64,000 bases of DNA. It comes from an uncultured delta proteobacterium (GTDB lineage: Bacteria > Myxococcota > Myxococcia > Myxococcales > Myxococcaceae). Positions 1-64,000 of this stretch are shown piece by piece; within the stretch, counting starts at the first letter, position 1, and every line of letters starts with the position of its first letter. Made by a program: the position numbers and the translations under genes. The notes under the pieces are model-generated. The model worked only from the letters and a program-made list of their open reading frames with translations, ran no database searches and had not been told where the DNA came from. The stretch covers positions 704,001 through 768,000 of the forward strand of contig CAWCKH010000004.1 of the NCBI GenBank assembly GCA_963796055.1. Reading direction: 5' to 3'.

Positions 1-1
1 G

Positions 2-76
2 GTGGTGGGGCTCTCCCCGGACGACCTCGAGGTGGTGGAGCAGCTCGACCAGCTGCAGAAGGAGGGCCGGCCATGA
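2..76 (+). CDS. 3' end of a CDS cut by the window edge (possibly an anti-sigma-type membrane protein)
   Basis: Open frame VVGLSPDDLEVVEQLDQLQKEGRP* with GC3-rich codons; its stop overlaps the next start (ATGA at 73-76). Confidence 0.6.
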   Translation: MVGLSPDDLEVVEQLDQLQKEGRP

Positions 77-564
77 GGACCTGGCTGCTGAGCCTGGCGC
101 TGCTCTCTGCCGGGCCCGCCTGGTCCCAGGCGGAAACCTCGCCCGAGGATCCGGGGGCGCGGTTCGACCGGATGAGCGAGCAGGAGAAGGCGCAGCTCCG
201 CGAGCGGCTCCGGCAGTTCAAGGCGCTCCCGCTGGACGAGCAGCTCCGCGTCCAGGCGAACGTCGCGCGCTGGCGGGCGCTCCCGCCCGAGGAGAAGGAG
301 CGGGTGCGGCAGAACCTCCACGCCTTCCAGCAGCTGTCGCCCGACGAGCGGCAGAAGCTGCTCACCCAGTGGCGCGAGTTCCAGAAGCTGACCCCCGAGC
401 AGCGGCAGGACCTGCGCCAGCAGATGCGAGAGTACCTCCGTGCCAATCCCGAGCGCCGGCGGCAGATGCTGGAGAACCTCCGCGAGTGGCGGTCGATGTC
501 CCGGGAGCAGCGGGAGCTGATGCGGCAGCGGCTCCGGGAGATGCGGGAGAGGCGGGGAAAGTGA
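73..564 (+). CDS. DUF3106-like secreted helical repeat protein
   Basis: Signal peptide ending AWS-Q; repeated (W/F)xxL(S/P)P(E/D)(E/Q)(R/K) helical units. Confidence 0.8.
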   Translation: MRTWLLSLALLSAGPAWSQAETSPEDPGARFDRMSEQEKAQLRERLRQFKALPLDEQLRVQANVARWRALPPEEKERVRQNLHAFQQLSPDERQKLLTQWREFQKLTPEQRQDLRQQMREYLRANPERRRQMLENLREWRSMSREQRELMRQRLREMRERRGK

Positions 565-776
565 CGGGACTGCTCGCGGTCCTGCTCCTCCTCTCCGTCG
601 ACGCTGGCACCCCCGGAGCTCCCGATGGAGGCATCGGCCGGCCGACGGCGCCGGCGAGGACCGCCGAGGACGAGGAGATCATCCAGAACCTCGACCTGCT
701 GGAGCACCTCACCGAGGGGCAGGCGCTGGAGATGATGCTCGACCTCGAGGCGGCGCGGACGAAGACGGATCGCTGA
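561..776 (+). CDS. small secreted hypothetical protein (71 aa)
   Basis: GTG start overlaps the upstream stop (GTGA); hydrophobic N-terminus TGLLAVLLLLSV, DAG/DGG linker, acidic helix EDEEIIQNLDLLEHL. Confidence 0.7.
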   Translation: MTGLLAVLLLLSVDAGTPGAPDGGIGRPTAPARTAEDEEIIQNLDLLEHLTEGQALEMMLDLEAARTKTDR

Positions 777-872
777 GCGGAACGATCAGCCAGGTCAGCG
801 TGCGGTGACCCGGGCCATCCCGGCGCGGGCATCCTCGAGCGCCGCGGCGAGGAGCTCGGCGTCCGTCCGGAG

Positions 873-1337
873 CTAGGGACCCCCGCAGCTGTGCGAGTTC
901 GGTCCGCATTCGAGCCCGGAGCAGCACGGGGTGGGGTCGCAGGACTGTCCCAGCTGGGCGCAGGACACCGCGGCCAGGGCGCGTGGGGCGGTGATGAGGA
1001 GGATCGCCGGGATGGCTGCCAGTCCCAGCTGGCGGATCACCCGGCGCCGGGAAAGCGGCGGCTGCGGCCGGGGAACGGGCCTCTCGAGGAGCCGTGCCTT
1101 CCCCAGACGCTCTACGGTGAGACGGACCACCTCGGGGAGCAGCGGGATGCCCTCCTCGGCCAGCGCCTGCCAGATGGCGGTCACCTCGCGCGTCCCATCG
1201 CAAAGCATCCAGATCCGCGCCGCCCGGCCGTCCAGGCACAGCGCCCGGTGGTGCAGCTCGTCGTAGAGCAGCGTCTCGCCCTCGACGTCTTGCCGGAGCA
1301 GGCCGGTGAGGCGTCGCTCTGGACGAAAGCGCGTCAC
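873..1337 (-). CDS. PqqD/RiPP-recognition-element-like protein with internal twin-arginine signal and C-terminal Cys-rich (knottin-pattern) peptide
   Basis: GTG start overlaps the stop of the upstream giant gene; PqqD-like LLRQDVEGETLLYD..HRALCLD..AARIWMLCDGTR..LTVERL..ARLL; then LSRRRVIRQLGLAAIPAILLITAPRALA; then C-x6-C-x4-CC-x4-C-x6-C. Confidence 0.8.
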   Translation of the reverse strand: MTRFRPERRLTGLLRQDVEGETLLYDELHHRALCLDGRAARIWMLCDGTREVTAIWQALAEEGIPLLPEVVRLTVERLGKARLLERPVPRPQPPLSRRRVIRQLGLAAIPAILLITAPRALAAVSCAQLGQSCDPTPCCSGLECGPNSHSCGGP

Positions 1338-4300
1338 CCGCTCGCCCTCCAGCGCCTCCCACCTCGCGCCCGCCGGGCGAGGATCAGGAGGACGAGCCCG
1401 AAGAGCGCCGCCGCGCTCCCCGGAGCGCCCGCGACGGAGCAACCGGTGGACGCAGGTGGCGGCGCCGCCTGCGGCTTCACCACCAGCCGCGCGCTCGGAT
1501 CGCCGAAGAGGTGCCAGGTCCGGCGCAGGTCCGGGTCGGTCACCGCTGACAGGGCACGCCGGGTCGACTCGCCGAGCGTGGCTCCCTCCACCAGGCCACC
1601 GACCAGCACCCGGTGCAGCCGGGCCTGCTGCGAGGAGACCACCATCCCCGACGAGCTCCAGGTCCCCCATGCGCCTCCCTCGGCGCCCAGCAGGGCCTCC
1701 GACAGGCTCTGCCGGTAGAGGTCGTGGAAGAAGCCGGTGAGGCAGGTCATCTGGACGATGAGCCCGGTCTTGCCGCCGTTCACCAGCGCCGCGGCATCGT
1801 CGCTGGACAGCAGATGCCCGTCCCAGAACGACTCCGCGCCGTGCCCCAGGTAGCTGACCAGCGCCGGGCCCCGGTCGAGGGCGACCAGGATGCGCTCGTG
1901 CACCTCGGCGTCGGTCCCGTCGGCGCGGCGTACCACCTCGGTGGTCCAGCCATCGGTGAGCGGTCGCACCTGGCCCAGGGCCTCGCTGAAGTCGGAGACA
2001 TCGTCGCGGTCGGTGATGTGCAGCACCGTCGCCGCGGGGGCGAGCTGCCGCCGGGCGAGGATCTTCTGCACCATCCGCGAGGCATCCTTCGCCGTTCTCG
2101 CCGGCAGGCGGCCCACCGCCAGGGCGGGCTCTCCCGAGCCGTCGAGGTCCGCCAGCGAACCGTCGGAGGCGGTCTCGAGGAACTGGGTCTGCACCAGCAT
2201 CGTGGGGACCCGGTCCTGCCCGGTTCCCAGGTAGTCCTTGGGGTCGAACGATGCGCTGCCCACCAGGAGCAGGAAACGAGGCTGGCGGGTCCATCGCTGC
2301 AGCGCCTCGCGCACCAGCGCCCGGATGGCCTCCGGGTCCTTCTCCCCGGTGGCGAACTCGTCGTAGACGTCGGCCACGTCGATCACCGCCACCTCGAGCC
2401 CCTCGGCCCGTCGCGCCGCCACCAGCGGCTCGAGGGCGGCGGCGAGGCCGGGCTCGGTGACGATCACCAGATCCGCGCCGGGTCCGGAGCGCCAGGTGCT
2501 GGGCACGTTGGGGACCACGGCCTGGGGAGCGCGCACGTCCCCCTCGCGCACCGCGAGCAGCATCCGCTCCCCCTGGGCGGGCGCCGTCACCCATGGCTGG
2601 CCTCCCGGGTCGGTCTCCACCGGCAGCTCGCCGACCCGCAGCGGATCGGTGACGTCGAAGACGTGGGTGTCGGCCGGCAGGAAGCCGTCGAGCTTCGCCC
2701 GGCGACCTCCCTCCAGGGTGAAGCGCAGCGCTCCGGTGCCGGCGGCGATGTGGCGTAGGTAGCTGATGCGCAGCGCCACCTCGAGTGCGACGCCTCCAGT
2801 GTCGAGCGACCGCAGCTCGACCTGGTTGTCGCCCTCCTGGAGAAGTCCGGGCGGGAGGGCGAAGGTGTGCCGGAAGAGGCTCTGGCCCACGCCCTCGGCA
2901 ATCCCCAGCCAGGTCCGGTTGAAGCTCACTCCGACGCTGTGCGAGCCATCGGTGACTCCCTGCAGCTCGACCTCCAGCTGGGTCGAGCCCTGGTTCGCTG
3001 CCACTCCCTCGACGCGGAAGAACCGGGGCTGGGTCGCGGTGTCGAGCACCAGCGGCCCGAAGAACTTCTCGGCGCTCCCGTTCCGGAGGGCCGCGAAGTA
3101 GACCAGATGGTCCTGGATGAGGAGCGTCTCCGGATACAGGGAGGCCTGGCCGGAGGGGGCGGTCACCAGCAGGGTGGGAAGGGTGCTCCCCGGTCCCATC
3201 GCCGCCGTGAGCCAGTAGACTGCGGTTCTCGTCGAACGGGTTTCCAGGCCGAGGCCGTAGAACTCCACCGCGTCGCCCGGCTCGAGCGTGGACCCGGCAG
3301 CGCGCACGCGAAGCGGGATGCTCTCCGCGGCGCGCCAGAGCGACAGCTGCTGCACCGGGGTGCCGAGGGGGATGCCGGCGGCGGCGAGCTGCTCGGCGGA
3401 CACCCGGTACCAGCCCTCGTCGCGGACCACCAGCTTCGCCGCGGGGGCGGCGGCGAGCTTCGCTTGCCGGTCTCGATCGACGAAAGCCCGCGGCGCCACC
3501 GCCCGCGGAAAGCGGGGCGCACGTTCCATCCGCGCCGCCCCCGCCCCGAGCGCCAGCGCCTCGGCGGCGCGATCCAGCCGCGCGGTCTGCGTTCCGCTCC
3601 GGACCGCCTCATTCCGGGGCAGCGGCTCGACGACCTCCGACCAGGTGCTCCGGCCCTGCAGGTCGATCGCCTCGAGCAGGTAGGACGCTCCCGGAGGAGC
3701 CTGCGCGCTCTCCCAGGAATACCCCCGGGCGTCGGGAACCCGTGCCCGCGTCCGGAGCGCCGGACCCTCGAGCAATCCGGGGGTCAGCAGCGTCCTGCGC
3801 CCGCGCCACAGCTGCCACACCCGGTACCCGATGATCCGGAGCTCGTCCGCACCTCGCCAGGAGAGGCGGACCCCGTCGGGCCCGACCGAGCCCTGCGTCG
3901 CCATGAAGCGGACGGCATTGGGGTCCACCGGGCTGAGGGCCAGGGCCAGATAGGCCCAGTTGCCCCCCGCCGCCGGCGTCCAGCTCAGGGTGTTGGTCCC
4001 GGTGCCCGCGGCGGCCACGCTGGAGGCGCCACCGCGCAGCGTGCCGGCGGCGAGGTTCCAGGTGGCGGTCTGCCCGGTGCCGGGAGCCAGCGGCGGCGCG
4101 GCCGGTGCAGCCAGCGCGTCGAGGACGATCTGCCCCGCGGCGGAGAGGACGCCGAGGCTCACCGTCCCACCGGTACCGGCCCCGCTCACCGGGACGGTGG
4201 TCGGGTCGCGCTGGTTGATGCCGGTGAACGACTCCGAGCCGGCGACGATGTTCGCCACCGCACTGGTGGTGACGGTGACCGTCGCCGTGCCCGGCGCGGG

Positions 4301-6859
4301 CTGCTTGAGGCCGAAGAACGACACCCGGGTGTTCCCCTGGGCCGCGGTGCCGAGCTGGGTGAGGGGCACGCCTCCGTAGCTGACCGAGGAGACCGCCGCC
4401 ACGCCGTCGTTGGACACCCCCACCACCAGGAAGCGATCGTTGCCGCTGGCCACGGTGTGCGGCCAGCTGGCCGTGCTCTGTCCGGAGACGGCCACCGAGC
4501 CGACCTGGCAGGCGTCCCCCACTCCGTCGGAGTTGGAGTCGGTCTGCGCGGGGTTGAACACCGCGGGACAGTTGTCACCGCCGTTGGGCACCCCGTCGTT
4601 GTCCGCGTCGGGGGCAAAGGTGGCGGTCACGGTCTGGGTGGCGCTGGCCACGATGTTGTGGCTCTGCCCCCCGGAGTCCGACCAGCTCTGGAAGACGTGG
4701 GGGATGCCCTGGAGGTAGGCCGGCGAGGCCGCGCCGATGGAGTTGGTGGTGCCCTGGATCACCGTCCGGGTGAAGGGAGCGACCGCCGTCTCCGGTCCCA
4801 GGGTGAGCAGCGCCCCGGGGGGGACGGAGTCGACGGTGAGCAGGACCGTCTTCGGCTGGAGGTTGACCGAGGTCTGCCGGGTGAGCCCCCCGGAGTCGGT
4901 CACCGAGAGAATGACCTCGAGGTACGACGGGTAGTCGTGCTCGGGCCCGGGGAAGCTGGCCGAGGCCACCCCGTCGAAGTGGGCCCAGTCGTGGGTGTGG
5001 CAGCTGCCACCCGGGCAATGGTGGATGACCACGTCCCAGTGGAGCGCGGAGGCCGGCAGTGCCCCGTCCTCGGCGTCGGTGGCGTGACCGGAGAAGGTGA
5101 TGCTGTCGCCGACCGCCCAGGTGAGGGAAGGCGACGGCGTGTCGATGACCGGGAGGGGAGGGGTGTTGTCGACGTCGATGGTGACCGAGGCGGTGTCGAA
5201 GGCCCCGAAGGCATCGGTCACCCGGACCGAGGCGGGGTGTGAGCCTGCGCCATAGGTGAACGAGGCAGTGGGCGCGTCCGGCGCGTCGGTGAACAGGCCG
5301 TTGCCGTCCAGGTCCCAGGCGAAGCTGAGCGGCGCCGTGCCGGTGGATGCGGAGGCATCGAAGGCGACGGTGAGCGGCGATGTCCCGCTGGTGGGCGTGG
5401 CGGTGAGGCTGGCCACCGGGGCCCCGTACTGGATCCGCCAGATCCTCCCGCCCACGATGTCGGCAAAGTAGATGTCCCCTCCCGGACCGGCCTGGACGTC
5501 GACGGGGTACGAGGCGTTGCTGGTGAAGACCTGGATCTGGGCGGGATCCGGCAGCCCGTTGGGTCCGGGCAGCATGGCCCAGATGCAGCGCACCGAATAG
5601 TCGGCGAAGAAGAGCGCGTCCCGGAACTGCGGCGGGTACGCGCTGCCCTCGTAGAAGGCCAGCCCGGAGATGGAGGCGCTGCCGCTGGTGCAGACCCCGG
5701 TGTCCCAGCCGGGGGCGCGTCCGTGCTGGTAGGCGTACCAGGGAAAGTCGAGCCTGGTGGGGAAGAAGGTTCCCCCGTCGAAGGGGCCGAGGGGAATCCC
5801 GCCGTCCAGGTTGGTCCCGGTTCCGGCGTCCATCTTGTACATCGCGGTGCAGAAGGGAAAGACGTTGTAACCGCTCTCCTTCTCGATGTTTTCCCAGCAG
5901 GGCCAGCCGAAGTTCGTCACCGGGGACTGGTGGGCGTCCGGGAGGCGGTGGATCTCCTCCCACTTGTTCCAGCCCACGTTGCCGATCCACAGTTCGCTGG
6001 TGCCGGGGCGCATCGTCATCCGGAAGGGATTGCGCAGTCCCACCGCGACGACGCGGTCCGCCGCGGGAAGCCGATTGAACAGCGGGTTGTCGGGGGGCGC
6101 CGTGCCGTCCAGCGGGTCGAGCCGGAGGAGGCTGCCGGAGAAGGTCATCGAGTCCGACGGGGTGAGGAGGTCCTGCGAGCGCAGCGCCCCTCCCTGTCCC
6201 TGCGGATCGCCGCAGGGGTTCCCGGCGTCGGCGGCGAAGGAGTCCCCCTGGTCGGCGAAGACGTAGCTCGCTCCGTCCCCGGCGGAGAGGTACAGCATCC
6301 CGTCCGCCCCGAAGACCAGATCGCCGATCGAGTGACTGGCGTATTGCTGGCACCACTGCCTCTCGATCAGCGGCTGCTCGGGGCCCACCAGCTGGTTGCT
6401 GGCGTCGACGTTCAGCCGCGACAGCCGACCGGTGATGAAGCAGTAGCCGCCGTTGACCCCGCCGGTGCAGGAGCTGCCGTCGTTGGGGTACGTCCCGCCA
6501 TCCGGCGCCTGGGCGGCGGAGTAGAGGATGTAGACGTAGGGGATGGCCGGGAACGCCGGATGGATGGCGAGCCCGAGGAGCCCACGATCGCCTCCGTTGA
6601 ACACCTTGTCGCGGATGTCCAGCACCACATCGGGCGTGGAGTCGGTGAGACCATCGAAGACCTTGAGCACGCCCTTGCGCTCGGCGACGAAGACTCGCCC
6701 GTCGGGGGCGAAGCGGAAGGCGACCGGATTGTCCAGCCCGCTGAAGATGCTCGTCTGGCTGAAGTTGGGCGAGTAGAGCTGCGCCCGGGCCAGGCCGGCG
6801 AGCAGCGCGACGGCAAGCGCGACCGAGCAGCGCAGTCGCAGACCTCGCCGTCCACCCAT
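1334..6859 (-). CDS. large secreted multidomain protein: glucose/sorbosone dehydrogenase-like beta-propeller + PKD + thrombospondin type-3 repeat + C25 (gingipain-like) cysteine peptidase + MYXO-CTERM-like anchor
   Basis: Signal peptide ending LARA-Q; GSDH motifs PDGRVFVAER, DRGLLGLAIHPAF, FGADGMLYLSAGDG, GLRNPFR; PKD WDLDGNG; TSP3 DADNDGVPNGGDNCPAVFNPAQTDSNSDGVGDAC; C25 motifs FLLLVG, LAVGRLP, YLGHG, MTCLTG, LFGDP; C-terminal GCSVAG + TM helix + RR. Confidence 0.85.
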   Translation of the reverse strand: MGGRRGLRLRCSVALAVALLAGLARAQLYSPNFSQTSIFSGLDNPVAFRFAPDGRVFVAERKGVLKVFDGLTDSTPDVVLDIRDKVFNGGDRGLLGLAIHPAFPAIPYVYILYSAAQAPDGGTYPNDGSSCTGGVNGGYCFITGRLSRLNVDASNQLVGPEQPLIERQWCQQYASHSIGDLVFGADGMLYLSAGDGASYVFADQGDSFAADAGNPCGDPQGQGGALRSQDLLTPSDSMTFSGSLLRLDPLDGTAPPDNPLFNRLPAADRVVAVGLRNPFRMTMRPGTSELWIGNVGWNKWEEIHRLPDAHQSPVTNFGWPCWENIEKESGYNVFPFCTAMYKMDAGTGTNLDGGIPLGPFDGGTFFPTRLDFPWYAYQHGRAPGWDTGVCTSGSASISGLAFYEGSAYPPQFRDALFFADYSVRCIWAMLPGPNGLPDPAQIQVFTSNASYPVDVQAGPGGDIYFADIVGGRIWRIQYGAPVASLTATPTSGTSPLTVAFDASASTGTAPLSFAWDLDGNGLFTDAPDAPTASFTYGAGSHPASVRVTDAFGAFDTASVTIDVDNTPPLPVIDTPSPSLTWAVGDSITFSGHATDAEDGALPASALHWDVVIHHCPGGSCHTHDWAHFDGVASASFPGPEHDYPSYLEVILSVTDSGGLTRQTSVNLQPKTVLLTVDSVPPGALLTLGPETAVAPFTRTVIQGTTNSIGAASPAYLQGIPHVFQSWSDSGGQSHNIVASATQTVTATFAPDADNDGVPNGGDNCPAVFNPAQTDSNSDGVGDACQVGSVAVSGQSTASWPHTVASGNDRFLVVGVSNDGVAAVSSVSYGGVPLTQLGTAAQGNTRVSFFGLKQPAPGTATVTVTTSAVANIVAGSESFTGINQRDPTTVPVSGAGTGGTVSLGVLSAAGQIVLDALAAPAAPPLAPGTGQTATWNLAAGTLRGGASSVAAAGTGTNTLSWTPAAGGNWAYLALALSPVDPNAVRFMATQGSVGPDGVRLSWRGADELRIIGYRVWQLWRGRRTLLTPGLLEGPALRTRARVPDARGYSWESAQAPPGASYLLEAIDLQGRSTWSEVVEPLPRNEAVRSGTQTARLDRAAEALALGAGAARMERAPRFPRAVAPRAFVDRDRQAKLAAAPAAKLVVRDEGWYRVSAEQLAAAGIPLGTPVQQLSLWRAAESIPLRVRAAGSTLEPGDAVEFYGLGLETRSTRTAVYWLTAAMGPGSTLPTLLVTAPSGQASLYPETLLIQDHLVYFAALRNGSAEKFFGPLVLDTATQPRFFRVEGVAANQGSTQLEVELQGVTDGSHSVGVSFNRTWLGIAEGVGQSLFRHTFALPPGLLQEGDNQVELRSLDTGGVALEVALRISYLRHIAAGTGALRFTLEGGRRAKLDGFLPADTHVFDVTDPLRVGELPVETDPGGQPWVTAPAQGERMLLAVREGDVRAPQAVVPNVPSTWRSGPGADLVIVTEPGLAAALEPLVAARRAEGLEVAVIDVADVYDEFATGEKDPEAIRALVREALQRWTRQPRFLLLVGSASFDPKDYLGTGQDRVPTMLVQTQFLETASDGSLADLDGSGEPALAVGRLPARTAKDASRMVQKILARRQLAPAATVLHITDRDDVSDFSEALGQVRPLTDGWTTEVVRRADGTDAEVHERILVALDRGPALVSYLGHGAESFWDGHLLSSDDAAALVNGGKTGLIVQMTCLTGFFHDLYRQSLSEALLGAEGGAWGTWSSSGMVVSSQQARLHRVLVGGLVEGATLGESTRRALSAVTDPDLRRTWHLFGDPSARLVVKPQAAPPPASTGCSVAGAPGSAAALFGLVLLILARRARGGRRWRASG

Positions 6860-6919
6860 CGGGAGCACCCCCGAACGGCGAGTAGTTCTCTGCTCGCAAC
6901 GCCGCTGCAAGTGGGTCTC

Positions 6920-7332
6920 TCACGACCCGACGCATTGCCCACGGTCAGAGCCACGGGGTGACCTCTCGTCGGACGCGCCCTCGCTGAGGACCTCCCGCGA
7001 GAGCTGCTCGATGCCGCCTCCGGTCCTCTCCAGCACCTCGGCCAGCCGCTCCACCACCGCGTCGAGAAGTCCGGTGAGGACCTTGAGAGGTGTCGTGCTC
7101 GGCCGGCTTCGCGTCGGGCCGGGCGGCGAACACCTGGAACGCGACCGGGTTCGCGTAGCGCACGGTCACCAGCCGCTCGGGGGTGAGGATGAAGCTCACC
7201 GCCGTGCTCTGGGGCTGTGGGGTGTCGGACCGGACGAGAAAGCGTCGCGGTCATGAACAGCACGTCCTTCTCCTGGTAGAGGCGGCTCGACGGCTCCAGG
7301 GCCTCCATCTCGTCGCGGGTGGGGATCTCCTG
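6920..7332 (-). pseudogene. corA: CorA-family magnesium transporter remnant
   Basis: Three consecutive frames join into EIPTRDEMEALEPSSRLYQEKDVLFMTATL / VSFILTPERLVTVRYANPVAF / VLTGLLDAVVERLAEVLE; frameshifts near 7240 and 7088; no N-terminus and no C-terminal GMN/TM region. Confidence 0.75.
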
Positions 7333-7467
7333 GCCGATAGGCGAAGCGCTGTCAGCCAAGAGTACGTGCTTCTTGCACTTTCTCTCTGCTTCCATGACTG
7401 CATCGCATGGACACTAGAATCCAATCCGGCCGCGGAGCTGCTGGCAGACTGTTAGGATTGCCGCACT

Positions 7468-9432
7468 GTGTCAGAGACCACCAACGTCTTCCGCGCCGAA
7501 CCCGACCCGGAGTGGCGAACGCGCTGGGCGCGGCTGCTCACCACCCCGGAGCAGGCAGTTCGTGCGCTCCGGCCGGGTCGCCGGATCCTCATCGGTTCCG
7601 GGGCTGCCGAGCCCACCCGGCTAGTGCAGGCGATGGTGGACGCCGCCTGGCAGCTCTCGGACAACGAGCTGGTCCATCTGCTGACGCTCGGGCCCGCGCC
7701 ATACACCGCGGCCGCCTGCGAGGGCCGGTTCCGGCACAACGCCTTCTTCATCGGGGCCAACGTCCGGGAGGCGGTCCAGGACGGGCGCGCGGACTTCACC
7801 CCGGTGTTCCTCTCGGAGATCCCCCATCTGTTGAAGTCCAGCCGGCTGCCCGTGGACGCGGCGCTCATCCAGGTGAGCCCGCCCGATGCGCACGGGATGG
7901 TGTCGCTCGGGGTGTCGGTGGACATCGTCCGGGCGGCGGTCGACTCGGCGCGGCTCATCCTCGCCGAGGTGAACCCGCGCATGCCGCGCACCCCCGGGGA
8001 CACGCTGCTCGACATTCGCCGGTGCAAGCACATCGTCGCGGTGGATACCCCGCTCCCCGAGCGCGAGCCGGCGGTGCGGGACGGGGTGAGCCACGCCATC
8101 GGCGAGCTGGTCGCCGACCTGGTGCCGGACGCGGCCACGCTGCAGATCGGCATCGGCGAGGTCCCGGCCGCGGTGCTGTCCTCGCTGAAGAACCACCACG
8201 ACCTCGGCATCCACACCGAGATGCTCTCCGACGGGGTGATGGAGCTGGCGAAGCTCGGGGTGGTCAACGGCCTGCGCAAGACGCTCGCCCCGGGGAAGAT
8301 GGTCGCCAGCTTCCTGATGGGTACCCGGGCGCTCTACCAATGGGCGCACGAGAACCCGGACCTCGAGCTCCGGGCCAGCGACTGGGTCAACGACCCCTAC
8401 GTCATCTCCCAGAACGTCCGGATGGTGTCGATCAACACTGCGCTCGCCGTGGACCTCACCGGTCAGGTCGCGGCCGACACGCTCGACGGCGGCTTCTACT
8501 CGGGCATCGGGGGCCAGGTGGACTTCATCCGGGGCGCCTCCCGGAGCTACGGGGGCCGGGCGCTCATCGTCCTGCCCTCGCTCGCCCGGGGCGACACGGT
8601 GAGCCGCATCCACCCCATCCTTCCCGAGGGCTCGGCGGTGGTGACCAGCCGCGGCGACGTGCGCTTCGTGGTCACCGAGTACGGGGTTGCCGACCTCTGG
8701 GGCAAGTCGGTGCGCGAGCGCGCGCTGGCCCTGACCGCCATCGCCCATCCGGACCACCGGGCCGAGCTCCTCGCCGCCGCCAAGCAGCGGCGATGGGTGT
8801 TCCAGGATCAGGCGGTGCCCAGGCCGCCGCTCGACGTCCGCTGCTGGGAGGAGAAGCTCCGGGACGGCCGGGAGATCCGCGTGCGCGCCGCCCGGCTGAC
8901 CGACGAGGGGAAGGTGCAGGAGCTGCTCTACGGCCTGTCGCCGGAGTCGGTCTACTCGCGCTACCACCACCTCCGCACCCGTTACCCGCGCGACGAGATC
9001 CAGGCGCTGCTCGACGCCGACCCGCAGCGCGGCTGCGCCTTCGTCGCCGAGCTGCCGGAGGACGGCACCCTCATCGGCCTCACCCGCTACGACCTCGATC
9101 CGGTCAGCGGCATCGGCGAGCTGGGCATCGTCATCGCCGACGCCTGGCAGCGGAAGGGCGTGGGCAGCGCGCTGATGCGGCGGATGGTCGAGGTGGGCAA
9201 GGCGCACGGGCTGAAGGGCCTCAGGGCCGACGTGCTGGCGGTGAACTCGGCGATGATCGCCCTGCTCCGCGACGTGGGCGCCGACGAGGTCCCGCCCCCG
9301 GACGGCGGGGTGGTGGACGTGGAGTTCCGGTTCAAGGAGTTCCAGGCTCCAGCCGCACCCGCCGCCGCGCCGGGCCCGGCCGAGCCGGTGCCGGTCAGTG
9401 GCCGGCCGCCTCGGCCACAGCCGGTGACCTGA
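7468..9432 (+). CDS. acetyl-CoA hydrolase/transferase family protein fused to a C-terminal GNAT acetyltransferase
   Basis: LQIGIG, LGIHTEM (catalytic Glu), GIGGQVDF, VVTEYGVADL; C-terminal DAWQRKGVGSAL GNAT motif A. Confidence 0.9.
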   Translation: MSETTNVFRAEPDPEWRTRWARLLTTPEQAVRALRPGRRILIGSGAAEPTRLVQAMVDAAWQLSDNELVHLLTLGPAPYTAAACEGRFRHNAFFIGANVREAVQDGRADFTPVFLSEIPHLLKSSRLPVDAALIQVSPPDAHGMVSLGVSVDIVRAAVDSARLILAEVNPRMPRTPGDTLLDIRRCKHIVAVDTPLPEREPAVRDGVSHAIGELVADLVPDAATLQIGIGEVPAAVLSSLKNHHDLGIHTEMLSDGVMELAKLGVVNGLRKTLAPGKMVASFLMGTRALYQWAHENPDLELRASDWVNDPYVISQNVRMVSINTALAVDLTGQVAADTLDGGFYSGIGGQVDFIRGASRSYGGRALIVLPSLARGDTVSRIHPILPEGSAVVTSRGDVRFVVTEYGVADLWGKSVRERALALTAIAHPDHRAELLAAAKQRRWVFQDQAVPRPPLDVRCWEEKLRDGREIRVRAARLTDEGKVQELLYGLSPESVYSRYHHLRTRYPRDEIQALLDADPQRGCAFVAELPEDGTLIGLTRYDLDPVSGIGELGIVIADAWQRKGVGSALMRRMVEVGKAHGLKGLRADVLAVNSAMIALLRDVGADEVPPPDGGVVDVEFRFKEFQAPAAPAAAPGPAEPVPVSGRPPRPQPVT

Positions 9433-9606
9433 CCTCCGCCGGGGCAGTGGGGTGGACACCACAGGCGTCCGGCGCCCGACGCCGCCCGGGTGGGAAGCGT
9501 TGGGCAGGCGCGGCGGCGTGAATGCCGCACGTTCCGCGTGCGTTCCCGAGTGGTGATCTACCCGCCTGTTGCTGGAGGGGGTCGTCCCGCTAGCCTAGGA
9601 GGCGCC

Positions 9607-11628
9607 TTGCGTCCTCTCGTCCTGCTCGCGTTGGTCTCGGCGTCGTCGCTCGCCGCACCGTCGTTCTCCACCGAAGCCGCCGGCACGCTGGGACGCCCGG
9701 ACCTGGCGTCCTCCAGCCGCATCCACACCCTGGTGCAGCTCGATGGCAGGCGGGTGGTGGCCATCGACGCCGCGGGCTTCGCGCGGCTCTGGGACGTGGC
9801 CGACTGGCAGCAGCTCGGCGTGGCCTCGCCCGGGACGCGGGCGAACATCGGTCCCGGCGGTCTCGCGCTTCCTGGTGAGCGAGGCGGATGTCTCCTCGCG
9901 CCCCCGCTGGCGACCACGCGGGACGGGCGGCTGGTCACCGCCGAAGGGCTCGCGCTCCGGGTCTGCGACCCCACCGGGCAGCGGCCGCCGCGCGATCTCC
10001 CCGTCCCTGGGGTGGACGGGACCACGGCCCTTGCGACCGCTTCCGACGGCTCGGCAGCGTTCCGGGCGACGCCCGAGGGCGACGTGGAGCTCATCCCGTT
10101 CGAGGGTGGTCAGCTGAGCCGCTTCCACGCGCAGGACGGGCGCATCCTCACGCTGCAGCCCACCACCGACGGGCGCCTTCTCACCGCGGGGGAGGACGGC
10201 ACCGTTCGCGGCTACGACCGGCACGGCGGAAGCTTCCGGCTCGACGTGCTCCGAGGGCGCGGGCGGCCGTGCGAGGGCGAGTCGCTGCGCGCGCTCACCT
10301 TCTCCGACGACGGCACGCTGGCGCTGGTCTCGGCGGTGACCGGGGGCGAGGAGTGCGAGGAGGCGCGGACCTCCGGGGCGCTCCGGCTCATCGAGCTGCC
10401 CACCGGGCGCATCCGCTGGGAGATCCGCCCGGTACAGGTGACCGCCGCCCTGTTCGCCGCCGACGGCTCGGTGCTGGTCGCCGCCGCCGGTCAGGTGCAT
10501 GACCGGGTGGACCCGATCTCCACGACCCTGGTCCGGCTCGATGTCCGGAACGGGGCCCCCACCGCGCCACCGGCCGGGCACCGGGCCCAGGTCACCGCGC
10601 TGCGCTTCTCGTCGGACGGGGCGCGGCTCGCCTCGGGAGACGCGACCGGCGTCTGGTCGGTGTGGGACGTGGGCACGCGGGCGCAGCGGGTGTCTGCCGC
10701 GGTGCCCGGAGGTGCCCTGGTGGATCTCCGCTTCACCCCCGGCTCGGAGACGCTGGTCTCGCAGCACGAGGACGACTCGGTCCGGACCTGGCGCCTGGCC
10801 GACGGCGCGGCGGGACTGGTGCTGGTCCCGCCTCCGGCGCCCGACCCCGTGCGCTCGACGCCCGCCTGCGCCTCGGCCCAGGCACAGGTGGCGGAGCTGA
10901 TGCGCCCGGCGGCCGACAGTGTGCTCGGGGTGCGTGACCCGTCGGCCTGGACCGGGCTGCAGACGGTGCCGGAGCTGGTGCTCTCGTCCGACGGCGAGAA
11001 CGTGCTGGCGCCGGTGGCCGAGGAGTCCTGCGTGAGCCTGCTCCGCAGTGGCTGCTCAATCGGCTGCAGCCGCCACTACCATCTGGAGCGGGTGGCGGTG
11101 CGCACCGGGCGGAGGGTGCAGACCTTGCCGGTGGACCAGGAGCTGCTCGGCGGCTGTGTCCCGCCGGGTGGCGCCTTCGTCACCCGGGGCGAGCGCGGGG
11201 GCATCCAGCTCCGCGACGCCGATGGCGAGCCGCTGGCGCGGGCGGGGAGCAAGCTGGGCAAGGTGATGGCTTGCGAGGCGACGCCGGACGGCAAGCGGAT
11301 GCTGCTCGCCTCGTCGAAGCTGCTCGGGTTCTGGGAGGTGGGCCGGCCGACGATGCGCGACGCGGTGCCGCGCCGGGCGCGGACCGGTGGACCGGTGGCG
11401 CTGTCTCCGCGCGGGGACGTGAGCGTGGACGCGGACGGGCCGGAGCTGCGGCTCCGGGCGTGGCCGTCGGGCGCGGTGGCGGGGCGGCTCTCGCTCGCGC
11501 TGCAGGACGACTTCCCGACCTCGGCGACGTTCTCGCCGGATGGGCGGATGCTGGCGGTGGGGACGGCCCGCGGGGTGATTCACCTCATCCGCATCGGCGG
11601 CCCGATGGTCACCGCCCGCCGCCCGTAG
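9607..11628 (+). CDS. secreted WD40-repeat beta-propeller protein
   Basis: TTG start after AGGAGG; signal-like N-terminus; GHRAQVTALRFSSDGARLASG..VWD, LLTAGEDGTVR, FSPDGRMLAVG. Confidence 0.8.
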   Translation: MRPLVLLALVSASSLAAPSFSTEAAGTLGRPDLASSSRIHTLVQLDGRRVVAIDAAGFARLWDVADWQQLGVASPGTRANIGPGGLALPGERGGCLLAPPLATTRDGRLVTAEGLALRVCDPTGQRPPRDLPVPGVDGTTALATASDGSAAFRATPEGDVELIPFEGGQLSRFHAQDGRILTLQPTTDGRLLTAGEDGTVRGYDRHGGSFRLDVLRGRGRPCEGESLRALTFSDDGTLALVSAVTGGEECEEARTSGALRLIELPTGRIRWEIRPVQVTAALFAADGSVLVAAAGQVHDRVDPISTTLVRLDVRNGAPTAPPAGHRAQVTALRFSSDGARLASGDATGVWSVWDVGTRAQRVSAAVPGGALVDLRFTPGSETLVSQHEDDSVRTWRLADGAAGLVLVPPPAPDPVRSTPACASAQAQVAELMRPAADSVLGVRDPSAWTGLQTVPELVLSSDGENVLAPVAEESCVSLLRSGCSIGCSRHYHLERVAVRTGRRVQTLPVDQELLGGCVPPGGAFVTRGERGGIQLRDADGEPLARAGSKLGKVMACEATPDGKRMLLASSKLLGFWEVGRPTMRDAVPRRARTGGPVALSPRGDVSVDADGPELRLRAWPSGAVAGRLSLALQDDFPTSATFSPDGRMLAVGTARGVIHLIRIGGPMVTARRP

Positions 11629-11637
11629 ACCGCTCCG

Positions 11638-12126
11638 GTGAGGGCAGTGGGCTCGCTCTCCCCGTCACGCGACCGGGTCCGCCGCAGCGTGCTCCGGATT
11701 CTGGGAGAGAACGTCCTCTGCGCGGTCTCGACCGTGGGCGCCGGCGGCCGGGCCCACGTCCACATCTGCTATTTCGCCTTCTCCACCGACCTGCGGCTGT
11801 TCTTCATCTCCGATCCTCGATCGCGGCACGCGGCCAATCTTCGCCTTCGCCGTTCGGCGGCGGTCGCCGTCTTCTCCTCGACGCAGACCTGGGGCGGACC
11901 GGACCGGGGCGTACAGCTCTTCGGGACCTGTACCCGGGTTTCGCCGCCCGCCACCAAAGCGGGGTGGCGGGTCTATCAGGAGCGCTTCCCGGACTCGGCG
12001 ACGCACCGTTCGGCCCGGAGGCTCGCGCTCTACCAGTTCCGGACGCGCCGGCTGGCGCTGCTGGACGAGCGGGAATTCGGGGACGGGGTGCTGGTCCAGC
12101 TCTCCGCGGAAGGCCTGCGGGGGTGA
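11638..12126 (+). CDS. pyridoxamine 5'-phosphate oxidase-like (YhbP-type) flavin-binding protein
   Basis: LCAVSTV..AH..CYFAF..LFFISDPRSRHAANL..GVQLFG split-barrel pattern; start codon uncertain. Confidence 0.7.
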   Translation: MRAVGSLSPSRDRVRRSVLRILGENVLCAVSTVGAGGRAHVHICYFAFSTDLRLFFISDPRSRHAANLRLRRSAAVAVFSSTQTWGGPDRGVQLFGTCTRVSPPATKAGWRVYQERFPDSATHRSARRLALYQFRTRRLALLDEREFGDGVLVQLSAEGLRG

Positions 12127-12127
12127 A

Positions 12128-13963
12128 TCACTCCACCGTCACGCTCTTCGCCAGATTCCGCGGCTGGTCCACGTCCGTCCCCCGCAGGTCGGCCACGTGG
12201 TACGCGAGCAGCTGCAGTGGCACCGCGGTGACGATCGGCCCGAGCAGCGCCGAGCTCGCCGGAAGTCGGATGACGTCGTCGGCGAGCGAGGCCACGGCGG
12301 TGTCGTCCTCGTCCACCACCGCGATGACCTTTCCGCCGCGCGCCCGGACCTCCTCCACGTTACCCACGATCTTCTCGTAGGGCACGCGCGGCTCACGCGG
12401 GGCGAGCACCACCACCGGCATCTTCTCGTCGATGAGCGCGATGGGACCGTGCTTCATCTCGCCCCCGGCGTAACCTTCGGCGTGGATGTACGAGATCTCC
12501 TTCAGCTTCAGCGCGCCCTCCAGCGCCACCGGGTACATCGGCCCGCGGCCGAGGAAGAGGAAATCCTGCGCGGCCTGGTACGTCCGGGCGATGTGCTTGA
12601 CCGCGCCCTCGCAATGGAGCGCCTCCTCCACGCGCTTGGGGATCTCGGTGAGGTGGGTGAGCAGCTCCTGCGCCGGTCCCACGTCCAGCGTCCCCCGGAG
12701 CCGCCCCAGCTTCACCGCCAAGAGATAGAGCGCCGCGAGCTGGGTGGTGAACGCCTTGGTCGAGGCGACACCGATCTCCGGACCGGCGTTGGTCAACACC
12801 GTGAGATCCGCCTCACGGGTCATCGCGCTGCCCACCACGTTGCACAGCGCGACCGTCCGCGCGCCCCGGGCCTTCGCCTCGCGGAGCGCGCACAGCGTGT
12901 CCAGCGTCTCGCCCGACTGGCTGATCGCCACGGCCAGCTGCCCTGGGTCGATGAGCGGGTCGCGATAGCGAAACTCCGAGGCCAGCTCCACGTCCACCGG
13001 GATGCGGGCCAGCGACTCGATCATCGCCCGGCCGGCCAGCCCGGAGTGCCAGGACGTGCCGCAGGCCAGCAAGGTGATCCGGGACAGCGCCTTCACGTCC
13101 TCCGGCCCCAGCGTCCAGCCCTCGAAGAAGACGTCGCCCTCGGAGAGGAGCACCCGGCCGCGCAGCGTGTCCGCCAGCGCCCGCGGCTGCTCCCAGATCT
13201 CCTTGTGCATGAAGTGCTTGTGGCCGCCCTTCTCCGCCATCATCGGCGTCCAGTCGATGCGGCGGGTCGGCCGGTTCACCGCCCGGCCCTCGCGGTCGAA
13301 CACGTCGACCCGGGTGCGGCTCAGCACCGCCAGGTCTCCCTCCTCGAGGAACACCATGTCCCGGGTGTGCTCGAGCAGCGCCGGCACGTCGCTGGCCACG
13401 AAGTTCTGGCCCTCGGACAGGCCCACCACCATCGGCGAGCTGTCCTTGGTGGCGACGATCCTTTCCGGATCCCTGGCCCACACCACCGCCAGCCCGTAGG
13501 TGCCCTTCACCTGCCCCACGGCCCCGCGGACCGCCTCGGGCAGGTCCTTGCCCTCGCGGAGCTGGGCGGCGATGAGGTGCGCGAACACCTCGGTGTCGGT
13601 CTCGCTGGCGAAGACATGGCCCCGTGCGCGGAGCATCGCCTTCAGCTCGAGGTGGTTCTCGATGATGCCGTTGTGCACCACCGCCACCCCGTCATAGGTG
13701 TGCGGGTGCGCGTTCTCGTCGGTGGGACGCCCGTGGGTCGCCCAGCGCGTGTGGCCGATGCCCAGCGTCCCCGAGGGAGGCTCGGCCCCGATCCGCAGCT
13801 CGAGGTTCTTCAGCTTCCCGGTGGCCCGGACCACGGTCAGCTTCCCGCCGTTCACCACCGCCAGACCCGCCGAGTCGTACCCGCGATACTCGAGCTTCTT
13901 CAGGCCGGAGACCAGGATGGGCGCGGACTGCTGCTCCCCGATGTAGCCGACGATGCCGCACAT
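12128..13963 (-). CDS. glmS: glutamine--fructose-6-phosphate transaminase (isomerizing)
   Basis: MCGIVG N-terminus, GHTRWATHG, ISQSGET, C-terminal PRNLAKSVTVE. Confidence 0.98.
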   Translation of the reverse strand: MCGIVGYIGEQQSAPILVSGLKKLEYRGYDSAGLAVVNGGKLTVVRATGKLKNLELRIGAEPPSGTLGIGHTRWATHGRPTDENAHPHTYDGVAVVHNGIIENHLELKAMLRARGHVFASETDTEVFAHLIAAQLREGKDLPEAVRGAVGQVKGTYGLAVVWARDPERIVATKDSSPMVVGLSEGQNFVASDVPALLEHTRDMVFLEEGDLAVLSRTRVDVFDREGRAVNRPTRRIDWTPMMAEKGGHKHFMHKEIWEQPRALADTLRGRVLLSEGDVFFEGWTLGPEDVKALSRITLLACGTSWHSGLAGRAMIESLARIPVDVELASEFRYRDPLIDPGQLAVAISQSGETLDTLCALREAKARGARTVALCNVVGSAMTREADLTVLTNAGPEIGVASTKAFTTQLAALYLLAVKLGRLRGTLDVGPAQELLTHLTEIPKRVEEALHCEGAVKHIARTYQAAQDFLFLGRGPMYPVALEGALKLKEISYIHAEGYAGGEMKHGPIALIDEKMPVVVLAPREPRVPYEKIVGNVEEVRARGGKVIAVVDEDDTAVASLADDVIRLPASSALLGPIVTAVPLQLLAYHVADLRGTDVDQPRNLAKSVTVE

Positions 13964-14070
13964 GTGTTCGTTCGTTCCTCCGGCCCGTCAGCGTGTCGCC
14001 CGGTCCCCCTGGAGAGCGGAAGCTGGGCCCGGGAGCCGCGGCCGACAAGCCTCCCGCACGGCCCCGGACA

Positions 14071-15468
14071 CTAGCGCCGTCCGGGCGACTTGGCGCGACG
14101 GCGGCTCGGCCAGCCCTCCTTCACGATTCGAGGAGCACGGGAGATGACCAGGGTGTCAGGCGGGACATCCTCGGTGACGGTGGTGCCGGCGCCGACGTAG
14201 CTCCCTTCGCCCACTTTCACCGGCGCGACCAGCTGGCTGTCCGACCCGATGAACACGCCATCACCGATCTCGGTGAGGTGCTTGGCGAACCCGTCGTAGT
14301 TGCAGGTGATCGTCCCGGCGCCGACGTTCACCTTCGCCCCGATGACGCTGTCCCCGAGGTAGCAGTGGTGGTGCGCCTTGGTGCCCGGTCCGATGCGGAC
14401 CTTCTTGGTCTCGGCGAAGTTCCCCAGCTCGACCGCCTCGGCCAGCTCGGTGCCCGGCCGCATCCGGGCGAAGGGACCGATGAGGCAACGCGCGCCGATC
14501 TTCGAGTCGGTCGCCACCGAGTACGGAAGGACGGTCGTGGCGTCGCCCACCTCGGTCGAGGTGAACACCGAGCCTTGCCCCAGCGTCACCCCACGCCCGA
14601 TGCGCGTCTTGCCGCGGAGCGAGACGTTCGGCTCGATGACCGTGTCCGGTCCGATGGTCACCTCCGGCTCGATGGTGACCGAGTCCGGGTCGTCGATGGT
14701 GACCCCGGCGCGCATGTGCTCGAGGTTGACGCGCTGGCGGAGCACGCGTGCGCAGGCGGCGAGGTCGGCCCGGTCGTTGACTCCGGCGGTGTCCTCGAAG
14801 TCCGCGCTGACCGAGCCCACCTCGCCCCGCTGGGCGGCGAGCGCGACCAGGTCGGTCAGGTAGTACTCGCCCTGGGCGTTCGCCGGCCTCAGCTGCGCCA
14901 GGCCCTCGCGGAGGAACGCGGCGTCGATGGCGTACACGCCCGCGTTCACCTCGCGGATGGACTGCTGGTCCGCAGTGCAGTCCTTCTCCTCGACGATGCC
15001 GCTGATGCGTCCGGAGACGCGAAGCACGCGGCCGTAGCCGTTCGGGTCGGGGGCCACCGTGCTCACCAGCGCCAGCGGCGCGGTCCCCCGGCGGAAGGCG
15101 TCGACCAGCGCGCGGAGCGTTGATTCCCGGAGCAGCGGCGTGTCGCCGTAGAGGACGAGCACCGGCCCGCTGACGCCGTCGAGGACGCCGAGCGCCGTCC
15201 GGACCGCATCGGCGGTTCCCCGCTGGTCGAGCTGGGTGGCGAACCGGAGCGGCTGGCCCGGAAAGCGCATCTCGAGGGTGGTGCGCACCTGCTCCCCCTG
15301 GTGACCCACCACGGCCACCACCGGATTGCAGCCGAGCGCCAGTGCGCGGCCCACTGGCCACGCGGCCAGTGGTTGGCCGAGGACGGGGTGCAGCACCTTC
15401 GCCGTCTCGGACTTCATGCGGGTCCCCTTCCCCGCGCACAGCACCACCGCCGCCAGGTGTTCGCTCAT
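14071..15468 (-). CDS. glmU: bifunctional UDP-GlcNAc pyrophosphorylase / glucosamine-1-phosphate N-acetyltransferase
   Basis: [19 protein letters not shown], hexapeptide repeats, [11 protein letters not shown]; directly upstream of glmS. Confidence 0.97.
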
Positions 15469-15524
15469 CGTGGCCAGGCAGATTGCAAGGCGGCTGCCGC
15501 GGGCGTCAAACGCCGCGTGCCTCC

Positions 15525-15638
15525 TCACAGCGTGAGGAAGACGTTCAGCTTGACCAGGAACACGTCCTCCCCTGGCTCCACCAGCGCGCGGCGGAGCTGA
15601 GGCGGCGGCTGCCGTCCCCGCACCCTGGCACGCCTCAC
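15525..15638 (-). pseudogene. 37-aa ORF resembling the C-terminal strand of an outer-membrane protein (probable gene remnant)
   Basis: [22 protein letters not shown] with GC3-rich codons; GTG overlaps the upstream stop. Confidence 0.35.
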
Positions 15639-15967
15639 CGCGGGGCCCGGGCGCCGCGGACCAGGAGGCGCGCGGCACGGAACGCCTGAAGCGCCTCGGG
15701 GTCTCGCCGGGCATCGCGGAGCAGCCGCGCGCGCTGGCGGAGCACGCAGGCCAGCGGCACCTTGAGCTCGCGCGGGAGTCCGGCCAGCGGCGCCTCACCG
15801 AAGAGGCACAGTGCCCCGGCGTCCATCCCGGTGAGCCGCCCGGTGATGGCGTCGATCTGCTTTAGCGCCTCGTCGCGACGTCCCTCCCGCCGCAGGCGCA
15901 GCACCGCCGCCAGCAACTCGGCCAGCTGGCGCACCAGGCGCATGATCACGTCGCGTTCGGTCAGCAT
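15635..15967 (-). CDS. hypothetical helical protein (DUF6483-like)
   Basis: [29 protein letters not shown]-terminal pattern; divergent from the mod locus. Confidence 0.65.
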
Positions 15968-16030
15968 CCGCGCCAGCAGGATGCAGCAAGTCGTGGGTGG
16001 GTGGGGAGTCCCTGGTACCGAGGTGGTACC

Positions 16031-16072
16031 GAGGTGTTTGACACCTCGAAAGTCAAGTGGACTTGACACGGG
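16031..16072. promoter_or_regulatory. palindromic operator/promoter element, copy 1
   Basis: GAGGTGTTTGACACCTCGAAAGTCAAGTGGACTTGACACGGG; two inverted repeats and two TTGACA hexamers; 40/42 identical to 18629-18670. Confidence 0.75.
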
Positions 16073-16098
16073 CTTCCCCCGGGGTCGAGTCTCGGTCG

Positions 16099-17133
16099 AT
16101 GGCTGCGCGCGTCCCGAGCGCACTGCGTGAACGGCGGATGCTGCATGGCTGGTCGCAGGACCAGCTGGCCCGGGCGGCAGGAGTGAGCCGTCAGGCGCTC
16201 AACGCGCTCGAGCGTGGACACGCCCAGCCGTCGGTCGAGACCGCGCTGGCGCTCGCCACGCTTCTCGGGACCAGCGTCGAGCAGCTCTTCGGCCGGGGCC
16301 GCGAGGCGCCGGTCCCCCTCCCTGCTCGGGCGGGCCCGCCCGGGACCCGGTTGCTCCTGGCCGAGGTGGCAGGCCGGGTGCAATGCCATGCCCTGGACCC
16401 CAGCTCGGGCGAGCCCGCCGATGCGCTGGTCGAGGACGCGCGCCTCCCGCCAGCACTGCTCGAGCCGGAGCGCTGGCGACGCACGCTCCTGGTCGCCGGA
16501 TGCGACCCGGCGCTCCGGATGCTCGCGGTGCGCTCTGGCAACGCGCGCTGGCTGAGCGTCGGGACCGGTCGGGCGGTGGACCTGCTCGTTCACCGTCGGG
16601 TGCACGTCGTGGGCGTCCACTCCCTTACCGAGCGCGACCGGCGACGGGTCCGCGGCACCCTGCTGGTCCACCTCGCCACCTGGCCTCTCGGACTTGCCCT
16701 GCGCCGCGGGAATCCCCGCGGCATCCGCGGCATCGTCGATCTCGGTCGCCCCGACGTCCGGCTTGTCAACCGGGAGCGCGGCGCCTCGGCCCGGGTGCTC
16801 CTCGACCGGCTCCTCGCCGACGTGGGGCTCTCGCCCGCGGCGGTACGCGGGTACGCGGACGAGGTCCAGGGACACGAGGCGGTCGCCCAGGCGGTGGCGC
16901 TCGGGGCAGCGGACGTCGGGCTCACCACGCAGGCGGCAGCCGCCGCGCACGGGCTGGAGCTCCGGCAGCTCTCCGAGGAGAGCTTCAACCTCGTCGTGAG
17001 ACCCGACGAGCTGGCCCGGCCCGGGGTGCAGGGCCTTCTGGTCACCGCTCGCACCCCGGGATTCCGTCGTGACGTGGGGGCCCTGCCGGGGTACGGGACC
17101 GCTCGCTCCGGGCAGCCGGTGGGCCTGACGTGA
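16099..17133 (+). CDS. XRE-family HTH regulator fused to a molybdate-binding PBP-like domain
   Basis: [64 protein letters not shown]; first gene of the mod operon. Confidence 0.85.
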
Positions 17134-17939
17134 GTGGGCGTGGAGGGACCAGCCTGCTCCGGATGGTCCCAGCAACGGCAGCACTGCTGATGGTCGGGGT
17201 GCTGGCCATCCCGCTGCTGGCGCTGCTGCTCTCCACCGCCCCGGGTGAGCTCCTGGATGGGCTCCGGCACCCGCTCGCGCTCTCCGCGCTCCGGCTCAGC
17301 CTCTTCACCACGTCGGTGAGCCTCGGGCTGACGCTTCTCCTCGGAACGCCACTGGCCTGGTGGATGGCGCGACACCCCGGCCCTGTCGAGCGCGCCGCCT
17401 CCATCGTGGTGCAGCTCCCCATCGTCGTGCCACCCGCGGTGTCGGGCCTGGCCCTGCTGCTGGCGTTCGGCCGCCGGGGCCTCCTCGGGCCACTCCTGGA
17501 CCGCGCGGGCTGGGCGCTGCCCTTCACCACCGCGGCCGTGGTGCTGGCCGAGCTCTTCGTCTCGGCGCCGTTCTACGTCCAGTCGGCGGCGGCGGCGTTC
17601 AGGCGGCTTGACGAGGACCTCCTGTGGGCGGCCCGGAGCCTCGGGGCTGGTCCGGCGCGCCGCTTCTTCCAGGTGGCGCTCCCGCTCAGCCGACCGGGCG
17701 TGGTCACCGGCGCGGCCCTGAGCTGGGCCCGCGCCCTGGGTGAGTTCGGGGCGACCCTGATGTTCGCCGGCAACCTCCAGGGCCGCACCCAGACCCTGCC
17801 GCTGGCGATCTACACCGCGCTGGAGACCGACCTCCGACCGGCCAAGGCGCTCAGCGTGGTGATGGTGATGGTGGCGCTCGCGGTGCTGGGGGTGCTCGGC
17901 CGGGGCACGGTGCTCGAGGCGGTCCGTGCTCGACCTTGA
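17130..17939 (+). CDS. modB: molybdate ABC transporter permease
   Basis: [14 protein letters not shown]-like loop [24 protein letters not shown]. Confidence 0.92.
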
Positions 17940-18639
17940 GCTCGAGGTAGCACGCGACGGCTTCGTGCTCGAGGCCACGCTGTCGCTCGGCCGCGGCCCC
18001 ACCGTTCTCGTCGGGCCCAACGGGGCGGGAAAGAGTACCTTGCTCCGGGCCATCCTCGGCGCGGTCCCGGTGCGGCGCGGGCGCATCGGGCTCGAGGGGC
18101 GAACGCTGCTCGACACCGCGCGCGGCGTGTCGCTGCCCAGCGAGGAGCGACGGGTCGGCTGGGTCCCCCAGGAGTACGCGCTCTTTCCGCACCTCACGGT
18201 GCTGGAGAACGTCACGTTCGGCAGCCCCGGCCCGGCCGGTCGCGCCCGGGCCGCCCTTGTGCTGGACCAGCTCGGACTGGGTCCCCTGGCTCCACGGCGC
18301 CCGGGCGCGCTCTCGGGCGGCGAGCGCCAGAAGGTCGCCCTCGCCCGGGCACTGGCCGCCGAGCCGCGCGCGCTGCTCCTCGACGAGCCCCTCGCCGCGC
18401 TCGACGCCGACACCCGGGAGACGACCCGCGGGCTCCTCGCCGACACGCTCCGCCGCCTGGCCATTCCCTCCCTGGTCGTCACCCACGAGATGCGCGACGT
18501 GCTGGCCCTCGGGGGACCGGTGGTGCTGCTCGAGGCGGGCCGGGTGCGCTCCGTCGGCGCCCTGGAGGGGTTCCGCGCGGCGCCTCCCACCGAGTTCGCG
18601 CGAACACTCGCCGCGAGGGGTCATGACAGAGGTGTTTGA
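17926..18639 (+). CDS. modC: molybdate ABC transporter ATP-binding protein
   Basis: Walker [14 protein letters not shown] signature, LLLDEP; no C-terminal TOBE domain. Confidence 0.88.
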
Positions 18640-18670
18640 CACCTTGGAAGTCAAGTGGACTTGACACGGG
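18629..18670. promoter_or_regulatory. palindromic operator/promoter element, copy 2 (upstream of modA)
   Basis: GAGGTGTTTGACACCTTGGAAGTCAAGTGGACTTGACACGGG; supplies the modC stop codon. Confidence 0.75.
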
Positions 18671-18696
18671 GGTCCCCGCGTCGTCAGGTCCCGTCC

Positions 18697-19500
18697 GTGC
18701 GCGCGCCCGGCCTGGTCGTTGCTCTGGTGGTGCTCCTCGTCGGCGGCGGGCCGGCCCGGGCCGGGGACGGCGGGCGGTCGCAGAGAGCGGCCCTCGGCGT
18801 GTTCGCCGCCGCCTCGCTCCGCGACGTGTTCGGGACGCTGGGGGCCACCTTCGAGCAGGCGCATCCCGGCGTCCAAGTGCGGTTCAACTTCGCCGGGAGT
18901 CAGGAGCTGCGCACGCAGATCGAGCACGGCGCCCCGGCGGACGTGTTCGCCTCCGCGGACACCCGGCACATGGACGCCGCGCGCGCCGCAGGGCTGGTCG
19001 AGGCGCCGACGCTTCTCGCCACCAACGCCCCCGTCATCGTCGTGCCCGCCGACAACCCGGGCAAGGTGGGAGGGCTCGCCGACCTGGCGAAGGTGAAGCG
19101 GCTGGTCCTCGGCGCGCCCGAGGTGCCCATCGGCGCTTACACCTTGCAGATCCTCGAGGCCGCCCGTGCGCGCTTCGGCGCCGAGTTCCCGGACCGGGTG
19201 CAGAGCCGGGTGGTGAGCCGGGAGCTGAACGTCCGGCAGGTGCTGACCAAGGTCGTGCTCGGCGAGGCCGACGCCGGGGTGGTGTACCGGACCGACGCGC
19301 GCAACGCCGGTGACCGGGTCCGGGTGGTGGAGATTCCCCCCGAGGTGAACGTGGTGGCCCAGTACCCCATCGCGGTAGTGACCCGGTCACCACACCCGGA
19401 GCTGGCCCGGCAGTGGATCGCGCTGGTGACCGGAGCCGAGGGGCAGGCCGTGCTCGCCAGGGCGGGCTTCGGATCGCCGGCGCCCTCCGCGCGCAGGTGA
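18697..19500 (+). CDS. modA: molybdate ABC transporter substrate-binding protein
   Basis: Signal peptide; FAAASL, FAGSQEL..QIE.GAPADVFASA, VPIGAY, GEADAGVVY.TD. Confidence 0.93.
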   Translation: MRAPGLVVALVVLLVGGGPARAGDGGRSQRAALGVFAAASLRDVFGTLGATFEQAHPGVQVRFNFAGSQELRTQIEHGAPADVFASADTRHMDAARAAGLVEAPTLLATNAPVIVVPADNPGKVGGLADLAKVKRLVLGAPEVPIGAYTLQILEAARARFGAEFPDRVQSRVVSRELNVRQVLTKVVLGEADAGVVYRTDARNAGDRVRVVEIPPEVNVVAQYPIAVVTRSPHPELARQWIALVTGAEGQAVLARAGFGSPAPSARR

Positions 19501-19586
19501 GCGTCGACCGGCGCCGCGCACGGGCAAGCCCGGCCCGACTTCCGCTTGCGCCATGGCGGGCGCACGGCGATGACAGTGGCGCACCG

Positions 19587-21299
19587 ATGAAGACCCGAGC
19601 CCTCGTCCTGTCGCTGCTCGTCTTGCTCGTCGCGCCCGCCCGGGCGGCCCGCCCGTATCGCGGGGGGGTCGTCGCCAGCGCCTACCCGCAGGCCGCCGAG
19701 GCCGCGCTGCAGATGCTCGACCGCGGCGGAAACGCGGTGGATGCTGCCGTCGCCGCCGCCTTCGCCGCCGGGGTGGTGGGCCCGTACCACAATGGACTGG
19801 CCGGCGGCGGTTTCGCCCTGCTCGCGCTGCAGGGCAAGGACACGCTGGCGCTCGACTTTCGCGAGGTCGCCCCCGCCGCGGCCACCCGCGACATGTACCT
19901 CCGCGAGGGGAAGCCCGTGCCCGGGCTGTCCACCGACGGCGCGCTCTCGGTCGCGGTCCCCAACGCGGTCAATGGATACCTGGCGCTGCTGGAGAAGGCC
20001 GGCTCGCTCCCGCGCTCGGTGGTGCTCGCCCCGGCCATCCGCCTGGCCCGGGAGGGTTTCATCGTCACCCCGAAGTACCACCAGCTGGCGAGACCACGGC
20101 TCGACTGCCTGCGAGGAGACACCGAGGCCTCGCGCATCTTCCTCCGGCCGGGCCCCGACGGACGCCCCGACGTCCCCCCGCTCGGAACGCGCCTCCGCCA
20201 GCGGGATCTCGCCCGCACCCTGGAGCGCATCTCGGCCGCCGGCGCCGCCGCTGTCCGGAGCGGCCCCATCGTGCGCGCCATCGTGCACACGGTCCGCGGT
20301 GGGGGCGGCATCCTCACCGAGGAAGACCTTGCCCGGATCAGGCCCCGGTGGCGCACACCGCTCTGGGGCTCCTACCGCGGCCATCGCATCGCCACCTTCC
20401 CTCCCCCGAGTGGGGGCGGCGTCATCCTGCTCGAGACGCTCAGCCTGCTCGAGCGGCTGCGGCCCCAGGGATACCAGCGCCGCGCACCGGAGGACCTGCA
20501 CCTCTACGTGGAGGCGCTCCGTCGGGCCTACGCCGACCGGGCCCGGTTCGTCGCCGATCCGGAGCAGGCGGAGGTTCCACTCGACCGCCTCCTGTCGGCC
20601 GAGCACCTCGCCGAGCTCGCGGCGAGCATCGACCCGGGAAGGGCCACCGCCTCGTCCTCGCTCCCGGGCGCGGCCACCACGGCCTCCCACCCCTCCGGGG
20701 CGAAGAACACCACCGAGATCTCCATCCTCGACCGCTCCGGGAACGCGGTCGCCCTCACCACCACCGTCAACAACGCGTTCGGGAGCTGCCTGGTGGCCCG
20801 GGGCACTGGCCTGCTCCTCAACAACGAGATGGACGACTTCTCCGTCCAGCCGGGGGTCCCGAACATCTATGGCCTGGTCTACGGCGAGTCCAACGGCATC
20901 GCACCAGGGAGGATCCCGGTCTCGTCGATGACCCCCACGCTGGTCTTCCAGAAGGAGCGCCCGGGGCGGGTGCTGCTCGCCGTCGGAGCCTCCGGCGGCG
21001 CGTACATCCCCACCGGCGTCGTCCAGGTGGTGACCAACCTCCTCGACGCCCGGATGAACCTCCCCATGGCGGTGGCCGCCGGACGCGTCCACCACCAGTG
21101 GCTGCCCGACGTGGTCACCATCAACCCCGACTCGCTCGACACCTTGACCCGGAAGGCGCTCGAGGCGATGGGCCACACCTTCAAGGTGACGGACTCCCCG
21201 CTCGCCGACGTGGAGGCGGTGATGGAGGACCCGGCCTCGGGTTTGCGCACCGCCGCCTCCGACCCCCGGAACGAGGGGACCCCGCTCGGACAGCCCTAG
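19587..21299 (+). CDS. ggt: gamma-glutamyltransferase
   Basis: GGNAVDAAVA, LDFRE, NTTEISILD..GNAVALTTT (catalytic Thr), LLNNEMDDF, SSMTP, SDPR. Confidence 0.96.
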   Translation: MKTRALVLSLLVLLVAPARAARPYRGGVVASAYPQAAEAALQMLDRGGNAVDAAVAAAFAAGVVGPYHNGLAGGGFALLALQGKDTLALDFREVAPAAATRDMYLREGKPVPGLSTDGALSVAVPNAVNGYLALLEKAGSLPRSVVLAPAIRLAREGFIVTPKYHQLARPRLDCLRGDTEASRIFLRPGPDGRPDVPPLGTRLRQRDLARTLERISAAGAAAVRSGPIVRAIVHTVRGGGGILTEEDLARIRPRWRTPLWGSYRGHRIATFPPPSGGGVILLETLSLLERLRPQGYQRRAPEDLHLYVEALRRAYADRARFVADPEQAEVPLDRLLSAEHLAELAASIDPGRATASSSLPGAATTASHPSGAKNTTEISILDRSGNAVALTTTVNNAFGSCLVARGTGLLLNNEMDDFSVQPGVPNIYGLVYGESNGIAPGRIPVSSMTPTLVFQKERPGRVLLAVGASGGAYIPTGVVQVVTNLLDARMNLPMAVAAGRVHHQWLPDVVTINPDSLDTLTRKALEAMGHTFKVTDSPLADVEAVMEDPASGLRTAASDPRNEGTPLGQP

Positions 21300-21721
21300 A
21301 CGGAGGGTTCACCGGAGGCGCCGGGCAGGAGCGCCGGGCCCGAGTGCGCCAGGGCCATTCGCCATCCGGTTCCGGTCCGCACGCAGACGTCGGTGAAGAA
21401 GGCCGCGTCGTCCACCTCGACCCCGGTGGGCAACCGGACGCGCGCCCGCTGCAAGCCGGTGAGAACCCCCACCCCGCCCACCACCCGTGCCCGGAGATGC
21501 AGCGCCGAGAGCTCGAGGATCTCCCCCGGGATCTCCACCGCGGCCCGGAGGAAGTCCTCCCGATGGGTCTCGGTCCCGTCCGACCCCAGCAGCACGAACC
21601 CCTCGGTCACCAGCGCACCCAGGCCCAACGAATCCCGGCGCCGGATGGCATCCATCACCGCGTCCTCGAGCGCGAGCAGGGCGCGCTCGTCAGGCGTCAG
21701 CGACGCCAGCGGGTGCTCCAC
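21296..21721 (-). CDS. NTF2-like (DUF4440) protein
   Basis: LLALEDAVMDAIRRRD..FTDVCVR...WRMALAHS pattern. Confidence 0.75.
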   Translation of the reverse strand: MEHPLASLTPDERALLALEDAVMDAIRRRDSLGLGALVTEGFVLLGSDGTETHREDFLRAAVEIPGEILELSALHLRARVVGGVGVLTGLQRARVRLPTGVEVDDAAFFTDVCVRTGTGWRMALAHSGPALLPGASGEPSV

Positions 21722-21723
21722 GG

Positions 21724-22254
21724 TCAGCCCTTCCTCCGGGTGTAGATGCCCTCGAAGAGAATCGTCCAGTTCCGCCCGTCGTCCGACGACTGCTCCCAGC
21801 GCTGCCGGATGCGGTCTCCCTCGAGCTTCTGCCACACGATGCGGTTCAGCATGCTGCTCCCGCGCGGTCCCGAGCGACGCCCGCTGAGGACCATCTTGCC
21901 GTCCTTGAACTCGCCGTCCAGCACCAGCACCATCCCCAGGTCGTCGACGAACGTCTGAGTCCAGCGGCCCGCCGGGCTGTCGTAGCTGGTCAGCGAGCTG
22001 CCCTGGCTGCCGTCGGTGGCGGTCCAGCTCTCGCGAAGGGCGCAACCTTCGAGGATCTTCTCCACCTTGTTCTCTCCGGCCGGAGTGCCCTTCGGCGTCT
22101 GGACCTCCCACTCGCCCACCCAGAAGTCGAACTGGCGGTACGCCGCGCTCGAGCAGGGCGGACCCTTGGCGGTGGCCGCGGTGAAGGCCCGCTTCTTCTC
22201 GGCCGGGGCGGACAGGGGGACGAGGACCGCGAGCAGCAACGGCAGGACGCGCAT
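21724..22254 (-). CDS. secreted beta-barrel hypothetical protein (DUF1579-like)
   Basis: Signal peptide; C..AYRQFDFWVGEW, GCALRE.W, WEQSSDDGRNW....GIY.R. Confidence 0.75.
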   Translation of the reverse strand: MRVLPLLLAVLVPLSAPAEKKRAFTAATAKGPPCSSAAYRQFDFWVGEWEVQTPKGTPAGENKVEKILEGCALRESWTATDGSQGSSLTSYDSPAGRWTQTFVDDLGMVLVLDGEFKDGKMVLSGRRSGPRGSSMLNRIVWQKLEGDRIRQRWEQSSDDGRNWTILFEGIYTRRKG

Positions 22255-22318
22255 CACCCCGAACCTCCCTCCCGGAGGCAGAATAGACGTCACCGGGCCA
22301 CCTGTCTCGGCAGCCGAC

Positions 22319-23083
22319 GTGCTCTTCGACGCCCATCTCCACCCCGAGACGTTGTCCGACCTCGACCTCGAGTCGCTCCGCGCATTCGGCGTCGAGCGTG
22401 CGGTGGTGCTGGGACATCACTTTCCCGAGCCCACCTCGCGGGGCCTGCGCGCCCACTTTCGCGACCTCCTGGAGGTACAGCTCCCGCGTCTGGAGCGGGT
22501 CGGCATCCGCGGGTACGTCGCCCTCGGCGTTCACCCCCGGGCCATCCCACGCCGCGGTTTGCACGACGTGCTCGCCACCCTCCCCTCTCTGTTCCGGGGC
22601 GGCCGGGTGGTGGCGCTCGGCGAGATCGGCTTCCACCGCGGCGGGCCGGACGAGGAGGAGGCCCTGGTCGAGCAGCTTGAGCTCGCCCGCCGCCTCTCGC
22701 TGCGGGTCGTCCTGCACACTCCTGCGCTGGACAAGGAGCGGTGGACGCGGCGATTGCTGGCCCTGTTGCGCCAGCACGGGCCCGAGCCCGGGCGGGTGCT
22801 GGTGGATCACGCGAGCGCCCGCACCGTGCCCCTCATCCTCGCCCGTGGGCACTGGGCGGGGCTGACGGTCAACGTCGGCGAGCTCACCGCCGACCGCGCG
22901 GTGCAGCTGGTGCGCAGGCTCGGAAGCCGGCGGCTCACGCTGGGGAGTGATGCCGGGGATCGCCCGGGAGACTTGCTGGGGTTGCCGCGCGCAGTGCACC
23001 TGCTCGAGCGCGCCGGGCTGGGCCGGGCGCTCGTCTCGCGCCTGGCGTTCCGGAACGCGCGACGGTTCTTCGGCGTGGACTGA
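22319..23083 (+). CDS. TatD-family amidohydrolase
   Basis: FDAHLH, LGVHP, VALGEIG, VVLHTP, LVDH, GSDA; start codon uncertain. Confidence 0.85.
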   Translation: MLFDAHLHPETLSDLDLESLRAFGVERAVVLGHHFPEPTSRGLRAHFRDLLEVQLPRLERVGIRGYVALGVHPRAIPRRGLHDVLATLPSLFRGGRVVALGEIGFHRGGPDEEEALVEQLELARRLSLRVVLHTPALDKERWTRRLLALLRQHGPEPGRVLVDHASARTVPLILARGHWAGLTVNVGELTADRAVQLVRRLGSRRLTLGSDAGDRPGDLLGLPRAVHLLERAGLGRALVSRLAFRNARRFFGVD

Positions 23084-23109
23084 AGACGGTGCGAGGGGCT
23101 GGCGCTCCG

Positions 23110-23358
23110 TCAGTGGACGGAGGCGACGACCTCGCTCGGCACACCGACGTCTGCGAGCGCGATGCGGGGCTGCTCACGCGCTTCGTCCAGCTCGAGCGCG
23201 CTGCCGAACTCGGCTGCGTCGAGGAGCCGCTGGGTGCGATCGTCGAGCTCCACCGCGACGAGTATCGAGAGCCCGGTGCCGCTGACCTCGCACTGTTGGT
23301 AGCGCGCCCAGCGACCATCGCCCAGCTTCACCAGCTCTCCGATGTCGGCCAAGGGCAT
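23110..23358 (-). CDS. small hypothetical protein
   Basis: ATG after GGAGG; GC3-biased codons; 82 aa. Confidence 0.6.
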   Translation of the reverse strand: MPLADIGELVKLGDGRWARYQQCEVSGTGLSILVAVELDDRTQRLLDAAEFGSALELDEAREQPRIALADVGVPSEVVASVH

Positions 23359-23585
23359 CCTCCGGACCGCGAAGTGGGTACACTGTAAGCAGCGCGCCTG
23401 ACCCCCGGCAAGCCCGTCTGGTAAACGGCGTGCAACCCGTTGGAATCACTGATCTGACCTGGGCCTGTGACCCCGGACCGGAGGGCTGTCCCACCCGCCA
23501 CCGGGTCAACCTGTCAACGGGACGCACTGTGAACCCGTGCATGCCCCTGCGGCCCCTGACGCGCGTGGGCCGCAGGGATGACGCG

Positions 23586-24488
23586 TCAGGACTTGGGGCG
23601 GATCTCGGTGCCGACGAGCTGCTCGAAAACGGTGATGACCGCGCCGATGTCCTGCTCGCCCTTTCCCGCGGCGCGCGCCAGCTCGTAGCACTGCCGGACG
23701 ATGGCCGCGACCGGCGTGGGCACGCGGTTGGACGCGGCGCTGTCGAGGAACAGGCCCAGGTCCTTGTCCATCAGGTCGATGGCGAAATGGGTCTCGAAGT
23801 CGCGGCGCAGCAGCGCGTTGCCCTTGAAATCGAAGTACGGCGAGCGGAAGCCGGAGGCCTGGACCACCTCGAGCACCCTGGCCGGGTCCACGCCCGCCTT
23901 GGTCGCGAGCAGCATGCCCTCGCCGAGGCTCTGCAGCATCGAGGCGATGAGCGCGTTCCCTGCGAGCTTCACCTGGCTACCCGCGCCCACCGGCCCGCAG
24001 TGGACCCACTTCTCGCCCACGGCGCGAAAGACTGGCTCGGCGCGCGCGAGGGCCTCGGGCGTCCCCCCGGCCATGATCAGCAGCGTCCCCTTCTCCGCGC
24101 CGGTCTTGCTCCCGGTGACCGGCGCCTCGACGAAGTCCACGCCCAGGGCCCGGGCGCGCTGCGCGAGGCTCCGCGCCTGGTCCGGGCCGATGGTGCTGAA
24201 GTCGATGAGCAGCTGCCCGCGGCGGGCCGCGGAGAGGAGCCCGTCCTTTCCCGCCACCACCTCCTCGAGCGCGGCCGGCGTCGCCACGCAGGTGCAGGCG
24301 ATGTCCACGCTGGCCATCAGCTGGGCCGGCGTGTCTGCCACCTTCGCTCCCAGCGGCTCGAGCGCGGCCCCACGCGCACGCGTACGGTTCCACACCGTGA
24401 CCTGGAACCCCTTGCTGGCGAGGTTCTTCGCCATCCCCGACCCCATCAACCCGAGCCCGAGAAACCCAACCCGTTGCCCACTGGCCAT
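23586..24488 (-). CDS. NAD(P)-dependent oxidoreductase, 3-hydroxyisobutyrate/tartronate semialdehyde reductase family
   Basis: GFLGLGLMG, WNRT, DFSTI, EAPVTG, G..VKLAGN, KDL. Confidence 0.92.
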   Translation of the reverse strand: MASGQRVGFLGLGLMGSGMAKNLASKGFQVTVWNRTRARGAALEPLGAKVADTPAQLMASVDIACTCVATPAALEEVVAGKDGLLSAARRGQLLIDFSTIGPDQARSLAQRARALGVDFVEAPVTGSKTGAEKGTLLIMAGGTPEALARAEPVFRAVGEKWVHCGPVGAGSQVKLAGNALIASMLQSLGEGMLLATKAGVDPARVLEVVQASGFRSPYFDFKGNALLRRDFETHFAIDLMDKDLGLFLDSAASNRVPTPVAAIVRQCYELARAAGKGEQDIGAVITVFEQLVGTEIRPKS

Positions 24489-24538
24489 CTGTCGCTCCTC
24501 GTTCGGCGAAAGGACGAGGAACTGACTATGGTAGGGAC

Positions 24539-24769
24539 GTGAAGTTTCCAAGCCTCCTCCGGCCGGTCCGCGAGCGTTTGCTGGCTCCGCTGCGACACCC
24601 GGATCAGGCCGAGCGCCTGCTGGTGGAGACCTTCCGCACCCTGGGCACGCTCTGCACCCGCCTGGCAGACATGGTGGAGTCCCAGCGGCTGACGCGCGCC
24701 GGGTACCACGGGCAGGGTCGCTTCCTCGAGCGACTCGAGCGGCCGGCGCCCCCCTCCAAGCCGGAGTGA
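24539..24769 (+). CDS. small hypothetical protein (76 aa)
   Basis: GC3-biased ORF filling the gap before the ECF sigma gene. Confidence 0.55.
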   Translation: MKFPSLLRPVRERLLAPLRHPDQAERLLVETFRTLGTLCTRLADMVESQRLTRAGYHGQGRFLERLERPAPPSKPE

Positions 24770-24868
24770 GCAGCCCGCAGCCCCCCGGGAAGATTCCCGA
24801 CCCCCGTCCGACTCCTGTTCACCGTAGGCCGATGCACGGCCTCCGGCGCCTGGGGGCGAGCGGAACCC

Positions 24869-25453
24869 ATGGGTCTTGGGCTCGAGGAACGGAGCGCGGC
24901 AGATGCGCGGATCCGCAGGGCAGCGCGGGCGGGCGATCAGGACAGGGCGCTCCGGGTCCTGATGGAGGCATACGGAACGCAGCTGTTCGCGGTGTGCATG
25001 CGGTTCATCCCCGACCGGGCGCTCGCCGAGGACGTGCACCAGACCTGCTTCGTGCAGGCGTACCAGTCGCTCCACCGGGTGCTGGAACGGGAGTCGATCG
25101 CCGCCTGGCTGATGGCCATCGCCAGGAACCGCTGTCTGGATGCGCTGAAGATCCACCGCCGGCGCCGGCGCTGGCAGGTGCCCCACGCCAGCCTGCCGGA
25201 GGTCCCCGACGCGCGGTCCAGCGCCGAGGACGAGGTGCACCGCTCCTCGCTCGTCCAGCGTTTGCGCCATGCGCTGGACGTGCTCTCGACCGAGGCCCGA
25301 CGGGCGGTGGAGCTGCGCTACGGGGAGATGCTCTCCTACGAGGAGATGGCCGAGCTCTGCGGGGCGCGCCCCGGCACGCTGCAGATGCGCGTGACCCGGG
25401 CGATGCCCCTCCTCCGGCGCTCGCTCGAGGCGCGGGGCATCACCGGCTTCTGA
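24869..25453 (+). CDS. ECF RNA polymerase sigma factor
   Basis: AEDVHQTCFV, AWLMAIARNRCLD (region 2); LSYEEMAELCGARPGTLQMRVTRA (region 4). Confidence 0.88.
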   Translation: MGLGLEERSAADARIRRAARAGDQDRALRVLMEAYGTQLFAVCMRFIPDRALAEDVHQTCFVQAYQSLHRVLERESIAAWLMAIARNRCLDALKIHRRRRRWQVPHASLPEVPDARSSAEDEVHRSSLVQRLRHALDVLSTEARRAVELRYGEMLSYEEMAELCGARPGTLQMRVTRAMPLLRRSLEARGITGF

Positions 25454-25474
25454 GCAGCGTACGCCCGCCGGAGA

Positions 25475-26269
25475 TCACTTGAGGATGGATTTCAGGAAGC
25501 GGCGCGTGGCGTCGTTGGCGTCCTGCGCCGCGGGCGGGTTGTAGCGACCACCGGTCGGGTTGGCGAAGGCGTGCTCCGCGTCGTAGCTGCGAAACTCGTG
25601 CTTGATGCCGGCGTCCTTCAGCGCCAGGTCGAAGGCCGCCACCTTCTCCGGGGTGATCCCCTGGTCGCGCTTGGCCCAGATGCCGAGCACCGGCCCGCGG
25701 AGCTTCCGGAGGAGGCTCACCTCGGTCACCGGCGCCCCGTAGTAGATGACCGTCGCCGCGACCTTCTCCGGACTGGCGAGCGACGCGTTCAGGCTCTGCC
25801 CGCCGCCCATGCACCAGCCCAGGGTGGCGATCTTCTTCCCGGGCGCGGCCTGCGCCAGCCACGCGATCCCGGCGACCTCCACCTCGGTGGCCCTCTTCTG
25901 GTCCAGCGCGCCGGCGAGCTTCCGGGCCTCGTCGTCGGAGGTGGCCACCGCTCCGCCGTAGAGGTCCACCGCAGCGACCAGATACCCCTGCGTGGCGTAG
26001 CGATCCGCCTCCGCCTTCACCCAGTCGTTCAGCCCCCACCACTCGTGGAGGATCAGCAGGCCGCCGCGCGGCGTCCCCTTCGGCCGCGCCACGTAAGCGA
26101 TGGCCGTCTTCCCATCGGGCAACGACAGCTCCACGGACTTTCCCTTCGGCGTGGGCGGCCTGGGGTCCACCGGGTGGTGCTCCTGCGCCGGGGCCTGGGG
26201 CGGCGGCTCCACCGCGAGTGCCGCACCCGCGACGAGCATCGAGAGCACCTGGGCTGCGCGGAACGACAC
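25475..26269 (-). CDS. dienelactone hydrolase family protein (secreted)
   Basis: HEWWGLN, GWCMGG nucleophile motif, HAFANP. Confidence 0.92.
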   Translation of the reverse strand: MSFRAAQVLSMLVAGAALAVEPPPQAPAQEHHPVDPRPPTPKGKSVELSLPDGKTAIAYVARPKGTPRGGLLILHEWWGLNDWVKAEADRYATQGYLVAAVDLYGGAVATSDDEARKLAGALDQKRATEVEVAGIAWLAQAAPGKKIATLGWCMGGGQSLNASLASPEKVAATVIYYGAPVTEVSLLRKLRGPVLGIWAKRDQGITPEKVAAFDLALKDAGIKHEFRSYDAEHAFANPTGGRYNPPAAQDANDATRRFLKSILK

Positions 26270-26399
26270 TGTCCTACCTCCTCGGCGCCGCGGAAGTGGT
26301 CGATCTTCCTAGCACTGCTCGCATCCACTGGGGAAAGAGGCAAGTTGCCGCCTGACCGGGGGAGGTACCATCTTCACGCGCGGCGCCGAAACGCCCCCC

Positions 26400-26780
26400 A
26401 TGTCCTTCGTCCTGGTCGTCGACGACGACGCGAGCCATCGCACCCTGATCTGCGATCTCCTCGAGGAGATGGGCTACCGCACACGAAGCGCGGGCAACGG
26501 GCGCGAGGCGCTGGACGTGCTCGAGGAGGAGATGCCGCAGGCGGTGCTCCTCGACCTGCGCATGCCGGTGATGAGCGGGTGGGGCCTGCTCGAGGCGCTG
26601 AAGAAGCTGCCGCGCGCCCGCGGGCTGCCGATCATCATCATCTCGGCCTACGGCTTCGAGTGGGAGGCCGAGCTGGTCGGCGCGAGCGGCTACGTCAGCA
26701 AGCCCGTGGACCTCGATCGGGTGCGCGAGACCGTCAGCCGCATCCTCGGGCCACCGCCCGAGCCGCAGGTGCTCCACTAA
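26400..26780 (+). CDS. single-domain response regulator
   Basis: VLVVDDD, LLDLRMP, IIISA, KP. Confidence 0.93.
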   Translation: MSFVLVVDDDASHRTLICDLLEEMGYRTRSAGNGREALDVLEEEMPQAVLLDLRMPVMSGWGLLEALKKLPRARGLPIIIISAYGFEWEAELVGASGYVSKPVDLDRVRETVSRILGPPPEPQVLH

Positions 26781-27108
26781 GTCAGGGCGGCCGCAGCCAA
26801 GGTCCGGGTCAAGGGGTCCTCGGGCGCTAGAGTCGGCGAGCTCAGGGCGGCCGCAGTCAGTCAGTCAGGGCGGCCGCAGCCAAGGTCCGGGTCAAGGGGT
26901 CCTCGGGCGCTAGAGTCGGCGAGCTCAGGGCGGCCGCAGTCAGTCAGTCAGGGCGGCCGCAGCCAAGGTCCGGGTCAAGGGGTCCTCGGGCGCTATGGTC
27001 GGCGAGCTCAGGGCGGCCGCAGTCAGTCAGTCAGGCGGCCGCAGCCAAGGTCCGGGTCAAGGGGTCCTCGGGCGCTATCGTCGGCGAGCTCCAGGCGGCC
27101 GCAGTCAG
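26781..27108. repeat. non-coding tandem repeat, 4 x ~83 bp
   Basis: Units start at 26781, 26864, 26947 and 27030; each has two copies of TCAGGGCGGCCGCAG (degenerate in unit 4) and GTCA microrepeats. Confidence 0.95.
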
Positions 27109-27126
27109 CTCTGCCCTGCGGGCTCG

Positions 27127-27573
27127 TTACTGCCTGGGGTGGTTGCTCTTCGGAGCGCCGTGGCCCTCGCCGCCCTCGCCGGTGGGCGGCTCCAGGGCCA
27201 TGTTCCACGGCTCCACCGGCAGGTTCGGTCCCGAGGTCCAGGTGTTCATCGCCCAGCCGGTCTCCGGGGCGACGGTCTGCCCGAAATTCCAGTCCGCGCG
27301 GGTGCCCAGCAGCGTGACCGGAGGCTGGGCCCGGGTGGTCAGCGGCGAGGTCTCGCCCTGCACGGTCCCGGGGACGATCTCCTCCGGGCTCTTCGGCTCG
27401 CGCGCGAGGCCCCACGAGGCGCTGACGTACCAGTCCCCGAAGCGGCCCGCCGTGCCGAGGCTGGTGGTGTCGGGCTTGTCGGACAGCGGACCGTGCTCAT
27501 GGGAGCACCCGACCGGGAAGGTGCCGAAGACGAGCGCGAAGCCAGCGACCAGGGGACGGGGCAGAAGGGGCAT
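27127..27573 (-). CDS. putative lipoprotein
   Basis: Hydrophobic stretch ending in lipobox-like PVGC; Trp/Pro-rich mature part. Confidence 0.6.
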   Translation of the reverse strand: MPLLPRPLVAGFALVFGTFPVGCSHEHGPLSDKPDTTSLGTAGRFGDWYVSASWGLAREPKSPEEIVPGTVQGETSPLTTRAQPPVTLLGTRADWNFGQTVAPETGWAMNTWTSGPNLPVEPWNMALEPPTGEGGEGHGAPKSNHPRQ

Positions 27574-27887
27574 ACGGCCGGGGGGCCTTAGCACAAACGG
27601 CCACGGCCGGAATGCCCGACGATGGCCGCTGATGAACTTCCGCTGAACGCCGGTCTAGCGGCGGTCTGGCGGCCGGTGCCGCTGCTGCCCGTGGTCCCGG
27701 TCTCGCCGGAGCCGCCCGAGCCGCTGCCCATCGAGCCCGACCCCGAGGTGCCGCTGCCCGTCGTCCCGGTGCCCGAGCCGTACGTGGAGCCCGAGCCGGA
27801 CGCGCTGCTGCCGGTGCTCCCGGTCGAGTCGGCAGCTTATCGGCCCTCCAAGAATCTCGGATCGCGAGGCAGACTCCATCCATCTCC

Positions 27888-28787
27888 GTGCGCGTTTTTC
27901 ATTCGGACCACCACGTCGTGCCGCTCCCGCCGGGCCACCGGTTCCCCATGGGCAAGTATTCGCTCCTCCGGGAGGGGCTGCTCGCCTCGGGTGTTCTCCA
28001 GGCAGACGAGCTGGTTCCGGCGGAGCCGGTGGACGTCGCGTCGCTGCTCCGGGTCCACACGCCGCGCTGGGTGCAGGCGATGCTCGAGAACCGGCTCACC
28101 GAGGCCGAGCAGCGGCGGCTCGGCTTCCCCTGGAGCCGCGAGCTGGTGCTGCGCTCGCGGGCCGCGGTGGGCGGCACGTGCGCGGCGGCGGAGCGCGCGC
28201 TGGTGGAAGGAATCGGCGGGAACCTCGCCGGAGGCACCCACCATGCGTTTCCGGACCACGGCGAGGGCTACTGCGTCTTCAACGACATCGCGGTGAGCAT
28301 CCGCGCGCTCCAGGCATCCGGAAGCATCCGTCGGGCGCTGGTGGTCGACCTCGACGTGCACCAGGGAAACGGCACCGCCGCGGTGTTCGAGGACGACCCG
28401 GACGTCTTCACCTTCAGCATGCACGGCGAGCGCAACTTCCCGTTCCGCAAGCAGCGCTCGAGCCTGGACCTCGGGTTGCCCGACGGGGCGGGTGACGAGG
28501 TCTACCTCGACGTGCTCGCCCGCCACCTGCCTCGCGTCATCGAGGTGGCGCGGCCGGATCTCCTCTACTACCAGGCCGGGGTCGACCCGCTCGCCGAGGA
28601 CACGCTGGGGCGGCTGTCGCTCACCCACGCCGGACTCGAGGCGCGGGACAGCTTCGTCCTCGAGGCTGCGCGGCGCTCCGGCGTGCCGGTGGTGGTCACA
28701 CTGGGGGGCGGGTATGCCCGACCGCTCGAGGCGACGGTGCGCGCGCACATTGGCACCTATCGCGCCGCTCGGATGGTGTGGGGGTAA
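27888..28787 (+). CDS. histone deacetylase family (Zn-dependent deacylase)
   Basis: HRFPMGKY, GGTHHA, GYCVFND, DLDVHQGNG, QAGVD, GGGY. Confidence 0.95.
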   Translation: MRVFHSDHHVVPLPPGHRFPMGKYSLLREGLLASGVLQADELVPAEPVDVASLLRVHTPRWVQAMLENRLTEAEQRRLGFPWSRELVLRSRAAVGGTCAAAERALVEGIGGNLAGGTHHAFPDHGEGYCVFNDIAVSIRALQASGSIRRALVVDLDVHQGNGTAAVFEDDPDVFTFSMHGERNFPFRKQRSSLDLGLPDGAGDEVYLDVLARHLPRVIEVARPDLLYYQAGVDPLAEDTLGRLSLTHAGLEARDSFVLEAARRSGVPVVVTLGGGYARPLEATVRAHIGTYRAARMVWG

Positions 28788-28809
28788 GCTTCCGGACACG
28801 TCGCACCCG

Positions 28810-31701
28810 ATGGCCGAGCTCACTCCCGAGGTTCTGGCGACTCTCTTTGGCGAGAGTTCCGAGCCCGTCTTCGTCTACGCGCCGGTGCGCGAGGGCGGAC
28901 GGGTGGTGGATTTTCGTTACCTGTACGCCAACCCGACCGGGCTTCAGGTCTTGAGCTCGCAGGTCAGGGAGAAGCTCGGACAGGGGCTGCTCGCTGTCGC
29001 CCCCGACGCCGAGCGGTGGGGCCTGCTCGCCGCCTACACCCGGACGATGGAGACGGGCGAGCCGACCGACATCCGCGTCGACCAGGACAAGGGTCCGGTG
29101 AAGGGGTCGTTCCGCATCCACGCCAACCGGGCCGGAACGGCGCTGCTGATCCACCTGCGTGACGTGACCCGGGAGGCCGAGACCCAGGCCGCCCTGCAGA
29201 AGACGGAGGAGGAGCGCGACCAGACCGAGCTGCGTCGCGCCACGATCGAGTCGCTGCTGGCGCAGGCGCCCGCGGAGATGGCGTACCTGCGTGGACCCGA
29301 GCTGGTCTACCGGTTCGTGAACGACCGCTACCAGGCGCGACACCCGGGCCGCGAGTTCCTGGGCCGCCCGCTGACGGAGGTGCTCCCCGCCTGGCGGGAC
29401 AACCCGCTTCTCCTTGCGATGCGCGAGGTGTTCCGGACCGGCGTCCCCTACCGCGACCTCGAGCACCCGCTGGTGGTCGAGACACCGGCCGGCTCCGAGC
29501 GCCGCTGGTTCGACCTGGCCTTCCTTCCGGTCACCGGGGGCGACGGCGTGGTGGAGGGCGTGCTCTCCTTCGGCACCGACGTGACCGATCAGGTCTCGGC
29601 GCGGGCGCGGAGCGACGCCCTGGCCAGGGAGCGGATGGCGCTGGCCGACGAGCTCGAGGGCGAACGCCGAAGGCTGGCGGTGGGCGAGGAGCGCTTCCGC
29701 TCCATCGTCGAGACGCATGCCGACATGGTCTGGGTGGCGGACTGGAACGGCCACCTCCGCCACCCGGTCCCGACCTGGTGCGCGCTCACCGGGCAGAAGC
29801 CGGAGGAGATGCTGGGCCTGGGCTGGGTGGACGTCATCCACCCCGACGACCTGGAGCGCGTCTCGCACCAGTGGATCGAGGCCGTGAAGCAGCGGCAGCG
29901 CTTCGAGGCCGAGTTCCGGGTCCGCAAGGCCTCCGGGGGCTGGGCCACCGTGGCCTCCCGGGGCATCCCCCTGCTCCGCGACGACGGGCACATCCGGGAA
30001 TGGGTAGGCACCACCATCGACGTGACCACCCGTCACCGCGAGGAGGAAGCGCTGCGCATTCTCTCCGGCGGCGCGGCCGCGCTCTCCAACACCCTGGACT
30101 ACAAGGCCACGCTCCGCGCGGTGGGCGAGATGGCCATCCCCACCTTCGCCGACGTGTGCATCGTGGATCTCATGGACGAGTCGGGCGTGCTCCGCCGGGT
30201 GCTGGTCTCCGGGCACATCGAGGAGGAGGTGCTGCAGGAGTTCCGGCGGATGCCTCCCCGCACCGACCCGGACTCACCGGTGATGGAGGCGCTCCGGACC
30301 CGGCGCTCGGTGCTCCGCGAGAGGCTCCCCGCGGCGGTGAAGCTGGAGATGGCCGCCGATCCGGAGCGGCTCAGCCTCTTCGACCGGCTGAGCCCCACCT
30401 CGCTGGTCTGCGCGCCGCTGTCCGCGCGCGGCAGGACCCTGGGCGTGATCAGCTTCCTCACCGCCCGGAGCGGACGCCGGTTCGAGCGGCTCGACCTGGG
30501 GCTGGTGGAGGAGCTCGCCCGCCGGGCCGCGCTGGCCATGGACAACGCCGAGCTCTACCAGCGGGCCGAGGAGGCCAGCCGGGCCAAGGACGAGTTCCTG
30601 GCCACGGTGAGCCACGAGCTGCGGACGCCGCTGGCCTCCATCCTCGGCTGGACGCGCCTGCTCCGGCGCGGGGGGCTCAGCCCGGAGAAGCAGGCACGCG
30701 CGCTGGAGACGCTGGAGCGCAACGCCCGGGCCCAGACCCGGCTGGTGGAGGATCTGCTCGACGTGAGCCGCATCGTCTCCGGCAAGACCCGGCTCAACGT
30801 GGAGACCGCCGATCTGAAGGCCATCGTCGAGGCGGCGGTGGATTCCATCCGGCCCGGTGCCGACGGCCGCGGCGTGCAGCTGGATGCCTCGGTGCAGCCG
30901 TGCACCCTGGCCGGCGACCCGGAGCGGCTCCATCAGATCCTCTGGAACCTCCTCTCCAACGCGGTGAAGTTCACTCCGCGCGGAGGGCGGGTGTCGGTGT
31001 CGCTCGCGGTGCGTGACCGCACGGCCACCCTCACGGTGAGCGACACCGGCCAGGGCATCCGCTCCGACTTTCTTCCCCACGTCTTCGAGCGCTTCCGCCA
31101 GGCGGATGCGACCGCCACCCGCGCGCACGGCGGCCTCGGCCTGGGACTGGCCATCGTGCGGCATCTGGCCGAGCTGCACGGCGGCACGGTCGCCGCCAGC
31201 AGCACCGGCGAGGGCCAGGGCGCCACCTTCACCGTGCAGCTCCCGCTGGCCGCTGCCGCCCCGCTCGAGCGCTCGCTCGGCGAACCCGGCACGACGACGC
31301 AGCGGGTGAGCCTCTCCGGCCTGCGGCTGGTGGTGGTCGATGACGAGCCAGACACCCGGGAGATGGTGGCCTCCACGCTCGAGACGCATGGGGCCCAGGT
31401 CGTGGCGCTCGCCGACGCCGAGGACGCCCTCCGCTGGCTCGCCGGCAACCAGGCCGACCTCCTGGTCTCCGACGTGGCGATGCCGCGGATGGACGGCTGC
31501 GCGCTCATCCGGGAGATCCGCCGCACCGGTCCAGGCTCTGCCCGGACCATTCCCGCGGTGGCGCTCACCGCCTACGCCCGACCCGAGGATCGCCGCCGCG
31601 CGCTGGACGCCGGTTTCCAGGACTACTTGACGAAACCAGTGGAGCCGGAAGTGCTGGTGGCGCGGGTCGCCGCCCTGGTGAGGCCTCGCGCGGCGGCCTG
31701 A
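28810..31701 (+). CDS. hybrid sensor histidine kinase (PAS x3, GAF, HisKA, HATPase, receiver)
   Basis: IHPDD PAS, SHELRTPL, NLLSNAVKFT, GGLGLGLAI, C-terminal VVDD..SDVAMP..KP. Confidence 0.95.
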   Translation: MAELTPEVLATLFGESSEPVFVYAPVREGGRVVDFRYLYANPTGLQVLSSQVREKLGQGLLAVAPDAERWGLLAAYTRTMETGEPTDIRVDQDKGPVKGSFRIHANRAGTALLIHLRDVTREAETQAALQKTEEERDQTELRRATIESLLAQAPAEMAYLRGPELVYRFVNDRYQARHPGREFLGRPLTEVLPAWRDNPLLLAMREVFRTGVPYRDLEHPLVVETPAGSERRWFDLAFLPVTGGDGVVEGVLSFGTDVTDQVSARARSDALARERMALADELEGERRRLAVGEERFRSIVETHADMVWVADWNGHLRHPVPTWCALTGQKPEEMLGLGWVDVIHPDDLERVSHQWIEAVKQRQRFEAEFRVRKASGGWATVASRGIPLLRDDGHIREWVGTTIDVTTRHREEEALRILSGGAAALSNTLDYKATLRAVGEMAIPTFADVCIVDLMDESGVLRRVLVSGHIEEEVLQEFRRMPPRTDPDSPVMEALRTRRSVLRERLPAAVKLEMAADPERLSLFDRLSPTSLVCAPLSARGRTLGVISFLTARSGRRFERLDLGLVEELARRAALAMDNAELYQRAEEASRAKDEFLATVSHELRTPLASILGWTRLLRRGGLSPEKQARALETLERNARAQTRLVEDLLDVSRIVSGKTRLNVETADLKAIVEAAVDSIRPGADGRGVQLDASVQPCTLAGDPERLHQILWNLLSNAVKFTPRGGRVSVSLAVRDRTATLTVSDTGQGIRSDFLPHVFERFRQADATATRAHGGLGLGLAIVRHLAELHGGTVAASSTGEGQGATFTVQLPLAAAAPLERSLGEPGTTTQRVSLSGLRLVVVDDEPDTREMVASTLETHGAQVVALADAEDALRWLAGNQADLLVSDVAMPRMDGCALIREIRRTGPGSARTIPAVALTAYARPEDRRRALDAGFQDYLTKPVEPEVLVARVAALVRPRAAA

Positions 31702-31838
31702 GGCAGGCGCGGCCCGGGACGTTCGCGCCGACTGCTCGGAGTGCGGGGGGTTAGGCCAGCGGGCCGTTCGCGCCTCTCCGGGGGGTGGGAGCCGTCAGCG
31801 GGCCGCAATACCATCCGACGTCAGGCCCCCTCGTGGAG

Positions 31839-32786
31839 ATGTCCGTGTCCCCCAGCGCCCCCGCCTCGCCGGACGCCGCGGCGACGCACCCGTCCACCCT
31901 CTGGCGGACCTTGCTCGAGGCCACCGCCGATGGCGTGCTGGTGGTGGGCGCACACGGGCGGATCCTCGCCACCAACCCGGCCTTCTGCCGGCTGTTCGCG
32001 CGCCCGGGACAGACCGAGTCGCTGGACGGCCTGTCCTTCGAGCAGCTGGGTGAGCGGCTGGGCGAGTCCTTCGCCGATTCCGCGCACTTCCTCGGACGCG
32101 CCGCCGAGCTGCAGCAGCAGGACGGAGCGGTGACCGGCGAGTGCTGGACGATGAGCGACGGGCGGGTGCTCGAGTGCGACGTCCTCCCGGTCATGGTGGA
32201 GGGCCGGCGGAACGAGCAGCTGTGGCTGTGGCGGGACGTGACCGAACGCGCCCGCCCGCGAACCGTCGAGGGGCACGGGCACCCGCACGAGCCGAACCTG
32301 TCGTACCTCGACGAGCTCACCGGGCTCTACAACCGCCGCGGCTTCCTGCGGTTCGCCCGGGCCCAGCTCGATGCCGCGGCGATGGCCCACCGCCCGATGC
32401 TCCTCATCTTCGTGGACCTGGACGGCCTCAAGTACATCAACGATCGGCTGGGACACGCCGCCGGAGACCGGGCGCTGGTGGACACCAGCACGGTGCTCAA
32501 GTCCACCTTCCGCGAGCGCGACGTGGTGGCACGCCTCGGCGGCGACGAATTCGTGGTGCTGGTGACCGACTCCTCCGCGGTCCGGGAGGCGGACCTCCTC
32601 GCCCGTCTCGCCGGCCGGCTGGGGGCCCTGAACGCCCGCCCCGGCCGTGAGTTCCAGCTCGCGTTCAGCACCGGGGTGGCGGCGTTCGATCCGGCGGCGC
32701 CGGAACCGCTGGAGGAGCTGCTCTCCGAGGCCGACAGCCGGATGTACCTCGACAAGCGCCGCCGCAAGGACGCCTCGGCGAACTGA
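31839..32786 (+). CDS. PAS-domain diguanylate cyclase
   Basis: DELTGLYNRRG, DLDGLKYIND..GH..GD, RERD I-site, ARLGGDEF. Confidence 0.93.
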   Translation: MSVSPSAPASPDAAATHPSTLWRTLLEATADGVLVVGAHGRILATNPAFCRLFARPGQTESLDGLSFEQLGERLGESFADSAHFLGRAAELQQQDGAVTGECWTMSDGRVLECDVLPVMVEGRRNEQLWLWRDVTERARPRTVEGHGHPHEPNLSYLDELTGLYNRRGFLRFARAQLDAAAMAHRPMLLIFVDLDGLKYINDRLGHAAGDRALVDTSTVLKSTFRERDVVARLGGDEFVVLVTDSSAVREADLLARLAGRLGALNARPGREFQLAFSTGVAAFDPAAPEPLEELLSEADSRMYLDKRRRKDASAN

Positions 32787-32806
32787 CTCCGGCCCGGGGC
32801 CGAGCG

Positions 32807-35542
<2,736 letters not shown>

Positions 35543-35751
35543 GGCCGTGCACCCGGGGGTATGCCCGGGAGAACGACCGAGCGCAACGACCGCGCGCCCG
35601 ATGGCTTCCATGCGCGCGTCGCACGAGCCAGGACGCCGGGCGCCGGCGGAAGCCACGAGCGCCAGCAACCCCCGGGGGTGGTCTACGGACGACGGACGCT
35701 GCGCGGGCTGATTGACCGTGCCTGCTCGGCCGAGCAGTCTGAGCGCCCACC

Positions 35752-36036
35752 ATGGCCGCGTGCGAGCATGTCCTGACCCTCAAGCCGGTCCACCCTCACA
35801 CCACCAAGGGCTGCGAGGACTGCCTCAAGATGGGCGGGCGGTGGGTGCACCTTCGCCTGTGCCTGACCTGCGGCCACGTGGGCTGCTGCGACTCGAGCCC
35901 GAACCAGCACGCGACGAAGCACTTCCACGCCACCCAGCACCCGGTCGTCCAGTCGCTGGAGCCTGGAGAGGACTGGGGCTGGTGCTACATCGACGAGGTC
36001 GACTTCGAGGGCGACGAGCTGCCGCCGCGCGCCTGA
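35752..36036 (+). CDS. UBP-type zinc finger protein
   Basis: [36 protein letters not shown]. Confidence 0.93.
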
Positions 36037-36047
36037 AGAACAGAGGA

Positions 36048-36428
36048 ATGAACCAGACCCCTTCGCGGAGAGCCGTGTCCACCCGTGGGCGGCTCGGCGC
36101 GGTGCTCCTCGCGCTCACCGGGAGCGCCACCGGGTGCGCCACGGCCTCTCCCACGCCCGAGGCCCGGCGGGTCATACCCGTCAACGGCGTGCCCGGTCCC
36201 CGCTGCGAGAACCTCGGGACGGTCATCGGCCAGACCCAGGCTCGCAGATCCGAGGCCACCCAAGAGCAGCTCGTCTCCGAGGCCACGACGGACGCGCTGG
36301 AGAGAGCGGCGGCGCTGGGGGCGACACACATCTTTCTCTCGCCGGTGACGCTGCGGCATCAGGGCGGAGCACCGGCCTCGGCAACGCTCACCGGCGTCGC
36401 CTTCCGGTGCCCGCCCGCGGCTCCCTGA
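36048..36428 (+). CDS. DUF4156-like lipoprotein
   Basis: Lipobox ATGC; CENLGTV.G..AAALGATHI..GVAFRCP. Confidence 0.75.
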   Translation: MNQTPSRRAVSTRGRLGAVLLALTGSATGCATASPTPEARRVIPVNGVPGPRCENLGTVIGQTQARRSEATQEQLVSEATTDALERAAALGATHIFLSPVTLRHQGGAPASATLTGVAFRCPPAAP

Positions 36429-36467
36429 CCGGCGATCAGCCGGAGCTCGGTCAGAGGGTTCGGGGGT

Positions 36468-37394
36468 CTAGCGGGTTCCGTCGAGCGCGCGGAGCGCAGC
36501 GCGCGAAACCGCCTCGCGAGCCCAGGCGGGCTCGAGGACCTCGGCCTCGCCCCCGAAGGAGAGGACCCACTGGACCAGCCAGCCCTCCTCACCGGACACC
36601 TTGACCTCCACTCCGCCGTCGGTGAGCTCGCGGGCCTCGCCGCCGAAGCGCTCGCGGAGATACGGCGCCGCGCCGGCGGTGAAGCGGACCCGCACCTCGC
36701 CCCGCTCGGCCGGGTCCGGCACCCGCGCCGGGGGCATCGACCGCGGGGAGAAGGTCCGGTCCGTCCGCTGGATGCCGGTCATCCGGTCCAGCCGGAAGAG
36801 CCGCTCGGAGCCGCGGGCGAGGTCCCAGCCATACAGGTACCACTGCCCACGGTGGTTGAAGACCTCCGCCGGCTCGACCCGACGGTGCTCGGCGGCGGTG
36901 CTGCCCCGTCCGGCGTAGTCGAACTCGAGCTCCCGGCGCTCCTCCGCCGCACGGGTGAGGATGCCGAGCTCCTCGGAGGCGAGGGAGCGCGCGTTCACCG
37001 CGCTCCCCAGCTCCCGGTACATCTTCTTGGCCTGCGCCGGGAGCACCTTCTCCAGCTTGGCCAGCGCCGAGGCCAGCGCGCTCTGGGCGGCGGGACGGAG
37101 CAGCTCCGCGGCGGCGGCGAGCGCGGCCGCCTCCGGACCGGTCAGCCGGGGCGGTTTGCTGAAGCGCTGGTCGAGGTCCACCCAGACGCGGTCGTTCTCC
37201 ACGTGCAGATCGATGAAGTCGTCCGGCTGGAACGGGGGGCGCCCCACCATGGTGAGCAGCTCGAGATCGCGGAGCAGCTCCTCGCGGCTCACGCCGAGCT
37301 GACTGGCCAGCGCCTCCACCGTCACCCCGCGGTGACGGGCGACGTAGGGGACCACGAAGAGGAGGCGGCGAAGCCGCTCGTGGACGTCGCTCAC
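36468..37394 (-). CDS. WYL-domain transcriptional regulator, PafC-like
   Basis: RLRRLLFVVPYV HTH, GQWYL..RLFRLDRM, WVLSFG..AEVLEP (WCX); GTGA-coupled to the upstream gene. Confidence 0.9.
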   Translation of the reverse strand: MSDVHERLRRLLFVVPYVARHRGVTVEALASQLGVSREELLRDLELLTMVGRPPFQPDDFIDLHVENDRVWVDLDQRFSKPPRLTGPEAAALAAAAELLRPAAQSALASALAKLEKVLPAQAKKMYRELGSAVNARSLASEELGILTRAAEERRELEFDYAGRGSTAAEHRRVEPAEVFNHRGQWYLYGWDLARGSERLFRLDRMTGIQRTDRTFSPRSMPPARVPDPAERGEVRVRFTAGAAPYLRERFGGEARELTDGGVEVKVSGEEGWLVQWVLSFGGEAEVLEPAWAREAVSRAALRALDGTR

Positions 37395-38392
37395 GCCTTG
37401 CCTCCGTGCCGCGCGGCCACCGCCTGGGCGAGCGCGCGGAAGCGGGCCCGCGCCGGCTCGGGCGAGAGCACCCGGGCCTGCGGCCACAGCGCGAGGACGT
37501 GCTTCAGCAGCGCATCCAGCAGGGTGACGGTGAGCACCACCTCGGTCCGGCCACCGCTCCGTTCCACGCGCCCGTCGGGGAAGTGCGCGCCCGCCTGGGC
37601 CGCCAACGGACCCTGGAGCTCGAGCCGCACCTCCACCGCCGGCTCGATGCCCCACTGCCAGGGGGCGTGCGGTACGTGGGCGTCGACGACGAAGTCCTTC
37701 GGCACCTCGAAGTCGTGCGTCCGGGGCTTGCTGCCGTTCATCTTCAGCTCCCGGATGCGGTGGACGTGGAAGGTGCGGAGGTCCTGCCGCATGTGGCAGT
37801 AGCCCACCAGCGACCAGACGCCCCGGCGGAGCACCAGCCCGTACGGGTCCACCTTCCGGGTCGACGGCTCGGGACGCTTGGGCGAGAGGTAGACGATCTC
37901 CACCCACTTCCGCGCGCTGGCCGCACCCCAGAGCACTTCCAGGAATTCGGGCACGGCGGCGGTCTCGCGCACCGCGCCCAGCTCCATCCGCACCCGCGGC
38001 CTGACCAGCTCGCCGCCGGCGAAGAAGGCGATCTTCCTCAGTGCGTGTTTGAGATCGTGCCTGCCGGGAAAGGCGCCGGAAGCCAGCGCGGCCGAGCCGG
38101 CGGCGTAGAGCACCGCCATCTCCTCGGGGGTGAAGCCGGGCTCGGGCAGGTAGTACGCGCTCCGGTCGAGGAGGTACCCGTCCTTGCGGTCCTCGTCGCC
38201 CTGGACGTAGGTGAGCGGGATGCCCAGCTCGAGGAGCTCGGCCTTGTCGCGCTCGAACTTCCGCTCGGTGGCCTCGTCGCTGCCGCTCCCGTAGTCCTCG
38301 GGGAAGCTCTCCTTGAGCTCGGCCCAGGAGACCGGCTCGTGCGCGTCGAGCAGCAGCGCCACGAGGTCCAGCAGGCGTTCGGTACGGTCCAT
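37391..38392 (-). CDS. WYL-domain transcriptional regulator, PafB-like
   Basis: ERLLDLV..RKFERDKAELLELGIP, RKVDPYGL..WSLVGY..RTFHVHRI. Confidence 0.9.
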   Translation of the reverse strand: MDRTERLLDLVALLLDAHEPVSWAELKESFPEDYGSGSDEATERKFERDKAELLELGIPLTYVQGDEDRKDGYLLDRSAYYLPEPGFTPEEMAVLYAAGSAALASGAFPGRHDLKHALRKIAFFAGGELVRPRVRMELGAVRETAAVPEFLEVLWGAASARKWVEIVYLSPKRPEPSTRKVDPYGLVLRRGVWSLVGYCHMRQDLRTFHVHRIRELKMNGSKPRTHDFEVPKDFVVDAHVPHAPWQWGIEPAVEVRLELQGPLAAQAGAHFPDGRVERSGGRTEVVLTVTLLDALLKHVLALWPQARVLSPEPARARFRALAQAVAARHGGKA

Positions 38393-38467
38393 GGCGACGC
38401 AGACCAGCATGTGGACGAAGAACCCTGGCCCGTCAAGGCTGGGGGACGGGTGGTAGCGTCCGGGACC

Positions 38468-39649
38468 GTGCAGGCTTCGGGACGTGTGCGGGCGCTCCAG
38501 CCCACGGTGTTCTCCGAGTTCAGCGCGCTTGCGGCACGCTCGGGCGCGGTGAACCTCGGCCAGGGCTTTCCCGACTTCGATGGGCCGGAGGCGGTGCGGG
38601 AGGCGGCCGTGGCCGCGCTCCGCCGGGGCGAGAACCAGTACGCACCCGGACTCGGCGCGGTGCCGCTCCGGCAGGCGATCTCAGAGCATGCGCGGCGCTT
38701 CCTCGGGCTCACCATCGACCCCGAGACCGAGGTGGTCGTGACCTGCGGTGCGACCGAGGCAATCTTCGACGCGGTCCAGGGGCTGGTGGACCCCGGTGAC
38801 GAGGTGGTCGCCTTTCAGCCGGTGTACGACTCGTACGCGGCCAGCGTGGCCATGGCCGGTGGGGTGCTGCGGCCCGTCACCTTGCGGCCACCCGACGCCG
38901 CACACCCGCGCTGGTGGTTCGAGCCGTCCGAGCTCGAGGGGGCATTCGGGCCGCGCACCCGGGTGGTGCTCCTGAACACGCCGCACAACCCCACCGGCAA
39001 GGTATTCACCCTGCGGGAGCTGGAGCAGGTCGCGGGGCTGGCCCAGCGGTGGAACGCGGTCGCGGTGGTGGACGAGGTCTACGCACACCTCGTCTACGAC
39101 GGCGCCGGGCACCGCTCGCTGGCCGGACTGCCGGGGATGGCCGAGCGCACGCTCACCGTGAGCAGCGCGGCCAAGACGTTCGGCCTCACCGGGTGGAAGG
39201 TGGGCTGGGCGATGGGCCCGCGCGTGCTCCGGGACGCGGTGCTGCAGGCGCACCAGTACGTGACCTTCGCAGTGCCCACGCCGCTGCAGCACGCGGTCGC
39301 GGCGGCTCTGCGGCTCCCGGACGCGTACTTCCTGGAGCTGCAGGCCGACTACGCCCGACGGCGCGGGAAGCTCCTCCACGCGCTCGACGCGGCTGGCCTG
39401 GTGCCGTGGTCGCCCGAGGGTGCCTACTTCGCCTGCGTGGACGTGGCCGGCCGCGGCTTCACCGACGACGACGCGTTCTGCCGGGACCTCACCACCCGGG
39501 TGGGTGTGGCGGCGATCCCGCTGTCGGCGTTCTACGTGGACCGTTCGCGAGCGCCGTGCGTGGCCCGCTTCGCCTTCTGCAAGGCAGATGCGACGCTGGA
39601 CGAAGCCGCGCGGCGGCTACGGGCGGCCGAGCTCGGACCGCTCAGGTAA
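38468..39649 (+). CDS. class I/II PLP-dependent aminotransferase (methionine aminotransferase/YbdL-like)
   Basis: AVNLGQGFPDF, NTPHNPTG, DEVY, SAAKTF..TGWKVGW, RFAFCK. Confidence 0.92.
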   Translation: MQASGRVRALQPTVFSEFSALAARSGAVNLGQGFPDFDGPEAVREAAVAALRRGENQYAPGLGAVPLRQAISEHARRFLGLTIDPETEVVVTCGATEAIFDAVQGLVDPGDEVVAFQPVYDSYAASVAMAGGVLRPVTLRPPDAAHPRWWFEPSELEGAFGPRTRVVLLNTPHNPTGKVFTLRELEQVAGLAQRWNAVAVVDEVYAHLVYDGAGHRSLAGLPGMAERTLTVSSAAKTFGLTGWKVGWAMGPRVLRDAVLQAHQYVTFAVPTPLQHAVAAALRLPDAYFLELQADYARRRGKLLHALDAAGLVPWSPEGAYFACVDVAGRGFTDDDAFCRDLTTRVGVAAIPLSAFYVDRSRAPCVARFAFCKADATLDEAARRLRAAELGPLR

Positions 39650-40184
39650 CCGGGAACCGCTGCCAGGCCGCGAGGGCGTTGCCGAGGACGTGCATCCAGA
39701 AGGTGACCCGGGTGGACCCGGTGCGGAGCCGCGCCAGCCCGAGCAGGAGGCCGTCCACCAGGACCTGCGCCAGATCCAGCCCTCGGTACTGCCCGTGGGC
39801 GAGCGCGAAGACCAGCGCGGTGCCGACGACCGTCGGAACGGGTCCCACGCGCGGGAGGAGCACCTGGAAGAGGAGCCCGCGGAACACCAGCTCCTCGAGC
39901 AGCGGGGCCAGGACCACGATGCCCAGCACCCGGATCGCCAGCGCAGGACCGTGGTCCGTGAAATGGGGCGCCTCGGGGTGCCCGAGCGACCAGGAGACGA
40001 GCTCCCCGGCGGCGAGCCAGAGCGCCCAGAGGAGCAGCCACTGGACCATCACCCTCGGAGCCACCGGCTTCCAGGCCAGGCGCTCCCGGGCCGCAGGCCG
40101 CACCCGCGCGACGACCGTGAGGACCAGGAGCCCCACCGCGAACGGACCGACCCGGGTCAGGGATTCCTGGAGCTGGGAGCCCAT
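39642..40184 (-). CDS. CPBP family intramembrane metalloprotease
   Basis: PLLEELVFRG, FALAH, H...N motifs. Confidence 0.9.
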   Translation of the reverse strand: MGSQLQESLTRVGPFAVGLLVLTVVARVRPAARERLAWKPVAPRVMVQWLLLWALWLAAGELVSWSLGHPEAPHFTDHGPALAIRVLGIVVLAPLLEELVFRGLLFQVLLPRVGPVPTVVGTALVFALAHGQYRGLDLAQVLVDGLLLGLARLRTGSTRVTFWMHVLGNALAAWQRFPVT

Positions 40185-40220
40185 CTCCGGCGCACCCTAG
40201 GCCGGAGCAGGCCCCGGACG

Positions 40221-40628
40221 TCAGCCGGATTCGGGCCGGAACTGGAGCGCCACGCCGTTCATGCAGAAGCGCTCGCCGGTCGGCTGTGGCCCATCCTCGA
40301 AGACGTGGCCGAGGTGGCCGCCGCAGCGGGCGCAGTGGACCTCGGTCCGGACCATCCCGTGGCTCTCGTCGGTCTCGGTCTCCACGGCGCCTGCGAGCGG
40401 GGCGGTGAAGCTCGGCCAGCCGGTCCCGCTCTCGAACTTGTCCTTCGAGGCGAAGAGCGCCTGTCCGCACCCCGCGCAGAGGAAGGTCCCGGGACGCTTC
40501 TCGCGGTTCAGCGGGCTGGTGAAGGCGCGCTCGGTGCCGTGCTGACGCAGGACTACAAACGCGGCGTGGGACAGCTGCTTCCTCCACTCGTCATCGCCGT
40601 GCTCCACCTCGAAGTGCTTCGGATTCAT
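40221..40628 (-). CDS. msrB: peptide-methionine (R)-S-oxide reductase
   Basis: GTERAF, CAGC, SGTGWPSF, CARCGGHLGHVFEDGP, RFCMN. Confidence 0.96.
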   Translation of the reverse strand: MNPKHFEVEHGDDEWRKQLSHAAFVVLRQHGTERAFTSPLNREKRPGTFLCAGCGQALFASKDKFESGTGWPSFTAPLAGAVETETDESHGMVRTEVHCARCGGHLGHVFEDGPQPTGERFCMNGVALQFRPESG

Positions 40629-40764
40629 CTCGTGTTGCCCTCCATGCCCCCTTCTACGCCCGAGATGGCCCTCGAGTTTCGGTGACGGTTCACGGCCGGT
40701 TCCTGCGCATCGCACGTCGAGGCCACCGCCCGGGGAACGGGGCGAACATCCGGAGGAAGGTCGA

Positions 40765-41067
40765 ATGCATGGAATGCCTGGAGTGCAACGGCTCGCGGCG
40801 GTGCTCGGGCTGTGCGGGCTCGCCCTGGGCTGCGGCTCGAAGCTGACCGGGACGTACACCAACGCCACCGGCATCGTGATGCTCGAGCTGAAGTCCGGCG
40901 GGAAGGCCACCATGGGCCTGGGCGGCGACACCAAGGACTGCACCTACACCGAGGACGGGAAACAGATTCACCTGAGCTGCGCCGGCGACAGGATCACCCT
41001 GCGGGTGAACGACGACGGCTCCCTGTTCGCTCCCGGATTCGTCGGGGTGATGAAGAAGTCCAAGTAG
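40765..41067 (+). CDS. small beta-rich lipoprotein
   Basis: GGAGG RBS; lipobox ALGC; GTY..LELKSGGKA..CTYTEDG. Confidence 0.75.
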   Translation: MHGMPGVQRLAAVLGLCGLALGCGSKLTGTYTNATGIVMLELKSGGKATMGLGGDTKDCTYTEDGKQIHLSCAGDRITLRVNDDGSLFAPGFVGVMKKSK

Positions 41068-41139
41068 CGAGACGCTCCCCGTCGACCGGTGCGCCGTGCG
41101 ATGCTCCTCGGCAGGGGGAGAACGTGTCACGGACATCGG

Positions 41140-41437
41140 CTGCTCACGGCGTCCCGCTTGCGGTCCTCCCCGGGGTATTCGGCGTACCTCGTTGACACCT
41201 CGACCGGCCGGGCAATCTCTGCTTGCTGCATCGCCGGCCCACTCTTCCCTGAGCCCGATGGCGGATTGCGGGCCAGCCTGCGATCCCAGCCTGCCTGTCC
41301 AGGTCCACGAGCTTCGCTCCCCCTACGGAGGGGGAAGCTGCCCCGAGCTTGCGGAGTACGGCGACGGCAGATGGATCTGCGAGGCGGTTTCCTTCGACGG
41401 GGGCATCCTCTGGACCAGCGGGTTCTGCCAGGATTGA
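41140..41437 (+). pseudogene. frameshifted, 5'-truncated paralog of the downstream Cys-rich lipoprotein
   Basis: SACCIAGPLFPEPDGG | CGPACD..PYGGGSCPELAEYG..C..DGGILWTSGFCQD aligns with 41484-41876; extra T at 41266-41267. Confidence 0.75.
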
Positions 41438-41483
41438 AGCCATGAACTTGATGGTGAAGTCGCTGCCCGAGGGAACGGTGCCG

Positions 41484-41876
41484 ATGCGCCTCGGGCGTGC
41501 GACGCTGGTCCTCGGCGTCCTCGGCATCGCAACCGCCTGCTCGAGCAATCCACGCTGCACGGTCCCGGTCGGGACGCCAATCGACAGCCTCCCCGTGACC
41601 CAATTCGTCGGCCACAGCTATCTCACTTACGGAAGCGATGGGCGGATCGTCGGCACCGATTCTTGCTGCGCAGGAGGCCCTCGCTTCCCCTTCCCGGACG
41701 GCGGATGCGGCGAGGTCTGCGACGGTCAACTCCGAAGCGACGACTACCTTCTGGGGCTTCCCTACGGGACCGGCGCTTGCCCCGATGAGGCGGAGTACGG
41801 GAGCGGTGAGTACGAGTGCTTCGTCTGGACCCTGGACGGCGGGGTGGTCCTCTCGAGCGGTGTCTGCGTCGATTGA
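41484..41876 (+). CDS. Cys-rich lipoprotein
   Basis: Lipobox ATAC; 8 further cysteines; alternative ATG at 41442. Confidence 0.75.
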   Translation: MRLGRATLVLGVLGIATACSSNPRCTVPVGTPIDSLPVTQFVGHSYLTYGSDGRIVGTDSCCAGGPRFPFPDGGCGEVCDGQLRSDDYLLGLPYGTGACPDEAEYGSGEYECFVWTLDGGVVLSSGVCVD

Positions 41877-41891
41877 GGCGAACGGCGGCCG

Positions 41892-42659
41892 TCAGTCGGA
41901 GACCAGGAGCGAGAGCGCCTCGTGGACGGCCTCGGGGAAGACCTCGTGCTCGCCCGGGAGCTCGCGGAAGACCACCCGGTACCCGGCCGAGCGGAGCGCA
42001 GGGACGATGGCCCGGCTGGAGGAGGCGATGGGCACCAGCCCGTCCTGGAGGCCGTGGGCGACGAGGAAGCGCGGGTGCCCCACCCGGCCGGTGACCGCGA
42101 TGCCCGTCGGAGAGAAGGCGAACACCCAGCCGAAGAGGTCGCCATTCGACGTTCCGAGCGAGAGCGCCATCGTGGCCCCGGCCGAGAATCCGCCGAGCGC
42201 GATGTGGCCAGCGTCCACCGACACGCGGTGGAAGGTCTCGGCGAGCGCCGCGTCGAGGAAGCGGCGGTCCTCTCCGAAGTCGCCGAGCTGGTAGTCCCAG
42301 CTCCAGCCGCGGCTGTCCGGCATCAGCACCGCCACCCCGTGCTCCTCGGCGTCGCTCTTGACGGTCGGCCAGATGCGCCCCGCCGAGCCCCCCGCCCCGT
42401 GCAGCATGACCAGAAGGGCGACGGGGTGTGAGCGCGCGGTCACCGGGACGAAGAGGAGCCCGTCGCGCGCCGCCCCGAGGCCGAGATGTCGAAGCCCCGG
42501 TTCGGCCGGATGGAAACCTGGCTCCGGCCGGGCATGGAGTCGGACGGTCTCGGGAGCCGGTCCGGTCTCGATGCGGACGTTTGGAGGGGGGCCGCCCGCG
42601 CAGCCGGCCAGGACGAGGGCGAGGAGAGCGCTCCGGGGCGGCACGTCCGGCAGTTTCAC
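41892..42659 (-). CDS. alpha/beta hydrolase (phospholipase/carboxylesterase family), lipoprotein
   Basis: LAGC lipobox, LHGAGG, GFSAG nucleophile, HG..D..VP, GEH; start codon uncertain. Confidence 0.85.
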   Translation of the reverse strand: MKLPDVPPRSALLALVLAGCAGGPPPNVRIETGPAPETVRLHARPEPGFHPAEPGLRHLGLGAARDGLLFVPVTARSHPVALLVMLHGAGGSAGRIWPTVKSDAEEHGVAVLMPDSRGWSWDYQLGDFGEDRRFLDAALAETFHRVSVDAGHIALGGFSAGATMALSLGTSNGDLFGWVFAFSPTGIAVTGRVGHPRFLVAHGLQDGLVPIASSSRAIVPALRSAGYRVVFRELPGEHEVFPEAVHEALSLLVSD

Positions 42660-42800
42660 CACGCCCGCGGGCCGCCGGGGGACGGCTGACGGATGCTGGT
42701 GGTCCATTCGCTGCCCCGGCCGGCTGATCGGACGAGCGGAGGGGCCGGGAAATGGCTAGATCGTCGACACGGGCAGCCCCCTGCCCCCGGGAGAGCGCAC

Positions 42801-44531
42801 CTGAAAGACCTGTCCGGGAACACCCTCGGCCTCAAGCCAAGCGAGCTGCAGCAACTCCGCAACACCTACCGCCGCCGGGTCTCCCCGCACGAGATCGTCA
42901 GCGCCGAGCTGGCCCGGCATCTCACCGAGCTCTCGCTGCAGACGAATCGCCAGCTCGGAGTGCTGCTGAACCGCAAGGGCGAGGTGGAACGGGTGGTGGT
43001 GGGGAACGCCCACAAGCTCGAGCTCCCGGACATCGGCCGAGCCCGCGCCGGTCAGGTACGCCTCCGCGGTCTGCGGCTGGTCCACACCCACCTCAAGTCC
43101 GAGCCTCTCACCCGGGACGACCTCACCGACCTCGCGCTGCTCCGGCTGGACCTGGTGGCCGCCGTCGGGGTCCGCCCGGACGGGCTTCCCGGGGTGCTTC
43201 ACTTCGCACACCTGGTCCCGGCGAACGGCGACGGGAGCTTCTGGCGGACGGAGACCTTGCCCTCGGTGCACGGACCGCAGCCGGACCTCGCGGCCACCCT
43301 CAGCGCGCTGGAGGACGAGCTGGCACAGGGGACCCTGTCACGCACCGTGTCCGGGCGCGAGCGGGCGATGCTGGTGGGCGTGTCGCTCGACGGCCAGCGC
43401 GGCCGCGCCGAGGCATCGCTCACCGAGCTTCGCGAGCTGGCCCGGACCGCCGGGGTGGAGGTCCTCGACTCGGTGCTGCAGATGCGGCGCGAACCCGACC
43501 CGCGCTACCTCATCGGCCGCGGCAAGCTGGAGGAGCTGAATCTCAAATCGATGCAGCTCGGAGCGGACCTCCTGGTCTTCGACCGCGACCTCAGCCCGTC
43601 GCAGAGCCGGCACATCGCGGAAGAGACCAGTCTCAAGGTCCTGGACCGCACCCAGCTCATCCTCGACATCTTCGCCCAGCGCGCGCAGAGCGCCGACGGC
43701 AAGCTTCAAGTGGAGCTGGCCCAGCTGAAGTACCTCCTCCCGCGGCTGGCCCAGAGCGACGACTCGCTCTCCCGCCTTGCGGGCGGGATCGGTGGGCGCG
43801 GCCCCGGTGAGACCAAGCTGGAGATCGATCGCCGGCGGGTGCGCGACCGCATCGCCCATCTCGAGCGGCGCATCGAGCACCTCTCGCGCGAGCGCCAGGT
43901 CCGTCGGGGCCGGCGTGAGCGCCGCGAGCTGCCGGTCGTCTCCATCGTCGGCTACACCAACGCCGGCAAGTCCACCCTGCTCAATGCGCTGACCCACAGC
44001 GAGGTGTTGACGGAGAACAAGCTGTTCGCCACCCTCGACCCGACCAGCAGGCGGCTCCGCTTCCCCGAGGAGCGTGAGGTGATCATCACCGACACGGTGG
44101 GCTTCATCCGGGACCTTCCGCCCGATCTGGTGGCCGCCTTCCGCGCCACGCTCGAGGAGCTGGACGACGCCTCGTTGCTCCTGCACGTGGTGGACGCCTC
44201 GGACCCGGCGCACGACGCCCAGGTCGAGGCGGTGGAGCAGATCCTCGGGACGCTGGGCCTGCTCTCCAAGCCCCGCATCCTGGTGTGGAACAAGGCGGAC
44301 CGGATCGACCCCGAGCTGGCCAGGACACTCGTCCGCACGCGCGGCGGGGTGGCGATCAGCGCGATCGGGGGTCAGGGGCTCGAGGTGCTGCTGCACAAGG
44401 CGGACCGGACGTTGTTCGCCGAGGGTGCTTCGGACGAGCTCGGTGCGCTGGTCGCTCCGTTGCGCCGCCCCGAGGCGGCCGAGAGCCCGGCCGAGCTCCC
44501 CCTGGCCGAGGCCGCCGCCGCCGGTCGCTGA
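42801..44531 (+). CDS. hflX: ribosome-splitting GTPase HflX (long N-terminal form)
   Basis: [45 protein letters not shown]; start uncertain (CTG 42801 or ATG 42693). Confidence 0.95.
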
Positions 44532-44771
44532 GCGCTGGAGGCGCCCAACCGCTCTGCGAGACTCGATCGCGCACTGCGTCGCAACGTCCTGCACTGCAAG
44601 GGCGCGCTCGATCCAACCCGCCCCCGGACCGCGCAATTCTTGCACGTGGTGGGCGGAGCGGACGGGTTGGTTGCCTGCCGGTCGCGCGTTTTCCCTTTGC
44701 GCTCCAGCGTCAGGCGGCCGAGATTGCGGCGCTCGTCGAAGGCCAACCCCTCTCACGAGAGGCGGTCTCAC

Positions 44772-46403
44772 ATGACGTGGACCCAGAATTACGATCCGCT
44801 CGGGAACCTGTTCCTCTCGGCAGTGGTCGCTGCGCTTCCGGTCATCGTCCTCCTCGGGTCGCTGGCCTTCCTCCACGTGAAGGCCCACATCGCGGCGTTG
44901 CTCGGGCTCGCCACCGCGCTCCTGGTGGCCATCGTGGTCTTCCACATGCCGGCGGTGATGGCGGTGGCCGCCGCGGGGAACGGAGCGGCGTTCGGGCTCT
45001 TCCCGATCGGGTGGATCGTCCTCAATGCCATCTTCGTCTACGACATCTCGGTCGGGACCGGGCAGTTCGAGGTGGTGAAGCACACCATCGCCAACCTGGC
45101 CGCTGACCGGCGGATCCAGATCCTGCTGATCGGCTTCTCGTTCGGCGCCTTCATCGAGGGTGCGGCAGGGTTCGGCACCCCGGTCGCCATCTGCGCCGCG
45201 ATGCTCATCGGGCTGGGTTTCAAGCCGCTCGCCGCCGCAGGCCTCTCGCTCATCGGCAACACCGCCCCGGTGGCCTACGGCGCCCTTGGCACGCCGGTCA
45301 TCACCCTCGCCGCGGTCACCGGGCTGCCACTGGACAAGCTCAGTGCCATGGTCGGCAGGCAGCTGCCCTTCTTCTCGGTCATCGTGCCGTTCTGGCTCGT
45401 CTGGGCGATGGCCGGATTCGCCGGGATGGTCGAGATCTGGCCCGCCTGCCTGGTCGCGGGCCTCTTCTTCGCCATCCCCCAGTACATCGTCTCCAACCAC
45501 TTCGGCCCGGCACTGGTGGACATCATCGCGGCGATGGTCAGCATCGGCGCGACGTACGCGCTGCTCCGCTTCTGGCAGCCGAAGAAGATCTGGAGGTTCG
45601 AGGGCGAGGCGGACCACGTGGCCACGGCCGAGACGACGCCGACCACCGCCGCAGCCTGGCGCGCCTGGATGCCCTGGCTCATCCTCTCGGGGCTGGTGTT
45701 CGCCTGGGGCTACCCCGATATCAAGAATGCGCTGAACAAGGTCTCCATGCCTTCGGTGGAGGTGCCTTACCTCCACAACATGGTTCTGAAGTCCGAACCG
45801 ATCGTGCACAAGCCGACGCCCGAGGCGGCCAAGTACGTCTTCAACTGGGTGAGCGCCACCGGGACCGCGCTGCTGCTCACCGGCATCATCTCCGGGCTCA
45901 TGCTCGGGCTGAAGCCCAAGCAGCTGCTGCAGTACTACGTGCACACGCTCCGGCGCGTGCGCTTCTCTCTGCTCACCATCGCCGCGATGCTCGCCCTGGG
46001 GTTCACCACCCGGTACTCGGGCTCTGACGCGAGCATGGGACTGGCGTTCGCTGCCACCGGCAGCCTGTTCCCATTCTTCTCACCCATGCTCGGCTGGCTG
46101 GGCGTGGCGTTGACCGGCAGCGACACATCCTCCAACGTGCTCTTCGGCAATCTCCAAAAGGTCTCCGCCCAGCAGCTGGGGCTCAACCCGATCCTCACCT
46201 GCGCCGCGAACAGCTCAGGCGGAGTGATGGGAAAGATGATCGATGCCCAGAGCATCGTGGTCGCCGGCGTGGCGACCAAGCAGGAAGGCCACGAGGGGGA
46301 GATCCTGCGTTACGTCTTCTTTCACAGCCTGGCGCTGGCCGCCCTGGTGGGCGTCCTGGTCATGCTCCAGGCCTACGTCTTCCCGGGCATCATCCCCAAG
46401 TAA
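44772..46403 (+). CDS. lctP: L-lactate/glycolate permease (LctP/GlcA family)
   Basis: [46 protein letters not shown]. Confidence 0.93.
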
Positions 46404-46412
46404 GGAGCTCCC

Positions 46413-47975
46413 ATGGCCCTCAACGTCCTGACCTCCGCCCCCGAAGGCGCCGAGAAGGTTCTCTCGCGGGACGCGCTGGCCTTCCTCGAATCGCTGCACC
46501 GCCGCTTCGAGACGCGGCGTCAGGAGCTGCTCGCCGCGCGGGCCGAGCGCCAGAAGGCGTTCGACCGCGGTGAGAGCTTCGACTTCCTCCCCTCCACGAA
46601 GTCGATCCGAGGCGGGGACTGGAAGGTGGCCCCGACGCCCAAGGACCTGGAGCGCCGCCACGTGGAGATCACCGGACCCACCGAGCGGAAGATGATGATC
46701 AACGCCCTCAACTCGGGGGCGGACATCTTCATGGCCGACTTCGAGGACTCGCTCTCGCCGTCTTGGCGGAACGTGACAATCGGCCAGCAGAACTGCATCG
46801 ACGCCGTCCGGCGGACCATCGCGCTGGAGACGCCGGAGAAGAAGTACCGGCTGAACGACAAGACCGCGGTGCTCCTGGTGCGCCCGCGGGGCTGGCACCT
46901 TCCGGAGAAGCACGTCACTATCGACGGCACGCCGATCAGCGCCAGCCTCTTCGACTTCGGGCTCTACTTCTTCCACAACGCCCGGGAGCTCCTGGACCGC
47001 GGGACCGGTCCGTACTTCTACCTCCCGAAGCAGGAGAGCCACCTCGAGCCCCGGCTGTGGAACGAGGTGTTCGTCTTTGCTCAGGAGGCGCTGAAGATCC
47101 CGCGGGGCAGCATCCGGGCGACGATGCTGATCGAGACGCTTCCCGCGGCCTTCGAGATGGAGGAGTTCCTCTACGAGCTGCGCGAGCACGCCAGCGGACT
47201 GAACGCCGGCCGCTGGGACTACATGTTCTCCTTCATCAAGAAGTTCCGGAACCGGAAGGACAAGGTGCTCCCGGACCGGGCGCAGGTGACGATGACCGTC
47301 CCCTTCATGCGCGCCTACACCGAGCTGCTGGTCAAGTCGTGCCACACCCACGGCGCGCACGCGATGGGCGGGATGGCCCCCTTCATCCCCAGCCGGAAGA
47401 ACCCCGAGATCAACGAGAAGGCGCTGGCCAAGGTCCGGGAGGACAAGCTGCGCGAGGTGGGCGACGGCTTCGACGGAACCTGGGTGGCGCACCCCGACCT
47501 CGTGCCCACGGCGAAGGAGGTCTTCGACCAGAAGCTGGGGGCGAAGGACAACCAGAAGGATCGCCTGCGCTCCGAGGTGCAGGTGACCGCGGCCCAGCTC
47601 ACCGACCCCACCGTCCCCGGCGGGAAGATCACCGAGCCCGGATTCTGTCTGAACGTCGACGTGGCGCTCCAGTACATCAACTCCTGGCTCCTGGAGAACG
47701 GCGCCGCCGCCATCTACAACCTCATGGAGGACGCGGCGACGGCGGAGATCTCCCGCGCGCAGCTCTGGCAGTGGATCCACCGCGGGGCGAAGCTCGACGA
47801 CGGGCGCGCCGCGACCGAGGACCTGTACCGGACCACCCGCGAGGCCCAGGTCGCTCGCCTGACCGAGGGGGGGCCAGGGCGCTACAAGGAGGCGGCTGAG
47901 ATCCTGGACGGCCTAGTCCTCGCCCCGGAGTTCCCCGAGTTCCTCACCCTGCCCGCCTATCGCTATCTCGACTAG
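46413..47975 (+). CDS. aceB: malate synthase A
   Basis: [49 protein letters not shown]; 520 aa. Confidence 0.97.
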
Positions 47976-47985
47976 GGTCGGGGCC

Positions 47986-49485
47986 ATGTCCTCGCCGTCG
48001 CTGGTCACCCCCGCACCGGCCGTCGAGCCGATCCCCGCTCCCCCGAGCGTGATCGACCGGCTGATCGCGGTGGTCGGCGAGCGCAATGTGATCCGCGAGC
48101 CGGTGGACCTGCGCACCTACGAGTGCGACGCGCTCACCAGCTTCCGCGCTGCCCCGAGCGTGGTGGTGCTCCCGGCGTCGACCGAGGAGGTCGCGGCGGC
48201 GGTGCGCATCGCGGTGGAGGCGGGGATGCCCATCGTCCCCCGCGGCGCCGGCACCGGGCTGTCGGGCGGAGCGCTCCCGGTCCCGGGCTGCATGCTGCTC
48301 GGGCTCTCGCGGATGAAGCGCATCCTGGAGGTGGACCTCGAGAACGGGTGGATCCGCGTCCAGCCGGGGGTCATCAACCTCGACGTGAGCAAGGAGATCT
48401 CCGCCTCCGGCTACTACTACGCACCGGATCCTTCCTCGCAGGGCGTGTGCACCATCGGCGGAAACGTGGCCGAGAACTCCGGAGGCGCGCACTGCCTCAA
48501 GTACGGCTTCACGGTGAACCACGTGCGCGGCGTCCGGCTGGTGACTGCTTCCGGCGAGGTGCTGGACATCGGCGGGCCGGTGCTGGACTCGCCGGGCTAC
48601 GACCTGCTCGGGGTGGTGGTGGGGAGCGAGGGCACGCTGGGGATCGTCACCGAGGTCGTGCTCCGCGTCCTCCGGAAGCCGGAGGCGACGCGGACGTTCT
48701 TCGCCACCTTCCCCTCCACCGACGAGGCGGGGGCCTGCGTCTCGGAGATCATCGGCACCGGCATCGTCCCCGCGGCGATCGAGATGATGGACCGGCTCGC
48801 CATCCAGGCGGCGGTCGCGGCGACGGGGGTCGACTGGCCGGACGTGGGCGCGGCGCTGCTGATGGACGTGGACGGCTGCGCGGCCGAAACCGAGCACACC
48901 GCGGAGGTGGCGGTGGCCATCGCCCGCCGCACCGGCGCCCTCGAGGTCCGGGTCCCGAAGAACGACGACGAGCGGATGCTGATGTGGAAGGGCCGGAAGA
49001 GCGCCTTCGCCGCGATGGGCCGGCTCGCGCCCAACTACATCGTGCAGGACGGGGTCATCCCCCGGAAGGACATCGCCCGGGTGCTGGCGGAGATCGCCCG
49101 CCTCTCCCAGGAGCAGGGACTCCGGGTGGCCAACGTCTTCCACGCCGGCGACGGGAACCTGCACCCGCTGGTGCTCTACGACGCCAAGGTGCCTGGCCAG
49201 GAGCACGCCGCCGAGGCGCTGGCCGGGGAGATTCTCCGGATCTGCATTCGCTACGGCGGCTCCATCACCGGCGAGCACGGCGTGGGAGCGGACAAGGCAC
49301 CCTTCATGGCGGAGATGTTCAGCGAGGCCGACCTGGACACCATGGCGAAGGTGCGCTGCGCGTTCGACCCCGGGACGACGTTCAATCCCAGCAAGGTGTT
49401 CCCCACCCCCCGGCTCTGCGGTGACCGGCCGGGGCCCTACCGCCCGCACGCCGCCGAGCTGGCGGGGCTCGCGGACCGGGGATGA
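47986..49485 (+). CDS. glcD: glycolate oxidase FAD-binding subunit
   Basis: PRGAGTGLSGG, NSGGAHCLKYG, GSEGTLG, HAGDGNLH, GEHGVG. Confidence 0.93.
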   Translation: MSSPSLVTPAPAVEPIPAPPSVIDRLIAVVGERNVIREPVDLRTYECDALTSFRAAPSVVVLPASTEEVAAAVRIAVEAGMPIVPRGAGTGLSGGALPVPGCMLLGLSRMKRILEVDLENGWIRVQPGVINLDVSKEISASGYYYAPDPSSQGVCTIGGNVAENSGGAHCLKYGFTVNHVRGVRLVTASGEVLDIGGPVLDSPGYDLLGVVVGSEGTLGIVTEVVLRVLRKPEATRTFFATFPSTDEAGACVSEIIGTGIVPAAIEMMDRLAIQAAVAATGVDWPDVGAALLMDVDGCAAETEHTAEVAVAIARRTGALEVRVPKNDDERMLMWKGRKSAFAAMGRLAPNYIVQDGVIPRKDIARVLAEIARLSQEQGLRVANVFHAGDGNLHPLVLYDAKVPGQEHAAEALAGEILRICIRYGGSITGEHGVGADKAPFMAEMFSEADLDTMAKVRCAFDPGTTFNPSKVFPTPRLCGDRPGPYRPHAAELAGLADRG

Positions 49486-50724
49486 GCGCCAGCGCCGCGA
49501 GCCTCGAGACGCTGGCCGCGGCCCGGCAGGAACGCCCGGCGACCCTGGCCGAGGCCGCCGAGGTGCTCCGGCGCGCGGATCGGGACGGGGAGCGGCTGCT
49601 CTTCCTCGGCGGCGGCACCGAGCTCTCGCTCGGCGCTCCACCGGTCGGGGTCGAGGTGGTGCTCGGCACCGAGCGGCTGGAGCGCATCGTCGAGCATGCG
49701 CCTCTCGATCAGATCGTCACGGTCGAGGCAGGCGTGCGGCTGGCGTCCCTTCAAGATTCTCCTCGTTCGCTCGGGCCAGATGCTCGCGCTGGATCCGCCC
49801 TGGGCGAGCCAGGCGACCCTGGGAGGGCTGGTGGCGACCAACGCCTTCGGGCCCCGGCGCACGCGGTACGGGAGCATCCGCGACCTCATCATCGGCATTT
49901 CCATCGTCCGGGCCGACGGTACGGAGGCGCGGAGCGGCGGGAAGGTGGTGAAGAACGTCGCCGGCTTCGACCTCCCGAAGCTCATGGTCGGCTCGCTCGG
50001 GACGCTCGGGTTCATCGCCACCGTCACCTTCCGGCTCCACCCGCGCCCCGAGACGGAGAGGACGGTGCTCTTCCCCGACCTGGACGCCGATGCAGTCCGG
50101 CGGGTGGTGCTCGCCATGCGAGAGGCGCAGCTCGAGCCGGGCGCGGGCGCGGCCCTGGTCCATGAGGGTGGCGACGACCTGGGGGTCCGGTTCGATGGGC
50201 GATTCGAGCTGGGCGTCCGCTTCGAGGGGTTTGAGGCGGGGGTGCGGCAGCAGGCGATGAAGCTCCTCGAGCTCGCCACGCGCCAGGGCTGGGGCGCGGA
50301 GTCGCTCGGCGCAGAGACCGCCCGAGCGTTCTGGGCGAGACACGACGACGCGCGCGAGTCCCCCGCCGGGTTCCGGGCCAAGCTGGCCGCGCAGCCGATG
50401 GATCTCGAGCGGGTGGCCAACGCCGCCATCGGCTCGCTCTTCACGGCGCTCGAGGTCCCTCGCTGCGTCTGTTACCCGCTGCTCGGGCTGGCCTTCGTCG
50501 CCGGAGAAGTCCGCGTGCCCGGCCAGGTGGCCGCCGCGGTGGCCGCCGCCCGCGAGGCGCTTCCCCAGGGGAGCGTGGTGCTCGAGGCGGCCGCGCTCGA
50601 GGTGCGGGCCGCGGTGGACGTGTGGGGACCGCGGCCGCCGGCGTTCGCGCTGATGGCCCAGGTGAAGCAGCGGCTGGACCCGGGAAGACGGCTCGCACCC
50701 GGGCGATTCGTGGGCGGACTCTAG
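49482..50724 (+). pseudogene. glcE: glycolate oxidase subunit GlcE, interrupted by a +1 frameshift (real or sequencing error)
   Basis: Frame 1 GGGT..VTVEAGVRLASLQ; frame 2 GQMLALDPP..GGKVVKNVAGFDL..GSLGTLG..LDP....PGR; removing one T at 49757-49758 joins them. Confidence 0.85.
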
Positions 50725-50736
50725 GGAGCGCGGCAG

Positions 50737-52077
50737 ATGCCGGAGCGGGACCTGATCGAGGATTGCGTGCACTGCGGCTTCTGCCTGCCGCACTGCCCGA
50801 CCTACCAGAGCTGGAGCGAGGAGATGGACAGCCCCCGCGGGCGGATCGACCTGATGCGGGGGCTGCGGGACGGGAAGATCTCGATGACCCCGACTGTGGC
50901 CTCGCACTTCGACAGGTGCCTGGGCTGCCTGGCGTGCATGACCGCCTGCCCCTCGGGGGTGAAGTACGACGTCCTCATCGAGGAGACGCGGGCGAAGGTG
51001 GAGCGGACCCATCACCGCCCACTCCGCGAGCGCCTCTTCCGGTGGATGGTGTTCTCCACGTTCCCCTACCCCGCGCGGCTCCGGGTCGTCGGCGCGCTGT
51101 TCCTCCTGTACACGCGCAGCGGGCTGCGCTGGCTGGTGCGCAAGAGCGGCCTCCTCCGGCTGCTCCCGGTGAGCCTCCGGCAGATGGAGGCGATGAGCCC
51201 GGAGGTGGGGTGGAAGGAGCTGACCCGCGCGCTGCCCGAGCGGGTGCCCGCCGCCGGCCCGGCGCGGGCGCGGGTGGGCGTGGTCGCCGGCTGCGTGCAG
51301 CGGGTGTTCTTCCCCGGGGTGAACGACGCCACGCTGCGGGTGCTCGCTGCGGAGGGATGCGAGGTGCTCGTCCCTGCCGGGCAGGGCTGCTGCGGGGCGC
51401 TGTCGATGCACTCGGGCCGGGACGAGGAGTCGCTGCACTTCGCCCGGGCGCTGATGGAGCGCTTCGAGCGCACCCCGGTGGACGCAATCGTCATCAACTC
51501 CGCTGGCTGCGGCTCGCACCTCAAGGACTACGGCCGGCTGTTCCGGAGCGATCCCGCCTGGGCGGAGCGGGCGCGCGCCTTCTCGGCGAAGGTGAAGGAC
51601 GTGCACGAGTTCCTGGCCGCGCTCGGTCCGCCCCGGGCGGTGCGCCATCCCATCGCCGCGCGCGTCGCCTACCACGATGCCTGTCACCTGGCGCACGGAC
51701 AGCGGATCCGCAGCCAGCCCCGGATGCTGCTGCGGAGCATCCCCGGTCTAGAGGTGGTCGACGTGGCCGACGGCGAGCAGTGCTGCGGCAGCGCCGGGAC
51801 CTACAACCTCTTCCAGCCCGAGAGCGCGGACGAGGTCGGGGAGCGCAAGGTGGCGGCAGTCCTCCGGACCCGGGCCGAGCTGCTCGCCTCCGCCAATCCT
51901 GGCTGCACCCTGCACATCCAGCGGCTGCTCAGGGCGAGGGGGACCAATCTCCGCGCCGCGCACCCGGTGGAGATCCTCGATGCCTCCATCCGGGGCGTGG
52001 GGCTGCCCCCCGGAGAGCCGGACCAGAGGAAGGTTCCCCCGGCGCCTGCTCCGGCTCCGGCGACGCACACCGGCTGA
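50737..52077 (+). CDS. glcF: glycolate oxidase iron-sulfur subunit
   Basis: CVHCGFCLPHCP and CLGCLACMTACP 4Fe-4S motifs; two CCG domains. Confidence 0.93.
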   Translation: MPERDLIEDCVHCGFCLPHCPTYQSWSEEMDSPRGRIDLMRGLRDGKISMTPTVASHFDRCLGCLACMTACPSGVKYDVLIEETRAKVERTHHRPLRERLFRWMVFSTFPYPARLRVVGALFLLYTRSGLRWLVRKSGLLRLLPVSLRQMEAMSPEVGWKELTRALPERVPAAGPARARVGVVAGCVQRVFFPGVNDATLRVLAAEGCEVLVPAGQGCCGALSMHSGRDEESLHFARALMERFERTPVDAIVINSAGCGSHLKDYGRLFRSDPAWAERARAFSAKVKDVHEFLAALGPPRAVRHPIAARVAYHDACHLAHGQRIRSQPRMLLRSIPGLEVVDVADGEQCCGSAGTYNLFQPESADEVGERKVAAVLRTRAELLASANPGCTLHIQRLLRARGTNLRAAHPVEILDASIRGVGLPPGEPDQRKVPPAPAPAPATHTG

Positions 52078-52603
52078 CGGCTGCCCCCGCGACGATCTGA
52101 TCCGCGGCGCGTACGTCAGTCACGCACCATCTCGAGGTCGAGCCTCGGCTCGCGTCATCGGCTACTGGGCGTGCACGGGGATCGTCGCGTGGGAAATGAC
52201 CGGCCCGAAGCCTTCCCGGAGAACTGCCGATCTAGGTCCCGCCCACCTCAACCCTGGCTCCCTGGTAGCCCGAACCGCGCTCGGACCGATGGTGATCGTC
52301 GCCGTCGAGCAGCACTTCCTAGAGCGCTGCGTCCGTGCCGAACCACCACTGCCGCGCGAGGTTCAGGCCCGCGGCCTGCCGGACGAGCCCCCTGAGCGCA
52401 TCGCTGGTCTACGGAGAAGACGACGCAGCGTGGAAAAGGAGCAAACCAGCCCCGAGGGACTCCCGCGCACCGTCTCCGGTCCTGGATTTCCGGCAAGGCC
52501 AGACGGTCTTGTCCACCAGTGCTGCGCCTCGGCACGGCCCGCGCCCGTGGCCCCTCCCGGCGAGCGCGAGCGGGTCTGCCCCCGACCCGTCGGTGGCCGG
52601 GTG

Positions 52604-53476
52604 CTACTTCGGGCAGGGCGTGACGGTGGTCACGGTGATGCGCCGGTTCTTCCGACGGATCTCGTCCATCGCCTTGGCGCCCAGCTTCTTCGCCTCCGGG
52701 CTCCCCGGAGCCGGCTCGGGTACCGCATTGCCCTGCGTCCCGACCCCGCTGATGTTCCGGAACTTCTTCTCCTCCACGCCGGCCTTGGTGACCAGGTACC
52801 TCTTCACCGCCTTGGCGCGTTCGATGCTGAGGGTGAGGTTCTTCGCCTCCGAGCCCTCGTTGGAGGTGTGGCCGGTGAGGTCCACCACCAGCTCGGGGCA
52901 GGCCTTCATGTACGCGGTGAGCTTGGCCAGGGTGGCCTTGCTCGTCGGGCGATCGAACAGGAACTTCGCCGTGCCCGGCTTGAAGTCGAGGTCGGTGAAG
53001 TCGACCTCCACGGGCCTCGCCATCGCCTCGACGTGCTTGCGGTACTGGTCGACGAGGCCGGCCACGGTCTTGGCGGAGTCGGCAAGTCCGCTGGAGAGCT
53101 GGTCGAACCTGCTCTTGGTGTCGTCGATCACCTTCTGCGCGTTGACCACCTTCCCGGTCTTCACCGCCTCGTCCCAGCTCCCCTTGGAGGTCGCCACCAG
53201 AGAGTCGAGGGCCTCGATGCCCTGGCCGTAACCGGCGAGGGCCTGGTCCAGCTTCGCCTTCAACGCCTTTCCGGCGGCGTCACTGTCGGCGACCGGCGGG
53301 AGCCCCTTCACCACCCCCTGCACCGTCTGGTACTGCTTCTTGAGCTCGGCGATCTTCGCCGTCATGGTCTGCGAGAGCTGATTCCAGGCCGCGGTCACCG
53401 GCCCGAGATCCTCGCTGCAGGCCACCCCGGCGACGAGACACAGGCTCGCCGCTACCCAGGAGACGTTGCGCTTCAT
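52604..53476 (-). CDS. OmpA-family lipoprotein with N-terminal helical domain
   Basis: Lipobox GVAC; F.PG.A, GHTSNEG....NLTLSIERAKAV..YL, KNRRI. Confidence 0.85.
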   Translation of the reverse strand: MKRNVSWVAASLCLVAGVACSEDLGPVTAAWNQLSQTMTAKIAELKKQYQTVQGVVKGLPPVADSDAAGKALKAKLDQALAGYGQGIEALDSLVATSKGSWDEAVKTGKVVNAQKVIDDTKSRFDQLSSGLADSAKTVAGLVDQYRKHVEAMARPVEVDFTDLDFKPGTAKFLFDRPTSKATLAKLTAYMKACPELVVDLTGHTSNEGSEAKNLTLSIERAKAVKRYLVTKAGVEEKKFRNISGVGTQGNAVPEPAPGSPEAKKLGAKAMDEIRRKNRRITVTTVTPCPK

Positions 53477-53670
53477 CGGTTCAACCCCCTTCGCGCGCTG
53501 CGCGTCGCAGCGCGCCTTCAACGCGAGCGGGACCGCCAGTCAAGGCAAGAACGTCTGCCCTGTCCCTTCGGACAATCTCCCAGATCCGGGGCGCGGGCCG
53601 AGGCGGCGCAACGGCCCGCCTCGTCTGGAGGCAGGTCAGTTGCAGGTCGAGGAGAGATGTCGGTGAGGAC

Positions 53671-55167
53671 TCAGCCGCGGAGCCCGGGAATCTCGCCCGA
53701 GACTTCGCCGAGCGTGTTCCCGGAGTAGCCAGCGGCGCGCATCGCGGTGAGCAGCACCTGGGCGGGGTGCGCTCCCGTCGTCTTGAGATGCTGACCCGTC
53801 TTGAGCCCGCCGACCTTCCCCGCGACCAGGCAGGCCATGTTCTCGGTGCTGTGCGAGCTCCAGACCTTCCCGCTGCCGGGGTCGAAGCCGTGACCCCCCT
53901 CGAGCAGGAACACCATGGCGGTGTTGTCCATCATCGTACCGCCCGGCTCCGGGGTGGAGGCGAACTTCGAGACCAGCGAGGCGAAGTGCTTCACGTGCCA
54001 CGCCTGGCCCTTTGCCATCTGGGCGGTGGTGTCGTGTCCAGCGCCGAAGTGGCCCACCTCGTGGAGGTCACACCCCTGACTGGTCAGCGCGTACATGTTC
54101 ATGTGCGACTGGAACATGGTGAGCTGCAGCGACGCCACCCGGGTGAGGTCGCAGACCATCGCCATGTGGATGAGCCCGACGAACGTCTTGGCCCGGTCCT
54201 CCTCGTTGCTGTAGCCGAGGTTCTGGTCGTAGGTGGTGTTCCCGCTCCCGTCGACGCCCTGGTTGCCGCCCAGCGCGGGGTCCGGACCCGGGTCGGCGGG
54301 CTTGAGGCAGGTGCTGGTCTGGGGCGGTGGCGTCGCGGCCACCCGGACCTCCAGGTCGCGGATCTCGTCGAAGTGACGCTGGAGCCGTTGCTGGTCCGCC
54401 CGGCCGAGCTGAGGGAGGAGACGCGCGGTGCGCTGGTGCACCACGTCGAGCACGCTCCGGCGGGTTCGAAGCTGGAAGTCCATCGCCGCGGCCGTGGCCG
54501 GATCCACCCCGGGCGGCACGAAGTTCCCGAAGAGCTGGGTGAACGCCTGCCGCGGACTCACCTCGGCAGGGACGGGGACCACGTTCCCCGAGGAGTCCGT
54601 CTTGTAGGAGATGAGGTCGCGCCCGTACGGCGCCGAGACCGACAGGTACCAGGCCGCCTGCACCCGGTAGACCAGCGACTTGAACGTGTTGCCGGCGCCG
54701 ATCTGCGCCGCCATCAGCTGGTCCGAGGTGGGCCCGTAGACCCTCCCGTTCGAGGACGGTGACCGGACGCCACTGAGCAAGGGGCTGGCCGAGCTGACGT
54801 GGAAGTCATCGGCCCGTCCGCCCGCCGGGGGAGTCCCCCCGTTCTCGGCGGCGGTGGGGATGCGCATGCCCGAGACCACCGTCACCCAGGGCTGAACCCC
54901 GGCTGCTCCGAGGGGAGCCAGCGCGGTCTTGAGATCGTAGCTCGGGCCCACGGTGTCGGGAATGAACTGGCTCAACAGAGTGTCGTCGTCACCGCCCAGC
55001 GACTGACCGTCGAACACCACCAGGTAACGCTTGGGCGCAGCCGCGGTCTGTGCGCCGGCGCGACGAGCGTCGAGCATGCACTCGAGGAGCGGCAGGCCCA
55101 CGGCCACGCCGCCCGCGCCGCGGAGGAGGGTGCGTCTGGAGAGCCGGAGGGGCTTCTTCACGGACAC
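53671..55167 (-). CDS. DUF1552-domain protein
   Basis: LSRRTLLRGAGGVAVGLPLLECM, SVLD, LQRHFDEIRDLE, AMVCDLTRVAS. Confidence 0.88.
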   Translation of the reverse strand: MSVKKPLRLSRRTLLRGAGGVAVGLPLLECMLDARRAGAQTAAAPKRYLVVFDGQSLGGDDDTLLSQFIPDTVGPSYDLKTALAPLGAAGVQPWVTVVSGMRIPTAAENGGTPPAGGRADDFHVSSASPLLSGVRSPSSNGRVYGPTSDQLMAAQIGAGNTFKSLVYRVQAAWYLSVSAPYGRDLISYKTDSSGNVVPVPAEVSPRQAFTQLFGNFVPPGVDPATAAAMDFQLRTRRSVLDVVHQRTARLLPQLGRADQQRLQRHFDEIRDLEVRVAATPPPQTSTCLKPADPGPDPALGGNQGVDGSGNTTYDQNLGYSNEEDRAKTFVGLIHMAMVCDLTRVASLQLTMFQSHMNMYALTSQGCDLHEVGHFGAGHDTTAQMAKGQAWHVKHFASLVSKFASTPEPGGTMMDNTAMVFLLEGGHGFDPGSGKVWSSHSTENMACLVAGKVGGLKTGQHLKTTGAHPAQVLLTAMRAAGYSGNTLGEVSGEIPGLRG

Positions 55168-55171
55168 GGCG

Positions 55172-56782
55172 CTATTCCTCTCGACGGTAGGCGAAGCGGT
55201 CGTCGGACACGACGTCCAGCAGCAGCTGGTCGAACCGCCGCTGTCCGTCGTGGAAGGACCGGGTGAGCTGGGAGATGAGATCGCCGTCGTCGGCGGTCTC
55301 GTTCCGTCCCATGGCGAAGCGGAAGAGCTGGGTGGTGATGCAGCTCTCGAACCCGGGCGACTGGACCAGGAGGTCCGCCAGCCCGGCGGGCCCGTTGAAG
55401 CTCCCCACCCCGTCGAGCACGCCGTTGCCGCTGATCAGGCAGCTGGGCTCGCCGATGTCGTGGGTCCGGAACGCTCCGGCCGTGTCGTACGCCTCGAGAC
55501 CGAACCCCACCGGGTCGAGCCGCTTGTGGCAGGTGTTGCAGTTGCCGTTCGCCGAGTGGGCCGAGTACCGATCCACCTTGCAGTTGCTGGTGGGTGAGGT
55601 CGGCTTCTGGTCCACGTCGACGTTGGGGGGCGGCGGCTGGATGGTCTCGCAGAGCAGGCGGCTGCGGATGAAGATGCCGCGCTGGGTGGGGCTGGTGTCC
55701 CCGAACTTGGCTCCGGCCGAGAGCACCGCGCCCTGCGAGAGGATGCCCTTGCGCCCGGTGCCGGCGTACGAGACCCAGGCGTATCCGTTCGCGGGAGGAG
55801 TGACCGGGAGTCCGTAGTTCGTCACCAGCTGCGCGTTGACGTAGGTCTGGCTGGAGGTGAAGAGCTGGAAGTAGTCGGCCCGATCCTCGAACACGACCTT
55901 CTGGATGAGCGCCCCCGTCTCGGTGCGGAAGGCATTGGTGAGGTCCACCGGGTGCGGGAGCTGGTGGAACCCGAGCCAGAGCGCGTGGAACCGATCCACC
56001 CGTTCCCGGGCGCGGGCGTCGGCGAGGAGACGGACGGCCGCGGCCCGGATCTGCTCCTTGCTCTGCAGCTGCCCGGCGGCGGCGGCATCGAGCAGCCAGT
56101 CCGGGGGCGTGCTCCCCCAGAGGAAGTAGCTCAGCCTGGTCGCCACCTCGAACGCGGACAGCCGGAACGTTCCGGCCGGACCGGCGGCCGGGGTGCCCCG
56201 CTCGATCCGGTAGAGGAACTCGGGGTCCTGGAGCATCGCCTGGACCACCAGGCCGACCGCGATCTTGAAGTCGTTCTTCTCCACCGCGAACGACTGCAGC
56301 GAGGCGTACTCGGCGACCTCGGCATCGCTGAGCGGACGCCGGAGCGCACGCCTACCAAAGGATTCAATGAACCGCTTCAGGCAGGCCGCATCGCCCGCTC
56401 CGGTGGGCGTGCAGGGGAGAACCGACTGCAGACGCTGCGGATCGCCGATCAGCCGCTGCGCCACGTCGGTGGCGACCTGCTCCGCCGCATTGATGAGCGA
56501 TTGCGAGGCGAGCTGGGTGAGATAGTTGTTGTCGAAGGGATCGTGCGCGTCCTCGGGCAGGAGGCCGAAGCCTTCGCCGGAGGTGTCGCCCACCAGGTCC
56601 CGGAGGGTGTTGTCGTACTCGTCGCGGGAGAGCCGGTGCGCCCCGGTGGGCCCCATCTTCAGTGAAGTGGCCGAAGCCGTGCCGCCGCCAGGCCCGCCTC
56701 CGGCGCCGACGATCTTCCCCTCACACCCGACGAGCAGGGTGAGAGCAGCAACCACCCAGCGTCGACCGCGCACCCCGTGCAT
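55172..56782 (-). CDS. DUF1587/1595/1592/1588/1585-type lipoprotein with CxxCH
   Basis: Lipobox LVGC; RLSRDEYDNTLRDL, RLSYFLW..PP..LL, TSPTQRG..IR..LLC, CNTCH..DPVGFGLE. Confidence 0.88.
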   Translation of the reverse strand: MHGVRGRRWVVAALTLLVGCEGKIVGAGGGPGGGTASATSLKMGPTGAHRLSRDEYDNTLRDLVGDTSGEGFGLLPEDAHDPFDNNYLTQLASQSLINAAEQVATDVAQRLIGDPQRLQSVLPCTPTGAGDAACLKRFIESFGRRALRRPLSDAEVAEYASLQSFAVEKNDFKIAVGLVVQAMLQDPEFLYRIERGTPAAGPAGTFRLSAFEVATRLSYFLWGSTPPDWLLDAAAAGQLQSKEQIRAAAVRLLADARARERVDRFHALWLGFHQLPHPVDLTNAFRTETGALIQKVVFEDRADYFQLFTSSQTYVNAQLVTNYGLPVTPPANGYAWVSYAGTGRKGILSQGAVLSAGAKFGDTSPTQRGIFIRSRLLCETIQPPPPNVDVDQKPTSPTSNCKVDRYSAHSANGNCNTCHKRLDPVGFGLEAYDTAGAFRTHDIGEPSCLISGNGVLDGVGSFNGPAGLADLLVQSPGFESCITTQLFRFAMGRNETADDGDLISQLTRSFHDGQRRFDQLLLDVVSDDRFAYRREE

Positions 56783-56903
56783 GCGCGCGAACGGTCTTCA
56801 ATTCCCGGACCACCCGGTTTCTCTGGTGTTCTCGGAGGAGCGAGCGCGGGTGCGCACCCCGGCGATGGGGACTGCACCCGACACTCGCGGGGTGCTGACC
56901 CCC

Positions 56904-57254
56904 TCAGGGATCGACGACCAGCGTGCCGGTCATGTCCTCGTGCCCGTCGCCGCAGAACACGTCGCAGGCAAAGGGGAACTTCCCGGCCTTCTCCGCGGTC
57001 ACCTCGACCCGGGCGGTTCCACCGGGAGGAACGTCGGCGCGGATGCCCAGCTCGGGGAGCTTGAACCCGTGCCTCCGGTCCAGCGAGGTGAGCTCGAGCA
57101 CCACGTGCTCGCCCCGCTTGAGGTGGACCTCCGACGGCGAATACTCGAACTTCTTGGCGGTGATCTTGATCACCCGTGGGGCAGGCGCCTCGCCCGCCGC
57201 GGAGCCGAGCACCACCAGCAACCCCAGGGGCAGGGCGGTGAACGCCCCCCTCAC
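56904..57254 (-). CDS. cupredoxin-domain protein with CuA-type ligands
   Basis: Signal peptide; D..HGF ... CDVFCGDGHEDM; GTGA-coupled to the upstream gene. Confidence 0.88.
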   Translation of the reverse strand: MRGAFTALPLGLLVVLGSAAGEAPAPRVIKITAKKFEYSPSEVHLKRGEHVVLELTSLDRRHGFKLPELGIRADVPPGGTARVEVTAEKAGKFPFACDVFCGDGHEDMTGTLVVDP

Positions 57255-58147
57255 ACCCGGCCTCCGCGCACGTCGTACTCCTCGAGGGTGAGTGCCCGGC
57301 CGCGGTCCTTGACCTCGACCTCGCGGAAGCCGAGTCCCTTGGCAGGGTGCTGCGGATCCCAGGCCACGGGGGCCTTCTTCGGCACGCTTCCCGGCGCGGG
57401 GAGAGGGAAGATCAACGACTTCGCCGAGTGATGGGCGATGTTTCCCGTGGTCCGGTGGTTCTCCTGATGGATGTGGCCGTAGAAGACCGTCAGGTGCCGG
57501 TACGGCTCGAGCGCCGAGAGCACCTTGGCGCTGTCGGCGGTGGCCCAGTCCCACTGGGGGTAGAGGTCGAAGAGAGGCCGGTGGGCGAGCACGACAATCG
57601 GCGCGTCCTTGTCGAGCTTCCCCAGCTCCGACTTCAGCCAGTCGATCTGGGTGTCGCCCACCGCCCCGGTGGGGTCTGACACGTTGTCCAGAGCGATGAA
57701 GTGCACGCCCTTGTGAACAAAGCTCTGGTGCAGGACTCCGAAGTGCTCCTGGTAGGCCTGCCCCTTGTCGAGGGAAGCGTCGTGCTCCCCCGGAAGGAAA
57801 TAGACCTTGGGGACCCGGAGCTCGGCGACGATGGCCTTGAACTCGGCCATCCGCTTCCGGCGAAGTGCGTCGTCATCCGTGGTGTGGGTCAGGTCGCCGG
57901 TGAAGACCACGAAATCGGGCTTCTCCCTGGAGGCGTTGACCGCCGCCACTGCCTCCTTGAGGGTGCGGTCCGCTTCTGGATTCGGGGGTCCGCTGAAGCC
58001 CCAGTGCGAGTCGGAGAGCTGCAGGAACATGAAGTCCTGCGCTGGCTGGCCCTTGCTGGCCGCGAGGGAGAACCCCGGAAGTCCTGATCCGAGGACGACT
58101 CCGCCCAGGCCGAGCAGCTTCATCAGCTCCCGTCGATCGAATTGCAT
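57251..58147 (-). CDS. Tat-exported calcineurin-like metallophosphoesterase
   Basis: DRRELMK Tat signal; SDSH, TGDL, PGEHD, AHRP, GHIH. Confidence 0.9.
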   Translation of the reverse strand: MQFDRRELMKLLGLGGVVLGSGLPGFSLAASKGQPAQDFMFLQLSDSHWGFSGPPNPEADRTLKEAVAAVNASREKPDFVVFTGDLTHTTDDDALRRKRMAEFKAIVAELRVPKVYFLPGEHDASLDKGQAYQEHFGVLHQSFVHKGVHFIALDNVSDPTGAVGDTQIDWLKSELGKLDKDAPIVVLAHRPLFDLYPQWDWATADSAKVLSALEPYRHLTVFYGHIHQENHRTTGNIAHHSAKSLIFPLPAPGSVPKKAPVAWDPQHPAKGLGFREVEVKDRGRALTLEEYDVRGGRV

Positions 58148-58185
58148 CTCTTGCTCCTCTTGCGGTGGAAACCCATGTGCCCCCC

Positions 58186-58251
58186 AGACTCCGGGTGGGG
58201 GGCCGGCTATTCCATCGGGGCCGATGGAATGGATTTCCGGCTCGCAGAGTC
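58186..58251. promoter_or_regulatory. putative back-to-back ECF sigma promoters
   Basis: Perfect inverted repeat ATTCCATCGG-GG-CCGATGGAAT (58209-58230); GGAAT-N16-GAGTC on the + strand and GGAAT-N17-GAGTC on the - strand. Confidence 0.6.
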
Positions 58252-58260
58252 CTGGCGATC

Positions 58261-58779
58261 GTGGACGACGATTCTCGAGAGTTCGAGCGGTTCGCCCGGC
58301 CCCACGCCGCCGCGGCACTCCGCCTGGCGCGGACGCTGGTCCGCAACGAGGCCGATGCCCAGGACGTGCTCCAGGACTCGTTCCTCCGGGCCCTCCGCCA
58401 TTTCCGTGGCTTCTCCGGGGACAGCCCGCGGGCCTGGCTCCTGTCCATCGTCCGCAACGTCAGCTTCACCCTGTGGAGGAAGCGCGAGCGGGACGACGTG
58501 GGTGAGGTCGAGCCGGCGCTGGAGGCCGAGCCGGACCCGGGCCCCTCGCCCGAGGCGAGGCTGCTGGAGGCGTGCGACGCCGAGCAAGTCCATGCGGCGC
58601 TGGACCGGCTGCCGGGCCTCCACAGAGAGGTGCTGGTGCTGAGAGAGATGGAGGAGTGCAGCTACCGGGAGATCGCCGACATCCTCGGCGTGCCAATCGG
58701 GACGGTGATGTCGAGGCTGTCGCGCGCTCGTGCGCAGCTGGTGAAGGAGCTGGTGGGCGACCCGAGGAGCAAGAACTGA
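58261..58779 (+). CDS. ECF RNA polymerase sigma factor
   Basis: DAQDVLQD.FLRA, AWLLSIVRN, SYREIADILGVPIGTVMSRLSRAR. Confidence 0.93.
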   Translation: MDDDSREFERFARPHAAAALRLARTLVRNEADAQDVLQDSFLRALRHFRGFSGDSPRAWLLSIVRNVSFTLWRKRERDDVGEVEPALEAEPDPGPSPEARLLEACDAEQVHAALDRLPGLHREVLVLREMEECSYREIADILGVPIGTVMSRLSRARAQLVKELVGDPRSKN

Positions 58780-59501
58780 TGAGTCCCTTCGACGAACATC
58801 CGCGTGGCGCGCTTCACGCTTACCTCGACGGGGAGCTCTCGCTGGAGGGCTCGCTGGAGGTGGAGCACCACCTCGAGGAGTGCGACGCCTGCCGCCGCGA
58901 GCTGGAGACCTTCCGGGCGCTCCGGCGGTTGCTCCAGTCGGCGAAGCGCGCGGCGCCCGAGGCAGAGTCGGCCCTGGTCAAGGTGACCCGCCGCGTCCAG
59001 GTGCGACGGCGGCGAGTCTTCGCTGCCGGCGGGTTCGCGGCCATGGCGGCCGCGGCGGTGCTGGCGCTGGTGCTGTTGCCCGGCCAGAACCTTGGCATGG
59101 CGAACGAGGTCGCGGCGGTGCACGCCCGGGCGCTGGACGCCGGCCGGACGGTGGAGCTCTCCTCGAACGACCCCGCGGCCATCGAGCGCTGGCTCTCCAG
59201 CCGGCTCCCCCAGGCCGTCCCGCCGACGGCCGGAGGGGACGGGTTCGCGCTGCGCGGGGCGCGCGTCGACTCGCTCGAGGGCCGGCAGGTGGCGGCGGTG
59301 GTGTACCAGGTGCGAAGCCATCTGGTGGACGTGTTCGCCTGGCCCTCGGCAGAGCGCGACATGGAGCCCCGCCCCCTGGTGGCAGGACGGTGGACGGTCT
59401 GCCGCTGGGCGCACCGGGGGGTGGCGTACTGGATGGTCTCCGACGCCGGAACCGAGGACCTCAAGGCGCTCGCCGCGCTGATCAAGGAACAGCGCACGTG
59501 A
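58779..59501 (+). CDS. zinc-finger (ZAS) membrane anti-sigma factor
   Basis: HAYLDGEL..HLEECDAC (HxxxCxxC), a TM helix, periplasmic L.GARV domain; TGATG-coupled to the sigma gene. Confidence 0.9.
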   Translation: MSPFDEHPRGALHAYLDGELSLEGSLEVEHHLEECDACRRELETFRALRRLLQSAKRAAPEAESALVKVTRRVQVRRRRVFAAGGFAAMAAAAVLALVLLPGQNLGMANEVAAVHARALDAGRTVELSSNDPAAIERWLSSRLPQAVPPTAGGDGFALRGARVDSLEGRQVAAVVYQVRSHLVDVFAWPSAERDMEPRPLVAGRWTVCRWAHRGVAYWMVSDAGTEDLKALAALIKEQRT

Positions 59502-60010
59502 CCGGACGGCGGCTCGGGCTGCGCCTGCTGCTCTTCGGAGTGGGCGCAGCAGGGCTCGCCTGGGCCGCGGTGGCCCTCGGGGCGGTGAACCCGTCGGCCA
59601 CCACCCGGCCCTCGAAGCTCGAAAAGGCCGTGGCCCGCCTGGCGCTCGATGCCGCGGTGCGGGCCCGCGCTCCCCGCGGAAAGACGGCCCCGTCGGACGC
59701 GTCCAGCGTGGAGCGGGGACGCGAGGCCTACCGCGCCCATTGCCTGGTCTGCCACGGCGTCCCCGGCGGGGAGCAGTCGAGCATCGCCGCGGGCCTGAAC
59801 CCGCCAGTGCCCGACCTGGCCGAGCCCGAGACCCAGGCGCGCACCGACGGTGAGATCTACTTCCTCGTCTCCGGCGGCGTGCGGCTCACCGGGATGCCGG
59901 GCTTCGAGCGCTCGCTTCCGGAGAAGCTTCGCTGGGACGTGGTGGCCTTTCTCCGGGCGCTGCCGAAGCTCGGCGACCCGGAGCTGAAGGCCCTGTCCGA
60001 GCGAGGCTGA
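59498..60010 (+). CDS. c-type cytochrome
   Basis: N-terminal hydrophobic anchor; CLVCH; TDGEIY..G...TGMP.F. Confidence 0.9.
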   Translation: MTGRRLGLRLLLFGVGAAGLAWAAVALGAVNPSATTRPSKLEKAVARLALDAAVRARAPRGKTAPSDASSVERGREAYRAHCLVCHGVPGGEQSSIAAGLNPPVPDLAEPETQARTDGEIYFLVSGGVRLTGMPGFERSLPEKLRWDVVAFLRALPKLGDPELKALSERG

Positions 60011-60046
60011 CCGGCGCGCGCCGTCCCGCTCGCCCCCACGGCGGTG

Positions 60047-61096
60047 TCAGGCCGCGCGCGCGTCCTCGATAGCCCTGGTGATGATGGCGTCGGTGAACGC
60101 TGCGTCGGCCGGGCGCGACTCGCTGACCACTGCCGCGCTGCCGCGGACGCGGCGGCTGTAGAGGCTGAGCGAGGGGTCGAGCAGGAAGCGGAACAGGAGC
60201 GCCGTCCACGAGCGGTGGTGGACCAGCCCGTCGTAGAACTCGGGGGCCATGGCCTTCAGCCGCGGCAGCCGCGACCAGGGCACCATCATCAGGTCGTGGT
60301 GCTCGTTGTGGTACCCGACGTTGAACGCCAGCAGGTTCAGGCGGCCGTAATAGGAGAAGGTCTCCTGCCCGGCCGTGCCGCTGGTGAGGTAGTGCTCCTG
60401 GATCCACCGCGCGCCCACCGGGTGGAGCCCGATGGCGAAGATGCTGGAGAGCGTGAGGTAGAGCACTGCCTTCCAGCCCGCCACCGCCCAGAGCGCGGCG
60501 ATGAAGCCGAGCTGCACCGCCACGTTCGCCAGGTACCAGCGATCCAGCATCCGCACTCGCCTCAGCCGCGGCACCCGCAGGCTCTGCCAGGCGAAGAAGG
60601 TGAGCAGCCAGAGCGCCTTTCCCAGCGTGCTGTTGCCCACCAGGCGCGCCTCGAGCGGGGAGGCCAGGTCCGCGTCCAGCTCCGGGTCACCCTGGAAGCG
60701 GTGGTGGAGCAGGTGGAACTTCCGGAAGGAGATGGCCGCCGGGAAGATGATGGGGAGGTTGGCGAGGATCTGCAGCCAGGCGTTCCAGCGCGTCTTGCGG
60801 AACACCAGATTGTGGGTGCAGTCGTGGATCAGCGTCCACAGCGCGTGGTCCGCCAGCGCGCCGACCAGGTACGCGGCCGGCAACAGGACCCACCACGGCT
60901 GTCCGCGCACGAGCCAGGCGATGGCGACCTGGAAGGCGACGATGGCCACCACCCAGAAAGCGGTGCTGCGGTCACGCCCGAACAGCGAGCGCACCTCGGG
61001 GTGCGCGGCCAGGAGCTCCCGGGTCCGCGCGAGGTGCGGCTCCGGGTAGTCCACCACGTCCCAGGCGAGTGCCGGCCCCGACATGAGCCGGCTCAT
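60047..61096 (-). CDS. membrane fatty-acid desaturase, sphingolipid delta-4 desaturase (DES/DEGS)-like
   Basis: EPHLARTRELLAAHPEV..L.G N-terminus; His boxes HDCTH, HLLHH, HNEHH; GLHPVGARWIQEH, ETFSYYG.LN..FNVGY. Confidence 0.88.
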   Translation of the reverse strand: MSRLMSGPALAWDVVDYPEPHLARTRELLAAHPEVRSLFGRDRSTAFWVVAIVAFQVAIAWLVRGQPWWVLLPAAYLVGALADHALWTLIHDCTHNLVFRKTRWNAWLQILANLPIIFPAAISFRKFHLLHHRFQGDPELDADLASPLEARLVGNSTLGKALWLLTFFAWQSLRVPRLRRVRMLDRWYLANVAVQLGFIAALWAVAGWKAVLYLTLSSIFAIGLHPVGARWIQEHYLTSGTAGQETFSYYGRLNLLAFNVGYHNEHHDLMMVPWSRLPRLKAMAPEFYDGLVHHRSWTALLFRFLLDPSLSLYSRRVRGSAAVVSESRPADAAFTDAIITRAIEDARAA

Positions 61097-61146
61097 ACCA
61101 CGTCGGCCCGGGCGCGGCTGCCGGCCGGCCGACCCCGAGCCCTCCG

Positions 61147-61806
61147 CTACTCGGTCGAGGGGGGGCGGGCGAGCAGCAGCTTCCCGCAGCTCGGGTTGAT
61201 GCTGGCGTTCGCGCAATAGACGGCGTCGACGGTCCCGTTCAGCGTCCCCCCCGTTCCGCCATCGAAGGTGAGGTTGCTGTAGGTCGCCTTGAGGTGGGTT
61301 CCGGTCGTGGTACCCATCTGGGTGATGGTGATGGTTCCCCCGGTGGGCACGTGCGCCTCACCGCCTCCGTTGCAGTCAGTCGGCAGGGCGAAGGCTCCGT
61401 CCCACCACAGGCCTGCGCTCGGAACGCCCGAGGTGAGGCTGAACCAGTCATAGTTGCCAGCTACGACGTTCGCTGGAGGGATCGTGAGGTTCACGACCGC
61501 GACCCCGAGCACGGTCACCGTGCCACCCGGAAACGTGGTTCCACCCAGGAGCGTGCAGAGGTTCGCCTGGTCGGAGGCGATGATCGCCATGATCGAGGAG
61601 TTCGGATTGCCGAAGACCGCGTCCTTGACGGTGAGCGAGTGGCCGTTCACGGTTCCGGAAAAGCTCCCCGTCCCCGGGGGCGGTCCGGAGTCTGGCGTGC
61701 CGCCGTCGGTCCCCGCGGGCGGTCCGGAGTCTGGCGTGCCGTTGTTGTTGTTGTCACTGCTCCCGCACGCACAGGCGAGCAGGCCCAGCACCATCCAGTG
61801 CCTCAT
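61147..61806 (-). CDS. putative lipoprotein with duplicated GTPDSGPP linker
   Basis: Lipobox ACACG; 25-bp direct repeat at 61678-61702 and 61717-61741. Confidence 0.75.
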   Translation of the reverse strand: MRHWMVLGLLACACGSSDNNNNGTPDSGPPAGTDGGTPDSGPPPGTGSFSGTVNGHSLTVKDAVFGNPNSSIMAIIASDQANLCTLLGGTTFPGGTVTVLGVAVVNLTIPPANVVAGNYDWFSLTSGVPSAGLWWDGAFALPTDCNGGGEAHVPTGGTITITQMGTTTGTHLKATYSNLTFDGGTGGTLNGTVDAVYCANASINPSCGKLLLARPPSTE

Positions 61807-61835
61807 GTTCCCCTCCCAGCGTGTCGGAGGACGAC

Positions 61836-62834
61836 TCAGTCCTCGCGCTTCGGAGCCCGCGTCATCAGCTCCACCACCGCCCGGCGCGGGCTCTTCCCCT
61901 CGTACATGATGGCATGGACCTGGTCGCAGATGGGGAGCTCCACGCCGACTTTCCGCGACAGGTCGCGGGCGCTCCGGGCGGTCTTCACCCCTTCGGCGAC
62001 CTGCGTCATCCCGGCCAGGATCTCCGGCAGCGAACGCCCCTGGCCGAGCTCGATGCCCACCCGCCGGTTGCGGGACAGGTCGCCGGTGCAGGTGAGCACC
62101 AGGTCCCCCAGCCCGGATAGCCCCATCAGGGTCAGGGGATTGGCGCCCATGGCCACCGCGATGCGGCTGATCTCCGCCAGCCCACGGGTGATCAGCGCGC
62201 TGCGGGCGTTCATACCGAAGCCCAGGCCGTCGGAGATGCCGGCAGCGATGGCGATGACGTTCTTCAGGGCCCCGCCCATCTCCACCCCGATGACGTCCAC
62301 GGAGGTGTACGTCCGGAACGACTCGGTCTGCAGCGCCGCCTGGATCCTCTGGGCGACCTTCTCGAAGTGGGAGGCAATGGTCACCACCGTGGGCATGCCC
62401 GCCGCCATCTCCTTGGCGAACGAGGGGCCGGAGAGGATGGCGATGGAGGGGTGGTACTGCTCAGGGAGGCAATCCTCGAGCAGCTGGGTCATCGTCATCA
62501 GGGTCTCGTTCTCGATCCCCTTGGCGACGGTGAGCAGCGGGACGTGCTCGGGCAGATGCGGAAGGGCCTTCTTCACCACCTCGCGCGTGGCGTGCGAGGG
62601 CGTGGCGAAGACCACCAGCTCGGCTCCGGAGAGCGCCTCTTCCAGCGAAAGCGTGGCGCGGACCCGCGGCGAGACGGCGATGCCCGGGAGATAGGCCCGG
62701 TTCTCGCGGGCGCCGTTGATGGAGTCGACGACCGAGGACTCACGCGCCCAGGCCAGGACGTCGTCGCACCGGCTGGCGAGGGTGTTGGCCAGCGCCGTCC
62801 CGAAGGCTCCGAGGCCGATGACCGAGGCACGCAT
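61836..62834 (-). CDS. gpsA: NAD(P)H-dependent glycerol-3-phosphate dehydrogenase
   Basis: GLGAFGTALA, KGIE, LSGPSFA, GALKNVIAIAAG, GLGDLVLTC..SRN. Confidence 0.97.
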   Translation of the reverse strand: MRASVIGLGAFGTALANTLASRCDDVLAWARESSVVDSINGARENRAYLPGIAVSPRVRATLSLEEALSGAELVVFATPSHATREVVKKALPHLPEHVPLLTVAKGIENETLMTMTQLLEDCLPEQYHPSIAILSGPSFAKEMAAGMPTVVTIASHFEKVAQRIQAALQTESFRTYTSVDVIGVEMGGALKNVIAIAAGISDGLGFGMNARSALITRGLAEISRIAVAMGANPLTLMGLSGLGDLVLTCTGDLSRNRRVGIELGQGRSLPEILAGMTQVAEGVKTARSARDLSRKVGVELPICDQVHAIMYEGKSPRRAVVELMTRAPKRED

Positions 62835-62909
62835 GACAGGCCGCTCCCGTGGGAAGAGGCCCGGCACTCTACGTCATCACCACGGGCGTTTCCCCTGGCC
62901 GGAGCCCAC

Positions 62910-63998
62910 TCACGGAGGCGCGGGCATCATGTTCTCGAACAGGTACGTCTCGTCGTTGTAGTCGTAGTTGGAGAAGAAGTCCTGGGGACGTCCGGGCGTC
63001 GCAGACCGGTGCATGTCCACGCTGACGAGCCACGCATTCGGGACCACGTTGCCACTTGCGTCCTTCAGCGGCCAGAACCTCATCCGGTGTCCACACACCT
63101 GCCCGGGCTTGCAGCCAGGATCGATGTCCAGGGGCCCGAGCAGCGACTCGTCGCTGAACTCGGCCTCGATGTGGAACCCGAACTGCTTGTCTTTCGGATC
63201 GAAGGAGCCTGCGGCGGGCAGCCCCGGGTCTGTCGCCGGCTGGGGCACGTTCCTGTACTTTCGCGGAAGGAGCCGCTGGATGTCCTCCACGGCCCCGTCC
63301 AGGATTTTACTGTCGTCCGAGGCCCCTGTCCTGCCCTTCGGGAACCAGAACGCAAAGCTCCCGTAAGATTTGGCGTTCGGATCACCGCAGTCGAAGCCAC
63401 TGTGGAACGCGTTCAGCAATCTCGCGGTGACCGGCCTCGAGGGATCGGCCTTGACCCAGTAAGCGCTGAGCACTTCCTCGCCGACCGCGATGCGCTGCTC
63501 TCCCACGTCGATCAGCTGCTGCTTGGTCCCGACCACGGTCATGTAGCCGTACAGGCCGTTGACGACCTCGTCCAGGTCCGGCTCGGTGGAGATCTGAGGG
63601 AAGAACGTGTTCTGCGGCACATCCTGCCGGAACCCGGCCAGTGCGACGGTCCGCGTCGCTGCGGTCGGGTCGTCGGAGTGGATGGTGAGGGTCCCGTTGT
63701 GGACCCGGCCATCGGTGGCGACGAAATTCACCGTGATGTCCAGCGACACGCCCGGCGCCAGCGCCGCGGGCAGTGGGGTGGACGGCGTGGCGGTGAACGC
63801 GTCCGACATGTCGACCGAGCTGACCGTCACCGTTCCTCCGGAGAGATTCCGGATCGTCAATGTCCCGGTGTCCTTCACGACGAGCGGTCCCCAGCAGGGG
63901 GCGATGGTGGTGATGACGCTGAACACCATCCGGTCGTTCGAAGGCACTCCGTCCTGGTTGATGAGCTTGAGCGCACCTCCTCCCGAGCCGGCCGGTAC
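62910..63998 (-). CDS. 3' part of a probably secreted protein with an Ig-like (choice-of-anchor D/ASH-type) domain; 5' end outside the window
   Basis: Frame open to the window edge; LTIRNLSGG.VTVSSV..LAPG.S..ITVNF..GTLTIHSDDP. Confidence 0.7.
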   Translation of the reverse strand, partial: VPAGSGGGALKLINQDGVPSNDRMVFSVITTIAPCWGPLVVKDTGTLTIRNLSGGTVTVSSVDMSDAFTATPSTPLPAALAPGVSLDITVNFVATDGRVHNGTLTIHSDDPTAATRTVALAGFRQDVPQNTFFPQISTEPDLDEVVNGLYGYMTVVGTKQQLIDVGEQRIAVGEEVLSAYWVKADPSRPVTARLLNAFHSGFDCGDPNAKSYGSFAFWFPKGRTGASDDSKILDGAVEDIQRLLPRKYRNVPQPATDPGLPAAGSFDPKDKQFGFHIEAEFSDESLLGPLDIDPGCKPGQVCGHRMRFWPLKDASGNVVPNAWLVSVDMHRSATPGRPQDFFSNYDYNDETYLFENMMPAPP

Positions 63999-64000
63999 GA

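Follow-up and report, generated by a model that had tools for sequence, protein, structure and literature searches.

A giant C25 peptidase gene and an overlapping gene for an RRE-fused knottin precursor: probable satellite of a surface-matrix cassette in Myxococcaceae

The DNA studied (the window) is a stretch of 64,000 nt from an uncultured delta proteobacterium of the Myxococcaceae (assembly GCA_963796055.1, contig CAWCKH010000004.1, positions 704,001-768,000). It harbors on the minus strand a giant gene reading from 6859 to 1334 (1841 aa) and a small gene reading from 1337 to 873 (154 aa), the stop and start codons of which overlap (Table 1). The GTG start codon of the small gene is preceded by GGAGG 8 nt upstream, and its position is common to four orthologues (70-78% identity), in which all key residues are kept. 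Both window ORFs are intact. On one side the pair is bounded by convergent genes ending at 564 and 776, on the other side by a corA remnant showing 75-79% DNA identity to intact CorA-scoring genes of two relatives. The gene pair with its GTGA overlap, the flanks and the intact catalytic dyad, all described in the initial annotation, were confirmed from the sequence. The reported absence of radical SAM, YcaO, lasso cyclase and pqq genes nearby was borne out by a Pfam scan of 6 + 36 window ORFs, a subset of all ORFs picked by codon bias, none of which belonged to these families. Promoter- or terminator-like sites were not found at the locus. In relatives, the sequences flanking the pair adjoin each other, and the site is a hotspot, at which other cargo resides. 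By sequence comparison, the giant and the small gene appear to have moved into the site as a unit; a composition step or terminal repeat marking the insertion was not found.

Table 1. Features of the gene pair and its upstream boundary (positions refer to the window)
Feature	Position	Strand	Remark
Small gene: RRE, Tat-like leader and knottin core in one chain, 154 aa	873..1337	-	
Predicted core, aa 123-154, six-Cys knottin (C126, 133, 138, 139, 144, 151)	876..971	-	C-C-CC-C-C spacing, fold matches
Ser125, third residue of predicted core	963..965	-	candidate kinase site; analogy with LppA Ser3
A-x-A motif, A120-L121-A122	972..980	-	predicted signal-peptidase site, cleavage inferred
Hydrophobic leader G105-P118 with P110-x-I112	984..1025	-	predicted docking on own RRE
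Twin arginine R97-R98	1044..1049	-	100% and 99% of 298 sequences
RRE (PqqD-fold) domain, aa 4-87	1077..1328	-	fold match 6jx3_B
GTGA stop/start overlap	1334..1337	-	giant TGA 1336-1334, small-gene GTG 1337-1335
Giant exported protein, 1841 aa	1334..6859	-	signal peptide, variable passenger, conserved PorU-like module, membrane tail
MYXO-CTERM-like membrane tail, aa 1805-1833	1361..1447	-	TIGR03901 16.9 bits, cut-off 20
Peptidase C25 catalytic domain, aa 1465-1792	1484..2467	-	closest solved relative PorU
Catalytic Cys1706	1742..1744	-	codon 1744-1742
Catalytic His1673	1841..1843	-	codon 1843-1841
Conserved linker: beta-rich domain without Pfam match, then PorU N-terminal-like region	2468..3910	-	NF033707, NF052324, both below cut-off
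P-N-A-V junction of passenger and conserved module, aa 980-983	3911..3922	-	candidate self-cleavage site, role inferred
Passenger: thrombospondin type 3 repeat, aa 751-772	4544..4609	-	PF02412
Passenger: PKD-like domain, aa 484-560	5180..5410	-	PF00801 E 0.0018, below cut-off
Passenger: glucose/sorbosone-dehydrogenase-type propeller, aa 42-332	5864..6736	-	PF07995 E 1.6e-29
Sec-type signal peptide, aa 1-26, ends A-R-A	6782..6859	-	read by eye
Remnant of corA 5' part	6963..7338	-	upstream boundary of inserted pair

In a paralogous giant adjoining the same type of small gene, passenger-associated repeats take the place of the dehydrogenase-like propeller. Relatives possess a P-T-A-V-like junction between passenger and module; of 47 giants, 39 showed the motif, a loose pattern scored without shuffle control, and the domain that follows was met solely together with the PorU-like module. 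GC, helix and basic end are present in the C-terminal tail of the window protein. Tails of this kind occur in myxobacterial copies and are absent in the acidobacterial giants listed, which end straight after the C25 domain.

The catalytic domain matched Peptidase_C25 of Pfam with 218 bits (E 2e-64; cut-off 23), and all 51 C25 domains aligned retain the catalytic His and Cys. A single-sequence search of solved structures gave no match to this domain; the profile search did, with E values of 1.4e-36 for PorU and 9e-23 for RgpB. The type IX sortase PorU (PDB 6za2) was the best solved match over the whole C25 profile, the His/Cys spacing is equal, and the N-terminal region matches as well. Unlike PorU, modules of the window type are fused behind variable passengers, with up to 26 copies per genome, and the window protein has no type IX tail and scores below the PorU family cut-off (NF033707, 158 vs 420 bits). 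The gingipains RgpB and Kgp share the C25 fold and the dyad, but the match is weaker and the domain layout is another one. By these profiles, the peptidase seems to resemble PorU more than the gingipains. The type IX cargo domain PF18962 had no match in the host genome, and the control genomes gave none either; a single-sequence fold of the module (pLDDT 35) was left out as evidence. The giant is taken to be a surface protein exported by Sec; its PorU-like module most likely serves to process or anchor the passenger of the same chain.

The N-terminal domain of the small protein superimposed on the lasso B1 RRE 6jx3_B (Z 9.4, rmsd 2.4, 82 aligned residues) and on 5v1u_A (Z 8.8), and gave a weak PqqD match in Pfam (E 1.4e-4; 22.6 bits, under the cut-off of 23.4). 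A structural match to NisB, given no weight here, extends to model residue 119. Behind the RRE, the family contains all parts of a Tat-like signal, namely the head S/T-R-R-x-hydrophobic, a hydrophobic stretch and A-x-A. One relative (P0046) passes the cut-off of TAT_signal_seq (TIGR01409), the window protein weakly matches TIGR02811, and TatC is encoded in the host genome. The signal is internal (aa 96-122); a folded domain ahead of a Tat signal is unusual. At the junction with the core, A-x-A was found in 229 of 250 sequences and Arg or Lys immediately before the core in three of 250. Myxobacterial leaders carry Arg in the c-region. C126-C139 was the top coupling of the coevolution analysis, and the core matched the folds of spider and sponge knottins (E 0.5-2), matches that are silent on function. 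Predicted cores begin with small residues, their inter-cysteine loops are variable, and in some relatives the core is replaced or lengthened by collagen-like repeats or intein-like domains. Ser or Thr occupies the position of Ser125 in 92% of 298 sequences; before the first Cys, these residues occur in 21 of 29 C25-linked copies vs 63 of 65 others, several having Asn. Of the proposed RRE-knottin precursor, the RRE, clear in fold and weak in sequence, and the knottin stood, whereas the segment regarded as Arg-rich appears to be a twin-arginine signal-like leader ending in A-x-A, not a generic Arg-rich linker.

The RRE-leader pairs A81-I112, V70-I109, L33-L114, D36-P110, A39-I112 and L73-I109 ranked in the top 28 of 10,585. 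At z>=4, nine such pairs were obtained vs none in any of 12 row shuffles, and six were still obtained once the myxobacterial rows were left out; since the shuffles remove shared ancestry along with contacts, the significance of the coupling is overstated. P110 and V/I112 are each kept in 99% of the 298 sequences, position P-3 being V, A, I or L, not Tyr. The predicted model has a strand at 112-115, and the contacts agree with those between LppB and LppA in the consulted parts of PMC13381572. Docking of the P-x-I motif on its own RRE, as lasso leaders do, is a strong prediction.

We also determined how the two families are distributed. In the host genus, 14 of 16 small genes have a C25 gene no more than 10 kb away, as do at least 22 of 67 in an acidobacterial class (about 1.5 expected), the linkage being same-strand in 22 of 22. 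A lack of co-occurrence in other genomes had been named as an argument against a coupled system; instead, the families co-occur far above chance, on the same strand and across phyla. Each is also found alone, as 12 of 37 C25 genomes contain no small gene and 8 of 33 small-gene genomes no C25. A small gene is situated within 10 kb of 28 of the 151 C25 genes listed, and 53 of 77 small-gene loci have no C25 gene in the flank. Some acidobacterial genomes carry as many as 26 C25 genes, and genomes with 9-26 of them have 1-6 small genes. A C25 gene directly followed by a small gene was seen in 9 of 67 acidobacterial copies and in 16 of 98 tree rows, with at least four changes. This quick tree of 139 columns, from which the window protein and the majority of the myxobacterial rows are missing, supports no more than several gains or losses of the link.

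At the 77 small-gene loci, the commoner companions are genes for an NTP_transf_5 enzyme (63) and for an HprK-like kinase (47); both were detected at 44 loci, at least one at 66 and neither at 11. Polysaccharide genes are present at 36 loci, MauE-thioredoxin at 13, and an asparagine-synthase homologue, which scores better as polysaccharide amidotransferase, at eight. The kinase motif reads H-K-D-E, vs H-K-D-D in lasso kinases. A second locus of the host genome comprises an HprK-like kinase (C4:1799323-1800570) and the series RRE, NTase, C25, RRE, NTase, C25, C25 (C4:1808577-1824922). Near the window locus kinase and nucleotidyltransferase are absent, the host copies lying 1.1 Mb away. The two families do co-occur, but a closed two-gene unit is not supported, and gene neighborhoods indicate that the pair belongs, as a satellite, to a larger module. 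The precursor family comprises 4,712 clusters at 50% identity (E up to 1e-10), the weaker matches among which may include plain PqqD proteins; database labels are just 'PqqD family' or 'hypothetical'. A locus search with the window small protein alone gave no match, and a metagenome scan for close orthologues yielded three distant short loci. No description of the precursor family or its C25 link was found in the open-access literature covered, mainly titles and abstract openings.

The closest parallel is offered by the LPP phosphopeptides of Bacillota, in the consulted parts of PMC13381572. There, too, an RRE, an HprK-like kinase and an uncharacterised NTP transferase reside without macrocyclase in polysaccharide loci, a Pro-x-hydrophobic leader motif binds the RRE, the cut is of signal-peptidase type, and LppK phosphorylates Ser3 of the core, a position that is also Ser in the window copy. 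The kinase and NTP transferase pair, whose role in LPPs is stated as unknown, is present at the 44 family loci and the second host locus but absent at the window locus. In contrast to the discrete LPP RRE, the window protein and its relatives hold RRE, leader and core in one ORF; the leader is of twin-arginine type without the Tyr of the LPP YxxPxV motif, the core is a disulfide knot, and the hosts are diderm phyla with linkage to C25 giants. A dedicated SpI-like peptidase or MsbA-like exporter was not among the annotated common neighbors in the part of the clusters scanned. By analogy, the small protein is predicted to be a single-chain counterpart of the LPP system, its RRE and leader being joined to a knottin core. 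Phosphorylated and phosphoglycosylated lasso peptides (paeninodin, PadeK; pseudomycoidin, PsmK/PsmN), in the consulted parts of PMC9266682 and PMC6993621, share the B1-type RRE fold, an HprK-family kinase and an NTP transferase with D-x-D, PsmN being needed for a hexose on phospho-Ser. They differ in that the small-gene loci have no lasso cyclase or B2 peptidase, the candidate Ser is at the core start and not at the C-terminus, and the kinase motif ends in D-E. No B2 peptidase scored over the cut-off in the host genome; the control matched. The HPr-rel-A system likewise pairs an HprK-related kinase (TIGR04352) with a PqqD-family protein (TIGR04353); representatives match both models below cut-off (65.3/200 and 23.9/35 bits), and in the present family the chain of the PqqD domain also includes leader and core. 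Inhibitor-cystine-knot mini-proteins share the cysteine spacing and the fold matches, but the present ones are bacterial and stand behind an RRE and a Tat-like leader.

Taken together, we consider it somewhat probable that the pair is a satellite copy of a surface-matrix cassette, encoding a self-contained RiPP-type precursor that is modified and then exported, and a self-processing giant. It would have been cut from a cassette of kinase, RRE-fused precursor, nucleotidyltransferase and at least one C25 giant, and inserted at a variable site. In the first step, strongly predicted, the RRE engages the leader of the same chain (in cis), with P110-x-I112 in its cleft and A111-T116 as an added strand, so that the hydrophobic part of the signal would be masked. 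The HprK-like kinase of the second locus may then phosphorylate the Ser/Thr at the core start, and the NTP_transf_5 enzyme would cap the phosphate, probably with a sugar. Finally, Tat would export the modified core and signal peptidase I cut at A-x-A, the RRE staying inside and the disulfides forming outside. The giant would not be the leader peptidase of the precursor but be co-expressed with it in the same surface programme, its PorU-like module acting on its own passenger.

Several observations stand against this scheme. Modification, export and cleavage are all predicted, and the window copy would need kinase and nucleotidyltransferase in trans. The kinase has the H-K-D-E motif, and its TIGR04352 score falls far short of the cut-off. 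The folded domain ahead of the Tat signal and the overstated significance of the coupling also weigh against it. Ser/Thr is less kept in C25-linked copies, and the C25 link in the host genus (14/16) is tighter than a shared neighborhood requires.

The alternative surviving best, although unlikely, is a self-sorting anchor, in which the PorU-like module cuts its own P-T/N-A-V junction and ligates the passenger to the N-terminal amine of the released sugar-phosphate knottin, thereby tying it to surface polysaccharide. According to the consulted parts of PMC7468200, PorU attaches its cargo to the amine group of a Ser or Gly residue carried by a linking sugar. The small residues at the core start, the junction motif, the domain restricted to PorU-like modules, the acidobacterial giants without anchor after C25 and the same-strand linkage of a pair moved as a unit agree with this reading; the C25 genes (123 of 151 listed) and genomes (12 of 37) without a small gene nearby or at all, the 53 loci without C25, the membrane tail which the window giant already has, and the looseness of the junction pattern do not. 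Next in order, and also rather unlikely, both genes may lack a functional link and any modification, an exported mini-protein with built-in signal chaperone hitchhiking in surface-gene islands and the window copy being perhaps a drifting leftover. Each family does occur alone, the site is a hotspot with different cargo, and 11 loci have neither enzyme, but 66 have at least one, and ORFs and key residues are intact in the window and four orthologues. Many knottins are protease inhibitors. The knottin could accordingly be a co-expressed inhibitor or cofactor keeping C25 latent until outside, as the fold, the translational coupling via GTGA and the direct C25-small gene succession would allow; we regard this as quite improbable given far fewer small than C25 genes per genome, variable loops, replaced or extended cores, and a kinase, nucleotidyltransferase and conserved Ser/Thr left unexplained. 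Maturation of the precursor by a gingipain-like C25 cutting after Arg is very improbable. The dyad is intact, the c-region Arg would offer a target, and the RgpB Asp163 (S1) position aligns, in a low-confidence gap region, to D1623 (61% of 51) or F1624 (96%), leaving room for an Arg preference. However, the peptidase is closest to PorU, whose cutting is sequence-independent, which makes cleavage at the RR motif, as first envisaged, unlikely; RR, placed at the head of a Tat-like signal, would remain on the inner side, away from the exported peptidase, A-x-A and only rarely Arg/Lys precedes the core, and most loci have no C25 nearby. Least probable of all, the PqqD domain would supply PQQ to the passenger, whose fold is of PQQ-dehydrogenase type, or chaperone export of the giant as initially proposed, but the paralogous giant has repeats instead and the coevolving partner of the RRE cleft is the leader of the small protein itself (pqqC had no match in the host genome, nor in the control).

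The preferred satellite reading, if true, would identify the peptide and the residue on which orphan HprK/NTP_transf_5 pairs act. An RRE locking the Tat signal in cis would mean that the peptide is modified before export, joining RiPP leader recognition to Tat proofreading. The family would also open PorU-like peptidases outside Bacteroidota to testing and suggest a possible route by which soil-type bacteria decorate, and perhaps anchor, surface proteins. Should the unlikely anchoring reading apply, the self-recognising, Tat-exported and phospho-glycosylated knottin would be the acceptor for passengers ligated by a built-in PorU-like sortase, a type-IX-independent anchoring in which the RiPP-like kinase/nucleotidyltransferase modules of polysaccharide loci would find a biological function.

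The giant gene, encoding a C25-ended surface protein, overlaps the small gene, whose product combines an RRE (a PqqD-fold peptide-recognition domain), a Tat-like leader and a knottin core in one chain. The GTGA overlap described in the initial annotation was borne out by the sequence, as were the corA remnant beside the pair and the intact, correctly located His/Cys dyad; likewise, a scan of 42 window ORFs gave no RiPP core enzyme. In the giant protein, a signal peptide is accompanied by a propeller of dehydrogenase type, PKD and TSP3 repeats, a PorU-like region and Peptidase_C25 (E 2e-64); its MYXO-CTERM-like tail scores slightly below the cut-off. Names of homologues suggest a myxobacterial host.

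Positions of the gene pair and its key features in the window
Feature	Position	Strand	Length
Giant ORF	6859 to 1334	-	1841 aa
Small ORF	1337 to 873	-	154 aa
GGAGG	8 nt 5' of small gene start		
Catalytic His1673 of giant	1843-1841	-	
Catalytic Cys1706 of giant	1744-1742	-	

The pair is an insertion: its flanking genes adjoin each other in same-genus relatives, separated by about 90 bases in G010, about 240 in G008 and about 300 in G007. Between the same genes G006 and G012 harbor an intact corA and G003 a different gene; the pair was seen at this site in none of the genus's 12 other genomes. Window positions 777-7400, bordered by a DUF3106 operon on one side and an acyl-CoA transferase-GNAT gene on the other, form a variable site that in relatives is empty or holds corA or other cargo. 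Four metagenome orthologues of the small protein (70-78% identity) kept every key residue.

The same genome possesses four C25 genes and three small-gene copies. The copies other than the window pair lie on the same contig (C4:1808577-1824922) in the order RRE, NTP_transf_5 nucleotidyltransferase (NTase), C25, RRE, NTase, C25, C25, and an HprK-like kinase resides 8 kb upstream, past an efflux cassette. Kinase, divergent efflux trio and these genes make up a full cassette (G000:C4:1799323-1824922; locus L054 spans 1806000-1825999). In several relatives within the genus the trio, read from sequence as outer-membrane, adaptor and RND-type, adjoins the RRE gene, and the kinase lies immediately 5' of an RRE gene in G003 and in a sister genus. 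A third, more distant NTP_transf_5 gene (G000:C4:938136-938825, L173) has polysaccharide-type surroundings without an adjoining RRE gene. A cassette copy at G004:C21:677308-683962 exhibits several frameshifts in its C25, NTase and RRE genes, by decay or assembly error.

With E values up to 1e-10, a small-protein profile search gave 4,712 representatives. From a pattern search with 114 confirmed matches the best 80 were kept, yielding 77 loci, a sample biased towards a single motif and a single seed. By record title most of them belong to Acidobacteriota, with others from Gemmatimonadota, Nitrospinota, Binatia, Chloroflexia, Methylomirabilis and Clostridia. Purpose-built profiles detected NTase in at least 63, kinase in at least 47, C25 or a PorU-like region in at least 24 and a MauE-thioredoxin fusion in at least 13 loci, and polysaccharide-type genes occurred in at least 36; these are lower bounds, because no flank exceeded 10 kb and 39 of the loci fell short of 20 kb. 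The MauE/DoxX-double thioredoxin fusion, located within the module at L133:7480-9063 and 12 other loci, is likely a disulfide catalyst for the core. Three recurrent neighbour families (L160:6385-7104, L162:5738-7051, L156:12174-13373; 16, 14 and 9 of the 77 loci) had no Pfam or NCBIfam match.

All giants share, after a variable passenger, a module of P-T-A-V-like junction (39/47 by a loose pattern), beta-rich domain, PorU-like region and C25. In the window's genome all four beta-rich domains accompany the module and none occurs elsewhere. Of 66 locus matches to this domain, 61 likewise accompany the module, and the remaining five resemble truncated or frameshifted parts of these genes. The acidobacterial giants listed end a few residues past C25. 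This layout suggests that giants may process themselves. G337, G383, G342 and G332 each encode 16-26 giant C25-ended proteins with all-different passengers, those examined lacking a membrane tail. A gene 65-75% DNA-identical to the window's dehydrogenase-like passenger (G006:C80:16548-18561) resides on a contig without C25 match, so passengers appear shuffled onto the module. Against a C25 profile of 51 sequences PorU scored best (E 1.4e-36), followed by RgpB (9e-23) and Kgp (1e-14). According to an excerpt of PMC7468200, PorU attaches cargo through the amine of a Ser or Gly carried by a linking sugar. In the boldest reading, the core, once released, would serve as acceptor for a C25 module that sorts itself; this would fit the PorU activity and has to accommodate the many C25 genes lacking a small gene nearby. 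We consider it unlikely.

The C25 link of the small gene is real, though not obligate. In the genus, 14/16 small genes have a same-strand C25 within 10 kb (the two exceptions being close to contig ends), and 19/26 C25 matches have a small gene nearby (all seven misses on contigs below 20 kb). In the class of G322 (61 genomes, which are kin, so that counts are not independent and the p-value is given no weight), a listed C25 is found within 10 kb of 22 of 67 small genes, in every case on the same strand, versus about 1.5 expected under scattered C25 genes, about 30 further C25 matches standing outside the listing. Nine of the 67 copies are directly downstream of C25, as in the window. Only 28 of the 151 C25 genes listed have a small gene nearby; 25 genomes contain both, 12 only C25, eight only the small gene and 16 neither. 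Nine genomes outside the genus combine a strong C25 match with a partial or absent small-protein match. The explanation that the two genes are not functionally linked can draw on the genomes with one family alone; we regard it as improbable. The association behind the two-gene system proposed earlier stands, but its framing was too narrow, the window pair being a probable satellite of a four-part cassette.

The small-protein model (pLDDT 92) contains the RRE (4-87), best matched by lasso B1 proteins (Z 9.4, rmsd 2.4, 82 aligned), a helix (97-104), a strand (112-115) and a knottin tail. Inhibition of C25 by this knottin would suit the tail and the gene proximity; we give it a low probability. 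Once 19 of the 317 family sequences had been removed for gaps, the remaining 298 showed conservation of R97 (100%), R98, P110 and P118 (99% each), Ser/Thr125 (92%) and C126 (89%). In 250 pattern-fitting sequences the median length of the hydrophobic stretch is 18 residues and an A-x-A-type motif is found in 229, a layout which we take to be a Tat signal in internal position. C34 (1237-1239) and C46 (1200-1202) of the RRE, kept in 90% and 92%, have His residues nearby, to our knowledge unusual in PqqD domains, and could form a disulfide or metal site. An intein-like (Hint) domain extends the core in P0124 (NCBIfam) and, judged by eye, P0160, and collagen-like Gly-x-y repeats replace it in P0142 and P0178, so that RRE and leader constitute a portable export head.

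The initial annotation also suggested that C25 matures the precursor by cleavage after Arg. According to an excerpt of PMC4357240, the Arg preference of RgpB is due to Asp163, whose place aligns ambiguously to D1623 or F1624 of the giant; PorU cleavage is sequence-independent (excerpt of PMC4804311). Arg or Lys immediately precedes the core in 3/250 sequences. The peptidase is read as not being the precursor's maturase, and we judge Arg-directed maturation very unlikely.

Of 10,585 pairs ranked by coupling analysis, the top 28 include A81-I112, A39-Q103, V70-I109, L33-L114, A60-I109, R31-I115, D36-P110, A39-I112 and L73-I109. Nine RRE-leader pairs reached z ≥4 versus none in 12 row shuffles, which strip shared ancestry too, the coupling pattern itself being specific; six persisted in 238 rows without myxobacterial ones. 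In the LppB-LppA crystal structure, as excerpted from PMC13381572, the leader Pro is fixed by an Asn at the strand end, Pro+2 occupies a strand/helix pocket and the leader extends the sheet. In the small-protein family, 90% of members have Asn at position 36. The RRE of the small protein is predicted from these couplings to bind its own leader, the best-supported step of the proposal. The coupling argues against an RRE serving the giant protein, and the suggested chaperoning of its export is disfavored; a PQQ or chaperone role is hardly credible.

The system would work like the linear polyphosphorylated peptides of Bacillota, in which LppK phosphorylates Ser3 of the core. Membership in that group was rejected, since the small protein carries its RRE in fused form and lacks the Tyr motif. 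The predicted window core starts with A-V-S-C, Ser being its third residue. Both transferases keep D-x-D. The kinase retains His, the Lys of Walker A and Asp, whereas its fourth place is taken by Glu. For pseudomycoidin, excerpts of PMC6993621 and PMC9266682 state that hexose on phospho-Ser requires the transferase. Ser/Thr occupies the candidate site in 21/29 C25-linked copies versus 63/65 others (exceptions mostly Asn, in related genomes); therefore, it is a candidate site only. A literature search aimed at the RRE-precursor and C25 architecture found no description among the papers listed. With moderate confidence, we favor the reading that the window pair is a satellite derived from a surface cassette of four parts; the small protein would recognise itself as precursor and would receive its modification in trans, the peptidase not being its maturase.
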